From an uncultured virus (IMG/VR IMGVR_UViG_3300005460_000001) (lineage: Duplodnaviria; Heunggongvirae; Uroviricota; Caudoviricetes), in IMG/VR virus record IMGVR_UViG_3300005460_000001, positions 62,001-126,000 of that record: DNA of 64,000 bases, one strand, 5' to 3'. Below the pieces are notes generated by a model. The model saw nothing but the letters and a program-made list of their open reading frames with translations. It ran no database searches and had not been told where the DNA came from. This document shows positions 1-64,000 of this stretch, piece after piece. A program made the position numbers and the translations under genes. Every line of letters starts with the position of its first letter. Position 1 is the stretch's first letter.

Positions 1-335
1 TTTACTTTTATATATTTTATTTTATCGTGTGGAATGATCATAGAATCTCCATTCTTATTAACGATAATAGTACAGTTACTCTTGCACGTATAAGATGTAA
101 CCTCATCATATTTTTCTATATTACCATTATCAAAATAAATAAATGCTTCAAAAAGTAAAATTCTACTACTACCGAATCTTATTTCAGATGGATCCATTGT
201 TTTAATCAAAGATGCATTATAGGATCCTTTTAGCTTATCCAAGTCAACTTTAGGTGCACTATTATTAGCCGGTGGAGTAGGATTTATCCCACTATCTAAT
301 TGCCTAAGAATAGTATTAAAATTATTATCACTCAT
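1..335 (-). CDS. hypothetical protein, partial (runs off window)
   Basis: ATG at 335 with GGAGG RBS; hand translation MSDNNFNTILRQLDSG... is open to position 1. Confidence 0.7.
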   Translation of the reverse strand, partial: MSDNNFNTILRQLDSGINPTPPANNSAPKVDLDKLKGSYNASLIKTMDPSEIRFGSSRILLFEAFIYFDNGNIEKYDEVTSYTCKSNCTIIVNKNGDSMIIPHDKIKYIKV

Positions 336-382
336 AGCGATTCCTCCTGTTTTATTTACTAAGGAGTTGAGATAAGGATAAA

Positions 383-409
383 TCCCTACTCCGTTTAAAG
401 GAGTAGGGA
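383..409. terminator. intrinsic terminator hairpin
   Basis: ccctactcc-gtttaaa-ggagtaggg inverted repeat downstream of terminase. Confidence 0.7.
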
Positions 410-418
410 CAATACAGA

Positions 419-2623
419 TCATCTTATTACAATATTATTAAAGTATTTCTGCATCGCTGCTCTTTCTTTATCTTGTTGCTCATCGTTTGGATACATATCG
501 TTGAACATGCTATCTGGAATCTTGTATGTTCCTGCGGTCATTAAATCCTCTTCATCAACATGATATTTCTCAGCATATGCTTTTCTTCCAATGGGATGAC
601 TTATGAAAGCTTGTATTGCAGCAGAATCTTGTTGTCTTTGTTTTTCCAAGAAATCCTCATATAAAATGCTCTTATCTGATTCTATATATTCCAATGACGC
701 TTTGATATCTCCGTCAATCTCTGTTTCAATATATTTGGAAATATCATCAAATGAATCATTTTCTATATAATCTATCTCTACATCTTCCTCGGTGTCTGTA
801 CGTATCATACGTTTATCCATACCGAAGTTTTCCATAAGGTCTTTTCCATAGTACCATACATAGAGAGCCATTAGATATGAGAATATCTGGTCATCATGCC
901 CGTTATCCGTGTGTTCTATACGACCATTCTTTTTCACTTCAAGCGTGCACAATTCATTATAAAGAATCTCTGCAGCAAATTTATTCTTATGATTATCCAT
1001 TCTGTCTCTAAGAATTTCCATAAGAAGATTTCTAGAAGCTTTAGTTTCGTCAAATCCATATACTTTAGTTTTTATCTTACGCTTGTTAAATCCGGAACCA
1101 TTTGGATCTATCCGGTCTTCAACAACTCTGTCTTTAATCTCATAATAGAGATTACGTTTAATCTTAGAGTTCTTCAATAAGCCTATAACGGAAGCTCCGA
1201 AACCACCATTTCGCTCAATATTAACTATCGCATTTGGCATGTACTTGACTACAAGTTCATAAATGCATTTAGCCAAATCTGGAATTGATATATAATTACA
1301 ATTTAGCGTTGCAATTACATCTGTAGTTTCAGAATCTATTACTGTTATAGCCGAAGAATCTTTATTATAACCACCAGAAACATCGACTCCTATGATAGGA
1401 GGAAATCTCTTAATCTGAGCCCTCTTATAAATATTCATAGTGAATATTCTGTTAAGAGTTATAGTATATAGCGGCGGCTTAATCTTAGTTTTTACAGCCT
1501 CAAGGTCTTGTTTTGTAAATGGAGAGTTATCAGAAGATACAGACCACTCAAGAAGAACCTCACGTCTAATCTTAGGCCAGTTTTTCTTAAGTTCCTTGAC
1601 CATTCTCTTGAAGTAATCAATTCCGGAACCGAGCTGCTTATAAGTAAATCTAGCATAAAAGAACGTGGAACTATCATTAAGGTTCTGTATTTCCTGCATC
1701 TGTTGATATGAATAATCGTAAAATACTTCTTGGAAAGGAGTAGCTGCTTCTTTAGTAGCATAAGCATCTTTCCCTTCATCCGTAGTCATATCTCCAGGTG
1801 TAGTAGTTATAAGTATACCATATGGAGCTCCATTGTTCTTTGCATTGCCAGAAGCCGTAACAAATGCAGGAGTTGCAGCAGCATATATAATATCATTAAA
1901 TAGAATAAATGCGTACTCATCATACCATTGCATCGGCATGGTACAACCACGACCTAAACCGTCTGCTCCAGCTTTATTTCTAGCACTAGATTTAGCAACT
2001 ATCAGGTTTCCATTGGAAGGATGTGCTATCTTTTCTGCTCTATTCGTAGCTTTTAGCTTTTTACCATCAAAACCATATGCTGAATCCATAATCAAGTAAG
2101 AAGGTAATGCCGCACGAATATTCTTAAGACGAATTAAGTTATCCTTAGAATCTTCATGCTTCTTATTCATAAATGCTATCTGTGAGTTGGTTGTGCCAAA
2201 GTTAAATACCCATAAGTACCATACACAAGCACTTACCGTTTTACCGTGCTGACGAGGCAATTCTAGAAAGAGATTAAAATTATTTACAAAACAATAATTT
2301 AGTGCTAGATTTCCTCTATGCAGTTTATACGGTACACCACCGCCAACAGTTCCACCTTGATCTGGAATTCTTACAACTTCTCTTATAAAATACCAAAAGT
2401 TTCGTTGACATTCTAAGAATATCTTCTTTTTCATCATTACATTTAGCTTAGGGTCTCTAGGGTCTACTCCTATTAAATCCGTATCATATATAGCTAAAAA
2501 GAATGCATTATTTTGAATACCTATTGATTTTAAGAAATAATGCATATCCAAGAATGATTGATTTTTGGTATTTGTATCATAGGTAATTGTAAATTGCATT
2601 TGTGGTTGTTGTTGAACTACCAC
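419..2623 (-). CDS. terL: terminase large subunit
   Basis: Walker A LPRQHGKT, Walker B WYDEYAF, coupling motif ITTTP, RNase H-like GVDVSGG..DSSAI and HDDQIFS. Confidence 0.9.
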   Translation of the reverse strand: MVVQQQPQMQFTITYDTNTKNQSFLDMHYFLKSIGIQNNAFFLAIYDTDLIGVDPRDPKLNVMMKKKIFLECQRNFWYFIREVVRIPDQGGTVGGGVPYKLHRGNLALNYCFVNNFNLFLELPRQHGKTVSACVWYLWVFNFGTTNSQIAFMNKKHEDSKDNLIRLKNIRAALPSYLIMDSAYGFDGKKLKATNRAEKIAHPSNGNLIVAKSSARNKAGADGLGRGCTMPMQWYDEYAFILFNDIIYAAATPAFVTASGNAKNNGAPYGILITTTPGDMTTDEGKDAYATKEAATPFQEVFYDYSYQQMQEIQNLNDSSTFFYARFTYKQLGSGIDYFKRMVKELKKNWPKIRREVLLEWSVSSDNSPFTKQDLEAVKTKIKPPLYTITLNRIFTMNIYKRAQIKRFPPIIGVDVSGGYNKDSSAITVIDSETTDVIATLNCNYISIPDLAKCIYELVVKYMPNAIVNIERNGGFGASVIGLLKNSKIKRNLYYEIKDRVVEDRIDPNGSGFNKRKIKTKVYGFDETKASRNLLMEILRDRMDNHKNKFAAEILYNELCTLEVKKNGRIEHTDNGHDDQIFSYLMALYVWYYGKDLMENFGMDKRMIRTDTEEDVEIDYIENDSFDDISKYIETEIDGDIKASLEYIESDKSILYEDFLEKQRQQDSAAIQAFISHPIGRKAYAEKYHVDEEDLMTAGTYKIPDSMFNDMYPNDEQQDKERAAMQKYFNNIVIR

Positions 2624-2650
2624 GATGAATTACCTCCCTTCCATTAAAAT

Positions 2651-2662
2651 TATATGGATGTT
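2651..2662 (-). promoter_or_regulatory. late (nvRNAP) promoter AACA-N6-TA
   Basis: exact motif just upstream of the terL RBS; matches the AR9 late consensus. Confidence 0.75.
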
Positions 2663-2749
2663 CTGGAAAGGAGGGTTTAGGGGTGTTAAATGAAGCGGCT
2701 TAAACAAAAAATAAACTCGGGTAGGAGTTTATCCCACCCGAGCATACTT

Positions 2750-3163
2750 TTATTTATATTTTCTCTTTTTATTCTTTACATCATATATTCCGATGCTGAT
2801 ACCAGAAAGAATCATAACTGTTGCTATCATGATATTTTTAATGACTAACACGATATCTGTATTTCCACTGATCTTTACTAGTATAGCTGCTCCAGAAATC
2901 ATAAGAATCATTGAAATTAATGTGAATAGTCTGATATGTAAATTAACCATTATATCAGTTCTTCTAATCAATTTCTTTATTAGTATTCTATATAATTTCT
3001 TGGCTGCTTTTGTTTCTGGTTTGATATACCTCTTGTTAACCTCTTTACAGATTAATGCTAGTTTTTGACTTTCAGTTAGATTCTTCCTTTTTGCTCCGCC
3101 ATTTCCTTTGATTACTGTGAAATTTCTCTCCTTATTATAATTCCTCGCTAAATTGTTATTCAT
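2750..3163 (-). CDS. membrane protein (2 TM)
   Basis: ORF with basic N-terminus and two hydrophobic segments. Confidence 0.65.
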   Translation of the reverse strand: MNNNLARNYNKERNFTVIKGNGGAKRKNLTESQKLALICKEVNKRYIKPETKAAKKLYRILIKKLIRRTDIMVNLHIRLFTLISMILMISGAAILVKISGNTDIVLVIKNIMIATVMILSGISIGIYDVKNKKRKYK

Positions 3164-3204
3164 ACTTTACCCCTTTCTTTGCTATACGCAAACTATATTA
3201 TTAT

Positions 3205-3224
3205 TTCACAGATATGATATATAA
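3205..3224 (-). promoter_or_regulatory. candidate early promoter (TATATATCATA..TGAA)
   Basis: variant of a recurring TATATTAT-type motif upstream of non-structural genes. Confidence 0.5.
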
Positions 3225-3245
3225 GTGAAACAAGTATAATTCACG

Positions 3246-5351
3246 TTATTTATCTTTTGACGGAGCAAGCAGTATTTCTTCTTCTTCATCTATATACATC
3301 ATACCCTTTATCATTTCATCTTCTTCTGGAGAAAGTTTCACCTTGCGAGATTCCATATTCATAAATTCCTGTGGTCTAGGCATGAAATATAAATCGGTCT
3401 GTGAAGGAGCGGTTTTGGTATATGACAAAGGATTATACAGTGTCTTACTAATTTTCTGATATTCTAAGCTTACTGTTATAGATGGATGCTTTTTCAAAGC
3501 AGTATCGAGGTTAACCAATGCATACTCTGCATTTTCATCGGTCCAATCCGGATTTTCAAGAACTTTATCGTCATCAAGACCTAATCTAATTTGATTAGCT
3601 ATAATAACTTCCAGATGAACTGCAGAAACAGAAAGATTGCCATTTATTACTGCATTTACAAATTCTTGAATAATAATGTCTTTAGTCATTCCATTTACTT
3701 TTGGAAGTTTGCTAATAACCTCTTTAACCTTGTTAAGAGTATCGCTAAGTTCATTATTAGCAATATGAACAAGGAAAAGATCTGTGTCTATTAGCTTCTC
3801 CATGTCTATCATATAGTTTCCTTCTGTTGGCTCAGGCATAGACTTAACCAAATCAGAAAGCTCCTGTGAAAGCATTAGTTCATCATTACTCTTTAGATAA
3901 ATCTGAGTAACCTTTCCTTTTGGGCTTATCACGTTGAACCATCTTACAGTTTCCTCTTCTTCTTCATCAAAATCCATACATGCAGTATCTATTTCTAGAG
4001 TCCATTTCTTACAATCGAAATCATCTTTTATATGAATGGCGTTATAACTCACATCAAATATATCAGAAAATTCATCACACCAATCGAGATTTTTGATATT
4101 AGATTCCAGCAAATGCTTAGCGGATAAGAGCATTTGTGTTAACTCTGATGATAGTATCTCCGCTGCTATGGTACCGATATTTATATCGTAATTTGTATAT
4201 GCTAGGTCGCCATAGCATCTATAACAAATTCCTTCCCCTCTTGCATGAGACGCACAAGTACATGGGCTCCTAAACAATACAGTTTGCCCTATCAGATGTT
4301 TATCGGTACGATAATTTATTTTCATTTCTGGTCCATCGGCTCTAAAACGATAATACCGATTATTATACATCTTTAATACTTTTTCGTTATATATAGTAAT
4401 CTTTATGAAGTTCTTTGTGCCGCATGAATAATTAGGATTTGAGTGAAGATTCGTATCCCTGTTGTTTAATCCAAGTATTCTAGCAAAAGCCCCAGACGTT
4501 CCTACATTTTTCTTAGAGATAATTAAAGCCTGTCTTCCTTTACCGGATTCTGGAAGTATATCAGATAACGTACTGAGCCCTTTGTTTATGAAACTAGAAT
4601 TTATTATATGGGGGTAAGCACCGCCATCCCCATCTGGAACTGTACCAATATTAATGGCAAACTCTCTAAATTGCTTAGGATTGATGCCTTCTCCCACAGC
4701 AAATGAGTTCCCCAGACAATGTTCAGAATTCTTCATGATATTAATGGCTTTATTGGTTATGGCCATTCCCACATTCTTCACATCTTCTATTGGAGTTTTT
4801 GATAGGTCTGCGTGAACACAATCATAAAATTCTTGGTTCACATTCATTAACTCTATAGTATCCTCATCATTGATGGTGTTGCAAAGATATAATGAAAATT
4901 CATCAATGTATCTAAGTTTATACAGAGTATCGTCTATAATATTACATAATTTTTTATTTGATATCCTAGATCTGTTTTTATTTAAAAACTTGGTATCAAT
5001 ATATTCTTTAATACGATGCTTATTAAACACGTCGTCAAAGAATAAATAATATGATGTAATTTGCTCATCTGTTTTTGCCGGCATCGTCCACATCATAAGA
5101 TTAAGCATATAATCAAATATTGATAAGGTTACATCCACATTATCGGCAAACATTATATTTATTGCCATATGCTGTACATAATCCGTTTCTATTCCATCTC
5201 TAAGAATATTTAGTATAGAATAGAAATGAGAGTCAATGTTGTCCTTATTAATATCCTTTGTAAAGATTTGGATATTTCCATTTTTAACCAAAGGAACATA
5301 GACCCCATAGTTCTTAAAGTTTTGTAAATTTGATCCGTATAGTGCCTCCAT
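3246..5351 (-). CDS. multisubunit RNA polymerase beta' subunit, C-terminal part (non-virion RNAP type)
   Basis: Zn site CTC...ICYRCYG, bridge-helix-like GRQALIISKKNVGTSGAFAR, trigger-loop-like LTQMLLSAKH; split beta' as in phiKZ/AR9. Confidence 0.85.
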   Translation of the reverse strand: MEALYGSNLQNFKNYGVYVPLVKNGNIQIFTKDINKDNIDSHFYSILNILRDGIETDYVQHMAINIMFADNVDVTLSIFDYMLNLMMWTMPAKTDEQITSYYLFFDDVFNKHRIKEYIDTKFLNKNRSRISNKKLCNIIDDTLYKLRYIDEFSLYLCNTINDEDTIELMNVNQEFYDCVHADLSKTPIEDVKNVGMAITNKAINIMKNSEHCLGNSFAVGEGINPKQFREFAINIGTVPDGDGGAYPHIINSSFINKGLSTLSDILPESGKGRQALIISKKNVGTSGAFARILGLNNRDTNLHSNPNYSCGTKNFIKITIYNEKVLKMYNNRYYRFRADGPEMKINYRTDKHLIGQTVLFRSPCTCASHARGEGICYRCYGDLAYTNYDINIGTIAAEILSSELTQMLLSAKHLLESNIKNLDWCDEFSDIFDVSYNAIHIKDDFDCKKWTLEIDTACMDFDEEEEETVRWFNVISPKGKVTQIYLKSNDELMLSQELSDLVKSMPEPTEGNYMIDMEKLIDTDLFLVHIANNELSDTLNKVKEVISKLPKVNGMTKDIIIQEFVNAVINGNLSVSAVHLEVIIANQIRLGLDDDKVLENPDWTDENAEYALVNLDTALKKHPSITVSLEYQKISKTLYNPLSYTKTAPSQTDLYFMPRPQEFMNMESRKVKLSPEEDEMIKGMMYIDEEEEILLAPSKDK

Positions 5352-5477
5352 ATAGTATCTCTCCTTTATTGTATTAATATAAAGTTTCGCATCATGTTCT
5401 TTTTTATAATATATAATAGAAACAAAAATTTGGGCATGGGAACTCTATCCCATGCCCTATGCTGCTTATTATACTTA

Positions 5478-5933
5478 TCAATCTTTTGAAACCCTTTCTT
5501 CTCCGCCGGCTCTCATGAAAGATTTCGGAAGTCTTGAATTTTTGATGAAATCTTTCTGAGCCTGCACTGCGAGGCGGCTTCCCTTGCTACTGTACTTGTG
5601 AACGATCTTTGCAATGAGCTCTCTTTCTTTGATTCTATTCTTTGCCAGCTGATCCCATAATGGGTCATTGTTTTCTCTAGCGAGATCAAGACACATCTTC
5701 TTTGTACGTCTACTCAAATCATCCTTCTTGGACAAACGCATGATTGTCTTCTTGGACAGCTTTCCTTCGCTTACCAGCTCTTCTCCAATTCCTCCCGGAG
5801 CACAAAACTCTTTGATCTGCTCATCTGTCCAGCTCATCGCCTCCATCATAAGAGAAGATTCAAATATCTTATTAGGATTCTTAAATACATCTGAAATGGT
5901 TTCTGCAATTGAACCTGTGATAAAAATACCCAT
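5478..5933 (-). CDS. hypothetical late (probably virion) protein
   Basis: ORF with RBS, own AACA-N6-TA promoter (5989-6000) and downstream hairpin. Confidence 0.65.
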   Translation of the reverse strand: MGIFITGSIAETISDVFKNPNKIFESSLMMEAMSWTDEQIKEFCAPGGIGEELVSEGKLSKKTIMRLSKKDDLSRRTKKMCLDLARENNDPLWDQLAKNRIKERELIAKIVHKYSSKGSRLAVQAQKDFIKNSRLPKSFMRAGGEERVSKD

Positions 5934-5988
5934 TTATAATTTCCTCCTTATTCTTTTAATTATGTAAAGGACTACAACCCATATACAT

Positions 5989-6000
5989 TACCAATATGTT
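5989..6000 (-). promoter_or_regulatory. late promoter AACA-N6-TA
   Basis: exact motif. Confidence 0.7.
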
Positions 6001-6081
6001 TCTTATATATGCGTATATAAGAAAATTACATTTTCCAGAACTTTGAATTAAATAATATATTATTATATTGGAGGAGAAAAC

Positions 6082-6201
6082 ATGAGTGATCGAATTACTA
6101 ATTTTATAACGACTGTTATATTTCATATCATTGTAGGATTGTTCGGACAATTAGGAGCAGCATTTATTCTTATTAGAACTGTAAAACACATGGAGGATTA
6201 A
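6082..6201 (+). CDS. small membrane peptide (39 aa)
   Basis: GGAGG RBS; MSDRITNFITTVIFHIIVGLFGQLGAAFILIRTVKHMED*; ends just before the polymerase start. Confidence 0.55.
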   Translation: MSDRITNFITTVIFHIIVGLFGQLGAAFILIRTVKHMED

Positions 6202-6204
6202 ATT

Positions 6205-8367
6205 ATGGTAACTGCAGTAAAAGAAGAATTAGAGAAAAATCAATGGATCCAATCTAGATATAAAATAGCACTTAAGAGAATGATAAAATTGAATTTTCCA
6301 GATTTAACTAATTATGATATTGACAAAGCATTAGACTACAGTATAGAGAAAAGGTACAAAGCAGAGCCTGCTACCATCTATAATAACTATTCAGAGAAAA
6401 CCGTAGATATGCTTTTATCTGAATTGACAGATTACATTTATCAAAAGCAACCTATCATAACAGCTTGGGGAGTTATGTTTAAACGTCATGATTCCGGGGT
6501 GCTTAATCCATTAACCAAACTGATATACATGTTTATGACTAATAGAGATAAGTTTAAACAAATTAGAAATACCTTTATTAAGGGTTCGGAAGATTTTGAA
6601 AATTATGATCTGTTGCAAGTGCTGGCCAAGGTTGATACTAATGCTATTTATGGTGCGCTAGGAAGTGTTGCTTGTGTATTATATAATCTTCACGTTGCTG
6701 CTAGTATAACTTTCCAAGGAAGATCTTATATATCTTCAGCAATTATGTTTTTTGAAGCCTTTCTGTCGAATAACGTAAAGTTTGCTTCTCTTGAAGAGAT
6801 AATTACATTTATAGATAATGTCAGAACAGAAAGGGGTAATAGGCACTATGACGACAAAGATATTCTTGATAGAGATATAGGAATATATGAAGTATTAAAT
6901 AAGATAATACTTACATGTGGAGATTTCAGAAGAGGGAAAATTAAATGGATTCCATCACAGAGAGATTTAGACATAGTATTTGAGCAACTTTCAAATTGTT
7001 CTCAAGAAGATCTTAATAGGATTTATTATAAGAATAACCTGTATGCATTCTTGGATAATAAAGTAATGAGTAAAGCGTTAATTTATCTTCTCAAGACAAT
7101 GAAAGTTCCGTATCTTGACCCGAATAAAGTACCAGAAGAGATATCAGTAGAAATGGATACATTCTGCGATCTTTTAAGAGAATACGTGTTCTATAATTAT
7201 CAAATTCTTGATAGGATAGATAGAAATACGCATATGATAAAGAACGTATCTCTCATATCAGATACAGATTCTACAATAGTTTGTTTCGATAGGTTCTATA
7301 AGTACACTCTAGACAAGGTAAAAGACATACCAATGGAAATTAAGAAAGTCTTTGTAAAAGGTATGGAATATGTAGAAAATGATTGGCAGGGGAATCCAGA
7401 ACTAATAAGAGGAATGGTATATGAAGACCCAGATTACGATTATAATTTTCAAGACCAGTCTGTAATAGAAGTAGAAAGAATGATAAATCCAATGGTTGTT
7501 ATACCGCAGGATAATCTTAGATATTCTATAATTAATATTATAGGGCATTGTTGTGGAATTTTATGTAATGAATATATTGAAGGACATACAAAGATGGGCA
7601 ATTCCTATGATCCTACAAGGAAAACTCTTATGTTTATCAAGAATGAGTTTACTTTTAGGAGAGTATTGATGACCTTAGTTAAGAAAGCATATGCAGCTAA
7701 AGTAGAGGTACAAGAAGGCAATATGGTTCCAGAGTCTGAATCCTGTGCTATAACCGGATTAACAATGAAAAAAAATGTATATGCACCAGAGACAAGATCA
7801 GAACTGCAAAGAATACTATATGAAGATATTCTTAAACCAGAAACAATAGATCAAGTAAAAGTAATTAAAGACCTAGCTATATTTGAATCAAAGATTTTTG
7901 AATCTTTGAGAAATGGAGAAAAGACATTTTATAAACCGGTAAGTTTTAAAGCAATGAATAAATATGACGACCCACTCAAAATACAAGGAATCAAGGCATC
8001 GTTGATATGGAATGAAGTTAAAGACCCAGAACTTGAGGCTATTGATCTAACAGCTAAAAACAATTTGGATGTGGTAAAGGTAATCATTAATCCAACCACT
8101 GTAGAAACTATTAGAGATGATTTTCCGGAAGAATACGAAAGATTAAAAACAATTATTGAAGGGAATTCAGATTTATCTAAAGTACTCAAAGGTAAAATAG
8201 ATACTATAGCTGTTCCCAGAAATGTAGCAACTCCGGTTTGGATAACAAGGCTTATAGACTATGTAGATATAGCAAATTACAACCTTAAGAATTTCCCGGT
8301 AGAATCAGTAGGAATAATGAGGATGGGAAAGGATAATGTGAATTATAGCAATATCCTCAAGCTATAA
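6205..8367 (+). CDS. family B DNA polymerase, polymerase-domain subunit (split type)
   Basis: motif B KVDTNAIYG, motif C SDTDS, KKAYA; no N-terminal exonuclease motifs recognised. Confidence 0.8.
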   Translation: MVTAVKEELEKNQWIQSRYKIALKRMIKLNFPDLTNYDIDKALDYSIEKRYKAEPATIYNNYSEKTVDMLLSELTDYIYQKQPIITAWGVMFKRHDSGVLNPLTKLIYMFMTNRDKFKQIRNTFIKGSEDFENYDLLQVLAKVDTNAIYGALGSVACVLYNLHVAASITFQGRSYISSAIMFFEAFLSNNVKFASLEEIITFIDNVRTERGNRHYDDKDILDRDIGIYEVLNKIILTCGDFRRGKIKWIPSQRDLDIVFEQLSNCSQEDLNRIYYKNNLYAFLDNKVMSKALIYLLKTMKVPYLDPNKVPEEISVEMDTFCDLLREYVFYNYQILDRIDRNTHMIKNVSLISDTDSTIVCFDRFYKYTLDKVKDIPMEIKKVFVKGMEYVENDWQGNPELIRGMVYEDPDYDYNFQDQSVIEVERMINPMVVIPQDNLRYSIINIIGHCCGILCNEYIEGHTKMGNSYDPTRKTLMFIKNEFTFRRVLMTLVKKAYAAKVEVQEGNMVPESESCAITGLTMKKNVYAPETRSELQRILYEDILKPETIDQVKVIKDLAIFESKIFESLRNGEKTFYKPVSFKAMNKYDDPLKIQGIKASLIWNEVKDPELEAIDLTAKNNLDVVKVIINPTTVETIRDDFPEEYERLKTIIEGNSDLSKVLKGKIDTIAVPRNVATPVWITRLIDYVDIANYNLKNFPVESVGIMRMGKDNVNYSNILKL

Positions 8368-8384
8368 AAATAATGGAGTACGGG

Positions 8385-8621
8385 TTATCGCTGTACTCCA
8401 AACTTTTTCTCGTATATATTGATTCCTATTCTTGTAAAAATATTGTAGATTATTTTTATTAAGATGAAACAAACAAAAAAGAAAGATACTATATTATCAT
8501 CAATAACGAGATGAAATAGTATCTTCATAAATAAATAAGCTAAAGGGATAGATAATACCATTGCAATACTTAATGCTATATCTGGTATTACCTTTTTGTA
8601 GTTAAAATGTATTTTATTCAT
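8385..8621 (-). CDS. small membrane protein
   Basis: AGGAGG RBS, two hydrophobic segments. Confidence 0.6.
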   Translation of the reverse strand: MNKIHFNYKKVIPDIALSIAMVLSIPLAYLFMKILFHLVIDDNIVSFFFVCFILIKIIYNIFTRIGINIYEKKFGVQR

Positions 8622-8668
8622 ACCGCAATGACCTCCTTTCTCTATATTTATTATTATAATGTACGAGA

Positions 8669-8680
8669 AACATCTTGATA
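8669..8680 (+). promoter_or_regulatory. late promoter AACA-N6-TA
   Basis: exact motif upstream of ATG 8704. Confidence 0.7.
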
Positions 8681-8703
8681 ATCAAAATCAAAGGAGAAAA
8701 ATT

Positions 8704-9261
8704 ATGGGAGATATTTATATTAAAACTGATGGAAATAGAAGAGTTACTGCTATTCATTATAATCCATTTGATCCAGTTCAAGGAACTGGAGAAACAAGAG
8801 AAGAGATGGAGAAGACCGGTTTTTTCGTAGATGAAGTTCCAGAGCCAAATAATATTACTGGTAGAAGGGCTATAGCTATGTATAATCCAGATACTAGAAA
8901 AATTTATTATGAATATGTCGGCATTCCGTTATCTGATAAAGAGAGATTGGATTTGATAGAGAACACTATGAACGAGATTCTTGTAGGAGTTTCTAATATT
9001 ATTGGAATTGGAGTTGCGTTAGAGCCAGCAAAGTTAATATCGTTGGATGGGGAGACGGAGAGTTTAAGCGTCGGAGAAGCAGGGGAACAAGCCAATATTG
9101 AGTTTTCTGATGAACAATTGGAATCCTTAAAGAATACTGCTAAATATATAGCTCATCAAATTATTTCTGGAAATATGGAATTGGAATTTGCATATAAAAA
9201 CTTCCCAAATATTGCTGGTATAATTAAAGATGAGTTACAGGCAAATGGAATTCAGGGTTAG
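8704..9261 (+). CDS. hypothetical protein, resembles Firmicutes phage tail-fibre-associated small proteins
   Basis: AAGGAG RBS before ATG 8704; IHYNPFDP...PEP...YNP..IYYEY pattern. Confidence 0.55.
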   Translation: MGDIYIKTDGNRRVTAIHYNPFDPVQGTGETREEMEKTGFFVDEVPEPNNITGRRAIAMYNPDTRKIYYEYVGIPLSDKERLDLIENTMNEILVGVSNIIGIGVALEPAKLISLDGETESLSVGEAGEQANIEFSDEQLESLKNTAKYIAHQIISGNMELEFAYKNFPNIAGIIKDELQANGIQG

Positions 9262-9320
9262 ATGTGTTGAGGTGGTGCATACGTGCCACCTCTATTATTT
9301 TTCGATTAAAGGGTGATTAT

Positions 9321-10940
9321 ATGAAAGTAGACGTTTTTAATACTTCTATTGTAATTAGTGATTACGAGTGGGACAGTTGTCTAACACTTCAAAATAATTT
9401 TAAAATAAGAATACCAGTTACTGTAAGTTATACGACATATGGGTATTTTGGTATTTATTATGATAAGGAAAACAAAAAGCTTTACCTTCCAAGAGGGATA
9501 GATATATGGTATCTTGAGTCTATATTAAATACTACAGCAATTATTCATAAGAATGAAGCATATAAATATGATAGATATAACGATTTTAGAGTAAAGAAAA
9601 TGCCAAGAGACGAAGTACAGGAACAAGCTCTGAGATTTATGGTTGGAAGGGGAGAATACAGGTCTACAGCAACAAAAAGCCAGTTATCATTAAATCTTAA
9701 CACAGGGAAGGGTAAAACGTATGTTGCTATATCTACAATAGCAATATTGCGTATGAAGGCTTTGATAATTATGTACTCCACAAATTTAATTGAACAGTGG
9801 AAAGAGGAAATCTTAAATATAACCAATTTGACAAATAAACAGGTCAAGATTGTATCTGGTTCTATTAATATTAAAAGGCTGTTGAGCAAAGATTCAGATG
9901 ATGGTGTTATATATCTAATCACGCACGGAACGTTGGAAAGTTATGCCAAGACAAACGGATGGGAAGCCGTTGGAGAATTTGTTAAGCATTTAAAGGTAGG
10001 CATCAAGATATTCGATGAAGCACATCAAAATTTTGAAAATCTGTTAATGATAGATTTCTTTACCAATGTGTATAAAAATTACTATCTTACTGCTACAGCT
10101 TTACGTTCGTCTACAGATGAAGATAAGATTTATCAATTAAGCTTTAAGAATGTTCCACAAATAGATTTATTTGATGAAGAGACTGATCCACATACTAGAT
10201 ACACTGCTATTAAATTTTCATCTAATCCATCTGCTATAGAGATGTCTAGCTGTAAAAATCAATATGGTTTAGATAGAAATAAGTATGTAGATTATCTGGT
10301 TTCTAAGCCTAAGTTTTATAGCATATTAAGAATAATGATGGATATAGCTATCAAAAGAACAAATAATGGTGGCAAGTGTTTAATGTATATAGGCACCAAT
10401 GCAGCTATACAAAAAGTATATGAATGGATGGTGCATAATTATTCATGGTTAGAAAACGATATTGGTATTCTAAGCACGTTGGTATCAAGTGAGGAACGAA
10501 AAAGAAACACAGAGAAAAGAATCATGCTGTCCACAACCAAATCAGCGGGTACTGGAATAGATATTAAAGGGTTAGTATTAACCATACTTTTAGCTGAGCC
10601 ATTCAAGTCCGGAGTATTAGCTAGACAAACTCTTGGGAGAACCAGAGATTCCGATACAGAATATATAGAACTAGTCGATACATCATTTCCGCAATGTAGA
10701 AAATATTATGGATTCAAGAAACCTATATTCTTAAAATATGCTACTGATTGTAGAGAAATGATAATGACTGATGATTTTATTGACTGTAAATTATTAGATT
10801 TATACGCTGGGTCTATACGTGAATTCATAGAACGTAATTATTATAATTGGAATGTACCTGGAATGGTATATAATTGTGGTTTAACTCCCGGGATGATTTA
10901 TGACTATGGACTAACTCGGGGGATGGTTTATGATGAATAG
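9321..10940 (+). CDS. superfamily 2 DNA helicase (UvsW-like)
   Basis: LNTGKGKT (I), IFDEAH (II), LTAT (III), QTLGRTR (VI); start taken at ATG 9321. Confidence 0.85.
   Translation: MKVDVFNTSIVISDYEWDSCLTLQNNFKIRIPVTVSYTTYGYFGIYYDKENKKLYLPRGIDIWYLESILNTTAIIHKNEAYKYDRYNDFRVKKMPRDEVQEQALRFMVGRGEYRSTATKSQLSLNLNTGKGKTYVAISTIAILRMKALIIMYSTNLIEQWKEEILNITNLTNKQVKIVSGSINIKRLLSKDSDDGVIYLITHGTLESYAKTNGWEAVGEFVKHLKVGIKIFDEAHQNFENLLMIDFFTNVYKNYYLTATALRSSTDEDKIYQLSFKNVPQIDLFDEETDPHTRYTAIKFSSNPSAIEMSSCKNQYGLDRNKYVDYLVSKPKFYSILRIMMDIAIKRTNNGGKCLMYIGTNAAIQKVYEWMVHNYSWLENDIGILSTLVSSEERKRNTEKRIMLSTTKSAGTGIDIKGLVLTILLAEPFKSGVLARQTLGRTRDSDTEYIELVDTSFPQCRKYYGFKKPIFLKYATDCREMIMTDDFIDCKLLDLYAGSIREFIERNYYNWNVPGMVYNCGLTPGMIYDYGLTRGMVYDE
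10857..10937 (+). repeat. three tandem ~30-nt repeats encoding (P/R)GM(V/I)Y units at the helicase C-terminus
   Basis: PGMVYNCGLT-PGMIYDYGLT-RGMVYDE*. Confidence 0.9.
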
Positions 10941-10960
10941 TTATATATTATATTCATGAA
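10941..10960 (+). promoter_or_regulatory. candidate early promoter
   Basis: ttatatattatattcatgaa, near-identical to 25197-25216. Confidence 0.55.
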
Positions 10961-10991
10961 TACAAAAATATAATAAGGAGGTCGTCTGGTT

Positions 10992-11708
10992 ATGGAACAG
11001 GGAATGACATACCTTGATTATGATAAGATATCCGACGACCTCTGTTGGCTTGGAAAAAGTATTGTAGTTAGAATGGTTGTCGGTTTATCAAATAAATATA
11101 ATAATGAAAGAAAGCATTTTCATAAAGAATATGGCTATGAAAGCAACTTTGGCACTTTATATACAATAAGAAGATCTTTTAATTATTATATTTCTATTGA
11201 CCATCTTCATAATAAGGAAAGTGTTATAATATCAATAAAGGATATTCTATTATTAAGGATGAAGATAAATGAAGCGTTCAGATGGTTTAGTGATGGAACG
11301 TTTGCTATTAAAAAAGATAATCTTATAATTACAGACAGAAAGAAATGCATAATAGATGGGTTGACATGTAAAAAAGAAATGATGCTCGAACCCATTATAA
11401 TTGAAGACGAGCAGAAAGTTCAGTCACAAGGTATAAGAATGACATTAGTAAATACTGAGACATATAGTGATATTCATATTAATGCATTTGCTGGATTTGT
11501 TTATCTGATGAACCAAATAGATATGTATGCGGCTGCGCAAAATTTAATTAATTACGTTGGTCGCCCAGAATTTGGAACAAATCTATATACTTTTGAAAAT
11601 CCTAATTATGGTTTAAACCAACCGCAACCTGAAAACAATATTAAAATTAGAGAACTACCAAAGAAAGATTCTAATAAGTCATTTTTTGATAGATTAGACG
11701 ATATGTAG
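10992..11708 (+). CDS. hypothetical protein
   Basis: ORF with AAGGAGG RBS; begins MEQGMTY. Confidence 0.75.
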   Translation: MEQGMTYLDYDKISDDLCWLGKSIVVRMVVGLSNKYNNERKHFHKEYGYESNFGTLYTIRRSFNYYISIDHLHNKESVIISIKDILLLRMKINEAFRWFSDGTFAIKKDNLIITDRKKCIIDGLTCKKEMMLEPIIIEDEQKVQSQGIRMTLVNTETYSDIHINAFAGFVYLMNQIDMYAAAQNLINYVGRPEFGTNLYTFENPNYGLNQPQPENNIKIRELPKKDSNKSFFDRLDDM

Positions 11709-11723
11709 AAGGGAGGTAATTCT

Positions 11724-12062
11724 ATGGACAACGGTTATATAGTTGCTAAACTACAAGAATACTTTATTAGATATAATCATAATCATGAAACAGTATCACC
11801 AATTGGAAATTTACAGGTGAAATCGCATATAACACAGGAAGGAATCAATGTGGATATAATATCTGTTGGAAATGATAGCGCATTTGCTGTATTTGTATAT
11901 GGTGATGAGGATTATGGATGTGCTACAATTAAAGCCAATGGCCATCCAATACATACAGATTTTGTACAATTTGTACAAAAACCAGATTTCATCACCGATT
12001 CCACATTAGGATTATATAATTATATTTCTACCATTATTACTACAATGAAAGAGAGGGATTAA
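11724..12062 (+). CDS. hypothetical protein
   Basis: ORF with GGAGG RBS. Confidence 0.7.
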   Translation: MDNGYIVAKLQEYFIRYNHNHETVSPIGNLQVKSHITQEGINVDIISVGNDSAFAVFVYGDEDYGCATIKANGHPIHTDFVQFVQKPDFITDSTLGLYNYISTIITTMKERD

Positions 12063-12064
12063 AA

Positions 12065-12409
12065 ATGAATTTAACACAAGACAAAATAGCTATTGTAAAT
12101 AATATAACTGATAGAAAATCAGAAGTAATAGCTAAACAATTAGAAGCCACATACGGAATGACTTTCAAGGTATTAGAAAATGATAAGTTTCAATACGTTC
12201 ATTCACTTAAGGGTGAAAGAAATTCTGGTATTTTGAAATCCGATTATCCGCAAAACTATATAAATGCAGTTGTGATGGAATCTATGAAAATGGAATGTGA
12301 TGGAGTAGTTATTAATACTAAGGATACCGGCATTCTTGATGAAATAACTAAAAGAACCCAAACTCCAATTGCAATGTTTACAGAGCGTCATTCTATGTTT
12401 GGAGCATAA
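12065..12409 (+). CDS. hypothetical protein
   Basis: ORF in operon. Confidence 0.7.
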   Translation: MNLTQDKIAIVNNITDRKSEVIAKQLEATYGMTFKVLENDKFQYVHSLKGERNSGILKSDYPQNYINAVVMESMKMECDGVVINTKDTGILDEITKRTQTPIAMFTERHSMFGA

Positions 12410-12424
12410 GGAGGGTACAAGATT

Positions 12425-12811
12425 ATGAAGAAAATACTTATAAACAAATCTTGTTATGCATCTACTAAATTGAGAGATATGATCATTGATATATTTAAAG
12501 CAAACTCCGCTGAAATTATAAATATAACAATAGTACCAAGTAGTTTGTACAAAGAGACGGATAGTGAAGATTATATAGATGCCATTCGAGCAGCGATGTC
12601 AAAAGAAAGAGATGATATTATTATAGTAGATGGTATTGATGAAAATGACATTACAACAAGTTTTCCAGATTTCTCTAGAAATAATATTATGAAGTTTGAG
12701 AATAACGAACTGTTAATACAGTTTAAAGTGTCAAACAGTGAATTCATCAATGATCCAAAAATAAATGAATTAGCAGAAAATTTAAAATCTCAAATGCATT
12801 TTAGTTTGTGA
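12425..12811 (+). CDS. hypothetical protein
   Basis: ORF with AAGGAGG RBS. Confidence 0.7.
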   Translation: MKKILINKSCYASTKLRDMIIDIFKANSAEIINITIVPSSLYKETDSEDYIDAIRAAMSKERDDIIIVDGIDENDITTSFPDFSRNNIMKFENNELLIQFKVSNSEFINDPKINELAENLKSQMHFSL

Positions 12812-12838
12812 AATCATATCATTACGCTTAAAACAAAT

Positions 12839-12864
12839 GTGGAGTAGGGAAATCCCTACTCCAC
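12839..12864. terminator. bidirectional terminator hairpin
   Basis: gtggagtaggg-aaat-ccctactccac between convergent genes. Confidence 0.75.
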
Positions 12865-12881
12865 CTCATTTATTTTTTGTC

Positions 12882-13649
12882 TTATACTGTAAATATCATA
12901 GGTTGGTTCTTATTAGCAGCAGAAACATATCCTTCTTTTATTTGTTGTATAACTTCATCTCGTTTTCCGGCTTCTGCCTCTAAGTCTTGAAGTTTAAGAT
13001 CTATAGTGGTATATACAGTTTGAAGCTGATCGTAATACTTTAAGAATCGGTATAAGAAGGTTGCTACATCTGCTTGTGCCAATGCTTCGAACGTTTCCAT
13101 TTGCGTTGGAGATATTGTAGTTAGATTCTTGTTATGCTCTAAGAATATCCCTATATGGAATTTTCTCATATTCAATCCCAAATCACGACTAGTGGTACTT
13201 ACTAGCCTTATACGATTTGGAGGATCAAATTCTGGGTATATTCCATTGTTAAACAGAGACATGTGATCTGCTCTCATTTGCAATAGAGCCACGTCGTCCA
13301 TTCCATAGTTCATTCCTAAAAAATCATAAATACCATATCCAGAATTTTGCTGAATAGACAAAGAATCCACAGCAAAATCTTCCCAGCTTAAATCTCTAAT
13401 GCCTAAAACTTTAGCGTCCCCAAGATAATCCTCATCTATATAGTACCACCCATCAACTCTATCATCTGGTCCAAATTCATAATTAAATAAGTATGGGAAA
13501 TATCTAGAGAATGTAACAAGTGTATCATTTTCTATTACATTAGCCCATTTATTTTTTTTCACTTCATCTGGTAAATTCAAGGGTTTAGTGCCTAGTCTTA
13601 TCTCAAGTTTGTCTAATAACTTAGACATATTATTTGCATATCCTGCCAT
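12882..13649 (-). CDS. probable virion structural protein (neck/head-completion-like)
   Basis: co-transcribed with prohead protease; function inferred from context only. Confidence 0.5.
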   Translation of the reverse strand: MAGYANNMSKLLDKLEIRLGTKPLNLPDEVKKNKWANVIENDTLVTFSRYFPYLFNYEFGPDDRVDGWYYIDEDYLGDAKVLGIRDLSWEDFAVDSLSIQQNSGYGIYDFLGMNYGMDDVALLQMRADHMSLFNNGIYPEFDPPNRIRLVSTTSRDLGLNMRKFHIGIFLEHNKNLTTISPTQMETFEALAQADVATFLYRFLKYYDQLQTVYTTIDLKLQDLEAEAGKRDEVIQQIKEGYVSAANKNQPMIFTV

Positions 13650-13661
13650 ATAATATCACCT

Positions 13662-14510
13662 CTATTTGATAAGTTTAAGGGCATCATTCATTATCTCATC
13701 ATGAATATAACTTTCAAGATTTGCTACAAAGATACCTCCAACTTTATCTGTGAGCTTAACTTGTGTTCCTCCGTTAATAAGTTCGATATTATCATAAAGA
13801 AGATCATAAGATTCTTTAATAGTCTTAAAGTTTGCTGACTCTTCTTTTATGTAATTTAATACCGAAGTATTAGTAATCGGAATTATCATACCTGCGTCGT
13901 TCTCTTGTACGACTAATTGATTTCCGTTTCCATCTACTATAGAACCAGCAGCAGACTCAGAAACGATTCCAGTACCATATGCTCTCGGGTGAGACGGATA
14001 AATAACTCTATCCCATGTAATTACTTTAATACCTTTAACTTCTGCTCCTCTAGAGGTATTCTGTATAGTACCTAATGCTCTTAACGACCATGATGGAATA
14101 AACCCGTCTCTGAGATCTTTATCAAACTCATCTCCAAATGCATTGTTTGTACCACGATACCAGGCCTTAATAAAGTTTCCATCCGTCCAAAGCTTAAGGA
14201 AAATAGCAGTAGCCATAGCTGGATCTATTGTTTGTTGTCTGATAAGCTCTTTAGACAGCGGATGACCGTTTTCTGCACGAAGATTTCCAGTGGTTAAAAG
14301 TTCCAAGGTTCTAGGAGCAGATACTTGCGGGAATAAATCCCTAGAATCATAGTATCTTCCATTACGATTTTTCTCATTTGCTTCTTGAAGATTTCCTTCT
14401 CCTATTAGCTTTCCGCTACTATCTCTTTTTACTATTTTAGCAGGTTCTGGATTTATGATAGTCTGCGTTTCTATAATAACGTATCCGATATTTGAGTTCG
14501 GCTGAATCAT
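13662..14510 (-). CDS. prohead core protease (T4 gp21-like)
   Basis: NRNGRYY, ENGHP, WSLRALG, TWDRVIYPSH motifs. Confidence 0.85.
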   Translation of the reverse strand: MIQPNSNIGYVIIETQTIINPEPAKIVKRDSSGKLIGEGNLQEANEKNRNGRYYDSRDLFPQVSAPRTLELLTTGNLRAENGHPLSKELIRQQTIDPAMATAIFLKLWTDGNFIKAWYRGTNNAFGDEFDKDLRDGFIPSWSLRALGTIQNTSRGAEVKGIKVITWDRVIYPSHPRAYGTGIVSESAAGSIVDGNGNQLVVQENDAGMIIPITNTSVLNYIKEESANFKTIKESYDLLYDNIELINGGTQVKLTDKVGGIFVANLESYIHDEIMNDALKLIK

Positions 14511-14580
14511 TTTATTTATCCTCCTTTATACGGTAATCATATTACTATTGATGTTCAATTTGGCCAATTTTGATAGGTTT

Positions 14581-14592
14581 AACAATATATTA
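14581..14592 (+). promoter_or_regulatory. late promoter AACA-N6-TA
   Basis: exact motif. Confidence 0.75.
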
Positions 14593-14624
14593 ATCATTAA
14601 ATCTTTATATTAGGAGGGCTGAGT

Positions 14625-17168
14625 ATGAAATCAGTAATACCATTTAGAAAGGTATTGTCCAGGAAATTTGATGTTGGAAATGTGTATGGGAACGGTGGAT
14701 ATGTATTAAATTATGGCGCTCTAACAGCAAACCCAACTCATACTAATGTAAAACTATTTGTTGAATTCGGAGTAAGCGATTCTCCTGATATTAAGTTTAA
14801 TCAGACTTTAGATTTAGTTAATCTTCTTAAAGAAGAAGACAGGGATGGACTTACTGATACCATTTTAAATTTAATGGATGGGATAGTAAATTTAGAGAAT
14901 GCTATAGAAAAAATATCATCTTCAAAATTTGATAGTGATTCTAAAAATGAATTAATTGAGAGATGCAATGTTTTAGAAGCATGTGATCGTGTTTTAAGAA
15001 ACAGAGCAAAGATACAAAAAAGATTTAATTTTGACAAAGTCATAAGAGAAAATAAATATGGAGACTTAAAGCATACTGTAAATGAATTATGCGCATTAAT
15101 AGATACTTATGATATTTCTAGTAAGGCTAAACTGAATATTGCTATAGAAAATATAAATTATTCTTTCTTAGCATCTGGAAATGAACAAAATGTAAATGAG
15201 GTTACGGATTATATTGTCGGCTATTTTTTGTCTAGAAGTCCTATAATTACTGATAAAGATGCCAATGGGTATATTGATGTATTAGAAAACAACCTATTTA
15301 TTGATAAAGATTCTATTCCAGCATATCATACTATGATATATAATAGAGATAATGAATTTGGTTGTACATTTGTAAATGCTATAAATAATATAGCAGTACA
15401 ATGTGAAAGTGCGGAGATGACAAGTTTAATTGAATCTATGCCTCGTATAACTACAGAAAAGACGGCATCTGGTTTTATGGATAGATTTAAGAAATTATGC
15501 CAAGAAGAAACTATTCCTGATTCTGATATAATGAATGGAATAAAGGCATTCTGCACTCTTCCACTTATAGGTTCAATAAATAGTGAATTTATTTGCTATC
15601 AATTGGATAAACAAATAGATTTGGAAATAAAGGATAGAATTAAAGATTACGAAGGAGATATTACTGTATCTACGGTAATCAAAAATAATGATTTAGTTAC
15701 CATGTCAGAATTTGTTTCATCCATAACAGAGGCAAAGGCATTAAAAGATGACGAAGATGAAGAACAGATAGATCTTCTTGAGGCTTTATTGGATAACGAT
15801 AATTTCAAGAAAGATATAGAGTCTTTTAAAACTAGCCAGAAGAAAACTCCATCTGCTTTTAAGGCATTAATCAATAAAGCGCTGACAAAATCGCCAGAGG
15901 CTTTATTAGATGAAGCTCCAGATTTATTAGCTCTTGGTAGAGGCATGATATATATTTGTATAGCAGCTTTACTACCATATGGTCCAGTTATTGCTGGTAT
16001 ATCCATGCTAATTATGAAATTAATAGGAATGAAGTTAAATATCAATAAGGCCAAGCAATTAATGAGACATCTTAAGAAAGAAAAAGAAGCTGCTGTAAAG
16101 AAAAAGGATAAGCTTAAAAGTGATAAAGAGAAAAAAGCCACAGAGGAATATATCGCTTGCCTTGATAAAGGTATCAAGAAATTAGCTGATTATATCCTTG
16201 ACATAGATGATGAAGACGACGAAGCATCAGATGCATCTATTGGTAGCCTTTCAAAAGATGATGATGAATTTGATTTTGGCGATGATAATGATGATTTCGA
16301 CTTTGGAGATTTTAGCTTTGAAGAAGCAGTATCATTTACCGGAAGATTATTGGAAGCAGTAATAGATATAGAAGAAACCTCTTCAGTATTTATACCTAAT
16401 ATTCCATCGTATCTTGTAGGGGAATCTTTGACAGAATGCAGTGGGCTGTTTTCTAATTGCCCAAAGGAACTAAGAGACCAATTTTATTCTACTATAGATT
16501 TACAATTAAAGCAGAGCAAAGACTCTATAACAAATACGATATGCACAATCTTATTGGACTCTAAAGACAGAGATATATTAGAAGCAAATACATATGCTAA
16601 AGTCTTTTTGCAAAGAGATGCTATGAAAGAAGCAATACGTGTTGTGAACGAAGCATTTGACCTTAATACTCTTAAGCTTGCATTTGTGAATTTTAAGAAT
16701 AAAGCTAAACAGCTTAAATCTAAAGAGCAAGCGGTATGGAGAAATATTGATATTGCCGCATCGGGTTTGAGTAAAGGATTTCAGAGAGCTTTAACCTCAG
16801 ACAGAAGAGAAGCAATTATTAAAGGTTCAATTATACCTTCATTTTCAAAAATAATCAAATCAGCATTAGCAGTTGGGGCCGTTGGTGCATTTACTGGACC
16901 TGTAGGAGCCGCTATAACTGCATTAGGCGGATTTGCTGTATCTAAGTCTTTAAATCATAAAGAAAGAATGCTTATTTATGATGAAATAGATACAGAGCTT
17001 CAAGTAGTAGAGAAACAACTACAGCTTGCCGAAAGCGAAGGAGATATGAATCAATATAGATTCCTGCTTAATTATCAAAAGAAATTGCAGAGAGAAAAGC
17101 AGCGTATCAAATATGGTATTAAGATGCAAGGAAGAGATTTACCAGAAATTAAAGGTGGTGACAAATAA
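14625..17168 (+). CDS. large virion/internal head protein
   Basis: 847 aa in head module; acidic linkers and many hydrophobic-x-E-A/S sites. Confidence 0.55.
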   Translation: MKSVIPFRKVLSRKFDVGNVYGNGGYVLNYGALTANPTHTNVKLFVEFGVSDSPDIKFNQTLDLVNLLKEEDRDGLTDTILNLMDGIVNLENAIEKISSSKFDSDSKNELIERCNVLEACDRVLRNRAKIQKRFNFDKVIRENKYGDLKHTVNELCALIDTYDISSKAKLNIAIENINYSFLASGNEQNVNEVTDYIVGYFLSRSPIITDKDANGYIDVLENNLFIDKDSIPAYHTMIYNRDNEFGCTFVNAINNIAVQCESAEMTSLIESMPRITTEKTASGFMDRFKKLCQEETIPDSDIMNGIKAFCTLPLIGSINSEFICYQLDKQIDLEIKDRIKDYEGDITVSTVIKNNDLVTMSEFVSSITEAKALKDDEDEEQIDLLEALLDNDNFKKDIESFKTSQKKTPSAFKALINKALTKSPEALLDEAPDLLALGRGMIYICIAALLPYGPVIAGISMLIMKLIGMKLNINKAKQLMRHLKKEKEAAVKKKDKLKSDKEKKATEEYIACLDKGIKKLADYILDIDDEDDEASDASIGSLSKDDDEFDFGDDNDDFDFGDFSFEEAVSFTGRLLEAVIDIEETSSVFIPNIPSYLVGESLTECSGLFSNCPKELRDQFYSTIDLQLKQSKDSITNTICTILLDSKDRDILEANTYAKVFLQRDAMKEAIRVVNEAFDLNTLKLAFVNFKNKAKQLKSKEQAVWRNIDIAASGLSKGFQRALTSDRREAIIKGSIIPSFSKIIKSALAVGAVGAFTGPVGAAITALGGFAVSKSLNHKERMLIYDEIDTELQVVEKQLQLAESEGDMNQYRFLLNYQKKLQREKQRIKYGIKMQGRDLPEIKGGDK

Positions 17169-18055
17169 TGAGTGTTTTTATAGCGGCTGCAGAAACCAGA
17201 GATTCGTTTAAAAAGAAAATGTTAGATGAATTAGCCGGAGGGGATATTGAAACTGCTAAAGACCTATATGGCATATCTGTTAAAGAAGAAGTGGACCCCA
17301 CTTTGAGATTTTTTACAGATGAATTGTTTGATGAGATGATCCATGAGTTTGATGTAAACGGAGAAAATAGGGACTCCGACGATAACGAAGAATTAGACGC
17401 CGAAGAAGGAAATCCTGATGGGGAAGCAGAGGAAAATGAAGGAGAACAACCGGAGTCTCAAACTGAATCCGAAGAAAATACTGAAGAACCTGATAACGAT
17501 GAAGACTTCGAGCTTCCAGAAGACGAAGAAGAACAAGAAGATGACAACACTCCGTCAGATGAAGACGGAGCTAATGGTGTTAACGCGCCAGAAGAGGAAG
17601 AAAATGATGAAGACTTCAATATGGATGGAGAAAACGAAGAGGGAGAAGATACACCAGATGATGATACTTCTGAAGCAGACACTGACGCCGATGACTCATC
17701 AGATGATTCGTCTAAGTTAAAAGATTTGGAAACCGTGGCTTTTGCCGAATTAAATGAAGCAGAAAAGGAAGCTAAGATTAAGGAGTTAAAGGGGATATAT
17801 ATAAATATCTACGATAAATGCAAAACATTATCAGACAAGACAAATGATATTAAAAAGGATGACTCAACGATTCAAATCATAGAGTATATAAATAATTCCC
17901 TTACTGATCTTAGGCAATATATTTTAGATTATATCGAGACAATATTTGATTCCAAAACATACCCGGAAAATATTGCTCAAGTACAAAAATACATTGCTGT
18001 ACTTACTTCTATAAAAACCATTTTTGCAGAGTTAAAAAAGGATTTTGTTGAATAA
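17168..18055 (+). CDS. highly acidic head protein (scaffold-like)
   Basis: long D/E-rich disordered tract; directly upstream of the capsid gene. Confidence 0.55.
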   Translation: MSVFIAAAETRDSFKKKMLDELAGGDIETAKDLYGISVKEEVDPTLRFFTDELFDEMIHEFDVNGENRDSDDNEELDAEEGNPDGEAEENEGEQPESQTESEENTEEPDNDEDFELPEDEEEQEDDNTPSDEDGANGVNAPEEEENDEDFNMDGENEEGEDTPDDDTSEADTDADDSSDDSSKLKDLETVAFAELNEAEKEAKIKELKGIYINIYDKCKTLSDKTNDIKKDDSTIQIIEYINNSLTDLRQYILDYIETIFDSKTYPENIAQVQKYIAVLTSIKTIFAELKKDFVE

Positions 18056-18082
18056 ACTCCTCAGATGCCTATATCGGAAGAT

Positions 18083-18094
18083 AACAATATAGTA
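18083..18094 (+). promoter_or_regulatory. late promoter AACA-N6-TA
   Basis: exact motif upstream of the capsid gene. Confidence 0.75.
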
Positions 18095-18166
18095 AATATT
18101 TAATGTTAAAATTAAATATAAAACCAAAATTATTTAGAAATAAATTTAAAAGGAGGATATAAAACA

Positions 18167-19942
18167 ATGGCTATTGCTGGTGAAAGAAAAAGTAAGCATT
18201 TGGCTGAGGGCTACGAAACTCATTCAATGTATCCATATGCTGCAGCTGTTTGTGAAACAATGACAAATATTCGTCATGAAAATCATGTAGACGTTTTTAA
18301 AGATGCTCGTGATATGATCTTAAGCGACGGAGCTAATGCTACGATGAGGAACTTCTTTGTAGAGAACTCTTGCGACCCGGCTGGAATGACAGCGGCTCAA
18401 CTTGAAGATCACAGAATTACAATGGAAAATCAGTATGAAAATGATGTTGAGGCTATCCGCGAGAACGTTGGTACTGCTGAGATGAATCCGGTAGTCGGTA
18501 TGACTTTCCCGATGCATAAGAATATCTTAATGAATATGGTATTTGATAAGGGTTCTATTCAGAAAGTAGTTGCAATTAGTCCATCTATTCCGTTGACGAT
18601 GGAGACCCGTATCTTAGTAGACACAGAAGGTAATGAAATTGATATGTTCTTAGAGCAGAACAAGATGACTGCTGCTATTGACAAGACATCCGGGGAAAGA
18701 GATTTTGAAATCGATCTTCCGCTGAAAGACGACGTAGAGCTTGTTCATACATACCTTGGTGGCCTTGCTGGAGCAGATGAACTTTCCAGAGGTACTTATG
18801 TATCTGCAGTTCTGGTTAAGGATGTATACTATGAAGTAGGAGATATTCTTCCGGATCCGGATACCGGATATGTAGAAAGAAACGGAGAGAGAGCAACAAC
18901 GGCTGGTACCCATGATACATGGTACAAGGTTCAGCTTCCGTTCACACCTGGTTATCAGGGATTTGAAAGATCTCTTATGCAGCCTATTAAGATTGCACAT
19001 AAGACTCTTGACGGTACAGACGTAAAAGTTACGGAGTTTAAGGATATGCTTTCCGGTTCTATGGAGAAATCCAGAATCAACCTTATGTCTCTGAATGGAA
19101 ACGTTACGAAAGTAAGGATTCATTCTAAGCTGGATACATCTAATCATCGTCAAACGACATGTTCTGTTAAGTGGAAACAGAAAACAGATCTTATCGAGAT
19201 CGATGAAGCTATTCCGATCAATACAACCATCTCTCCGATGGAAGTAAAGGATATTAGTGCCCTGTACAATATCAATCAGCTTACGAAGATTATGGAGCTG
19301 ATCAAGACGGTGCTGGCGAATTACAAGGATGATAAGATTCTCGAATTCCTTGATAATTCCTTCGACAGATTGGACGCGAGGTCCTCTAATTACACTAACT
19401 TCGATTTCGCGCCGAGAGTAGGATATAGTGGAGATCACATCCAGCATCGTAAGGATACGTTCATGGAGCATCTTGATCGCCATGTTACGATTCTGTCTCA
19501 GGCTCTGAATGATCCGAGTATGACAGTAACAATTTTCGGAAATCCGGATATTGTCAGCAGGCTTACTCCGAATGAATACACATATCAGTCTCCGGCTTCA
19601 ATCGGCCCGATGGAGCTTGATTATCAGAAGACTGTTGTAAATTCTACAATGAAGAGAGTTTACAACTTCATTAGTTCTGATAAGATGCGTAACCGCGATG
19701 AGCTTATTGTTATCATGACTCCGACTGGTAATTCTAATCGTATTACCTACAGAATATATGATTATCAGATGTACATCGCTAATGAAATCAGAAATTCCAA
19801 TAATCCGGCACTTCCGGCTATTACGGCATTCGAGCGTTGGAAACCCGTAGAGTATCAGCCGGTACAGGGAAGAATTAATATTCTGAATCCGTCTGGAATC
19901 ACAGAAGATTACAATGCATTCCCGGTACGTGTATTAGATTAA
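18167..19942 (+). CDS. probable major capsid protein
   Basis: 591 aa; strong RBS, own promoter and terminator; codon usage distinct from neighbours (high-expression-like); follows protease and scaffold-like genes. Confidence 0.7.
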   Translation: MAIAGERKSKHLAEGYETHSMYPYAAAVCETMTNIRHENHVDVFKDARDMILSDGANATMRNFFVENSCDPAGMTAAQLEDHRITMENQYENDVEAIRENVGTAEMNPVVGMTFPMHKNILMNMVFDKGSIQKVVAISPSIPLTMETRILVDTEGNEIDMFLEQNKMTAAIDKTSGERDFEIDLPLKDDVELVHTYLGGLAGADELSRGTYVSAVLVKDVYYEVGDILPDPDTGYVERNGERATTAGTHDTWYKVQLPFTPGYQGFERSLMQPIKIAHKTLDGTDVKVTEFKDMLSGSMEKSRINLMSLNGNVTKVRIHSKLDTSNHRQTTCSVKWKQKTDLIEIDEAIPINTTISPMEVKDISALYNINQLTKIMELIKTVLANYKDDKILEFLDNSFDRLDARSSNYTNFDFAPRVGYSGDHIQHRKDTFMEHLDRHVTILSQALNDPSMTVTIFGNPDIVSRLTPNEYTYQSPASIGPMELDYQKTVVNSTMKRVYNFISSDKMRNRDELIVIMTPTGNSNRITYRIYDYQMYIANEIRNSNNPALPAITAFERWKPVEYQPVQGRINILNPSGITEDYNAFPVRVLD

Positions 19943-19961
19943 TAACCGATCTTTGCAGCTT

Positions 19962-19987
19962 GGGGAGGTGCCTTATGGTACCTCCCT
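19962..19987 (+). terminator. intrinsic terminator
   Basis: ggggaggtgcc-ttat-ggtacctccc followed by a T-rich tract. Confidence 0.7.
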
Positions 19988-20047
19988 TATATTTTTCTTT
20001 ATCATAGGCTGAAACATTTATAATAATACACATATAGGAGGTTAGCA

Positions 20048-21310
20048 ATGGATACAGATAGAATTATTATAGAAAATGGAGAAATGAAATATGACTTTGG
20101 TTACTTGTTAAAGGGTTTATCTAGCATATATGATAGAGATGCAGCCATAAGATCCAAAGCTAGAGAAACTATTATAGATGAATTAAATAAGTTTTTTACG
20201 GATATCAGATGTTCAGATGTAAAAATATCTGACAATACCGATAATGACTTCTTTGGCGTTCAAATTATACCATATTTTAGAGACTCATCTGCTATGGCTT
20301 CACAAATGATGAATCCTGACATGTTTAATATCAAGAGTTCAGAAATTAAATTTGACCACTATGCATTAGATATAGATAGTAAAGTATTTGATGAAGTGTA
20401 TGAATTCTCTCCGTTAGTTCTCGCCGCATTGATTATACATGATATAAATGCAATTAATAATCCGCAAGTTGTAAAAGACTTTGTTGCTGCTATTGACTAT
20501 GTATCCGTAAAGTCAGGAGTTTTACTTAGACAAAATGATATACAACTTGATCAATACCTGATGCAATTTGTAATGACAGAGTATGTAAGAAAAGTAACAT
20601 CTTCATTTGAATTATGTAACGAAAATTTAGTGCTTGCTGATGATTTCATTAGAAATTACGGTCTCACAGAAGCCTATGACCGTGGAATAGAGTGTGTCAA
20701 AAAAGCTAAAAACAATTTAAAGGATCAGATATGTTGTCCTACACTTATCATTAACTGGTATTTATCAGTATACAGATATTCGGGAAATCTGTTTGACCAA
20801 AAGACAGAAATTTCGGATGTTATTGAAGATTCTATTAGGCTCTGTGGTTCTAAATTACTGAGAAAGCTTATGGTAGCTATAGTTGACTATAATAATACTT
20901 CATATGATAGAAATATTAGAGATTATAGAACAGCATTAACTGAATCTTCTAAAAAGAAGTCTTCATTGTTTACCCAAATTAAAAAGTCTGGAATGAAATC
21001 TATAGAAGACGATGTATATGAATATCGTATAAGAATAAAGAATATTCAAACGGAATATGAAGCATTAAATCTTATGCGTGAGCTTAATGGAAGAATGGTT
21101 ATAATAACGGATTATTTGGATAATGAAGAGGAGTTATCAGAGCATGAAAAAGAAAGACTTTATAAATTGTATGATAAATATGATAATCTCAGAGAAGAAC
21201 TTTCTAAGCAGCCTATATATAATAGAAAGATGTATGGATTATTTGTAGATTACAATGCTTTAAAGCAGATGTCAGATGCTAATATGACTACCATGAACAC
21301 TTATTATTAA
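20048..21310 (+). CDS. probable virion structural protein
   Basis: ORF with RBS and an AACA-N7-TA promoter variant at 20013. Confidence 0.6.
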   Translation: MDTDRIIIENGEMKYDFGYLLKGLSSIYDRDAAIRSKARETIIDELNKFFTDIRCSDVKISDNTDNDFFGVQIIPYFRDSSAMASQMMNPDMFNIKSSEIKFDHYALDIDSKVFDEVYEFSPLVLAALIIHDINAINNPQVVKDFVAAIDYVSVKSGVLLRQNDIQLDQYLMQFVMTEYVRKVTSSFELCNENLVLADDFIRNYGLTEAYDRGIECVKKAKNNLKDQICCPTLIINWYLSVYRYSGNLFDQKTEISDVIEDSIRLCGSKLLRKLMVAIVDYNNTSYDRNIRDYRTALTESSKKKSSLFTQIKKSGMKSIEDDVYEYRIRIKNIQTEYEALNLMRELNGRMVIITDYLDNEEELSEHEKERLYKLYDKYDNLREELSKQPIYNRKMYGLFVDYNALKQMSDANMTTMNTYY

Positions 21311-21321
21311 AACATATTTAT

Positions 21322-21441
21322 AATAGCTGCTGGTTAATCGGGGTCGGATGCAAAAAGGTTGGCTGGTGGCTATTAAATGGCATTTTTGGTGCCTCCTGGG
21401 TGGAATTATAGAGGGCCGAAGCGACCGGCCCTCTGTATTTT
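21322..21441 (+). ncRNA. candidate structured small RNA
   Basis: late promoter at 21311-21322, 16-bp GU-rich stem (21324-39/21357-72), second hairpin, terminator 21407-21441. Confidence 0.5.
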
Positions 21442-21501
21442 ACCTACTTCGTATTTTGTTTTTGCATGATAGTTCTCTAACAAAAGGTTCCGGTAGCACA
21501 A

Positions 21502-21951
21502 CTAGGTGCTACCGGGATCTTTTTCACTTTTATCTTTCGTGGTTTCGGCTGAGTCAATAGCATCTGGAAGTCGAGCATTTTCTTTCTCTGCCATTGACGC
21601 GACATCCTTAATTATTGGATCTGCACTCTTAGCGAATATCTTTAATAGACTAGTCATAAACTTTCCATTTAATGCGAATTTGATAATGACATAAGCCCAC
21701 ATTCCTAACAATATGCATACCACTGCGTATATACTAAATGGAATATTTATTTTTAAATAATCCGCAGCCGCGCACATTAAAAATGTCGAGAATATCGTGG
21801 AAGCCACGATTTTCGGGATGTTCAATGCACTATTTTTCTTTGATGAGGTCATGGTTTCTCTTATCAGTGATCCCAATAAACACATCAAGAATGTAACCGC
21901 AAATCTATTGTATAAGAATTCCAATAGTATATCGAGAGTTATATTGTCCAT
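21502..21951 (-). CDS. multi-pass membrane protein
   Basis: three hydrophobic segments, charged C-terminus. Confidence 0.65.
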   Translation of the reverse strand: MDNITLDILLEFLYNRFAVTFLMCLLGSLIRETMTSSKKNSALNIPKIVASTIFSTFLMCAAADYLKINIPFSIYAVVCILLGMWAYVIIKFALNGKFMTSLLKIFAKSADPIIKDVASMAEKENARLPDAIDSAETTKDKSEKDPGST

Positions 21952-21989
21952 TATACCATCGATACCTCCTTATACATGTATTTAGCAAA

Positions 21990-23048
21990 TTATGATTTAG
22001 CACAATTTGGGTTATCATCTTTAGTTATTGTATCGCTGTCGTCTGTATCGACGCTTTCATTTTCATGCTCGACTATCATATTGTATAGGCTACAAAAATA
22101 GAAAATGAGTCCACACACTGCGATTACTAATGCGACTCCAAATAGGTATAGTATTCTAATAGTCTCAGAATATTCATCTCGTATTACTTCTATGATCTCA
22201 TCATCATCTGTTAGATAAGAAGCATTATTTATGATTTGATCATAAAGATTGAATTCCTGAACTATTATTATTTTATTATTATCTTGCTTTACTCCATGAA
22301 TTATATCTTCTTGTCCAAATATATCTCCATTACTGGTTATATAGTATGGAATATACACTTGATAGTTTCTAAGCCCATCTAAGCCTTCATTGAGATAAAC
22401 CTTTTTAACTTCATCATATGTAAATTCCTTTATCATTATATGAGAATCCTGCCCATTAATGAGATTATACGGTTCAAATGCAATAATTCCATTAGTACGA
22501 TTTAATAACTTATCGACGCTAACTTGTGCTAATGAACTGTTAAATGAATTCTCTATCTCATGTTCCCAAGATCTGTTAGTAATATGAGTATTACTGTTTT
22601 GGGATATAGTTTCGGCTCTTCGGTAATTAAAATCTTCCAAAACACCATTTGATGTCATAGCAAGCATACTATTTTTGGAATTATTAACACCTTTGAAATC
22701 CTTACCTTTTATATTATTATTAATTATTTCATGAAGAACTGGATTGTGAATATCATTACTCATGTCTTCTTGAATGTCTTTGAGCTGCTCTTTTGGCAAT
22801 GACAATAAATCTCTTTTGACATCTTCGCCTGTTTGATCCACCTCTTCTTTAGCTTCGTCCATAAGAATATCAAGATAAGTATATATAGAATTATACATAC
22901 TATTCTTTAAATATCTTATGTTGTTATCTGAAGACTTTTTGAGATCATTTATAACGTTCGTATAAAGGATAACAGACGAAGAGAAGGCAACAATAATAAA
23001 TATCATTAGTCTTATTAGAACTAATGACTTCTTATTTTTTTTATTCAC
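21990..23048 (-). CDS. membrane protein with large extracytoplasmic domain between two TM helices
   Basis: N- and C-terminal TM segments; late promoter at 23107-23118. Confidence 0.65.
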   Translation of the reverse strand: MNKKNKKSLVLIRLMIFIIVAFSSSVILYTNVINDLKKSSDNNIRYLKNSMYNSIYTYLDILMDEAKEEVDQTGEDVKRDLLSLPKEQLKDIQEDMSNDIHNPVLHEIINNNIKGKDFKGVNNSKNSMLAMTSNGVLEDFNYRRAETISQNSNTHITNRSWEHEIENSFNSSLAQVSVDKLLNRTNGIIAFEPYNLINGQDSHIMIKEFTYDEVKKVYLNEGLDGLRNYQVYIPYYITSNGDIFGQEDIIHGVKQDNNKIIIVQEFNLYDQIINNASYLTDDDEIIEVIRDEYSETIRILYLFGVALVIAVCGLIFYFCSLYNMIVEHENESVDTDDSDTITKDDNPNCAKS

Positions 23049-23189
23049 ACCGATTAATCCTCCTTTCTTTTATTATTTTTGATACGTGTGAACAACCATT
23101 ATAGGTTATATTAATGTTCTGCTACGCCAGTAGATAAAGTAATATACATCTAACTTATAAATAACTTTGTAGAAAGGAGGAGCACCAAT

Positions 23190-23594
23190 ATGACGGGAGA
23201 TGTTATGCAGCAGCTCTTAAACGAAGTGATACGTAATGTGGATATGGTTGTTTTGATCTGTCTCTTGGCTTTAGGGTTTTGTATAAAACACTTTAAGTTC
23301 TTAGCAAAGGTACAGAACGATCTCATTCCGCCGTTTTTGCTTTTCGTTGCTATTGTAATTGAGTTCATCCAGCATGGATTCTCTATTACTAGTATTGTGA
23401 TTGCCATAGTCACTACTGCTATAGCCATCGGTCTACATACCCAGGGGAAGAATATATTTACGGTTACCATAATTCCTAAAATTATTGAATTGCTAAAGGG
23501 AATTAGTAGTGGCATTGAAGATTCTCTTCTCGGGGAGGACGATGAATACGAATGCGACGTAGGTGAAGAAGAAGCAGGAGAAGATAGCGATTAG
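23190..23594 (+). CDS. putative holin
   Basis: 3 TM; LGFCIK...NDLIP..L...AIGLH pattern resembles Firmicutes phage holins; acidic tail. Confidence 0.6.
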   Translation: MTGDVMQQLLNEVIRNVDMVVLICLLALGFCIKHFKFLAKVQNDLIPPFLLFVAIVIEFIQHGFSITSIVIAIVTTAIAIGLHTQGKNIFTVTIIPKIIELLKGISSGIEDSLLGEDDEYECDVGEEEAGEDSD

Positions 23595-23664
23595 ATCATT
23601 ATAAAGCTGCATAATCCCGGAGGAGAAATCCTCCGGGATTTTTATTGTGAAGGGAGTAATTATA

Positions 23665-24258
23665 ATGAATAGATACGGAGAGATAAAAAGAGAAGAGAAG
23701 GGAACGAATATGTCTATTTGGAACGTGTTAAAGATTCAAAGAGAAAATGAATATAAAGAATACATCAACAATCACATTCGCAATGTGCACGTAGCATGGG
23801 ACAAATTAAAAGAAACCCCGGGATTCAAAGAGCTACTAATAGATGAATTGCATTTGACCGAGCATGAATATGAAAATATGATTCTTATTTTAGACCATGA
23901 CATTGATCAACACGATAGATCAAAATGGGATAGGGAAGAATTTGATGCATATAGAAAAGAATATTATTCCATTACACCAGAAGAAAAAGAAGGCAATAAA
24001 AATGATATAGAAAGAGCATGGAGACATCACTATACTCACAATCATCATCATTGGAATTGGTATCATGAAAATGGTTGTGAAAGCAAAATGCCTATGAAAA
24101 ATGTAATTCATATGGTTGTAGATTGGGAAGCGATGAGCTATAATCCGAATAATAGCAGCACAAAGGAATGGTATAATAAGAACAAGAAAGATATATACCT
24201 AGGGGAAAAACAAAGAAATTTTGCTGAAAAGCTAATGGGTTTAATGAATAACAAATAA
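23665..24258 (+). CDS. HD-like metal-dependent phosphohydrolase (DUF5662-like)
   Basis: H..NV, QHDRSK, AWRHHYTHNHHH, HMVVDWEAMS. Confidence 0.6.
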   Translation: MNRYGEIKREEKGTNMSIWNVLKIQRENEYKEYINNHIRNVHVAWDKLKETPGFKELLIDELHLTEHEYENMILILDHDIDQHDRSKWDREEFDAYRKEYYSITPEEKEGNKNDIERAWRHHYTHNHHHWNWYHENGCESKMPMKNVIHMVVDWEAMSYNPNNSSTKEWYNKNKKDIYLGEKQRNFAEKLMGLMNNK

Positions 24259-24296
24259 GAAGCCGGTTGTGGGTTTCTCCACAACCGGAAACTTTT

Positions 24297-25133
24297 TTAT
24301 ACTCTATTGCTGTCATTAATGTAACCTAAAATATACTCTTCTCCTCTTTTCAAGTCCTCTGCAGATTTTACAACCATATACCTCCCATTATACTTTTTAG
24401 CACTATAAATATAATAATCTCCAGTGATTGATCTAAATGGAACAGTATCATCTGGGTTCTTATATAGATTAACTGCATTTAATTTTATCCTGCTACCAGT
24501 TTTTGGAACTATAGCAGGAATATGCTCCTCTAAGTCCATTTTAGCCTTGACCTCTTCTGTTAAGGCATTTACATAAATCGGCTTTCCTCTAGAATTAAAC
24601 ACTGAATATCCAAGCCACTCGTCACATACCTTCTTAGCCTCATCCAAGTCAAAAGTAGCTATTTTCTCCGTCTTGTCTTTAAATGACTTCCTTACACGGT
24701 ATAGATCCATAAACGGCGTACTATCTATTTCTATTATCGTTCTTTTTCCACTGTACATATCTTTCAAAACTTTTTTATCAATCTCGTCTAATTGATATGC
24801 TTTGATTATTTCTATAAGAGTATTAATCTTATCTCCCAGTCTTAAAGATTTTACCACCGAAGTATAATCATAGTTCCCCAATACCCCTTTATAACCATTA
24901 GCTATAATCCCCATGTCTACAAAACAATCGAAACACTCTTCTATAGATTTGAAAATAAAGAGTTTATCAGTTTTCATACTTCTTAAATCTAGTGGATTAT
25001 TGTACAAAATCTCCCTCTTGCTATCTGATATTATAACCGATTCTGCTATAAGAATTGATGCTAATATTCTTCTATTTTGCATTGTTTCTATAGCTGCTGG
25101 CTTTACCAAATCTATTATTTCTAATCTATCCAT
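24297..25133 (-). CDS. degenerate GH73 glucosaminidase-like protein with Clostridial cell-wall-binding module
   Basis: ILASILIAESVIIS resembles LPS..IAQAILES; YRVRKSF...AKKVCD...GYSVFNSRGK module. Confidence 0.55.
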   Translation of the reverse strand: MDRLEIIDLVKPAAIETMQNRRILASILIAESVIISDSKREILYNNPLDLRSMKTDKLFIFKSIEECFDCFVDMGIIANGYKGVLGNYDYTSVVKSLRLGDKINTLIEIIKAYQLDEIDKKVLKDMYSGKRTIIEIDSTPFMDLYRVRKSFKDKTEKIATFDLDEAKKVCDEWLGYSVFNSRGKPIYVNALTEEVKAKMDLEEHIPAIVPKTGSRIKLNAVNLYKNPDDTVPFRSITGDYYIYSAKKYNGRYMVVKSAEDLKRGEEYILGYINDSNRV

Positions 25134-25196
25134 AAAGCAAATCTCCTTTCCTTAATTATTTTAGTGTTCTTGAGTTATATTAAAATAGTAATAAGA

Positions 25197-25216
25197 TTAT
25201 ATATTATATACATGAA
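25197..25216 (+). promoter_or_regulatory. candidate early promoter
   Basis: ttatatattatatacatgaa. Confidence 0.55.
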
Positions 25217-25273
25217 AGTGGAATAAAATAATTCCTAGAACTTATCATTAAATCACTAAGGAGGTAATTAGAA

Positions 25274-26023
25274 ATGGCATTAGGTAATGCAGACAACAAT
25301 TCAAGAAACAATAATGGGCCGGTAGTATTTTCATCTTATAACGCCGGAAACAGTACAGGAATGGATCCATCATCGATAAATTATACATTTATCAATCGTA
25401 TGCTTAAAATTGCAATCGCACCTCTTAAACAGGATAACGGCAGCGAAATAGCATATGACCATAAGAATGAAGCGTCTATATGGATCACACATACAAAGGC
25501 CAGGACTCTACTTAAGGAAATAAGAAGAGTTCAGAGTGGCGAAATCAAGAATGGAGGAGTTAACTCTGGAAAAGATGGACTTATTCGATTCTGCAATGGA
25601 GAAGAATTCGGTATCGATGGTCCGTGCCTTGTAATCAATAAGCTCAATGAAAATGGAGAGGTGCTGTCTACGTATATGTATCAATTCAAGAAAAAGCACC
25701 ATTATGGTATTGAAAACTTCAGCCAGGAAGATTCTAAACATAAGAAAGTGTATTATGATGATACAGAAGTAGAACAGCTTTGTGATCTTCTTGAGGAATA
25801 CTATAAAGCTATGAGCGGCGGGCCGGCTTATGCGATTATGGATGCTCAGTCATTTACTCAGACCCGTCAAGAAACTAAACTTGATCTGGTTATGAGTAAA
25901 CTTGGAATCGAATACAGGCAGGGGACTACATCTCGATCATCTTCGCAGCAGTCATTCTTCAATAATAATTCTTCCGAGCAGGGAAGAAGTATGAGGTCAT
26001 CGGCAATAGAAGACCTCGAATAG
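25274..26023 (+). CDS. hypothetical protein, possibly ssDNA-binding
   Basis: beta-rich core, low-complexity linker and acidic C-terminus (SAIEDLE); function is a guess. Confidence 0.45.
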   Translation: MALGNADNNSRNNNGPVVFSSYNAGNSTGMDPSSINYTFINRMLKIAIAPLKQDNGSEIAYDHKNEASIWITHTKARTLLKEIRRVQSGEIKNGGVNSGKDGLIRFCNGEEFGIDGPCLVINKLNENGEVLSTYMYQFKKKHHYGIENFSQEDSKHKKVYYDDTEVEQLCDLLEEYYKAMSGGPAYAIMDAQSFTQTRQETKLDLVMSKLGIEYRQGTTSRSSSQQSFFNNNSSEQGRSMRSSAIEDLE

Positions 26024-26084
26024 ATGATATCAATCATAGGGGTGCAGGTTTATCTTGCACTCCTTAAAATTTTTTGGAGGAAAA

Positions 26085-26735
26085 ATGGAAAAAATATATA
26101 TACCTTCTAATATGCTCTTAGATTTAGACCATGGATTATGCCGTATGTTAACCATAGCTTCTAATCAAGCAGTAGACGTGAATAGAATAAATTCCATTCT
26201 TAACAAAAGACAAAACCCATGCCCAATTGAGGAATTTATTATACAGTATCCAATAGTAAAATTAAATGGTTTAACCTCAGATTCATATCCGTGGCTAATG
26301 AATAACCATGGGGATATGATTATTAGCCTGTCACCATTTCATGGACCAATACTTAATATAGTCTCCACTGCTATTATAAGTGGACTATCTGGAGAAGTTC
26401 AATTTGTAATTGGATACGATAAAGACAAAGAAAATGATGTCTTAGAAAACTTAACCAGAGACTCAAAAATTCTATCATCGTCTAAGATAATTATTCCTAG
26501 AGAACACAATAAAAGTATAAATCTTAATGAGTTTGATACTATATTCGTTAAAGTTTTAGATGAAAATGTTTTAAGAAGATTTTCAGATGAAAACATAACC
26601 ATGAAAAAAATATATGTAGCAGACTATGATTTTAACGTCATACAAGATGACAATGGAAAGAGAGTAATACCATTAGAATATATGATGGAATTTGAAAAAT
26701 TAGGCTGCGTAGTATATACGATATCAATGTATTAA
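26085..26735 (+). CDS. hypothetical protein
   Basis: GGAGG RBS before ATG 26085. Confidence 0.7.
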   Translation: MEKIYIPSNMLLDLDHGLCRMLTIASNQAVDVNRINSILNKRQNPCPIEEFIIQYPIVKLNGLTSDSYPWLMNNHGDMIISLSPFHGPILNIVSTAIISGLSGEVQFVIGYDKDKENDVLENLTRDSKILSSSKIIIPREHNKSINLNEFDTIFVKVLDENVLRRFSDENITMKKIYVADYDFNVIQDDNGKRVIPLEYMMEFEKLGCVVYTISMY

Positions 26736-26748
26736 GGAGGAAAACAAA

Positions 26749-28488
26749 ATGGATATGAGATATACTAATATTGTTTCAAAAAATAAATTAAGAGAGGTGC
26801 AATTAGATACACTTCAGGTACTTGCCGATGCTGTTTCTCAAACTGCGGGTCCTTATGGTTCTAATACCCAGATACTTAAGCAGGGGTACGCTAATACGTA
26901 TACTAAGGATGGACACGATGTAATATCAGATATTCAGTTTTATCGACCTATTGAAGCGGGTATTCAGAAAGAGATGAAGGAGATCACCAGATACATTGTA
27001 AAGTCCGTAGGAGACGGAACCACTTCGGCAGTTATCCTGGCTTACAATATATTTAAAGGACTGTGTGATATTGAAAAAGAAAATCACGCTAGACCGTATC
27101 TGCTTATACGCCTGTTTCAAAAGGTTGTTAATAGCATGATTGAAAAGATTAAAACTAATACAAGAGAATGTACTATTGATGACATCTATGATATATGCAT
27201 GACTTCTACAAATGGGAATGAAGATGTTTCCAATGCGATTACTCAGATCTATCAAAAGTTCGGAAGAGGAGTTTTCATTGACGTAGCAGCATCTATGGAT
27301 GAACATCATCGTCTAAAAGAGTACGATGGTTTAACTCTTGGTAAAGGGTTTGCTTCTCCGGCGTTTATCAACACCCCGGATGGTAAATGCAAGATTCATA
27401 AACCGCGCATCTATTCATTCAAAGATAATATTGATGATGAAAATATGGTAGAGCTTTTCAAGGCAATCATATACTATAACATTCAGCAGCCAATGATGAA
27501 TGGAGATTATGATTCCTATGTTCCTACAGTTATTCTGGTGCCAAGTGTTACACGAGACATTCAGCAATGGCTCAAGGATATTGAGTTGATGATGTACAGT
27601 GCTGATGAGAATAAAATTCCAAAGCCGCCGCTTTGTATTGTGGCTCAATCAAACACTGTACAATTTCAATTAGATGATATTGTTACATTATGCGGTATTC
27701 CAGAAATCGGAAAGTATATTAATCCAGATATATATAAGAGAGATGTAGAGGAAGGAAAAGCTGCCACCATAGAAAATGTATATAAATTCTGTGGAACCGC
27801 AGAAGAATTTGTTTCCGATATCTCTAATTCAAGCTTTATCAGGCCAGGGAAAATGTTTGAAACCGACGAAAACGGAAAGGAAGTTTATTCTTCTGTATAT
27901 AAGGGATTGATTAATTTCTGTAAAAAGGAATTAAAGAATGCTCAGGATAACATGGAAGATGCTAATGTTACTGGTAACCTTAAGAGGAGACTTAATTCTC
28001 TTCAAGTTAACTTCGTAGAGTATTTTATCGGAGGAGTAACAGTAACAGATAGAGATTCATTAAGAGCTTCCGTCGAAGATGCCGTTCTCAACTGTAGATC
28101 CGCAATGAAAGATGGCGTAGGTTACGGTGCTAATGTCGAAGGATTACGATCCATTATTGAAGTGAAAAAGTTTGATGAGAAAGAACATCGGTTAGAAAGA
28201 AATATAGAGAATATTATCTATGAAGCATATAAGGAAACGATAACAAATCTTTATAAAACCTGTGTAGATGAGGACGAGGCACATGATTATTGCGGGACAA
28301 CACAAGACAAATATATGCCTCTTAACCTTGCAACTATGAGGTATGATGGAAAAGTGTTAACTTCCGCGATGACAGATATAGCTATTCTTGAAGCTATAAG
28401 TAAAGTTATAACTATCATGGTTACAGCAAATCAGTGTCTACTCCCATCGGCAAATCAAAATGTCTATAGAGACGAAGACGGTAACTAA
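26749..28488 (+). CDS. groEL: phage GroEL-like chaperonin
   Basis: TAGPYG, TKDG, VGDGTTSAVIL, VEDAV...GVGYGA motifs. Confidence 0.85.
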   Translation: MDMRYTNIVSKNKLREVQLDTLQVLADAVSQTAGPYGSNTQILKQGYANTYTKDGHDVISDIQFYRPIEAGIQKEMKEITRYIVKSVGDGTTSAVILAYNIFKGLCDIEKENHARPYLLIRLFQKVVNSMIEKIKTNTRECTIDDIYDICMTSTNGNEDVSNAITQIYQKFGRGVFIDVAASMDEHHRLKEYDGLTLGKGFASPAFINTPDGKCKIHKPRIYSFKDNIDDENMVELFKAIIYYNIQQPMMNGDYDSYVPTVILVPSVTRDIQQWLKDIELMMYSADENKIPKPPLCIVAQSNTVQFQLDDIVTLCGIPEIGKYINPDIYKRDVEEGKAATIENVYKFCGTAEEFVSDISNSSFIRPGKMFETDENGKEVYSSVYKGLINFCKKELKNAQDNMEDANVTGNLKRRLNSLQVNFVEYFIGGVTVTDRDSLRASVEDAVLNCRSAMKDGVGYGANVEGLRSIIEVKKFDEKEHRLERNIENIIYEAYKETITNLYKTCVDEDEAHDYCGTTQDKYMPLNLATMRYDGKVLTSAMTDIAILEAISKVITIMVTANQCLLPSANQNVYRDEDGN

Positions 28489-28547
28489 ATTAAAGTATAG
28501 GGATGCCAGATTCTTGACATCCCATTATTTTTTAAGGAGGAATAAAA

Positions 28548-29288
28548 ATGCCAAATTGGTGCTGTGGAAAGATTAGATTTTATGGCGCAAAACAAAATGT
28601 ACAGCGATTGTATGATGATATTCAATCGGCATTACAATATGATCGTAATAAAAGAATTTGGAATACTGTCAATATGTGGTATTTCCTTGAAAAGACCGGA
28701 TTTTCGCCTAGTGCCTATCTTAGTACTGAAAATGAGCGCAACGCTAAACTTATTAAAGATAAAAACAAAGACATCACAGATGAAGATTTAAATTTCGCAA
28801 CCTATTTAAGGCAGACAAATTTAAGAGCATATTTTATTGATTGCGATGTCATTTACGATGAATATGGCATGATGGGAATTGAAGTTCAACTGGAGTCTGC
28901 TTGGGACCTTGACCCTGCACTGTTACTTTTAATATCTAAGAAATATGAAGCCATATATGAATATGTTTCTTTTGAGCCGGGGTGCGGGTTCGCATCAAAG
29001 GGAGCTTATGGTTTTCTCCCACTTCCAGAAGAACAATTTATTCTTAGCGGTTATACAGAATGGAAAGAAGGAAATAACTATGAATACAAGTCGGTCGAAC
29101 AGCGTTTTAATAACAGAGCAGATGTAGAAAATGCAGAAAAACAGTTTAGACAAGCCAACTCGGATAATGAAGAACTATGGACAAGTATAATACCAATAGG
29201 ACCAGATCAAATACCTTGTATACTTGGAATGTATTATGAAGACATTAATTGCATACCAGGGATGGTTTATGATATAGAAATAAAATAA
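28548..29288 (+). CDS. Api92/YubB ferredoxin-like domain protein
   Basis: MPNWC N-terminus, ESAW, FEPGCGF; C-terminal double GMxY. Confidence 0.55.
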   Translation: MPNWCCGKIRFYGAKQNVQRLYDDIQSALQYDRNKRIWNTVNMWYFLEKTGFSPSAYLSTENERNAKLIKDKNKDITDEDLNFATYLRQTNLRAYFIDCDVIYDEYGMMGIEVQLESAWDLDPALLLLISKKYEAIYEYVSFEPGCGFASKGAYGFLPLPEEQFILSGYTEWKEGNNYEYKSVEQRFNNRADVENAEKQFRQANSDNEELWTSIIPIGPDQIPCILGMYYEDINCIPGMVYDIEIK

Positions 29289-29301
29289 AGGAGATGTTAC
29301 T

Positions 29302-29988
29302 ATGATAGCACCAGAATTTACTTGTGATGTGAGTTTTCAAGGACCCGAAGATAATATACAAAAATTGTTAGACGACATTCAAAATTCTATTGAAGTTGGA
29401 GATAGTATTATCAATATAAACAACGATCCAAATTTAGAATTCTTGTTAAAGAGGGCTGGGATTGATTTTGTATCATATTACTCCACAGAAAAAGATAATC
29501 TGTGGAATAAATACAAAAGTATGGGGCATAACTATGACGATTTCTCAGTAGTGTTTAATGAGGATTTGAAAACCAACTTTAATGCTAATTTTGAAGATAT
29601 AATGTGCTGCTACAATATTGGTCAAGGGAAAGCTAATTTAGATGTAAATATGAGTTTTTGTAAAAATGTAGATCCTAATGTATTGTTTCTGATATCCCAA
29701 GCTTATGGGTTGGATTCGTATCAATACGCTGGGTTTGAAGGTGTGAGGGGTATAGGAAGTAAAGGTTCATTTAATAATGAAGTACCTGATTTGGCATATG
29801 CTGTTATAGAAGCTATTAAACCCAACGGAGATACTTGTTTTTCTGGAATGTATACTGAAGAGGAATATAAGGCGTTGAGAACAAGATTTGATTATTTTAA
29901 ATTTAATTACACTCAAATTTCGTTACAAGAAAATACGGTTCATCCTTTAATACTTGGTATGTATTATGATGATTTTGAAGAGGAATGA
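29302..29988 (+). CDS. paralog of the preceding gene
   Basis: shared G...NIQKL.DDIQ, DP..L.LIS..Y, FE..G..SKG, ILGMYY segments. Confidence 0.65.
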   Translation: MIAPEFTCDVSFQGPEDNIQKLLDDIQNSIEVGDSIININNDPNLEFLLKRAGIDFVSYYSTEKDNLWNKYKSMGHNYDDFSVVFNEDLKTNFNANFEDIMCCYNIGQGKANLDVNMSFCKNVDPNVLFLISQAYGLDSYQYAGFEGVRGIGSKGSFNNEVPDLAYAVIEAIKPNGDTCFSGMYTEEEYKALRTRFDYFKFNYTQISLQENTVHPLILGMYYDDFEEE

Positions 29989-29996
29989 CTTCTAAA

Positions 29997-30008
29997 AACA
30001 TTTATGTA
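29997..30008 (+). promoter_or_regulatory. late promoter AACA-N6-TA
   Basis: exact motif. Confidence 0.7.
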
Positions 30009-30045
30009 AAGTTCTAAACTAATAAAACGAAAGGAAAAAAGAAAA

Positions 30046-30489
30046 ATGGCAAGTGTAATAGCTAAGTTATATAAGGTTAGAGTTGTTCCTAAAGATCTTA
30101 AATCTATTCCGGCTATTCTTCCGTATAATCAGTTTATAGAAGGAGAACCGAAAGATGTAGAACTTACAAAAATGGAGATCATGCGTTGCATGAATTTCGG
30201 TGATGTATTTATGATGGAAGGAGAAAAAGCAGAAGAACTTCCTATCAATACAGAGACCTTTAAAGAATTAGAATTTTACGAAGAAGCTGCAGAGGGAGAT
30301 CGAGATACCGACGTGTCTGGTAGTGGTTCTGAAGTTCCTGGAACAGAAACAGAATTGGAAACTGAACCAGCAGTAGAACCAGCTAGTCATAGCGAGTATA
30401 CCTACACCCCGGCGTATGATCATCCAGTTTCAAACCCAGACCCGGAAGAAACTCCTGAAGCAGAAAATGACGAGGAAGTTGCAAAATAA
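30046..30489 (+). CDS. hypothetical late protein with acidic tail
   Basis: N-terminal domain resembles 52251-52913. Confidence 0.65.
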   Translation: MASVIAKLYKVRVVPKDLKSIPAILPYNQFIEGEPKDVELTKMEIMRCMNFGDVFMMEGEKAEELPINTETFKELEFYEEAAEGDRDTDVSGSGSEVPGTETELETEPAVEPASHSEYTYTPAYDHPVSNPDPEETPEAENDEEVAK

Positions 30490-30577
30490 TACAGCATGGG
30501 CACTAGGAGTAATTCCTAGTGCCTAAATTTATTTTTTCTCATCTATTTTACATTGAAATAAGAGGAGGTATAATCTT

Positions 30578-31345
30578 ATGGAAATGACATTTGATCAATA
30601 CATACAGAACCCAATGGGAATAGCTAATGCTGTTATAAGTAATAGAGCAATGTATAGAGATTTATATTATGCCAAATTTAATAATATAATGGTTAGAGAA
30701 ATGGGGCATATGGGGCATACGTTATATAAAGGAAAAAATAAGTTTTACATTCATTTTAAAGTACCATCCGAAGTTATCGAAAAATTCTATTACGACGTAG
30801 TAATAGAGTTTACCCCTCCAAAAGATAAAAAATTAACAGATAATACTTTAGAAAATTATACTGTTAGATTTTATTCTAATGACCCATCGTTTGTGTATAC
30901 ATTTGCTCATGCTTTTATCAAAAATGATATGTTTATTAAAGAGCTTAAGCCAGTAATGAGTCCAGAAGCCATTAAGAAAGTAGCAGAAGAAAAAAACCCT
31001 AGTAATCAAGTAGGATATGTAAAGAGTCTATATTTTGCTTATATTATGACTAAAAAGCTTGGCCTTTTTAATAAATTAAAATGGGGTATGACTAGGGATA
31101 TAGATTTCAAAAGAATGATGAAAGAGATAACCCCGGCTGATACTAAAATAGAGCAAAGACAAGAAGCTCAGAAAAAGAAATCTGCTGATAAAAAAGCAGC
31201 AGATGCATATCTTAAAAAAGTAGCTAAAGATGCTGCCGCTAAAGAAACTCCATTTATGGTGAAAAAATCTAAACGAATGGGAAATATCAATACAACTAGT
31301 AAAACACGCATTACTGGTAAAACTAAGAAAGTTAAAAGGATTTGA
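30578..31345 (+). CDS. hypothetical protein with basic C-terminal tail
   Basis: GGAGG RBS, 255 aa. Confidence 0.7.
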   Translation: MEMTFDQYIQNPMGIANAVISNRAMYRDLYYAKFNNIMVREMGHMGHTLYKGKNKFYIHFKVPSEVIEKFYYDVVIEFTPPKDKKLTDNTLENYTVRFYSNDPSFVYTFAHAFIKNDMFIKELKPVMSPEAIKKVAEEKNPSNQVGYVKSLYFAYIMTKKLGLFNKLKWGMTRDIDFKRMMKEITPADTKIEQRQEAQKKKSADKKAADAYLKKVAKDAAAKETPFMVKKSKRMGNINTTSKTRITGKTKKVKRI

Positions 31346-31395
31346 TTCTTAAAATATTATGGTCTAATAGTGTGCTAAGGAAAGGGTTGTTCAAA

Positions 31396-31944
31396 ATGAT
31401 TGATAAATTAATAAATGGTAATATGAATAATTTAAGTGATAAAGCTAAAACTGCGCTTTCCATAATTTTATGGGTTGTTATAATTTCCGCACTTGGTTTT
31501 TTAATTATAACAACAGACGATAAAGAAATGAAAGAGAGAACTCAACGAATATCCACCCAAGAGTTTATGGAATCATTAGCGAATGGTTTACAAGCTAGAT
31601 GGGATATAGAAGAATTTTCAGAAGCTCATGATATATCTGTCACTTATACAGAATCGTCTCGGATGGAAATGAAATTTATAGATAAATACTGCGGAGTAAC
31701 ATTTGAAGATGATGAGTTAAAGGATCTTTTTATGCATTATTACAGTGCGTTAAACATGGAATATAATGCGCATGAACATACAGAAAGCTATGACGATTAC
31801 ATTACCGCATATAATATAGGATATGGCCCAGCTAAAAAATATCTAATATACTTTTCAGATTACTATGATTTAAGGGATTATATCAATACACCATATTTAG
31901 AAGAATATGATAAAAGGATAGAACAATATAGAACAGAGCAATAG
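31396..31944 (+). CDS. membrane-anchored hypothetical protein
   Basis: one N-terminal TM segment. Confidence 0.6.
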   Translation: MIDKLINGNMNNLSDKAKTALSIILWVVIISALGFLIITTDDKEMKERTQRISTQEFMESLANGLQARWDIEEFSEAHDISVTYTESSRMEMKFIDKYCGVTFEDDELKDLFMHYYSALNMEYNAHEHTESYDDYITAYNIGYGPAKKYLIYFSDYYDLRDYINTPYLEEYDKRIEQYRTEQ

Positions 31945-32022
31945 TTAATTTTACTGCTCTTTTTATTTTTTCTTTTGATAATATATTATACTTTTGACAT
32001 TAATACAAAGGAGGATAATTTT

Positions 32023-32421
32023 ATGTTTATATCACCAATTATGATGAGAGCGCCAACTGATTATTATGTGCAACAGAATGATTTGATAAGAGGAATGATA
32101 TATTCTGATGAGGTCAAGACGTATTGTGAAGGCAGAGAGTTAGGAAAGCAGGTATTGGGTAGGGCATCAGAGAATAGCTCTTCAATGAAAGCTATATTAG
32201 AATCTGACTCGTTTACAGAAGAGACATTTCTAAAGCTTATGTATGCCGATGCTATAAGTAGTATTACTAAGAGTGATACTATGGGCGAGGTATTATTAAT
32301 CCCCCGGGAATATCTTAATGCAGATCTAGACTATGATCTGAAAAAATTCGCAGATATTTCTAGAGGATTACTCGATGAAATAGTAGATTCGTTGAAAAAA
32401 GATAAAGTTATTAAGAAATAA
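32023..32421 (+). CDS. hypothetical protein (paralog of 32815-33348)
   Basis: AAGGAGG RBS; LIRGMIY...Y..G.ELG...LIPR..GL.D shared with paralog; early-type motif at 31979-31998. Confidence 0.7.
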   Translation: MFISPIMMRAPTDYYVQQNDLIRGMIYSDEVKTYCEGRELGKQVLGRASENSSSMKAILESDSFTEETFLKLMYADAISSITKSDTMGEVLLIPREYLNADLDYDLKKFADISRGLLDEIVDSLKKDKVIKK

Positions 32422-32432
32422 GGAGGAAACCA

Positions 32433-32801
32433 ATGATATTTGAAGGCGAATTCACACACGGCTCGAATGATAAAAAAGAAATTATTATAGAAGAACTATT
32501 TATACGTCTCAACAATGGTTCTGTCATAAGATGCGAATACGATACCGGAGAATGGATATTCTTTCCTCGTAAAACTACATTCCGTTTAAAAGGAGTATAC
32601 TTTGACAATGAGTATGCCAATAATAAATGGGAAAAAATCGCCGATTCTATAAAGGAAATATTTATAGAATATGGAACTTATTTGGGAAGCTTAGATTCTT
32701 TAGTTGAAAGTTTACGGCTAGTAAAATTACGAGTTACGGATGGTTCTAACCTATATATTATAGGCGAGGATAAATTACAAAGAAAAAATCATGTACTTTA
32801 A
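32433..32801 (+). CDS. hypothetical protein
   Basis: AAGGAGG RBS. Confidence 0.7.
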   Translation: MIFEGEFTHGSNDKKEIIIEELFIRLNNGSVIRCEYDTGEWIFFPRKTTFRLKGVYFDNEYANNKWEKIADSIKEIFIEYGTYLGSLDSLVESLRLVKLRVTDGSNLYIIGEDKLQRKNHVL

Positions 32802-32814
32802 AGGAGGAAACAAA

Positions 32815-33348
32815 ATGTTAGGAATTTTTAAGAGAAACACTCAGGAAGCAAAACATGATGATGCGTGTAGTCTGGTAAGAGGAATGATATATGCATCAGA
32901 AAAGGATAGTTATAACTATGGCTATGAACTTGGTATGGGAACCGGAAACGCTATCAGTGAAATGTATGAAGGCATGACAAAGAATTCTGAATTCTCAAAT
33001 ACGAGTTCAACAGAAACTCTTTGCCATTTGTGTTCCATATCGACCTCTAGTCGTTTACTGTATGGAACAAGTCAAATGTCGGGACCAAATCTCATTATAC
33101 CGAGGAGTTCTATCGATCCTAAACTGGCAAAAGAATTGGAGAAGGTCAGCATTACCGACGGATTAATAGATGGCATTGCTGATTTCATTGACCACTATGA
33201 TGCAAAAATCGATAAACGGAAAGAAGTAAACTATTTTGAGCTGCGTGAAGCATTAATAGATTGTGGTGTTACCGAACCAGATAAGGCAATAGATGCAATG
33301 ATAAAGTCCGGCAATATATTTGAGGTAATAGATAAATGCACATTCTAA
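32815..33348 (+). CDS. hypothetical protein (paralog of 32023-32421)
   Basis: AAGGAGG RBS before ATG 32815. Confidence 0.7.
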   Translation: MLGIFKRNTQEAKHDDACSLVRGMIYASEKDSYNYGYELGMGTGNAISEMYEGMTKNSEFSNTSSTETLCHLCSISTSSRLLYGTSQMSGPNLIIPRSSIDPKLAKELEKVSITDGLIDGIADFIDHYDAKIDKRKEVNYFELREALIDCGVTEPDKAIDAMIKSGNIFEVIDKCTF

Positions 33349-33371
33349 AAATACAAAAATACCCTTCCTGA

Positions 33372-33383
33372 AACATCGTAATA
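33372..33383 (+). promoter_or_regulatory. late promoter AACA-N6-TA upstream of the sigma-like gene
   Basis: exact motif. Confidence 0.6.
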
Positions 33384-33468
33384 AGCTGCATAAGTATATA
33401 GAAAGGAGAATTTAAATGACTTGAAAGTATCGCTAGAGAAAAATCAATAAAAGGAAGGATAAGAAAAC

Positions 33469-36400
33469 ATGATACGAGGAATGTACTATGGAGACATAAG
33501 TAAACCTCCACGTGTAGATGAATGGGTACCAACCAAAGATGACATCATTTTTAGAAGTTGCAAAGGATTCATGCTACTACCAGTAGCAGAATATTATAAT
33601 TTAGATGATACTAATCTGAATGCCTTTTCGCTTTCTATGAAACGATGTTATAACGGTAATATCATGCGTGAACACATGCCGAGATATTTAAATTACTTCA
33701 TAAAATATTACGATACAGATAAAGAATTACTATTAGCTTATTATAAACTTAAATTTGTATTGGACTATTATGGAGATTCGTATGGCGTTGACGCATTCAT
33801 CATGGATCTTAAAAGGTATGTATTAACTCCGTCATTAATAACAAAAGCAGCTGTGATGAACGAAGATAACTATCTTTTAGATCTTGATGACAGAAATTAC
33901 CGTAACGACAAAAACCCAGCGCTACAATACGAGGACAGACACGCTAAACTTTTAATGTGGATGAGTCTATTGATGAATATGGTAATACCATTATCGACTC
34001 ATTTTGCATTTATAAGTAATGTAGAAGACGTTGACCAATTTCTTCTTAAAGTGTTTGAGTCCATAATGGAGTTAACAAATGTCGATATTGAAGCAAAACT
34101 ATATGAGACTTCTAATTCTAATATTGTAAGAAATAGAAAATCTCATCAGGTATTATGGGATATACAGGATATTCGTTCTAAGAATACCACTACAGTATCT
34201 ATGGATGGATTGATTAATATCATTCTTAATATAATGCCGAAATATACATATGATAAAAATATCATATCGTTAGATTTCAGCAGCATCAAGAATACAATTC
34301 ATTTCCAAGTGCTAGGTATCAAATACGAATATACCTATGTTCCCCTAAGTAACAGCAAAAGAGACGAGGATGGAATGCGTGTCCCTCATACTAGTAATAG
34401 TGTGATGAAAACCCTTTTTAGCTCGATAAGAGCATTGCTGGAAAAGGCTAAGAGCTCAGTCGCTACAGCATAATCTGAAAATGATAAGTGCGATAGTCAT
34501 CGAAAGATAGAAAAAAGTACTGAGATGATATATGGTGAAATAAAAGCTGTGTAAGAATTCGGAAACTTACATGGTCCTAAGTATCGTTAACAATGTTTAC
34601 CCAGCAGCGAAGACTTAATATAATATATTGAGTAACGTTCAACGACTATTTTACGTAGCACCAAGAGGCATGGTTGGTAATCGTCGCCGTAATCCCATTT
34701 AATGCGAAAAAGAGGGTATCCTGATATCATTATCAGGTAGTGATATAGTCTCGGCATATAGGTAACACCTATAGAAGTTCATAAGAGAACTGCATCGATG
34801 TAGCGAATCGGTGTGAAGAATCCGCAAAATTCAGAGTTCGATTCAGCCAGGGTCGCCTAGTATAGGAATATACTATGGAAACACTTTTCAAATTTAGGAT
34901 TAGTCTGGGACGGGCTTACCTTATCTGACTAAACGGGTAGGTTCAATCAGCAGCAAGTTTATCAATTTATAGCCCTTTTATAAGGGGGTGAAAACATGGT
35001 AATGCCAAGCCAAGAGCAAGCTATATATCCAGAAATATGGATAAGACTATATTTGTATATTTATGGATTGCAACAGCATTATATAATCAGTAACTATGGA
35101 AGAATTTTTAATGAGAAAACAGCAACCTTTTTACCAAAGAATCAAAGTATAGATTATGACTATACTACTATTAGATTGACATTTATTGATGGTCATGCCG
35201 AATGTTTCCTGTTACACAGGTTAATTGCATACGTGTTTGTTCCGAATTCTACCGGAGATTACACCTTGGAAGTAAACCATAAAGACGGGATTAAGGGCCA
35301 CTCGTGGGCATGGAATTTAGAATGGATAGATACAAGAGGGAATATGATTCATACAATAAATCATAATCTAGTAGCATTAGGAGAAAGCAGAAGCAACTCA
35401 AAGCTTACAAATTCTCAAGTAATTAGAATATGCGAACTCATTGAGAGTGGGAAAACGAATGCCGAAATTATAAATGCTATCGGAACTGATTTACGTAAAG
35501 GAGATTTGCAAAATATAAGAAATGGACATTGCTGGAGCCATATATCCAAAAATTATGATTTCAGTAATGCTGCAACCAAATCGAAATTTACAGCAGAACA
35601 AATCCATACTATATGTAAATATTTTCAGAATCATGGAACTAAGAAATCATATAGAGAAGTATTAGTTCATTTAGGTATAGATGTAACAAAGTTATCTTCA
35701 AATGAAATGGATAATTATAATGCGGCAATTGGATTGATAAGAGATAAGAAATCATATAAAAATATTTGTAATCTGTATGATTATGATAATGCTATAAATT
35801 GATTTACTGTTCAACGACTATCGAAAGCTATAAATCTATTAAATTAGGTTGAAAATAAGGTACTTTAGTTGTGTTAAAGTAGACGAAGCGAGTAGAGTAG
35901 AGCCAAGCGGTATGGTAGGAGTAACTCACCGTAATACCATTTAAATCGAAAAGTCAAGCATCCCAATATCTTAACAGATAATGGATGGTGATATAGTCTC
36001 CACTTATGGGTAACACCCATAGAAGTTCATAAGAGAACTGCATCGATGTAGCGAATCGGTGTGAAGACTGGCGTTATGAAAGTTTCATCGTAAAGCAAAA
36101 CGAATCACTTTACCTGCAGAATAAGTGTAATCGTGAGCAAACGATGAGAGAAATTGAAATTCGCTATGGGCCGTTTGACCCAAAAGAGATAGAGTATTAT
36201 ATAGAACGTCTCGAAGAAAATGGCGGGGATTCAATAGTAAATAGCTTTCAAAAGAAATTGATCTTTAATCTCTTCTTTAAGTATTTTGGAGACCCAATCT
36301 CCATAAAAGATATTAATAAGATAGACTATGTAAAATTAATGTTGGCAGCCTCGCGCGAGCTGCTAACTAATGGTATGGTTATATTACCATATATTATAAG

Positions 36401-36665
36401 TAGCAACATAACAAAGTTTCAGCAGAGAAAATCTCTTAACAAGAAAGAATCATTGAAGTTGGAAAGCTGTCCTTTATATAATCATGTCAAGAACAAATAC
36501 AAATCAGACAAGGTTGATAAAGAAATACTACAAATGATTGCTACAATTATATCTTCCGAATTTCAAATCATAGCATATAATAATCCAGAGTTAGATAGAA
36601 AGATAATATCTAATGTCCCGGATTCAATATGTGAAGAGATTTGTATGTTCGTGTCACTTATTTAA
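33469..36665 (+). CDS. sigma-like promoter-specificity subunit of nvRNAP (AR9 gp226 / phiKZ gp68-like), join(33469..34371,34825..34842,36072..36665), ~504 aa
   Basis: in-frame join ...SKRDED|QNSEFD|RYESFIVKQNE...; segments (FSLSMKRCY, YLLDLD..LQ, IMPK..NIIS, KY..Y.PL, EEICMFVSLI) resemble AR9 gp226 as I recall it. Confidence 0.7.
34372..34824 (+). mobile_element. group I intron 1 (no ORF)
   Basis: exon ends in U pairing with IGS GUCCCUC; core motifs TTGCTGGAAA, CAGCAGCGAAG, GTTCAACGACTA, GATATAGTCT; terminal G. Confidence 0.85.
34843..36071 (+). mobile_element. group I intron 2 carrying an HNH homing endonuclease
   Basis: exon CGAU pairs with GUCG; AATCAGCAGCAAG, GTTCAACGACTA, GATATAGTCT; terminal G restores the frame. 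Confidence 0.85.
34996..35802 (+). CDS. HNH homing endonuclease (NUMOD4/HNH type), intron-encoded
   Basis: ISNYGRI, LHRLIAYVF, VNHKDG..N..NLEW..N..H; repeated C-terminal DNA-binding-like segments. Confidence 0.85.
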   Translation: MVMPSQEQAIYPEIWIRLYLYIYGLQQHYIISNYGRIFNEKTATFLPKNQSIDYDYTTIRLTFIDGHAECFLLHRLIAYVFVPNSTGDYTLEVNHKDGIKGHSWAWNLEWIDTRGNMIHTINHNLVALGESRSNSKLTNSQVIRICELIESGKTNAEIINAIGTDLRKGDLQNIRNGHCWSHISKNYDFSNAATKSKFTAEQIHTICKYFQNHGTKKSYREVLVHLGIDVTKLSSNEMDNYNAAIGLIRDKKSYKNICNLYDYDNAIN

Positions 36666-36723
36666 ATCATCTAGGGGGGGGGGGTAACTCCTTCCCTCCT
36701 TATTTTTTACATTGGAGGAAAGT

Positions 36724-37452
36724 ATGGATTACTTTAAGTTATTTGCTATTGCATTTAGTTGCGCATCTTTTATGCTTTCTATGTATGCGTATTTAAGATT
36801 TCGCAGTATTGAAAAGGGGATATGCAATAAATCATCAGAGAGAAAAAGAAAAAAGAAAAGTAAGAATAAGAAAAATCGAGAAATCACTTTAATAGCTGCA
36901 GTAGATAAATATTGGGGTATAAGCCGGGATGGAAAAATACCATGGTATTTACCAGAAGATCTAAAACACTTTAGAGAAATCACTGAAAACGGTATTGTTA
37001 TAATGGGAAGAAAGACATTTGAAACAATAGGGCAGCCTTTAAAAAACAGAGTAAATATTATTATCTCGGGTAAATATGGTTCTGATAAAAATTCAGTAGA
37101 TTTTAATTATGAAGATTTTAATGTTAACTGGCTATATGGAGAAGAATACGAAACCTATGTAGTAGCTTCTATCAAAGGAGCAATGGAAATAACTAAATTT
37201 TACAAAGGTAAACCTATATTCATCATAGGCGGAAAAACTATATATAATCAATTCTTGCCATATTGTAGTAAGGCTATAATTACTAAACTAGAAGAAGATT
37301 TTAAATGTGATAATTTTATGCCAAATTTAGACTCACGAACGTTTGATTGGGAATTAGAAGACGAAGAAAGTTTTCGCTCCGTATCTAATCCTCAACAGCA
37401 TAGATTCTTATATTTATACTACAAAAATAATGAACAGGAGGAAAATAAATAA
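36724..37452 (+). CDS. folA: dihydrofolate reductase with N-terminal TM and basic extension
   Basis: LIAAVD..GIS..GKIPW.LPEDLKHFR, VIMGRKTFE, PLKNRVNII, FIIGG..IY. Confidence 0.85.
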   Translation: MDYFKLFAIAFSCASFMLSMYAYLRFRSIEKGICNKSSERKRKKKSKNKKNREITLIAAVDKYWGISRDGKIPWYLPEDLKHFREITENGIVIMGRKTFETIGQPLKNRVNIIISGKYGSDKNSVDFNYEDFNVNWLYGEEYETYVVASIKGAMEITKFYKGKPIFIIGGKTIYNQFLPYCSKAIITKLEEDFKCDNFMPNLDSRTFDWELEDEESFRSVSNPQQHRFLYLYYKNNEQEENK

Positions 37453-37455
37453 TGA
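37422..37455 (+). repeat. 34-bp direct repeat, copy 1
   Basis: caaaaataatgaacaggaggaaaataaataatga. Confidence 0.9.
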
Positions 37456-37913
37456 ATATAATTAAGAGCATATTTAAAATATGTCTATACTGTACCTTAT
37501 TGGTTATCATTACAGCATTTGTAATTCCATCTATCGATAACCTTATCCCAATTATTAAAGAAGCATATACATCTGATATAAAATTCTCTCATGTAATTTT
37601 AGCAGCATGGTGCTTAGCATTAATAATTATTACTATCGTCTTAGTACTTTATTTTAGTTTTTTAATTTTATTAAGTATTATAGATATAGTAATTTGCAAT
37701 GATGATGTATTAAATATTGTAAAATCTTGGAAATCTTCTTTTAATAAAGGTGATACTGGTCCTGTGGGGCCGATGGGACCTAGAGGGAAATCCATATATG
37801 AAATTTGGTTAGAATTCGATGGGAATGAAGGCAAGACCGAAGAAGAGTTTATGGACGATATGGCTAAAAGAATGGCAAATTTCAAAAATAATGAACAGGA
37901 GGAAAATAAATAA
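37452..37913 (+). CDS. membrane protein with short collagen-like segment
   Basis: 2 TM, GDTGPVGPMGPRG, GKSIYEIW...GKTEEEF motif. Confidence 0.7.
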   Translation: MNIIKSIFKICLYCTLLVIITAFVIPSIDNLIPIIKEAYTSDIKFSHVILAAWCLALIIITIVLVLYFSFLILLSIIDIVICNDDVLNIVKSWKSSFNKGDTGPVGPMGPRGKSIYEIWLEFDGNEGKTEEEFMDDMAKRMANFKNNEQEENK

Positions 37914-37916
37914 TGA
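37883..37916 (+). repeat. 34-bp direct repeat, copy 2
   Basis: identical to 37422-37455. Confidence 0.9.
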
Positions 37917-38764
37917 GTTATGCTGATAAAATTTTTAAGGATACTTGCTATGACATATTATATGGGTGCGGCACAGATACGCAAGGGGAAAAAGTAAGAC
38001 CGCATTGGGAAGATGGAACCCCGGCGTATACTGTTAAGAAATTTGGAGTTGTAAATGAATACAATTTACAGACTGAGTTCCCAGCATTAACAATAAGAAG
38101 AGTTCCGCTAAAGAGTTGCGTAGATGAATTGTTATGGATTTGGCAAAAAAAATCAAACAATGTAAAAGATCTCAAAAGCCACATATGGGATTCGTGGGCA
38201 GATGAAAGCGGTTCGATAGGTAAAGCATATGGATATCAATTAGGAGTAAAGCATAATTACAAAGAAGGCGAAATGGATCAAGTAGATCGGGTGTTATACG
38301 ATTTAAAACATAATCCATATAGTCGAAGAATCATGACCAATATCTATAATCATCATGATTTAAATGAGATGAATTTATATCCGTGTGCATATTCTATGAC
38401 ATTTAATATAACTAAGGATAACGATGATGGGAAGCTGGTGCTTAATGGAATTCTTAATCAAAGGTCCCAAGATATGATAGTTGCTAACGGATGGAATGTT
38501 TGTCAATATGCGGTATTAATTCATATGCTTGCTCAGGTTAGTAATATGAAACCCGGAAAGTTTATACATGTAATCGCTGATGCCCACATATATGATAGGC
38601 ATGTTCCAATTGCAGAGGAATTACTTAAACGAGAAGAGTATCCTGCTCCGAGGTTTTGGTTAAATCCAGAGATTAAAAATTTCTATGATTTCACTACAGA
38701 TGATGTGCTGCTTTCTGGGTATCAGCATTGTGAGCAGATTACGGATATTCCAGTAGCAGTATAG
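37913..38764 (+). CDS. thyA: thymidylate synthase
   Basis: ELLW, IWDSWAD, YGYQ, SRR, LYPC, QRSQD..A..WN, DAHIY. Confidence 0.92.
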   Translation: MSYADKIFKDTCYDILYGCGTDTQGEKVRPHWEDGTPAYTVKKFGVVNEYNLQTEFPALTIRRVPLKSCVDELLWIWQKKSNNVKDLKSHIWDSWADESGSIGKAYGYQLGVKHNYKEGEMDQVDRVLYDLKHNPYSRRIMTNIYNHHDLNEMNLYPCAYSMTFNITKDNDDGKLVLNGILNQRSQDMIVANGWNVCQYAVLIHMLAQVSNMKPGKFIHVIADAHIYDRHVPIAEELLKREEYPAPRFWLNPEIKNFYDFTTDDVLLSGYQHCEQITDIPVAV

Positions 38765-38778
38765 AAAGGATTTACAAT

Positions 38779-39171
38779 ATGTATAGTGAACCTATTATCA
38801 CCAGAGAAGATAGCAAGACAACCTATAAAATCAAAAATCGTATTAGAACGGTATCCAAGATTGAACGATACGATTTTGAAATGAAAAATTTCGATTACTC
38901 ATTATTAGCAAATGCTAAAACTAGAATACTGCATAGAAGAAAGGGGCTGATGAGCTCACTTGTCAATGCAGCATATGAAGATGTAATTGAAAATACCAAA
39001 AACAAAGGAGTTTACTTACTTGTACTAATGTGGGAATACAAAAATATAGTATTATATGAATCATTAGGATTTGAATTCATAAAATATTGTAGTGTAAGTG
39101 GTAATCCATATGTACTTCTTGCTAAAGGTTACATAGATAAGTCTCAGCTGTGTGCAGTGAATTTTAAATAG
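38779..39171 (+). CDS. GNAT-like protein
   Basis: HRRKGLMSSLV and LYESLGF resemble GNAT motifs A and B. Confidence 0.5.
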   Translation: MYSEPIITREDSKTTYKIKNRIRTVSKIERYDFEMKNFDYSLLANAKTRILHRRKGLMSSLVNAAYEDVIENTKNKGVYLLVLMWEYKNIVLYESLGFEFIKYCSVSGNPYVLLAKGYIDKSQLCAVNFK

Positions 39172-39186
39172 AGAGGTAAATACAAT

Positions 39187-39972
39187 ATGAGTAAATGTGT
39201 TTTAATCATGGGAAAGACTTGCTCTGGTAAAGATTATACCATGAATAGAATATTAAAGGACTATGGAGATAAATTTCATAAGGCACTTCAACATACTACC
39301 AGGCCCATGCGTGATGGAGAAGAGAATTTAAAAGATTATATTTTTCATTCTCATTTCCCATTAGAAGAAAATGTTGTTCCTTATTCTTTCGATGACGATA
39401 TGCCCTTTCAATATCTTAGGGTTAGGGATAAAAATTATGAAAGAAGAACTTTTAGAACTAATCACGGAGATTGGGATTATTGGACAGATTTTTCTGAGTT
39501 TGATAAAGATAAGACTAATATAATAATAGGAGATTATCATATGTGTAACGCATATTATGAGCAGTTCTCTGATTTTAAAATATTATATAATATCTCATCA
39601 GATTCAGACAGATTGCAAAGGTATTTATGTAGAACTGATAATACCATGCATCAATATGATGAAATTTGTCGTAGAAATAGAAGGGATGATTTTGACCATA
39701 AACATTTCTTTAATGTAAATCTGAAACCAGATTTAACTCCAATTTGTATTTTGGTTGGGGATATCGACCCGACTGAGTACGTACCAAGCCTGTTAGCAGA
39801 AAAGTCTATTATGTCTCATGTGTTTTATCATGATAAGAATGGAAAACTTCAAAAATTTCATTTTTATAAAAATCATGTTGAATATAATCATGAGGATAAT
39901 ATCCTCATGATTGGGGACAAGATTATAGACTTCTATACCTTAGAAGTAAGAGAAAACACTAAACTATTATAA
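39187..39972 (+). CDS. gmk: guanylate kinase-like nucleotide kinase
   Basis: P-loop GKTCSGKD; HTTRPMRDGE..DYIF. Confidence 0.75.
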   Translation: MSKCVLIMGKTCSGKDYTMNRILKDYGDKFHKALQHTTRPMRDGEENLKDYIFHSHFPLEENVVPYSFDDDMPFQYLRVRDKNYERRTFRTNHGDWDYWTDFSEFDKDKTNIIIGDYHMCNAYYEQFSDFKILYNISSDSDRLQRYLCRTDNTMHQYDEICRRNRRDDFDHKHFFNVNLKPDLTPICILVGDIDPTEYVPSLLAEKSIMSHVFYHDKNGKLQKFHFYKNHVEYNHEDNILMIGDKIIDFYTLEVRENTKLL

Positions 39973-40029
39973 ACTAAAATGGGGGTGGCGAGTCCACCCC
40001 CGTTATTTTTTATTTGGGAGGCTTTAATT

Positions 40030-40389
40030 ATGAGTACCGCATCATTATTATTTAGTATTATATCTGGGATATTATATGCTATTCTAATAATAAATAAATT
40101 CGACTGGATGAATGAGCAACTGTTTTATGTTATGGGTACAGTGTTACTTATATGCTTGGTAGGATTGATAGCATCAGTCAAAAATAATATAAGTTGTGTA
40201 AGTTCAGCTATAACTATAATGGTGGGATTTTTAGTATTAGGATTATTAGGTTACACGGCTGGTAAAATTATAGTAAGTGTGGTTAAACAATATAGCAATC
40301 CAATAAAATTATTATGGATTATTTTAATTGGAGTATTATGCTTGATTGACATAATAATTATGATTCTAAAATATAATAGCACCACATAG
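40030..40389 (+). CDS. multi-pass membrane protein
   Basis: GGAGG RBS, 4 hydrophobic segments. Confidence 0.65.
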   Translation: MSTASLLFSIISGILYAILIINKFDWMNEQLFYVMGTVLLICLVGLIASVKNNISCVSSAITIMVGFLVLGLLGYTAGKIIVSVVKQYSNPIKLLWIILIGVLCLIDIIIMILKYNSTT

Positions 40390-40416
40390 TATAATAGTGA
40401 AAGGAGGAAATACTAT

Positions 40417-40848
40417 ATGGATTTCAATAATTTAATCAAAGGCATGATCCGAAGGCACATGCTAAGTGATATAATATTGTTTTCTGCAGTCTCCGGAATA
40501 TTTCTGGGTCTAATGATAATACTAGTATACTCACTAAAATTAAAGGAGTTATATCCCATAAACATGTTGCTTTTTATAATAACGTTTTTATTGTTCATGA
40601 TATTTATAGGGCTAACACGAAACTCGATTAATCAGTTTTTAATCTTTAAAACAAATGCCAAATCTTTAAGCACGAAGTTAATTATTGGCACTTCTTTGCT
40701 ACTCGTATCCTTTATTCCGATTATAAAGATAAGTAGCGTTTTAACAGAAACTGGTAATGCATACTACTCGTTATTTTATATTCCAATTATATTATTTTGG
40801 ATAGGCGATATATCATATATGATAAATAGATATATGAAATTTAAATAA
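40417..40848 (+). CDS. multi-pass membrane protein
   Basis: AAGGAGG RBS, 4 hydrophobic segments. Confidence 0.65.
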   Translation: MDFNNLIKGMIRRHMLSDIILFSAVSGIFLGLMIILVYSLKLKELYPINMLLFIITFLLFMIFIGLTRNSINQFLIFKTNAKSLSTKLIIGTSLLLVSFIPIIKISSVLTETGNAYYSLFYIPIILFWIGDISYMINRYMKFK

Positions 40849-40863
40849 AGGAGGCTTCAATAA

Positions 40864-40959
40864 ATGGATTCAAATGATAAGTTTATAATTTGTTTAGGAA
40901 TAGTTTCACTGGTTGGGATGGCAGGAATGTTTATTTCGTATTTTATGGGACGGGTATAA
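40864..40959 (+). CDS. small membrane peptide (31 aa)
   Basis: AAGGAGG RBS; MDSNDKFIICLGIVSLVGMAGMFISYFMGRV*. Confidence 0.55.
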   Translation: MDSNDKFIICLGIVSLVGMAGMFISYFMGRV

Positions 40960-40962
40960 AAA

Positions 40963-42021
40963 ATGGATCCAGATAGCTTTATTCACGTATTTGAGTCAAA
41001 TGTAAAACCATTTGCTAATCCGGTTGCCGGGAGAACAGAAATAAATTGCCGGTGTTTTTATTGTTCTGATTCATCAAACCCGATTAAGGGGCATTTCTAT
41101 ATCAAGGTTCCTATACAAGAAAATGATATTCCATATTATTATTGCCAAAAGTGTCATGCTCAAGGAATAGTTACACAAAGTAAATTAATGGAATGGGGAA
41201 TCTATGATGGTTCGTTTGGAGTTGAATTGCAGTCGTATATTAACAAGTCTATGAAGGATGCGAAAAATTCTAAATTCTTATCTTCATTTGTCCAAATATT
41301 TAATGTAAGAAACACCTCTATACGAGACGATAAGTTATCCTTATATAAACTTGCATATATTAATAAAAGACTAGGCACAAATCTTACTCTCAAAGATTGT
41401 ATAGACAATAAAATAGTCTTAAATTTAGGAGACCTATTATCTGAAAATAGAGTAAAGGACCTGACAAGAGTTCCTAAAATAGTAGAGGCTCTCGATACCG
41501 CATTCGTAGGATTTTTATCATACGACAATGCATTTGTCACTTTGAGAAATTTAGAGTTGGAAAACTTTGATTTATATCAATCTATAAATAAGAGGTATAT
41601 AAATTATAATATATTTGGAAAGTTTGACAATACACTAAGATTCTATGTTCCTCCAGTGAATATAGACTTATTGAATCCAGAACCGATTGATATTAGACTT
41701 GCGGAAGGAGCATTTGATATACTCTCTATCAAATATAATATGATTAAAAATAATGGTAGAAATATATATGCTTCTGTAGGTGGAAGCAATTATAAAAGTT
41801 GCCTATACACATTATTGTCTGTAATCAAATTTCCTAATTTAAGAACACATTTTTATATGGATACAGATCAATTAAACAAAGATAGGTATATTCAAGACCT
41901 AGCAAATATATTACGCGCTTATAATGTACCCATGTATATTCACTCAAACAGTTTTCCTGGAAAGAAAGACTTTGGAGTACCAATAGAATGTATCAGAGAA
42001 TCTATAAGACAAATAATATAG
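40963..42021 (+). CDS. DNA primase (Zn finger + TOPRIM)
   Basis: CFYC...CQKC; AEGAFD; YMDTD; KDFG. Confidence 0.75.
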   Translation: MDPDSFIHVFESNVKPFANPVAGRTEINCRCFYCSDSSNPIKGHFYIKVPIQENDIPYYYCQKCHAQGIVTQSKLMEWGIYDGSFGVELQSYINKSMKDAKNSKFLSSFVQIFNVRNTSIRDDKLSLYKLAYINKRLGTNLTLKDCIDNKIVLNLGDLLSENRVKDLTRVPKIVEALDTAFVGFLSYDNAFVTLRNLELENFDLYQSINKRYINYNIFGKFDNTLRFYVPPVNIDLLNPEPIDIRLAEGAFDILSIKYNMIKNNGRNIYASVGGSNYKSCLYTLLSVIKFPNLRTHFYMDTDQLNKDRYIQDLANILRAYNVPMYIHSNSFPGKKDFGVPIECIRESIRQII

Positions 42022-42063
42022 GGGTAGGATTTATATCCTACCCCTTAATTTATTTTTTATGAT

Positions 42064-44109
42064 CTATACTAATACTCCCCTTGCTACAAGCGCATCGATG
42101 ATCTCATTCGTCTTAGCTATAACTGCAGTATTATCTGCATCTTCTGCTAATTTTTCAATAGTAGAAGCCGTTCCAGTTAAACCTTCTCCGGCATCGCCCT
42201 TCGGGCCTTGCTCTCCTGTTTCGCCTTGATCGCCCTTATCTCCCTTCGGACCTTGGATACCTTCAGAACCCGCTGGTCCTTGTGCTCCAGTTTCTCCTTT
42301 AAGCGAAGTTAAGAAGTCAGATACAGAACCAGTATTACCATTATTAATCCACAGGTCATATGCAGATTTACCATCCGTTCCCGCTTCACCTTGGTCTCCC
42401 TTCGGGCCCTGTGCTCCCGCTTGCCCAATAGGACCTTGTTCACCTTGAGGACCCACTTCACCAGTATCACCTTTCGGACCGGCCTCTCCGGTTTCTCCCT
42501 TGAGAGAAGCTAAGAACTCTGCGGTGGTACCAGAATTGCCTTCTTCTACCCAGAGATCATATGCAGATTTACCTTCCGGACCTTGTGCTCCGGTTTCGCC
42601 CTGGATACCTTGTTCGCCTTGATCGCCCTTATCTCCCTTCGGACCTTGGATACCTTCAGCTCCATCTTTACCCGCAGGACCAGTTTCACCAGTATCACCT
42701 TTCGGACCTGCTGGACCTTGGATACCTTGCTCGCCCTGAGGACCTACTTCTCCAGTATCTCCCTTAGGGCCGGCTGGACCTTGGATACCCTGTTCACCCT
42801 GAGGACCTACTTCTCCAGTATCACCCTTAGGACCTGCTGGACCCTGGGGTCCTACTTCACCAGTGTCTCCCTTAGGACCTTGGATACCCTGTTCACCCTG
42901 GATACCCTGCTCACCTTTATCACCTTTATCTCCCTTCGGTCCTTGAAGATGTCCAACATTGGAAAATTCAAGGGCTTCTTCGTCCCATACATATAGATCA
43001 CCATTTACAAGATAGCCATCGCCTTCAACCCCTTCTTTAGGCAGCTCTTCTACAGAAGCCGCGGTTCCTCTAATGGTTACGGATGTACCGTCATCGCCTT
43101 TATCACCTTTATCACCTTTAGGCCCTTGAATACCTTGTTCACCCTGAGGACCTACTTCTCCAGTATCACCCTTAGGACCTGCTGGACCCTGAGGACCTAC
43201 TTCTCCAGTATCTCCCTTAGGGCCGGCTGGACCTTGGATACCCTGTTCACCCTGAGGACCTACTTCTCCAGTATCACCCTTAGGACCTGCCGGACCTTGG
43301 ATACCCTGTTCACCCTGCTCGCCTTGTTCTCCCTTAGGTCCTTGGGCGCCAGTTTCACCTTGAGCTCCAGTAGGACCTTGAGGACCCACTTCTCCTTGGT
43401 CACCTTTGTCACCTTTAGGGCCCTGAATACCTTGTTCACCCTGCGGGCCTACAATTCCTTGAGGACCCACTTCACCTTGATCACCTTTATCTCCCTTTGG
43501 CCCTTGGATACCTTGCTCGCCTTGTTCTCCCTTAGGTCCTTGGGTTCCTTGTGCACCTTTAATGCTGAACAACAGGGAACTAACAGTGACAGAATCTTCA
43601 GTTGTAGAGATTATTTGCCGTACCGTGCCGTCCGGAGCAAGAATATGATCATATGCTTTGATATTGTATGGCGACCTGATATCAGTAAGCTTAATGGTAT
43701 CATTATCAGATACTTCTACCATAGATACATATATAGCATATCCAGTATCACCCTTATCGCCTTTCGGACCAGGGTCACCAATCATACCCTTTTCTCCCTG
43801 CTCGCCTTGTTCTCCCTGAGGGCCTACTTCACCGGCGGGCCCCTGAGCTCCTCTAGGAATAGTAAGGTTAAGCTTGCCGTTGACAATTTCAGCAGCAGCG
43901 GTATCGCCTTCTGTAACTTCTCCAATTTCAATTTCAGGGATTACGATTATATTACCGTCGGAATCTATTATTCCGCCTGACTTTGCAGCTTGAGCAATAC
44001 CGTCTTCCATATGATCGAGCTTTTCCTTAGTAAGAAAGGCATCCGGCTGATCAGCATCCGGAAGATTAGGATCATAACTAGTCCATTTGTTTTTAATGTA
44101 TTCGCTCAT
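42064..44109 (-). CDS. collagen-like fibre protein (probable head fibre)
   Basis: long Gly-X-Y tracts; C-terminal AVIAKTNEIIDALVARG head-fibre-like helix; late promoter 44154-44165. Confidence 0.75.
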   Translation of the reverse strand: MSEYIKNKWTSYDPNLPDADQPDAFLTKEKLDHMEDGIAQAAKSGGIIDSDGNIIVIPEIEIGEVTEGDTAAAEIVNGKLNLTIPRGAQGPAGEVGPQGEQGEQGEKGMIGDPGPKGDKGDTGYAIYVSMVEVSDNDTIKLTDIRSPYNIKAYDHILAPDGTVRQIISTTEDSVTVSSLLFSIKGAQGTQGPKGEQGEQGIQGPKGDKGDQGEVGPQGIVGPQGEQGIQGPKGDKGDQGEVGPQGPTGAQGETGAQGPKGEQGEQGEQGIQGPAGPKGDTGEVGPQGEQGIQGPAGPKGDTGEVGPQGPAGPKGDTGEVGPQGEQGIQGPKGDKGDKGDDGTSVTIRGTAASVEELPKEGVEGDGYLVNGDLYVWDEEALEFSNVGHLQGPKGDKGDKGEQGIQGEQGIQGPKGDTGEVGPQGPAGPKGDTGEVGPQGEQGIQGPAGPKGDTGEVGPQGEQGIQGPAGPKGDTGETGPAGKDGAEGIQGPKGDKGDQGEQGIQGETGAQGPEGKSAYDLWVEEGNSGTTAEFLASLKGETGEAGPKGDTGEVGPQGEQGPIGQAGAQGPKGDQGEAGTDGKSAYDLWINNGNTGSVSDFLTSLKGETGAQGPAGSEGIQGPKGDKGDQGETGEQGPKGDAGEGLTGTASTIEKLAEDADNTAVIAKTNEIIDALVARGVLV
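42660..43550 (-). repeat. internal near-identical tandem repeats encoding collagen units (GPKGDTGEVGPQGEQGIQGPA)
   Basis: repeated 27-54-nt blocks. Confidence 0.85.
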
Positions 44110-44247
44110 TAATTATATCCTCCTTATAATATTTTAGCAATATTGATATCGCTTACTTACATGTTTTGAGTAACCGCTATATGTCTGGATGCGTCCATTA
44201 ACGAAGGAAAACATCAAGTTAATTAATAAGAAAGGAGAATAATTCTT

Positions 44248-45471
44248 ATGGGAGGGAAATTCATCAATACAGAACACAAAGAGTCTATAGATACTCTAGT
44301 TACAGGAGTTAAAGATATATTAAAAAATCCGTATTATAGATGGAATGATAAATCTGGTACTCCGGTAACTTACTTTAATCAAAACACTGAAAAATCTACA
44401 TTAGATACTTCTACTAAATTGTATTATCAAGACGTAGGTTTAGCAAGTCCTATATATTATAATATAATCAAAGACTTCATGCTTTATGGTATAGAACAAA
44501 TAGCAATACAGATGGTAAATGATGAATTTGGACCAGAAGCATCTGAGATATCCGGAGAGGCTATTATACTTCCCAATACCATAACTCCTTATGTAGGAGA
44601 CTATTTTAATATAGATTATACAGAAGAAAAGTTATTATTCAAGATAAACGATGTGTCTCCAGATACATTGGAAAACGGATCTAATATATATAAGGTTCAA
44701 TATAAATTAGAGTCAGCCCGACTCGAAGAAATACTAGAAGAGCAGAATATAGCAAACCACTATCATATGGTGATAAATAATGTAGGGACAAAGTTGAATC
44801 CTATTATTAGAGATGAGCACTATAATATAATTAAAAGATTGGATCAGGTATTATTTAATCTAAGATTATATTATAAATCTACATTCTATAACTCAAGGGT
44901 ACAGACGTTTATTTTTTGCCATAATGGATATAGATTTTATGATTCATATATGATAGAATTCTTGAAAGAGCACGATCTTCTCAATTCAGAAGACGCTGAT
45001 AATGAATATGTATATATTAGTCACGCTTTAAATTTACCTGCTACATTTCCTATAAAGTATAATAAATCTTTTTTTGCCTGTTTGGAGAAAAAGGATAAGA
45101 ACAATGTAAGAGCGTATGAGTATCGAGGGTTGTCTAAGTATATAGACCAACCCCTTACTATATTTAGCACTAGAAAAGAAGAATATTTTAGCATAGAACA
45201 CGAAACACACTCATTCAATGTGAATGATGTAATTCCGTGTTTTAAGGATGAAATGATAACAGCAATTGAAAATGATACTATATTGGGAGGAGAAAATTCT
45301 TTATATAATATTATAGTCAAGTATTTTAATAATAAAGATTTAACACAAGAAGATATAGATGCATTAGAAATGATAGATTTTTATGATAGCGTATATTTAT
45401 TTTATGCTATTCCATGTATTTTATATTGTATAGAAAATTACGTCATATCTCTAGTGAATACTGACGTGTAA
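44248..45471 (+). CDS. probable virion structural protein
   Basis: late promoter 44210-44221; RBS; structural context. Confidence 0.55.
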   Translation: MGGKFINTEHKESIDTLVTGVKDILKNPYYRWNDKSGTPVTYFNQNTEKSTLDTSTKLYYQDVGLASPIYYNIIKDFMLYGIEQIAIQMVNDEFGPEASEISGEAIILPNTITPYVGDYFNIDYTEEKLLFKINDVSPDTLENGSNIYKVQYKLESARLEEILEEQNIANHYHMVINNVGTKLNPIIRDEHYNIIKRLDQVLFNLRLYYKSTFYNSRVQTFIFCHNGYRFYDSYMIEFLKEHDLLNSEDADNEYVYISHALNLPATFPIKYNKSFFACLEKKDKNNVRAYEYRGLSKYIDQPLTIFSTRKEEYFSIEHETHSFNVNDVIPCFKDEMITAIENDTILGGENSLYNIIVKYFNNKDLTQEDIDALEMIDFYDSVYLFYAIPCILYCIENYVISLVNTDV

Positions 45472-45523
45472 CATTTTATTAAGCTTATAAAAAGCTAATA
45501 TTATGAAAGGGGAATATTTTTTA

Positions 45524-46483
45524 ATGGCTGGTTATAAGAAACAGGAATGGACTGTTTACGATGAATCAATACCAGATATACAGCAGCCGAATTCTTTTAT
45601 CACGAAAGCCAAATTAGACCATATTGAATTAGGTCTAGAAGCTGCCATTACTGATTTGCAAATCGGTGATATAAACGAAGGATTAGAGCCTAAAGTTGAG
45701 ATAATCACCTCTAAAGAAGATTCAACTGTAAAGCTTTTAACTTTTACGTTTAGACACAATGCAAATTGGTTATTCTCCGAAAAGGAATTATTAAATAATT
45801 CTACAGCTCCCGTTGGATCTGTTCCTGGTGATATTTTTCTAGACGCAAAAGGAAATGTGTTTAAAGTAGTTCTTATTGATACTGGAGAATATAGGCTGAA
45901 TTACATGATGAATATCACTGGTAAGACTGGTATGAGTGGACCTGCTGGTCCAGAAGGATTACCGGGTAAAGATGGTAAAGACGGAGAACCTGGTAGAAAT
46001 GGGACTAGAATTATTTGGGGTAATGGAAACCTCGTGGAGGGAGATCTTGCTCCTGCTACTGCTGAAATTGATGATTTTGTCTTAGACAGCGAAGGTGACA
46101 TATTTCAAGTAGAAGAGGATATGCTTCTTCATAAACGTCTTAATATTAGAGGCGCAGATGGAGAAGATGCTACCAATGATTTTACTCTCAAGATTGGAGA
46201 AGTTACAGTAGGAGACACTGCGTCTGCTGAGATTGTAAATGGGAATACTCTAAATCTTACTATTCCTAGAGGCGAAACTGGAGCCGCTGGGATTCCTGGA
46301 ACTAATGGGGTAGATGGTAAAGATGGAGAAAAAGGTGAACCCGGAGAAGTCGGACCTTCTGGTAAAGATGGCATTGGTATAGAAAATATAACAGCTGATC
46401 TTGATTCCGATGGGAAAACTATAGTATTCACATTTCAATTATCTGATGGTAATGAGAAAACTGCTGCTGTAACTTTACCATGA
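45524..46483 (+). CDS. collagen-like fibre protein
   Basis: Gly-X-Y tracts; N-terminus shared with 42064-44109; late promoter 45470-45481. Confidence 0.7.
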   Translation: MAGYKKQEWTVYDESIPDIQQPNSFITKAKLDHIELGLEAAITDLQIGDINEGLEPKVEIITSKEDSTVKLLTFTFRHNANWLFSEKELLNNSTAPVGSVPGDIFLDAKGNVFKVVLIDTGEYRLNYMMNITGKTGMSGPAGPEGLPGKDGKDGEPGRNGTRIIWGNGNLVEGDLAPATAEIDDFVLDSEGDIFQVEEDMLLHKRLNIRGADGEDATNDFTLKIGEVTVGDTASAEIVNGNTLNLTIPRGETGAAGIPGTNGVDGKDGEKGEPGEVGPSGKDGIGIENITADLDSDGKTIVFTFQLSDGNEKTAAVTLP

Positions 46484-46509
46484 TTTTATAATGAAATGAG
46501 GTGAATAAA

Positions 46510-47253
46510 ATGGCATCTAATTATGATAAGAATAAGTGGGAGTTGTTCGACCCTTTAAGGCCAAATGAAGAACAAGTCCATTCATTCATAACAAAGCGAA
46601 AGCTTGAACATATGGAAGAAGGCATAGAACTAGCCAATATTCCGTTTGAGGTGGGAAAGATCGAATCTGGAAGTCAAGCAAATGCTACTATTACAGAGGA
46701 AAATGGTAAACGATTGTTAAATATCGTATTCCCTCCTGCTGGAAAGGGAGAAGACGGATCACCGGGTCAGTCCGCTTATGATGTATGGCTTGCTTTAGGA
46801 AACAGTGGAACAGAACAAGAGTTCCTTGATTATCTTAAGGGGATCGATGGAGTGGATGGTAAAGACGGAGCACCCGGAAGAGATGGTGCGGATGGACCTA
46901 AGGGAGATTCTGCTTATCAGATTTGGTTATCAATGGGGAATATGGGTTCTGAAGAGGACTTCATTAATTCTATACGCGGTGCCAAAGGAGAAACCGGTAA
47001 AGGAATGTATGTATCAACAGTAGCTATTAACGATGGTAGCACTATTGCTAGATCAGACATTATCTCTGGAACTAGCGTTATTATTGGCGATACCTTAGTT
47101 GACCCATATGGAAACGTATATTCTGTTTCTTCATTTACTGGTACTACAGTAACGGTAGGACAAGTACTGTTCTCCATTAAAGGCGAAACCGGTCCACAAG
47201 GCCCAGCTGCTCCAGAAACAGACAAATCTAAATTTGTAAAATTTGGAGGGTAA
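46510..47253 (+). CDS. collagen-like fibre protein
   Basis: same N-terminal motif; G.SAY..W...GN.G.E.EF repeats. Confidence 0.7.
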   Translation: MASNYDKNKWELFDPLRPNEEQVHSFITKRKLEHMEEGIELANIPFEVGKIESGSQANATITEENGKRLLNIVFPPAGKGEDGSPGQSAYDVWLALGNSGTEQEFLDYLKGIDGVDGKDGAPGRDGADGPKGDSAYQIWLSMGNMGSEEDFINSIRGAKGETGKGMYVSTVAINDGSTIARSDIISGTSVIIGDTLVDPYGNVYSVSSFTGTTVTVGQVLFSIKGETGPQGPAAPETDKSKFVKFGG

Positions 47254-47255
47254 AA

Positions 47256-47679
47256 ATGAGCATTGGAAATATAAATACAAATAACCCCATGGGGGGGGCA
47301 AATTGAAATTATAGCTAAAGATTATAATTATGGTTTTAAAGCAGGAGATATCATAACTATTGAAAACGATAAATCTGTCTATGATTATAACATGATCATT
47401 TTTAAAATAAATAGTAATTTGTATCCATTTAGTGTGCCTAAAGCAGAAAATATTAATAGGTTCATAAGTGATTCTCTTACATATACTATTCCGATAGTAG
47501 ATAGCACGCTTATAGGTGATCGAGTTGGTTATGTACCGTCTGCTATATTATTTGCAATCTCTACCAATGGAAAAAGTATAACTCTTAATGAAGACTCATT
47601 TAAAGCGTGTGTATACACTCCAAATGGAATGATGAATTTATACATGGGTACAATAGAAAAAATATATGGAATAAAATAA
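47256..47679 (+). pseudogene. small tail/receptor-binding-like gene frameshifted at G8 tract (47291-47298)
   Basis: MSIGNINTNNPMGG then stop; shifted frame QIEIIAKDYNYG... is open to 47679. Confidence 0.7.
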
Positions 47680-47703
47680 ATAAAGCAAAGGAGAAACAAA
47701 CCA

Positions 47704-49815
47704 ATGGCAAAAAATGCAATTAATATTGGACGCGGCCCAAAATCAGCAATTGAAGCAGCTATTACTTCTAAAAAGTTGGGGCCATTAGACTTTGTCGTTA
47801 CTAAAGAGGAGGACGGAACTGGTGGAGAACTTGTGCTTGTAGATGAAGATTCATCTCAAGTATTAGTAACACCGAGAACACAAAACGATATCCAAGTTAC
47901 TGGAGAGATCGGTGCTGGATTAAAACAGGCAAAGACACTTCCGGCCGGCGCAACCCTTGATGATTTTGCGGCAGCATTGCTAGAAAACCCTGTTGGAACA
48001 AAGGTTACACTAACCCCTAACACAGATTCAGACTATAAAATATATGGCGATGGCCTTGACCGTTCTTACATAAAGACAGTTTATATAAAATCTAGTGGAT
48101 CAACAGATCTTGGCGATGTAGATTTTCAAATAGACTCAAATGTAGATGAGATAGCGAATGGTACTGTTTGTCTTGATCACAGTGCTAATATTCGTAATTT
48201 TAATTCAGATACTAAAGAATGGGATCAGCATGGTATTACGCCAGGTAATACATATGTTCCTAACAGACTTGGTTTACATGTTATTTATGCTATATTCAGC
48301 AGCATTGACGGTGTAAAAAATTTAAAATCAAACAAATTATATATCGAGTTGAAGTTCCCAGAAGTATTTGATGATTATACAGCAGTTGAATCTTTAGCTG
48401 CATCACATCCAGATATGTATGCTGGGCAAACTGTTAAGGTTAAAAATGCTGACGGTACTATTAGTGTTTATACCCTTGAAGAATCTAGCGAAGAAGGAAA
48501 GAACTTCAAATTAGTTGCTATGGCTACTGCAAGTGGAGCAGATGGCGTGAAGACAATCACAGCTTCAGAAAAAGGTTCTAACCGTGTAGTTGTGCAGCGT
48601 ACAGAAGGTAGTGAAACTAAATCTAGCGTGATTGCTATTCCTGGTGCTGTATATGATCCGGACTTTAATAATGAAACTGGGGCTCTTACGTTTAAGAAAG
48701 CTACAGACGCTGCGCATGAAGAAGGTACCGACGATGAGACAGTAACAATTGATCTCTCTTCTCTTAAGGATGATCATAATGCTGTAACTAGGGTGGCTTA
48801 TCCAACCAAGACGGAAGGAGAAAACGCTATAACTGATACTAAAGGACTTGAAGTTGTTACTCATACCGCGGGGCAAACCCCGGATGTTAAACAGCTGATT
48901 CCTATTGGAACAGTAGAAGGAGTTACGCTGTCTGATACAGCAGAGGTTCCTACTTTAGTGACGCATAAGAATAAAGTTACCGAAGATGGAACCGGATTCG
49001 AGGAGTCTTCTGAGAGTATAGCACTTGCAGGGATAGCATTTGGTCCTACATTTGATCAGAATACCGGCACATTTACTGTAGATTTTACGAATAATGCTGG
49101 AGAGAAGCAAACAATTGAGCTGAAAATAAAAGAAATTACCAAGACGGTAATTCCGACCGGAGGCGTATCTAATCCGTCTTATGATGCTGAGACAAGAACT
49201 ATTACTCTTCCGGTGCAGAAAGAAGACGGCACTGCAGAAAATCTTATAATTGCCCTTGGCAAAGATCTTGTTGTCAGTAGCGGTAGATATGATACAACTA
49301 CACAGGAAATCGTTCTTGTTCTGAATAATGATTCTGAAGTAAAGATTCCTGCTGCAGCCCTTGTAGATGTATATACCGGAAAAGAGACAACCACTGCAAA
49401 GGTTACTGTAAGTCAGACCAATGAGATATCAGTAAATGTCAAGGTTGCTACAAGAGAGGGCGGAAACCTTCTTAAAGTAGATGCTACCGAGGGAGAAGGT
49501 GCTGGTGGTCTCTATGTAGATCCAGCAGATTTTGCTACAGATGAGAAGACCATAGAGTCTATTACTCAGATTGTAACTGAAAGAGTGGTAGGAGAAATGA
49601 TGGGACCGGTTGATCCAGACCCGGAAAATCCCGATGCCCCGACAGAGCAGCCGGTCAAGGTTAAAGACTATGTAGACAATAGCATTAACGATGCTACTGG
49701 TTTGGAAGGCGTAACAAACGAGGATGGCTCTCAAATGAACGTTAAAGATTACGTAGATTCTCAAACCCTTACGGTAACAAGTAAATTTGTTAACTTTGGG
49801 GGGGGGGGTCAGTAA
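47704..49815 (+). CDS. virion fibre/decoration protein with repeated beta-rich modules
   Basis: 703 aa, T/G/E-rich; G11 tract at the 3' end. Confidence 0.65.
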   Translation: MAKNAINIGRGPKSAIEAAITSKKLGPLDFVVTKEEDGTGGELVLVDEDSSQVLVTPRTQNDIQVTGEIGAGLKQAKTLPAGATLDDFAAALLENPVGTKVTLTPNTDSDYKIYGDGLDRSYIKTVYIKSSGSTDLGDVDFQIDSNVDEIANGTVCLDHSANIRNFNSDTKEWDQHGITPGNTYVPNRLGLHVIYAIFSSIDGVKNLKSNKLYIELKFPEVFDDYTAVESLAASHPDMYAGQTVKVKNADGTISVYTLEESSEEGKNFKLVAMATASGADGVKTITASEKGSNRVVVQRTEGSETKSSVIAIPGAVYDPDFNNETGALTFKKATDAAHEEGTDDETVTIDLSSLKDDHNAVTRVAYPTKTEGENAITDTKGLEVVTHTAGQTPDVKQLIPIGTVEGVTLSDTAEVPTLVTHKNKVTEDGTGFEESSESIALAGIAFGPTFDQNTGTFTVDFTNNAGEKQTIELKIKEITKTVIPTGGVSNPSYDAETRTITLPVQKEDGTAENLIIALGKDLVVSSGRYDTTTQEIVLVLNNDSEVKIPAAALVDVYTGKETTTAKVTVSQTNEISVNVKVATREGGNLLKVDATEGEGAGGLYVDPADFATDEKTIESITQIVTERVVGEMMGPVDPDPENPDAPTEQPVKVKDYVDNSINDATGLEGVTNEDGSQMNVKDYVDSQTLTVTSKFVNFGGGGQ

Positions 49816-49956
49816 CTAATCCTGACCCGTTGCCACCAGAGAATTGGTACGGCTAAAGTAAAACCATTTCATTTATAGAACTATAAAATAATAATGCTCA
49901 GTGGTTCGGTTCTGAGCCACTGAGTTTTAAATTTTTGAAAACGAGGTGAAAATCAA

Positions 49957-51120
49957 ATGAGTACAACAAATAAGGAACTCATGATACCAATTATTGGAAC
50001 TGTACCTAGCGCTAATATAGATAAAGTCCCAATAAATGAAGAGGATAAAGTCATTTACACTTCAGACACCGGAGAGCAGTTTGTAGATATCAATGGAGTA
50101 AGAACCAAGATAAGCGATGTTAAGGTATGCGTTTATACCGGAGTCGATGCATTTTTATCAGAGTTAACAGACAAAGATAACAAGAAGCTATTAGTTGCTT
50201 GTCATACATTAGTAGACGAAATCGAAACCGCTGAGCTTTTTATTTACGATCGACACGATGAATTGGATTTGGATGCTATATTTAATGTGCTCCAACTGAT
50301 TCCTATAAAGAAAACTAATTATACCAGAGTCAATAAATCGGCATTTATCACTTCTCCAGAGTATAATACTTTTATTCCTGTTGTATTGGAACTGAACAAT
50401 GAAAAAGCAGAGGTATTATTAGATTTATCTACTGATTCGGTCAGTTATATACTCAAAATTAATAATGATAAATGTATTTCAGATAAGGCTTTACCTGAAA
50501 ACTTTCACATTTATAAATCCGATAGGAGAATGTTTTTATGCATCAAACAAACGAGTCAACCGTCCGGTATATCCGCTAAACTGATAAGTGAAACCGATAG
50601 CTGCACTTACTTTGTAGATAAGCATTGGTCAGAAACAAACGCCCCCGATTTGTCTACGTATACAGAAGTTACAGTAGAAGTAACTACAAATCTCCCCACC
50701 GTAGAAGATGTTGTAGGTCCTAAGGTATTAGCATGTGGAACTGCAATTATACAACCATTTTTCGATAGCGGTGCGTGGGACCCGTTAACTGTAGAGTTAT
50801 GTACTATTCCTGTTAAATTTGCTGGTAGTAATACTGTCGAAATCTCTAACTATATTGGAAATCTGTGTATAACAGCCACCGCAAGAGCTTCATGTGGATA
50901 TGGCGATAGACCAAAAGCTACTCCGAATTATATATCAAACGTTATCATACCGGTGATTATAACCAATAGTAATCCGGCAAACGACAGCGTAACTTTCTAT
51001 GGAACAATAGATCTTCCAACAATAGATTCATTTACAGAAGAAGCATTAGATTTGGCTATTAGCATAAGTTATATGGTAGTAGAAAAAGAAAAGTTAGGTA
51101 GTAACAGTCTTGTTCAATGA
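49957..51120 (+). CDS. probable virion/tail-associated protein
   Basis: ORF with RBS in the structural cluster. Confidence 0.6.
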   Translation: MSTTNKELMIPIIGTVPSANIDKVPINEEDKVIYTSDTGEQFVDINGVRTKISDVKVCVYTGVDAFLSELTDKDNKKLLVACHTLVDEIETAELFIYDRHDELDLDAIFNVLQLIPIKKTNYTRVNKSAFITSPEYNTFIPVVLELNNEKAEVLLDLSTDSVSYILKINNDKCISDKALPENFHIYKSDRRMFLCIKQTSQPSGISAKLISETDSCTYFVDKHWSETNAPDLSTYTEVTVEVTTNLPTVEDVVGPKVLACGTAIIQPFFDSGAWDPLTVELCTIPVKFAGSNTVEISNYIGNLCITATARASCGYGDRPKATPNYISNVIIPVIITNSNPANDSVTFYGTIDLPTIDSFTEEALDLAISISYMVVEKEKLGSNSLVQ

Positions 51121-51174
51121 AATAATATGCTCAAAACATGCATATAATGTATTCATGGAAAGGAGACCACTACA

Positions 51175-51348
51175 ATGCAGTCATTAGACATTAAGCTTGT
51201 AAATAGTTTAAGAACAAATATCGAAGAATCTGTTGCAGATGATGATATCGGTAGTCACATTGATTATCTTGCAGAATTAGCAACGGATAAAGATATTTTG
51301 GAAGGTAATTATGAAACGGAAGGAGACGATAACAATGAATCTGAATAA
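51175..51348 (+). CDS. small acidic protein (57 aa)
   Basis: AAGGAG RBS, late promoter 51135-51146; MQSLDIKLVNSLR... Confidence 0.6.
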   Translation: MQSLDIKLVNSLRTNIEESVADDDIGSHIDYLAELATDKDILEGNYETEGDDNNESE

Positions 51349-51673
51349 TAGTGAATTAAAGGCAATAAATTCCGATTTTGATGAAGTCGATATGACTATC
51401 AGAACAGATCAAAGATTCGATGAAGCTATAGCTGCTGCAGATGCTGGGGAGTATGATCTTGCAGATTCTTTAGTTAGAAAAATGGCAGAAAACGGAACCA
51501 TTAATCTTACTGAGGATAGTGAAGCCATAGAGTACAACCCAGAAGATGACGATGCTATGTGTCCAGAGGATTGCATGGCTGAAGATATAAGAGAATTAGC
51601 ATCCGAAAATGACTATGACGATGAGGACGGAGAGCTTATCGATTCGGTGATGGGAGACGATTATTATGAGTAA
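51335..51673 (+). CDS. acidic hypothetical protein
   Basis: AAGGAG RBS before ATG 51335. Confidence 0.65.
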   Translation: MNLNNSELKAINSDFDEVDMTIRTDQRFDEAIAAADAGEYDLADSLVRKMAENGTINLTEDSEAIEYNPEDDDAMCPEDCMAEDIRELASENDYDDEDGELIDSVMGDDYYE

Positions 51674-51755
51674 AGGAATGTTAACTGCCCCTGGGGGGGG
51701 GGGTAAGAAATAATTATATAGATACTATTCCTCCATTTGAGAGGAGGGATAAATC

Positions 51756-52226
51756 ATGAGTATTGGAAATTTATCTATACCCTGTAAGTTACCTACTGTA
51801 AGCAGTGAATATGGTTTAAATGTAACTCTTTCCGGTAGTAATTTAGGAAATATGGAACAATCAAGCGCTTTTGTGCATCAAATACTCGTAGATAGCAAAA
51901 AAGCATTTTCAAAATACTTAGTATCTGTTAGTGTGAGCATATTAAATAGCTCCGATGCAAAGGTATCAACTTATGATGCTTCCGCTTCATGCATTCTTGA
52001 TGGCATCAAAAGTGAATCAAAAGTTAAGATGGATCTATATCAATATAGTACTAAAATCGCATCATCCACTGTAAATTTTTTACTGGGTCAAGATTATTAT
52101 AAAAGTAAGTATATATTAGGAATCGACTATTTTTCAGGAGAATTTGCATTGGATGCAACTCGCGATTTAAGTAGTGGAACATACAAATTCAAAGCGAAAT
52201 TTGCAGCTGTTCCAATAAGCGATTAA
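51756..52226 (+). CDS. small beta-rich protein (tail/receptor-binding-like)
   Basis: GGAGG RBS; N-terminus MSIGNL resembles 47256. Confidence 0.65.
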   Translation: MSIGNLSIPCKLPTVSSEYGLNVTLSGSNLGNMEQSSAFVHQILVDSKKAFSKYLVSVSVSILNSSDAKVSTYDASASCILDGIKSESKVKMDLYQYSTKIASSTVNFLLGQDYYKSKYILGIDYFSGEFALDATRDLSSGTYKFKAKFAAVPISD

Positions 52227-52250
52227 TGAAATCCAGGAGGAATATCAAAA

Positions 52251-52913
52251 ATGATAGTAACAATAAAACCAAGAGGATGCTCCATTGTAGGAGTATTACC
52301 AAAAAATAAACCCATAAATGGTGAAATGACTCTTGATCTGAACGAAAGAGAAATAAACTATTGTATGGATAAAGCCGACGTTTTTGATGAAAATGGAGTT
52401 CTATTGACGTCTAAAGTCGTAGAAAAATACGATGGGGCATCGCACACCATAACCAAATCATCAACAACAAATAAGCTTAATCAACAGGTTGAATCTTTTG
52501 ATCGAGAACCGATTGAACCGCCATATGAGCCATTACCGCGAGTTTCTAATATTGTTCTATGCATAAATCCAGTAGAATATACAGATCCAAGCGAATCTGG
52601 TAGAAATACTGTATTTATAGAATACGACCCTAAGAACGATGGTAATATCAACAGTTCGCTTTATGGAATCCTATCTGCTAAAGGCAGAGATGCAACTTTT
52701 CAGCTGTGTAACCCGAATACATTCGTGTTAGGGAAGAAATTCGGTTCCAAGTTTGCTGATTTTGTAGCAGATGGGAAAATGGAATGGGCAGTTGAGGTGA
52801 TTCCAAGCAATTCATCGATTGAAAATGTAACTTTATCTGTACAAATAAAGCGTAAAGATACGAATAAAGTAGTTGCATCTGATGAATTGGTTATGCATAT
52901 TAACAAAAAATAA
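52251..52913 (+). CDS. hypothetical protein
   Basis: AGGAGG RBS; N-terminal similarity to 30046-30489. Confidence 0.7.
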   Translation: MIVTIKPRGCSIVGVLPKNKPINGEMTLDLNEREINYCMDKADVFDENGVLLTSKVVEKYDGASHTITKSSTTNKLNQQVESFDREPIEPPYEPLPRVSNIVLCINPVEYTDPSESGRNTVFIEYDPKNDGNINSSLYGILSAKGRDATFQLCNPNTFVLGKKFGSKFADFVADGKMEWAVEVIPSNSSIENVTLSVQIKRKDTNKVVASDELVMHINKK

Positions 52914-52920
52914 AGACTCA

Positions 52921-52948
52921 CCCAGTAAGGTTTTCATGCCTTACTGGG
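52921..52948. terminator. intrinsic terminator
   Basis: cccagtaagg-ttttcatg-ccttactggg. Confidence 0.7.
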
Positions 52949-53200
52949 TATTCTTCTTTGTATTTCTCTTTATGAGGGAAGTTGATGGATTATCCATTTA
53001 TAATGTAAAATGACTACTTAGTCGTCAATAACTAATGTCAATAATTCATCATCTTCCTGCATGTGGCATTGACCTCCTTTCCTCTTATATTCTCTCTATG
53101 AGATAATATTATTCTAATTCATAGTCATAATATATAATCAAGAAAATGCAAACTCACAAAAACGCCCCTACACCCAACTGGGTGTAGGAGAATCATTTTA

Positions 53201-54331
53201 TTATGATATAACGTTTAATCTTGTTACTTGTAAAGTACAATGATTTTCAATATTGACATCGTTGATATCTGAAAATCTCGCTTTAAGATACAGCTTATCA
53301 GTAGGAGTTAACTCCATTTGAACCATACCGCTTAAAAACCCAAGAGGGTATTCCTTATTATCCGGATTAAGGTATATTGTGGTAGTGGTTTCCTCGATGC
53401 GGTCATCGTTTAGGAAAGCAGACATAACCATTTTTGCCGGGTTCCCAGCATGTATATCCATATTCACTTTTAGAGATACAATATAATTTCCGGCCTCTTT
53501 TACTTGAAGATAGCCATCTCTATTTATGTCCAATATACCAAATGAATTACCCACTTCAACATACTGAAACTCTTTGGGTTTTATAATTTCATCCACATTC
53601 ACTTCAGTTGGGCTAAACAGATCATCGTATATTACAGTAAGAAATGCATAAGCAGGAATGCTTTTCTCTACATCTCTATCTAAGTCTTTTAGCTTATCTA
53701 TTACTGTATTATTGATGTTTTTCCCGCGTGTTATAATAGCCCCAAGGCTCTCCAATAAATTATACATATTTACGTCATATACAATACTTTCTGTATCCAA
53801 GTAATATGACTCATAAGAGGTTTCTACAAACTTCCCAGGTATATTATTTGGAATACTATTGAATGCTATAGATTTTAACACTTTCACATCCATTGATTCA
53901 TAGTTTTCAGATTCTACCCATATTCCTCCAACATTAACTACAGATCCGTTTTCTACTATAGTTTGCATACTAACTATAATATTCGGGTTGGTATCGTATT
54001 CAGATAGTGGTATACACTTACATCTAGTATCTGCTATTTTCAGTATACCCTCAGAAATGATACCTTCTACATTTACAATAGCAGAAGATATAGTTTGTTT
54101 ATCTTTTCCATATGCAGTAAGAACAAAACATTCTTGGAAAGGATATCGAAGAGTATTGTCGTTGCTCATTCTAATCTCAACAAGTCTGGTATAAAGATAT
54201 TTATCCTTATTTTCTATGAAATGATCAGGATATGATAATCCGGAAATATTATCTTTCCCTGTATTAAAGTACCATAACTCTCCTTTATCATCCGTATAAT
54301 TAGCATTATGAATTGTTACTTCTTGTGCCAT
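53201..54331 (-). CDS. virion protein with C-terminal C1q/BclA-like jelly-roll domain
   Basis: G.LQVKEAGNYIVSLKV...L.PTDKLYL pattern. Confidence 0.55.
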   Translation of the reverse strand: MAQEVTIHNANYTDDKGELWYFNTGKDNISGLSYPDHFIENKDKYLYTRLVEIRMSNDNTLRYPFQECFVLTAYGKDKQTISSAIVNVEGIISEGILKIADTRCKCIPLSEYDTNPNIIVSMQTIVENGSVVNVGGIWVESENYESMDVKVLKSIAFNSIPNNIPGKFVETSYESYYLDTESIVYDVNMYNLLESLGAIITRGKNINNTVIDKLKDLDRDVEKSIPAYAFLTVIYDDLFSPTEVNVDEIIKPKEFQYVEVGNSFGILDINRDGYLQVKEAGNYIVSLKVNMDIHAGNPAKMVMSAFLNDDRIEETTTTIYLNPDNKEYPLGFLSGMVQMELTPTDKLYLKARFSDINDVNIENHCTLQVTRLNVIS

Positions 54332-55723
54332 TTATGGAGTCACCCCCGTTCTTATATTCCCTTTAAGTTCCCATACATTTGAATTTGTCTTTTGATAGAT
54401 ATTTCCTTCTGCAATGTCTATAGATATGTCAAACTTACCTCCCATTGTTGGAGAAGGTAATCCATTAAAAAACATAACCGATGTGTTTGTTGGAACCCAT
54501 ATTCTATTGCCCATATATTTATAATAAGTATTAATATCAGTAACGAATGTGATTAGTCCCACATACGGCTGTTTAATGTAAGCAAGATCATCATAGTTAT
54601 CTACGGTGAATCTGGAATCCACAGGGGATGTAGTAAGCACATCAAACCCAGTAAACACCTCAGACTGTTCTCCTTCAGAAGTTAAGTCATGCCAATCAAG
54701 GTCATATGCAAAAGTATAAGTTATATCACGAAGATATCTTACTTTAGCTTTTGTATCTATGGGTTTTCTAGCTACATATATCACATAACCTTCTTTATCC
54801 ACATTATTATTTAATGTGTCTAATTTTACATAACTATTATGCCCGTAGAACTTAGTGATATCAACTCCATTTATGTCTTTAATACACATTAAAGAGTTCC
54901 ATCTTAACGGAACCATAATAAACGGGCATAGTTGATCTTTATCTGCTACTATATCAAAAAATCCTTTCTGTTCCTGATTAATGGGAACCAGTCTCGTATC
55001 TACACGGTCTTTTAATTTAATAAGACCATTAAGATATGCATTTAGTTCTTCATTAGGTAAAGCTGGTTCTAATAATCCATCTTTTGCGTATCCTACATAA
55101 ATCGGAAGGATGAATTCATAAGTAATCTTATAAGAAGTTACTACGTTCTTATTATCAGAAACCTCAAAATAATATATAAGGTCATTATTACATCCAGGAA
55201 TTCTAAATGAAACCGTGGTTTCTTTTCCAGGTTGTAATGAAAGGATTTTATTTTCCATGATATCAGTTTTATTATTCTGAACACGAACAAAACTACATCT
55301 TGTAAGTTTTTCAGACCCAGCCTTTAATCTAAGTGTAAATGTATTTGCCTTGGTCATGGTTCCTTTTTGTTTGTACACTATTATATCTGTATTGTCTTCA
55401 GATACATACTCTCCGAAATCTGGATCTGCAGATGTATTAAGAATCTGATTAATCTCTGGAGGATAATATGGATAAAGTACATTATTTACAAACTCATATA
55501 AGTCCGTATCTACAGATTCGCCCTCTGCAAATCCTAATTTAGACTTAATAATGGGATTCTCATTAATAAACCTAACACAGTCAGCAGATGTTACTATATC
55601 CACATCAGAAACAACAGTTTCCTGACCAGTAGATGAATCAGTTTCTATAAACTGCACTCTATATGTGGGAAGCCCAGACGAACTAACCTTAAACTGCTCA
55701 GATGCCGCTACTCTTAATTCCAT
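54332..55723 (-). CDS. virion structural/tail-associated protein
   Basis: late operon; GFDV...PVDSR...YVGL...YYKY module. Confidence 0.55.
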   Translation of the reverse strand: MELRVAASEQFKVSSSGLPTYRVQFIETDSSTGQETVVSDVDIVTSADCVRFINENPIIKSKLGFAEGESVDTDLYEFVNNVLYPYYPPEINQILNTSADPDFGEYVSEDNTDIIVYKQKGTMTKANTFTLRLKAGSEKLTRCSFVRVQNNKTDIMENKILSLQPGKETTVSFRIPGCNNDLIYYFEVSDNKNVVTSYKITYEFILPIYVGYAKDGLLEPALPNEELNAYLNGLIKLKDRVDTRLVPINQEQKGFFDIVADKDQLCPFIMVPLRWNSLMCIKDINGVDITKFYGHNSYVKLDTLNNNVDKEGYVIYVARKPIDTKAKVRYLRDITYTFAYDLDWHDLTSEGEQSEVFTGFDVLTTSPVDSRFTVDNYDDLAYIKQPYVGLITFVTDINTYYKYMGNRIWVPTNTSVMFFNGLPSPTMGGKFDISIDIAEGNIYQKTNSNVWELKGNIRTGVTP

Positions 55724-55737
55724 TTTTACTCACCTCC

Positions 55738-56109
55738 TTATACTCTCTTTAGCCCTAACTGTCTGCTTATACCAACAGAAATGGGTAGATTTATCTGAGA
55801 TCTAATAGATACTTGGTCACATTCCTCTATGTAAAAGTTTCCAGGAACTCTCCTATTTACAGGAATGGATTCACCTTTCGGTATTACTAATACATTCCCG
55901 CCTTCATTGCTGAATAAAGTCCCAACTGAACCTGGTACTACATTAATAACCGCGGCCATATATCCAGCAATAGTATCTAATGTTACTCTTTTAGATTTTT
56001 CATTTTGTACTATGAGTAGATAATTTTTACCTTGAACTTTTCCTATCTCTTCAAGGTCATTTATATCCTTTACGTCTAATAAAGACTTTCCACTTAAATC
56101 ATCAGCCAT
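55738..56109 (-). CDS. small tail-associated protein
   Basis: N-terminal I.DL......YL.I......KRVTL motif shared with 59885, 60326 and 61957 ORFs; late promoter 56137-56148. Confidence 0.6.
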   Translation of the reverse strand: MADDLSGKSLLDVKDINDLEEIGKVQGKNYLLIVQNEKSKRVTLDTIAGYMAAVINVVPGSVGTLFSNEGGNVLVIPKGESIPVNRRVPGNFYIEECDQVSIRSQINLPISVGISRQLGLKRV

Positions 56110-56204
56110 GACTCTAAACTCCTTTCTTGGGTTAATTAATATGATGTTTCACCTATAACGACAAAGAAAACCGTACAGCTTTATGCTGTACGGCTATTCT
56201 TAAT

Positions 56205-57326
56205 CTAAATAGATTTTAAAAATAATAATGGAACTGTAATGGTAAAATTCTTAGCTTCTGCATTTCCTCTATTGGAGAAACTAGTTCTAATGCCAATAGT
56301 ATTTTCATTAGGATGACTAATAAATATATTATATACATGTATTTGGTCATGATCGACCGTAGGGGGTAAATAGGACAGATAATAGTACCCAGCAGGAATG
56401 GTTATAGTGTTATCTGCAGTATTGATCATACCACCAGGCAAGCTGGGAACTATATTATGAGAAGAAATTATAATAGCAAAGTCTTGAAAACTGCTCTTGA
56501 ATACCAATTCGTTTTTTGTCCACGTTCCATTTCTGATTGTATAAAATTGAGGGATTGAGAAATCATCATTTGGATGTGAAAAACACAACGCATACCCGTA
56601 TAATTTGTTATGATATGAGAAACAAGTCCACACCACATCACTAGTACCAAAATGAGTGAGAATAACCCTATATCCTCCTGCTGCAGGGACATTCTCAAAC
56701 GCTTCATTCCAATATTTCTGCAAAACTTCTATGTGTGAACTGCATTCTCTATCTATATATTTCTTCAATTTGAAATCGAAATTACTGGGGTTTAATGCTA
56801 ATTGTAATTCAGTAATGTCTTCCTTATCAATATTCCATTCACTCCACGTTTGCCCCGAGTTTCCAGTAGATACAATCCCAACTTTTCCAGATAGATAACT
56901 GTATAAAACAATATCACCGATTTCATTTGTTCTTTTAAGTATCATTCCTGTAGCGTATTTCCATTCCGGTGCACCACTTGGTAATTCTTGATATGGAGTA
57001 CTTTCGTTTGTACTAATTGGTGTGATGCCGAATTGTGCATTTGTGAATAATGTAGTTTTTGTCTCGTCTGGTCCAAATTGAACCATTTTAAGATTCTTTA
57101 ATAAATCTTTTGATATATCTGAACTACTGATTTTTCCAGTATTATTTGTCTGTAAAATAGAATTCGGTTTCAAATCCGAATTTAGAATAGTATTTTCTAA
57201 AGTAGCATATAGTTTAGATAGTTTGCCAAGTGCAACACTCATAGAATCTCCAGATTCAACGTTTGCTAATTGAGTTGCTTGCTCGAATGTAATAGAATCT
57301 TTTATGTCAATATTTCCCAGATGCAT
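56205..57326 (-). CDS. tail fibre-like protein
   Basis: TFEQA..LANVESGDSMSVALGKLSK segment resembling Clostridial phage tail fibres. Confidence 0.6.
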   Translation of the reverse strand: MHLGNIDIKDSITFEQATQLANVESGDSMSVALGKLSKLYATLENTILNSDLKPNSILQTNNTGKISSSDISKDLLKNLKMVQFGPDETKTTLFTNAQFGITPISTNESTPYQELPSGAPEWKYATGMILKRTNEIGDIVLYSYLSGKVGIVSTGNSGQTWSEWNIDKEDITELQLALNPSNFDFKLKKYIDRECSSHIEVLQKYWNEAFENVPAAGGYRVILTHFGTSDVVWTCFSYHNKLYGYALCFSHPNDDFSIPQFYTIRNGTWTKNELVFKSSFQDFAIIISSHNIVPSLPGGMINTADNTITIPAGYYYLSYLPPTVDHDQIHVYNIFISHPNENTIGIRTSFSNRGNAEAKNFTITVPLLFLKSI

Positions 57327-57350
57327 ATTTAATTCCTCCTTTATCTATTA

Positions 57351-57810
57351 TTATACGCCTCCGGCGGTTAAATGCCCAAAACTATTTATTTTTATTTTGT
57401 ATGAAGCACCTCTTGGCCATTCAAATCTTTCAGATAAAAATCGTATATCCGATTGTTGAACTCTAAATGATATATTGAATTTGTCTGCGTACGAATCAAT
57501 AAATGGAATATTATCAACGGAATATTCATAAGTACCAATCTTTCTAAAAAGATTAATACCACTATAAATAGTTTTCCACGTTGGCTCTTCGTTGCCGCCA
57601 TAATCAATATATTCAATATCAGAATCTATATATAACCCATAAAGCAACTGATCATTATCTAAAAGTAACTTCTTATATGTATTACCGGTTGATATAGATA
57701 AAGTTGCAACTTGGGTTGCGTTTATCTCAATTTCTTTACTAATAATTACTTCATGAAAGATAATTGGTTTGTTTTTATCTGGGGGAGGGGGTGATTATTC
57801 CTTTACTCAT
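57351..57810 (-). pseudogene. small gene frameshifted at C5-T-C5 tract (57781-57791)
   Basis: MSKGIITPSPR*; shifted frame DKNKPIIFHEV... is open into ORF 57351-57647. Confidence 0.65.
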
Positions 57811-57829
57811 AATCTTGTACCTCTTTATA

Positions 57830-58275
57830 CTATTTTTTATATCCTATTACTTTACATACTCTCCATGCACTAGTATCGTATTTAGTTATTGTAAACGTTC
57901 CATCGGATTTGAACAATACTCGCGAGACAGATAGCGCACCGCGCGCTAAAGTATCGTTTGACCCCACGATTGTTAACTCAACAGTAAATAAATCTATAGC
58001 ACAATTGTCTGTTCCGTTGTTTAAAATTACAGAATCAATTCCGGAAGCTATACATTTGTTTGGTTTTTTAACGTTCAAGCCCGGAACACACTGAAGTTTA
58101 TAACCGACAGTTGCGGTGCTGTTGTATAAATATAATACTATTGATTCAAAATTATTTATATTATCATTAAGTTTTATTTGACTAGTTAAGCCTAACCCAT
58201 TATCAAAATCCGACTCAAATAAAACTACCCCCCCCCGTTCGATAATTCGGTAGACATATTTCCTAAATTGCTCAT
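57830..58275 (-). pseudogene. small tail/receptor-binding-like gene frameshifted at G9 tract (58228-58236)
   Basis: MSNLGNMSTELSNGGG*; one extra G gives VVLFESDFDNG... open into ORF 57830-58078. Confidence 0.7.
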
Positions 58276-58292
58276 TTTATTTTCTCCTTTCT

Positions 58293-59870
58293 TTATATAC
58301 CTCTTTTGGGTACACCATTTATTCCAATCCACGTAACAGCTCTTTTTGGCTCTCCGTCGATACTAATAAAGCACTGTCCTCGCTTCTGAACTTTGTTGAC
58401 GCCTATATGTGCCGTTTTTGCTATTCCGGTTAATACAAGATCATGGCCATTGCTTGTATCATCCCAATCTTTCCATTCTCCATGTGTAGTAAGGCAAAAA
58501 TCCATCGTTACCTTATTGGTATCAGTGTAGCATCTATATATACTGTCGAGCTCCGCTTGTGTTGGTCTCCATGTATAACTTACATTCTCTGCTGTTCTTT
58601 GTATATTGTCATAAGAGAATGTTGCACTTCTGCTTTCTTTACCAGTAACTGTTATTTTAAGCTTTAATGGATATGATGATTTACAAGTAAATGCAAGAGT
58701 TATTTCACATCCAAATGGTTGCATAGTTACAGGTTTAATACGTGATCTATCTAACGTAGTTCCAGATGCACTTACAGTAGACGATGTTAAATAATCTAAA
58801 GCAGCAGTAGATATACCATAAAATCTTATAGTATGCTCGGTATTTGGATTAAACCATTTTGCAGTAAAGGTTCCCAACTTCCCACTAACTCCAGAAATTT
58901 CTGTAAAGCTTCCGTCATCTATACTAAAGAATGCCTTTGCTAAATCTTTATTGGAATTCCATGTAAAAGTTATTTGTTCCAAATTGATAGAAGATACCCT
59001 CAACGCTACAACAGGAGGAGCATTTCTCGTTCTCACATTTATGGTCAAGATATTACTATTTCCAGCTTCATTTTGTCCCTGTATCTCCACTTTATAAGAT
59101 GTACCTGCTGTTAACCCCGTAATGGTACAACTATACATCGTACTTATTTCTACCCAACGGCCACCATTAAGCCTATACCACATTCGGGTAGGCGGATCTC
59201 CACTGGACAATTTCCAACTTAAACTGATAGAATTAATAGATTTTGAAACTCCGGATTTAACTTGGTTATCGGATGGGTTGGTATAAGGATTACTATTAGC
59301 TATGCTTCCTAAAACTGGAGGCTGTATTAATGGAATATTATTAGTTGGGATTTCGAGCACCGGGTCGCTGGAATCTGGAATGAACCCAGTCACATAACCG
59401 TTATGAGATACATATTTAAGACTTCCTGTCACGCCCCCAATTGGAGGATCAACCGAAATATTGGTAAAGGTTATTTTACCAACCTTTCCAGTATGCATAG
59501 CCTGTGATTGTATCTTTTCGTTCCATGGCCCGTCTAAGTCATATATCCCTCCCCCAGGCTTGTAGTATCCTTCTACTGATATATTGAAAACTATGCTATG
59601 TGTTTGTTTAGTAATAGTACCATTAGCATTTTTTATTTCCTCTATATATGATACTGTCATCGGGATATTATCGGCATTCCACTGATACGGAGTACCTCCG
59701 GAACCAGCAGCTGCACTGGCATTTGATCTTGCATTAATTTTTAGTACATAATGTGTTCTGTCGCTACTTGGACTTACAGAAAGTTTAATTTCAAACCATA
59801 CCCATGTTACTTTAGATCCGCAATGTGTACACCTACCATATAAATTTAGATAACGAACCTCTTCAGCCAT
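58293..59870 (-). CDS. fibronectin type III domain tail protein
   Basis: SISLSW...Y...TITGLTAGTSYKVEIQGQNEAG. Confidence 0.7.
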   Translation of the reverse strand: MAEEVRYLNLYGRCTHCGSKVTWVWFEIKLSVSPSSDRTHYVLKINARSNASAAAGSGGTPYQWNADNIPMTVSYIEEIKNANGTITKQTHSIVFNISVEGYYKPGGGIYDLDGPWNEKIQSQAMHTGKVGKITFTNISVDPPIGGVTGSLKYVSHNGYVTGFIPDSSDPVLEIPTNNIPLIQPPVLGSIANSNPYTNPSDNQVKSGVSKSINSISLSWKLSSGDPPTRMWYRLNGGRWVEISTMYSCTITGLTAGTSYKVEIQGQNEAGNSNILTINVRTRNAPPVVALRVSSINLEQITFTWNSNKDLAKAFFSIDDGSFTEISGVSGKLGTFTAKWFNPNTEHTIRFYGISTAALDYLTSSTVSASGTTLDRSRIKPVTMQPFGCEITLAFTCKSSYPLKLKITVTGKESRSATFSYDNIQRTAENVSYTWRPTQAELDSIYRCYTDTNKVTMDFCLTTHGEWKDWDDTSNGHDLVLTGIAKTAHIGVNKVQKRGQCFISIDGEPKRAVTWIGINGVPKRGI

Positions 59871-59884
59871 CTAAATCACCACCC

Positions 59885-60310
59885 CTAATCAAACCACTGG
59901 ATGTATAATCTACCGGTATTCAATGAGGTTGGGATTTCTTTACCGTAGCTTATCCAGTTTCTAATCATATTTTCCAATTCCACTTTAGTGGTGTTTATAA
60001 GGTTTCGTAAATCACTTATATCTTCATTAACTTCAGCACGAAGATTAAAAATATCTTGATTAAGATTTTGAATTTGCCTTCTTATACTATCTAGCAAATT
60101 ATCTATATCAGTAATACTATAATAATCGCTACTAATTGAAGTTTTTATTTGTTTAAAAGATACAGCTCTTGTCAAGCTATCTGTTGTGGATATCGCAAAT
60201 AAGTCTGTATCTCTTAAGGTTTGAACTTTAACCAGCTCATAAATTAACTTACCATCATATACTACTTGTGATGGAGTTTGACCTGTAGATAAATTTCTTA
60301 CATCAGGCAT
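59885..60310 (-). CDS. small coiled-coil tail-associated protein
   Basis: heptad region; C-terminal P..L..GRLYIQW. Confidence 0.6.
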   Translation of the reverse strand: MPDVRNLSTGQTPSQVVYDGKLIYELVKVQTLRDTDLFAISTTDSLTRAVSFKQIKTSISSDYYSITDIDNLLDSIRRQIQNLNQDIFNLRAEVNEDISDLRNLINTTKVELENMIRNWISYGKEIPTSLNTGRLYIQWFD

Positions 60311-60325
60311 TTATAATATCCTCCT

Positions 60326-61939
60326 TTACGAAATTTGTTGCCATACACCACTTCTGCGTTGTAACAATACATACTTATGCGGAGATAGTGTAACTGTAGC
60401 ACTTTCCAACTCCATATTATGCTGCGCATTTATCAGAGATCTATTAGAAGAAGACCTGACAGCAATAATTTGGCCATCGATTCCTCCGTCTATTCCAGTT
60501 ACATTAATCGTTGTATCTAAACATTGATTTTTCTTATCTTTAGTAAGATTGATTCTAGACGTGCTATTAGTTCTCTCTGTATACATAAGAGGGCTGTTAG
60601 AATCATATAACCTACCAGTTGCGTCTCCAGCTACTGTAAACAGATTAGCAGCGATATTCTCATCCCATAACACGTTAGAATATACTTCGCCAGCAAGGTC
60701 CCCGAACAAAGACGCAGATGCAATAGAAGAACCAAAAAGATTTCTTATTGTTCCGGATAATGTAACTACTCCGGTAGTAGAAGCCAAATCAATTGTTCTC
60801 TTACCAAATAAGAATAGATTCTCAACAAATGCTCTAACTTGAGAAGTCTGAGCACCAATATACAATGCATTATATAATCTATTCGCATCAGTTGTTCTCA
60901 CACCAGTGTAATCACGAATAGATATCAATTCCATATTACACAGTATATATGCAAGTATATAATTATTTGCAGAAGATGCTGTTCTCTCTACTCTAACTTT
61001 ATCAATCGAACACACATGAGCTTTGCCAGATGTATGACACTTATATCCATAAATGCCGTATCTTACATCAACAACAGTAATGTCACGAATAGATACATCA
61101 TTATTGTATTCACACCCCGCCGGAGTATCAGAATCTTTACTCACAGAATCTAGTACAATTCCATATTGAGTTATATTCTTCTCTCCGTACATAGACAGAT
61201 TGGTAAATACCACTCTAGAGCATTTAACTGTTATAGCTCTTGTCCTAATAGTATTAAACTTTATTCTATCTAGTACCACATCATTGCAGTTCAATATACT
61301 AATAGCAGTAGGATCAGCACCGATAGCATTAATAACAAAATTGCAAATCTTTAAGTAATTATTAGCCACACCAGATTTGCCAATTACAAATGCCTCACAA
61401 TACTTAGGAGTAATAGTACATCCATAACCATCAATATGGGTAGTACCAGCTTCTGTGACTGATAAGGCTTTCCTCACCACATAATTGCAATCAGGATTGA
61501 ACTGCACTCTCTTTCCAGAATCTATTGCAGCTTGAATAGCAGCAGAATCATCATGAGAGCCGTCTCCATATGCACCGAATTGATGCACATTTACTGTATC
61601 ATCTAAAAATATCACCGCTCTTAAAGTATCAGAATAAGATAAATAATGCACATATCTTTTATCTTCAACAACTCCAGGGTTGTATTCAATATGATATACT
61701 GAACCCCCTCCGTCTCCGGGTTCATAATATCCTAAGGTAGTGCATATATCACCCTCTACCAGTTGGTTATCAGAAGTTTTCATGTCCTCAACGCTGTCAA
61801 AGTACAGAGACTTTGCTGCTAAAGAACGAAGATTCTTTGCTTTTACTTTTCTTGTACCATCATCTGTCTCCGTTATGACATAATGATTACTATCAACCGT
61901 ATCTCTCTCAGTCAATTCTATAATTTTTACTTCTTCCAC
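60326..61939 (-). CDS. tailspike with pectate-lyase-like beta-helix
   Basis: TLGYYEPGDGGG and VNVHQFGAYGDG.HDDSAAIQAAID; AAGGAGG RBS before GTG 61939. Confidence 0.75.
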   Translation of the reverse strand: MEEVKIIELTERDTVDSNHYVITETDDGTRKVKAKNLRSLAAKSLYFDSVEDMKTSDNQLVEGDICTTLGYYEPGDGGGSVYHIEYNPGVVEDKRYVHYLSYSDTLRAVIFLDDTVNVHQFGAYGDGSHDDSAAIQAAIDSGKRVQFNPDCNYVVRKALSVTEAGTTHIDGYGCTITPKYCEAFVIGKSGVANNYLKICNFVINAIGADPTAISILNCNDVVLDRIKFNTIRTRAITVKCSRVVFTNLSMYGEKNITQYGIVLDSVSKDSDTPAGCEYNNDVSIRDITVVDVRYGIYGYKCHTSGKAHVCSIDKVRVERTASSANNYILAYILCNMELISIRDYTGVRTTDANRLYNALYIGAQTSQVRAFVENLFLFGKRTIDLASTTGVVTLSGTIRNLFGSSIASASLFGDLAGEVYSNVLWDENIAANLFTVAGDATGRLYDSNSPLMYTERTNSTSRINLTKDKKNQCLDTTINVTGIDGGIDGQIIAVRSSSNRSLINAQHNMELESATVTLSPHKYVLLQRRSGVWQQIS

Positions 61940-61956
61940 AGTATTGCCTCCTTTCT

Positions 61957-63795
61957 TTAACAATAGAAATCTAATGCTTTGAATATTTTATCAGCAATTA
62001 AATCATGACCAGTATCATTCAAATACAGCCTATCCTTAAGATAAACAGTAAAATTCATCTTATTAATCATAGAAGTAGAATGTAGATCCAAACATGGGAT
62101 ATGATTATATTCAGATATTTCAATCATAGCCTTACTAAAGTCCTTTAAAGTTCTTCCACCAACTAATGTATCATCGCTGTTGCGAATGTCATCAGCATTT
62201 AACCTAGCACGAAACAGAGGAGTCACTAATAAAATCTTTATGTCTGGCTTTTTCTCTAATAACTTCTTTATGCAAAGATTAATAGAACCTTTAAAAGACC
62301 TATCATTATTAGAATCATTATCTCCTATTACGGATAAAACTGTTCTATAATCATTAGAACCAGCCCACAAGATTGCGATGTCAGCATCGTCAACCCTTGC
62401 TGTTTCTATCTGTTGAATCACTGACCGCTCCGCTAATACTTCATCCTCATAATGACCAAATGTTGCATCTCCTAAGGCATGGTTATTTATATAAACTCCA
62501 TATCTGGATGATAGCAATGCTGGCCATGATTTAGAGGGTATATCTGTACTACCAAGACCAAAACATACTCCATCTCCGAAAAGATGAACCCTCTTACCTT
62601 CTAATCTAGACAATTTTGTAGATGAAACATTATACCATTCTGTATGGACTCTCTGACGAGAAGAATTATAATATGCATTGCATATAAATATCTCACACCT
62701 ATCTAATGTAATAGATTTAGCTTGATATTCTATTCTTTCTCCGTAATTTCTTACAGATACGGTAAAATCGTATTGATCATTCGGAAGATTCTTTGTTCCT
62801 CTTTTTACGTGATAGTCATTATCAATAACTAAATCAAATACATCAGTTATTTCCGGCTCCCCGGCATTTAGGAAAGCATCATTAATCATTTCTCTGGTGA
62901 TTCTGAAACTTTCTGTTATAGGATACACTTTACCGAATTTTGTAACTGCTATTCTGCTTAATAAGCATTTCCTTTCAAAATAGGGTCTTGTATCCTCTCC
63001 CTTATCATCCACATAATAAATCCTTTGGATTATATTATTATTTGGGCCAAAGTTAAGAACTTCAAGTAATCTCGGTTCCGGCTCATCGTCATCTTCTACA
63101 GTTGGTAATCCTTCTACTGTTGCTCCTAACAAATAGAGACCATCATCTACGAAAAGATTAATATTTCCCTCGGGAAAATGCCCACGGAATCTATATTGTC
63201 TGGAAAGTTTTGATGCGTTGATTGCCTTTGGAGCTATATCCTCTTGATTCCATCCTCCCTCTGGTACTGTAGCTATATCTATTGGTGTTGTTCCTACCAT
63301 CATAGATATTACTTTATAGGAAAGATTCTCAGGTTGAATCTTGTCTTCATCTGAACCAGTAGCAATATCAGCCCCAGTAATAGGAATCTGTATATCCCTT
63401 TTCGCATCTAATGCTTCCTTAATATTATTAGTTTCAGATAGGTCAGGAACGGTCTTTGCAAACTCATTGAGCATTTCTCTAACCTGTTCCGTATTACTGT
63501 AATTCTCTTTTATGCTTTTGATTTCCCCGGATAATTGTCCAAAATCTCTCTCCAATACGTTTTCATATTCTTGGAGAAGAGAATTAATATGAAAAGATGA
63601 AAATAACTTATGCTCGGACGGGTTATCTTTATCTGTTATCAAAGCATCCCTAAACTCTCGGAAAGTTATACGCTTAGTATTCTCTTCATCCTGAAACAAC
63701 AGTATATCAGAATCTTCAAGGTGAGACTCATGCAAAAGATCTGTTATAGCCAAAAGATTAAGTTGGTCTTTGTCTAACGTAGTTCCAATCGCCAT
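61957..63795 (-). CDS. tail-associated protein with C-terminal SGNH/GDSL-fold domain
   Basis: blocks FGDG, G, GSND, DRLYLN..GH; late promoter 63825-63836. Confidence 0.7.
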   Translation of the reverse strand: MAIGTTLDKDQLNLLAITDLLHESHLEDSDILLFQDEENTKRITFREFRDALITDKDNPSEHKLFSSFHINSLLQEYENVLERDFGQLSGEIKSIKENYSNTEQVREMLNEFAKTVPDLSETNNIKEALDAKRDIQIPITGADIATGSDEDKIQPENLSYKVISMMVGTTPIDIATVPEGGWNQEDIAPKAINASKLSRQYRFRGHFPEGNINLFVDDGLYLLGATVEGLPTVEDDDEPEPRLLEVLNFGPNNNIIQRIYYVDDKGEDTRPYFERKCLLSRIAVTKFGKVYPITESFRITREMINDAFLNAGEPEITDVFDLVIDNDYHVKRGTKNLPNDQYDFTVSVRNYGERIEYQAKSITLDRCEIFICNAYYNSSRQRVHTEWYNVSSTKLSRLEGKRVHLFGDGVCFGLGSTDIPSKSWPALLSSRYGVYINNHALGDATFGHYEDEVLAERSVIQQIETARVDDADIAILWAGSNDYRTVLSVIGDNDSNNDRSFKGSINLCIKKLLEKKPDIKILLVTPLFRARLNADDIRNSDDTLVGGRTLKDFSKAMIEISEYNHIPCLDLHSTSMINKMNFTVYLKDRLYLNDTGHDLIADKIFKALDFYC

Positions 63796-64000
63796 TATAC
63801 GTAAACTCCTTTCTATCACTAAATTAATATGATGTTTAGGGATGCTAATTTTAAGCTAATTATATCTCAAACCAACAAAACAGATTACACTAATATCAGC
63901 ATAGGTTCCATCAGTTAATAATAAGAAGGATCGTTTTGATAAACTCCATTTTTTACCAGTCGTGTCGTTATTACTATCTTCCATGCTGAATACTATTGGA

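What the first reader, a model, noticed from the sequence alone, without database searches (positions are those of the whole stretch)
33469..36665. Sigma-like nvRNAP subunit split by two group I introns around an 18-nt micro-exon
ORFs 33469 and 36144 appear to be one gene. Exon 1 ends ...GAGGAU (34371); intron 1 is 34372-34824; the micro-exon is CAAAATTCAGAGTTCGAT (QNSEFD, 34825-34842); intron 2 is 34843-36071 with an HNH ORF; exon 3 starts CGTTATGAA. Both 5' sites show U-G P1 pairing, both introns end in G, and the frame is preserved. Introns in jumbo-phage RNAP core genes are known, but I am not aware of tandem introns in the promoter-specificity subunit. Late transcription would depend on two splicing events, and skipping the micro-exon would stay in frame.
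Basis: partly seen in the sequence, partly recalled or inferred. Interest (0 to 1): 0.75.

Follow-up and report, generated by a model that had tools for sequence, protein, structure and literature searches.

The report
Two introns split phage sigma-like gene
A giant phage's gene for the sigma-like subunit of its own RNA polymerase is cut by two related self-splicing (group I) introns that leave only an 18-base exon between them; the arrangement is real, but it is a new example of a known kind of phage gene structure.

Summary
Exon 1 (33469-34371), an 18-nt micro-exon (34825-34842) and exon 3 (36072-36665) join into a 504-aa protein. It runs collinear, with no gap, with uninterrupted 505-506-aa homologs across the junction. 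A profile of those homologs matches the AR9 nvRNAP chain of 7S01/7UM0 (gp226) at E 3.9e-18.

Both intervening sequences belong to one group I intron family, which I also found in the same gene of related metagenomic jumbo phages:
- all 19 introns analysed have a P1 helix of at least 4 bp with U·G at the 5' splice site, and their guide sequences co-vary with the exon;
- all carry the R and S core elements, and P2, P3 and P9-P9.2 show compensatory changes;
- all end in G.

Rfam's own model scores both introns below threshold. No spliced RNA junction was seen, so splicing is inferred.

Intron 2 carries an HNH homing endonuclease gene in its P6 loop. Intron 1 has no ORF. The two introns resemble each other most only in their last ~80 nt.

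The gene's domain linker, which forms the sigma-finger-like element in AR9, is an intron hotspot. Relatives carry introns at at least nine sites and up to five per gene.

Tandem group I introns with tiny exons are already known. This scan also noted similar cases before on other DNA, in jumbo-phage RNAP beta and beta' genes. Interest is moderate.

The parts
33469..34371 (+). Exon 1 of the gp226-like gene (301 codons; N-terminal domain plus the start of the linker); ends ...GAT with U at -1
   Evidence: ORF and sequence. 347 homologs at E<=1e-3. PHROG 25005 'RNA polymerase' at E 2.7e-13. Boundary enumeration.
34372..34824 (+). Intron 1: 453-nt ORF-less group I intron. Guide sequence GUCC at 34381-34384 pairs with exon GGAU. 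R element at 34637-34648, S element at 34742-34750, terminal G at 34824.
   Evidence: P1. R and S elements. P3 ACCCUU/GAGGGU. The MFE fold recovers P2, P3, P4, P6, P8, P9, P9.1 and P9.2, with z -2.88 and 0 of 100 shuffles as stable. Rfam RF00028 gives 21.0 bits, E 0.016, below gathering. Model R1 gives 99.2 bits.
34825..34842 (+). 18-nt micro-exon encoding QNSEFD. It is the 3' exon of intron 1 and the 5' exon of intron 2; its last four bases, CGAU, form P1 of intron 2.
   Evidence: Continuity with uninterrupted homologs. Top of 1,079 candidate hexapeptides. Boundary enumeration.
34843..36071 (+). Intron 2: 1229-nt group I intron. Guide sequence GUCG at 34852-34855. R element at 35809-35820, S element at 35990-35998, terminal G at 36071.
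   Evidence: P1. P3 ACUUUU/AAAAGU. The MFE fold recovers P2, a 4-bp P4, P5, a long-range P6 closing the ORF, P8 and P9-P9.2. Rfam gives 16.1 bits, E 0.48. Model R1 gives 98.1 bits.
34996..35802 (+). HNH homing-endonuclease ORF (268 aa) in the P6 loop of intron 2. Its last codons and stop codon lie in the 3' strand of P6, and its Shine-Dalgarno sequence lies in a hairpin.
   Evidence: PHROG 59 at E 1.3e-24 and PHROG 959 at E 6.5e-22. Pfam gives only a weak NUMOD4 match. Closest ORFs are those in introns at the same site in relatives, 40-44% identity. Fold.
36072..36665 (+). Exon 3 (197 codons plus stop; rest of the linker and the C-terminal domain). The listed ORF 36144-36665 is its part downstream of an internal ATG.
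   Evidence: Profile match of 301-505 of the family at E 2.7e-94.

Best explanation
The region is one gene for the fifth, sigma-like, promoter-specificity subunit of the phage's non-virion multisubunit RNA polymerase (AR9 gp226 family). Two side-by-side group I introns of one family interrupt it.

The proposed mechanism is as follows.
- The gene is transcribed as one pre-mRNA.
- Each intron folds into its own ribozyme core (P3-P8, P4-P6, P7 with the guanosine site).
- Each binds the last four bases of its upstream exon through a 4-bp P1 helix ending in U·G: GGAU with GUCC for intron 1, CGAU with GUCG for intron 2.
- Each is cut there by an external guanosine, and the exons are ligated behind the intron's terminal G.
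- Two independent splicing events give exon 1 + 18-nt micro-exon + exon 3, a 504-aa protein.

The micro-exon encodes six conserved residues of the linker between the N- and C-terminal domains. In AR9 this linker becomes the sigma-finger-like element.

Intron 2 carries an HNH homing endonuclease in its P6 loop. That enzyme is expected to cut intron-less alleles near the site and spread the intron by repair. Intron 1 has no ORF and sits 18 nt away, so it can be carried along by co-conversion.

Shown here: the gene identity, exon continuity, RNA family membership, co-varying helices, and the endonuclease family. Inferred: actual self-splicing, homing, co-conversion, and that the phage's late transcription needs both splicing events.
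For: Gene identity:
- The family profile hits 7s01_A at E 3.9e-18 over 37-497 against 16-456.
- Foldseek gives 7um0_A at 8.4e-14, 7s01_A at 1.5e-13 and phiKZ 8que_B at 7e-4.
- The window also encodes an RNAP beta-like protein, GroEL and a primase around the gene, as in phiR1-37.
- No second copy lies in the 129-kb record.

Continuity:
- Uninterrupted homologs read R-D-x-D, then [N/Q]-N-S-x-[F/L]-D, then [K/R]-Y-E-S, with no gap against the spliced product.
- Intron-less DNA alleles L073 and L074 confirm this.
- Unbiased boundary enumeration agrees.

Intron family:
- Every gap examined in the 15 distinct interrupted IMG/VR genes (plus duplicate L017) holds the R and S core elements.
- 19 of 19 introns have a P1 of at least 4 bp with U·G, at intron positions 8-13, in five exon/guide pair types.
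- P9, P9.1 and P9.2: 10 of 16 predicted pairs show compensatory changes across 16 tails.
- P2: 6 of 6 pairs show compensatory changes.
- P3: 16 of 19 introns have a perfect 6-bp partner, against 5.2 expected from permuted strands, and both window introns are among the 16.
- The MFE folds recover the canonical order of helices.
- A covariance model built from 14 relatives only finds exactly two hits in the window, at 99.2 and 98.1 bits. The next hit scores 14.5 bits.

Endonuclease: PHROG HNH families match. The closest ORFs lie in introns at the same site in L029, L031/32, L037 and L038.
Against: - No spliced junction was observed; the runs laid were contigs and showed no joints.
- Rfam RF00028 scores both introns below its gathering score (21.0 and 16.1 against 50). 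Neither appears at E<=1 when the whole window is searched.
- Each intron has one oddity against the family pattern. Intron 1 has a 15-nt hairpin inserted between P3 and P4. Intron 2's P4 has only 4 standard pairs (CUGG/UCAG), where relatives have about 6-7.
- Pfam finds no HNH domain in the ORF, only a weak NUMOD4 match.
- The structural model is of a homolog, not of the window's own spliced protein.
Confidence: 0.85

Rival explanations
1. Exon skipping is the main or a regulated outcome. Because the two introns share an almost identical 3' module, the 5' splice site of intron 1 is joined to the 3' splice site of intron 2. This gives a 498-aa protein that lacks the six linker residues.
For: - Skipping stays in frame.
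- The 3' tails are 89% identical and are each other's closest match among 18 other introns, while the 5' and core parts rank only 12th-15th.
- Exon skipping between tandem group I introns is reported for phage SIOphi and for Twort orf142 (passages of PMC11878797).
Against: - The micro-exon keeps the family consensus, including the invariant D and the nearly invariant N and S. That would not be maintained if it were never used.
- Every uninterrupted homolog has these six residues.
- Nothing here measures splice-product ratios.
Confidence: 0.1
2. The gene is broken: one or both introns no longer splice, and the locus is a decaying pseudogene or an assembly artefact.
For: - No RNA junction was seen.
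- Intron 2 has a weak P4, and intron 1 has an insertion between P3 and P4.
- A variant in run X3 has a 26-nt deletion inside the HNH ORF.
Against: - All three exons are intact and in frame, and conserved at 70-98% with homologs.
- The same arrangement is assembled in other runs and contigs.
- The 129-kb record holds no other copy of this subunit gene.
- Core elements and helices are intact.
Confidence: 0.04
3. The gene is split at the protein level. The 334-aa ORF and the 173-aa ORF are translated separately and assemble non-covalently, as the split beta and beta' subunits of jumbo-phage polymerases do. The intervening DNA would be only a mobile insertion.
For: - Both ORFs have start codons.
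- The break lies in a flexible linker between two independently folding domains.
Against: - The micro-exon and the 24 conserved codons at 36072-36143 upstream of the internal ATG would be lost, although they hold invariant family residues.
- The 334-aa ORF ends in 33 residues of intron read-through.
- The intervening sequences have complete group I architecture with guide sequences matched to the exons.
Confidence: 0.02

Closest known systems
AR9 gp226 (PDB 7S01/7UM0/7UM1 chain A), promoter-specificity subunit of the AR9 non-virion RNA polymerase; phiR1-37 g245
   Same: It is homologous in sequence and fold. It has the same two-domain-plus-linker layout: NTD 1-264, linker, CTD 295-464 in AR9, and a low-confidence segment 266-322 in the model of the homolog. 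It sits in a similar neighbourhood of GroEL and primase.
   Different: The phiR1-37 gene is one uninterrupted CDS. The solved AR9 chain is one 464-aa sequence; its gene record was not examined. Identity to AR9 gp226 is low (22-23% in Foldseek), so function is inferred. This phage also encodes thymidylate synthase and DHFR next to the gene, whereas AR9 recognises deoxyuridine promoters.
Tandem group I introns in phage genes: Twort orf142 (three introns, exon skipping) and Bastillevirinae (phiNIT1 reductase with a small exon between two introns; SIOphi exon skipping)
   Same: Several group I introns lie in one phage gene with short internal exons, so the splice sites could be used interchangeably (passages of PMC11878797). 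The Twort paper itself was not held.
   Different: Those genes are for DNA metabolism, packaging or the tail. Here the target is the sigma-like transcription subunit, the exon is only 18 nt, and splicing has not been shown.
PhiPA3 gp210 intron (HNH endonuclease in a group I intron of a virion RNAP subunit gene); AR9 g189 intron holding g190; phiKZ predicted introns
   Same: These are HNH-carrying introns in jumbo-phage RNA polymerase genes, inserted at conserved codons.
   Different: Each is a single intron in a beta or beta'-like subunit. For PhiPA3 the endonuclease's role in phage competition was shown experimentally. Nothing of that kind is tested here.
Phage subgroup IA2 introns such as T4 td with I-TevI (recalled, not tested)
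   Same: The endonuclease ORF is looped out of P6. Extra hairpins lie between P7 and the 3' strand of P3. The R and S core sequences are similar.
   Different: Subgroup assignment was not tested with subgroup models. The endonuclease here is HNH, not GIY-YIG.

Membership tests
Group I intron (self-splicing ribozyme) | P1 helix between the end of the 5' exon and an internal guide sequence, with U·G at the splice site | tested here: met
   Intron 1 pairs GGAU with GUCC; intron 2 pairs CGAU with GUCG. 19 of 19 family introns have at least 4 bp, in five co-varying pair types.
Group I intron (self-splicing ribozyme) | Terminal guanosine at the 3' end of the intron | tested here: met
   G at 34824 and at 36071. 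The best boundary set found without this rule has G at both positions.
Group I intron (self-splicing ribozyme) | Conserved core: R and S elements forming P7 (guanosine-binding site), plus P3, P8 and the P4-P6 domain in canonical order | tested here: met
   R and S are each exact, twice, in the window. P3 has 6 of 6 pairs in both introns. P4, P6 and P8 are recovered by the MFE folds. Caveat: intron 2's P4 has only 4 standard pairs.
Group I intron (self-splicing ribozyme) | Score at or above the gathering threshold of Rfam RF00028 | tested here: not met
   21.0 and 16.1 bits against 50. There are no hits at gathering or at E<=1 on the whole window. The Rfam alignment misplaces the P3 and P4-P6 strands, taking the long P5 extension for flanking sequence.
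Group I intron (self-splicing ribozyme) | Spliced exon junctions in RNA, or self-splicing in vitro | tested here: inconclusive
   Contigs of four runs, one of them a true metatranscriptome, show no joints. Contigs cannot exclude spliced RNA.
AR9 gp226-like nvRNAP promoter-specificity subunit | Sequence and fold homology to gp226 over both domains | tested here: met
   Profile E 3.9e-18. Foldseek E 8.4e-14 and 1.5e-13 with a model of a 71%-identical homolog.
AR9 gp226-like nvRNAP promoter-specificity subunit | Encoded in a phage with its own multisubunit RNA polymerase | tested here: met
   An RNAP beta-like ORF lies at 3246-5351 (PHROG 3015, E 5e-49).
AR9 gp226-like nvRNAP promoter-specificity subunit | Confers promoter-specific initiation on the core enzyme | not testable with these tools
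   Known for AR9 only (passages of PMC7598289 and PMC9209446).
HNH homing endonuclease | HNH nuclease domain | tested here: met
   PHROG 59, 959, 1492 and 17657 are all 'HNH endonuclease', best E 1.3e-24. Pfam lists only NUMOD4 at E 0.025.
HNH homing endonuclease | Cleaves the intron-less allele at or near the insertion site | not testable with these tools
   Intron-less alleles exist (L073, L074).
Twintron (intron within an intron) | One intron interrupts the other, with no exon between them | tested here: not met
   The two lie side by side with a conserved coding 18-mer between them. Each has its own complete set of P1-P9 elements.

The most novel reading that the evidence does not exclude
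The sigma-finger linker of the gp226 family is a battleground. One intron family repeatedly re-targets itself to new sites a few codons apart by small changes in its guide sequence. Support for this: L076 has two introns 83% identical along their whole length but with different guide sequences, and L060 has five introns in one gene. In the window's phage the two neighbours have exchanged their 3' modules, so their splice sites are interchangeable. The choice between full splicing and micro-exon skipping would then give two sigma-like isoforms whose finger differs by six residues, which would tune initiation at late promoters.
Probability: 0.1. Interest if true: 0.7.

Novelty: new member of a known kind. 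Interest (0 to 1): 0.42.

Why it matters
The subunit that gives a jumbo phage's own RNA polymerase its promoter specificity can only be made here after two ribozyme reactions. This extends the known targets of phage group I introns from DNA-metabolism, packaging and polymerase core genes to the sigma-like factor.

The wider result may be more useful than the single case. In metagenomic relatives, one intron family occupies at least nine sites clustered in the conserved linker that forms the sigma finger. Its guide sequences are matched to each site. Endonuclease-bearing and endonuclease-free copies sit side by side, and up to five occur in one gene. That is a natural data set for asking how group I introns move to new sites and how neighbouring introns recombine.

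There is also a practical point. Rfam's model misses this family, and gene callers split the gene: 80 of the 120 best database homologs are truncated, 76 of them in this stretch.

Tried and rejected
- **Rfam.** The gathering search of the window gave nothing. The E-value search of the region gave only sub-threshold group I hits, and the E-value search of the whole window gave none at E<=1.
- **RNA evidence.** One search for runs and one lay of X7, X6, X3 and X2 gave no joints and no junction evidence either way. The contig covering the intron-1 core has a higher depth figure than the exon contigs (X7: 15.8 against 2-4; X3: 57.5 against 4-9). The tool warns that contig depth cannot rank parts of a gene, and shared intron sequence from other phages could explain the difference, so I make nothing of it.
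- **Phage collection.** megablast found only a 47-nt match in a Staphylococcus jumbo phage intron. tblastn with exon 3 found nothing.
- **P3 tests.** A free search for the longest helix was uninformative: cross-pairings between different introns scored almost as well (mean best helix 5.8 bp against 6.5 for own pairs). An anchor-based version failed for four introns because the anchor fell inside the helix. The permutation version is the one I use.
- **Larger covariance model.** I used a shorter tail model instead.
- **Ambiguous boundaries.** The boundaries of four further introns (L015a, L016a, L057, L060e) were ambiguous, so I left them out of the counts. Duplicate loci L017, L031, L062 and L063 were left out too.
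- **L076.** My attempt to join the L076 exons in frame printed no solution.
- **L072 record.** The 231-kb record behind L072 is not held for whole-record search.
- **Papers.** The AR9 genome paper and the Twort intron paper were not held.
- **Twintron reading.** Considered and rejected; see the membership test.
Full report
**1. What is in the sequence**

ORF 33469-34473 and ORF 36144-36665 lie on the + strand 1.7 kb apart, with ORF 34996-35802 between them.
- exon 1 ends GAGGAT at 34371;
- 34372-34824 ends in G;
- the 18-mer 34825-34842 reads QNSEFD and ends in T;
- 34843-36071 ends in G;
- 36072 starts CGTTATGAA.

Joining the three exons by coordinates gives an open 504-codon frame. Leaving the 18-mer out gives 498 codons.

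**2. Is it one gene, and are the boundaries right?**

Exon 1 has 347 database homologs at E<=1e-3. Ten of the sixteen homologs I read in full are 505-506 aa and about 70% identical. Across the junction they read R-D-x-D, then [N/Q]-N-S-x-[F/L]-D, then [K/R]-Y-E-S, with no length difference from the spliced product. The closest homolog that spans the junction (P0002, 77% identical) differs from the window in one of the 16 residues around it.

Two further tests agree:
- I enumerated all four boundaries within +/-9 nt with no splice-site rule and scored the joined peptide against six uninterrupted homologs.
- Scored against the family's six alignment columns, the micro-exon is first of 1,079 stop-free hexapeptides in all three frames of the intervening 1.7 kb, at 22.3 against 11.6 for the runner-up.

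Two intron-less DNA alleles from metagenomes (L073, L074; about 70% identical DNA) show the uninterrupted sequence. At the second site their codon is GAC, where the intron-bearing allele has GAT.

**3. What the gene is**

Pfam finds nothing in the exons. PHROG 25005 'RNA polymerase' matches exon 1 at E 2.7e-13. The only phage-collection match is phiR1-37 g245 'RNA polymerase', with which the spliced product is collinear over 428 columns (E 2e-29).

A profile of 21 full-length homologs (A1) hits one set of solved chains: the 464-aa chain A of 7S01/7UM0/7UM1, at E 3.9e-18 over nearly its full length. An AlphaFold model of the first member has Foldseek top hits 7um0_A (8.4e-14), 7s01_A (1.5e-13) and then the phiKZ nvRNAP chain 8que_B (7e-4).

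The passages I read call this chain gp226. It is the fifth subunit of the AR9 non-virion polymerase. [quoted passage not shown]

The window also encodes an RNAP beta-like protein, DNA polymerase, helicase, terminase, major head protein, GroEL and primase. GroEL and primase flank the homologous gene in phiR1-37 as well. The 129-kb record that holds the window contains only the two exon pieces and no second copy. That record is about half a genome.

**4. What the intervening sequences are**

Rfam is nearly blind to them. There is nothing at gathering score. When only the region is searched, RF00028 gives 21.0 bits (34532-34774) and 16.1 bits (35795-36022) against a threshold of 50. Nothing appears at E<=1 when the whole window is searched. 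The evidence that they are group I introns is therefore comparative.

A scan of IMG/VR with the family profile gave 65 loci:
- 44 hold an uninterrupted gene;
- 19 are interrupted (15 distinct after removing duplicates);
- 2 are unclear.

Every gap examined holds the group I R element (GTTCAACGACTA or a near variant), followed 40-240 nt later by the S element (GATATAGTC). These two elements together form P7.

I fixed the boundaries of 17 of these introns by exon continuity. In most, the best-scoring junction, or one tied with it, has T before the intron and G at its end. I analysed them together with the two window introns, 19 in all. Four introns with ambiguous boundaries and four duplicate loci were dropped.

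- **P1.** In 19 of 19, the last 4-8 exon bases pair with a guide sequence starting at intron position 8-13, with U·G at the splice site. Five exon/guide types occur: GGAU/GUCC, CGAU/GUCG, GAAU/GUUC, GUGAU/GUCAC and UGCCU/GGGCA. The guide therefore co-varies with the insertion site.
- **P2.** 6 of 6 predicted pairs show compensatory changes (19 sequences).
- **P9, P9.1, P9.2.** 10 of 16 predicted pairs show compensatory changes. This used 16 of the 19 tails; three with deviant tail lengths were left out.
- **P3.** 16 of 19 have a perfect 6-bp partner just upstream of P8, against 5.2 expected from permuted 5' strands. The window introns have ACCCUU/GAGGGU and ACUUUU/AAAAGU.

The minimum-energy fold of intron 1 alone recovers P2, P3, P4 (UUGCUG/CAGCAG), a long P5 extension, P6, P8, P9, P9.1 and P9.2 in the canonical order. 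Its energy is -118.6 kcal/mol, with z -2.88 and 0 of 100 shuffles as stable. The fold of intron 2 recovers P2, P4, a 9-10-bp P5, a long-range P6 that closes the ORF, P8 and P9-P9.2.

A covariance model built only from 14 relatives' 3' parts (A5, R1) finds exactly two strong hits in the window: 34709-34827 (99.2 bits, E 7.6e-22) and 35957-36075 (98.1 bits, E 1.5e-21). The next hit scores 14.5 bits.

Two deviations should be stated. Intron 1 has a 15-nt hairpin between P3 and P4 where relatives have three bases. Intron 2's P4 has only four standard pairs.

**5. The endonuclease and the relation between the two introns**

The 268-aa ORF of intron 2 matches four PHROG 'HNH endonuclease' families (best E 1.3e-24). 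Pfam reports only a weak NUMOD4 match.

The ORF sits in the P6 loop. Its last codons and stop codon are part of the 3' strand of P6, and its Shine-Dalgarno sequence lies in a small hairpin. Its closest relatives among the loci are the ORFs of introns inserted at the same codon in L029, L031/32, L037 and L038 (40-44% identity). ORFs at other sites are 22-36% identical. That pattern fits a site-specific homing lineage.

Intron 1 has no ORF. The two window introns are each other's best match only in the last ~80 nt: 89% identity, rank 1 of 18. In the first 75 nt and in the R-to-S core each is closer to introns of other phages, and the partner ranks only 12th-15th (94% ungapped over 80 nt). So they are not a simple tandem duplication. 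Their 3' modules have been exchanged or homogenised.

**6. The wider pattern: an intron hotspot in the sigma-finger linker**

In relatives the same intron family sits at at least nine sites, given here in the numbering of homolog P0005:
- after D158;
- after P259;
- after about D285;
- after E288;
- after N305;
- after D309, which is the window's second site (L016, L029, L032, L033, L037, L038);
- after D319;
- and others.

The window's first site, after D303, appears only as truncated database proteins: P0001, 8, 9, 16, 24, 30, 58, and by their tails P0018 and P0028.

Several genes hold more than one intron:
- L015 and L016 have two, with internal exons of about 39 and 63 nt.
- L060 has five, with internal exons of 72 and 60 nt.
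- L076 has two that are 83% identical over their whole length but have different guide sequences.

All 26 hits of model R1 on 79 loci lie inside this gene and none in the ~4-kb flanks.

Of the 120 best database homologs, 40 reach the C-terminus and 80 stop early, 76 of them between positions 283 and 315. Some may be cut by contig ends.

This stretch lies within the segment (266-322) that AlphaFold cannot place (pLDDT <50) between two confident domains. By my count on the alignment, the micro-exon corresponds roughly to gp226 residues 278-283, inside the AR9 linker 265-294. The alignment is weak there, so this mapping is approximate.

**7. RNA evidence**

I found one true metatranscriptome run and several uncertain ones that hold part of the region. 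I laid four of them. All are contigs. No joints were reported, so there is no evidence for or against splicing. The lay does show the unspliced DNA form with both introns in other data: an X2 contig bridges 34380-34876.

**8. Comparison with what is known, and novelty**

Group I introns with HNH genes in jumbo-phage polymerase genes are known: PhiPA3 gp210, the AR9 g189/g190 pair, and predictions in phiKZ (passages). Several introns in one phage gene, small internal exons and exon skipping are also known: Bastillevirinae, and Twort as cited there.

Earlier notes of this scan, which I did not check, describe tandem group I introns around 13-, 18- and 20-nt exons in jumbo-phage RNAP beta and beta' genes. 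Gut jumbo phages with many group I introns have been described too.

My three literature searches for introns in gp226- or gp68-type genes returned no paper that describes one; I read only passages or listings of the papers found. So the kind is known, and what appears new is the target gene and the hotspot in its linker. Supplements were not consulted and could hold relevant annotations.

**9. Verdict**

The best explanation is two functional, related group I introns flanking a real 18-nt exon in the sigma-like nvRNAP subunit gene (confidence 0.85). Splicing, homing and any regulatory use are still to be shown. Interest is moderate (0.42).

Noticed in passing
window 35036 (run X3): A contig of run X3 lacks 26 nt inside the HNH ORF of intron 2. 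That would shift the frame: a population variant with a decayed endonuclease gene but otherwise identical sequence.
   Followed up: no
window 34412-34753: Contigs covering the core of intron 1 carry higher depth figures than exon contigs in two runs (X7: 15.8 against 2-4; X3: 57.5 against 4-9, with adapter letters at both ends of the X3 piece). This could be stable excised intron RNA or sequence shared with other phages. Contig depth cannot decide.
   Followed up: no
window 34501-34548; L002 3001-3047: A 47-nt stretch of intron 1's P5 extension is 93.8% identical to unannotated DNA in Staphylococcus jumbo phage vB_StaM_PB50. That DNA lies between two pieces annotated 'viral RNA polymerase beta subunit', beside a homing endonuclease gene, so it is probably a related intron in another polymerase gene. 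A 13-kb contig in run X2 shares the same short stretch.
   Followed up: partly
window 36712-38764: Dihydrofolate reductase and thymidylate synthase genes lie directly downstream of the gp226-like gene. AR9's gp226 recognises deoxyuridine in the template strand. A phage that makes dTMP may recognise different promoters.
   Followed up: no
window 36674-36684: A run of 11 G lies nine bases after the stop codon of the gene. Run X2's variant differs at several positions around it.
   Followed up: no
L060 149-5013: A relative on a 185-kb viral contig carries five introns of this family in the one gene, three of them back to back, with internal exons of 72 and 60 nt.
   Followed up: partly
L076 4831-5466: A distant relative (about 30% protein identity, 272-kb contig) has two ~275-nt ORF-less introns that are 83% identical along their whole length. 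They have different guide sequences (GCCAC and GCCG) and lie about 85 nt apart, which looks like a recent move to a second site.
   Followed up: partly
P0002 (412 aa homolog): The 77%-identical homolog is uninterrupted at the window's two sites but diverges after about residue 352 (…EIDYY) into unrelated sequence. This is a possible further interruption or a frameshift.
   Followed up: no
L032 4147-4150: The tblastn match to this relative breaks and overlaps at residue 65, suggesting a frameshift or sequencing error in exon 1.
   Followed up: no
window 34976-34998: The Shine-Dalgarno sequence of the intron-encoded HNH ORF is paired in a short hairpin in the predicted fold of intron 2. This is a possible brake on its translation from the unspliced RNA.
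   Followed up: no
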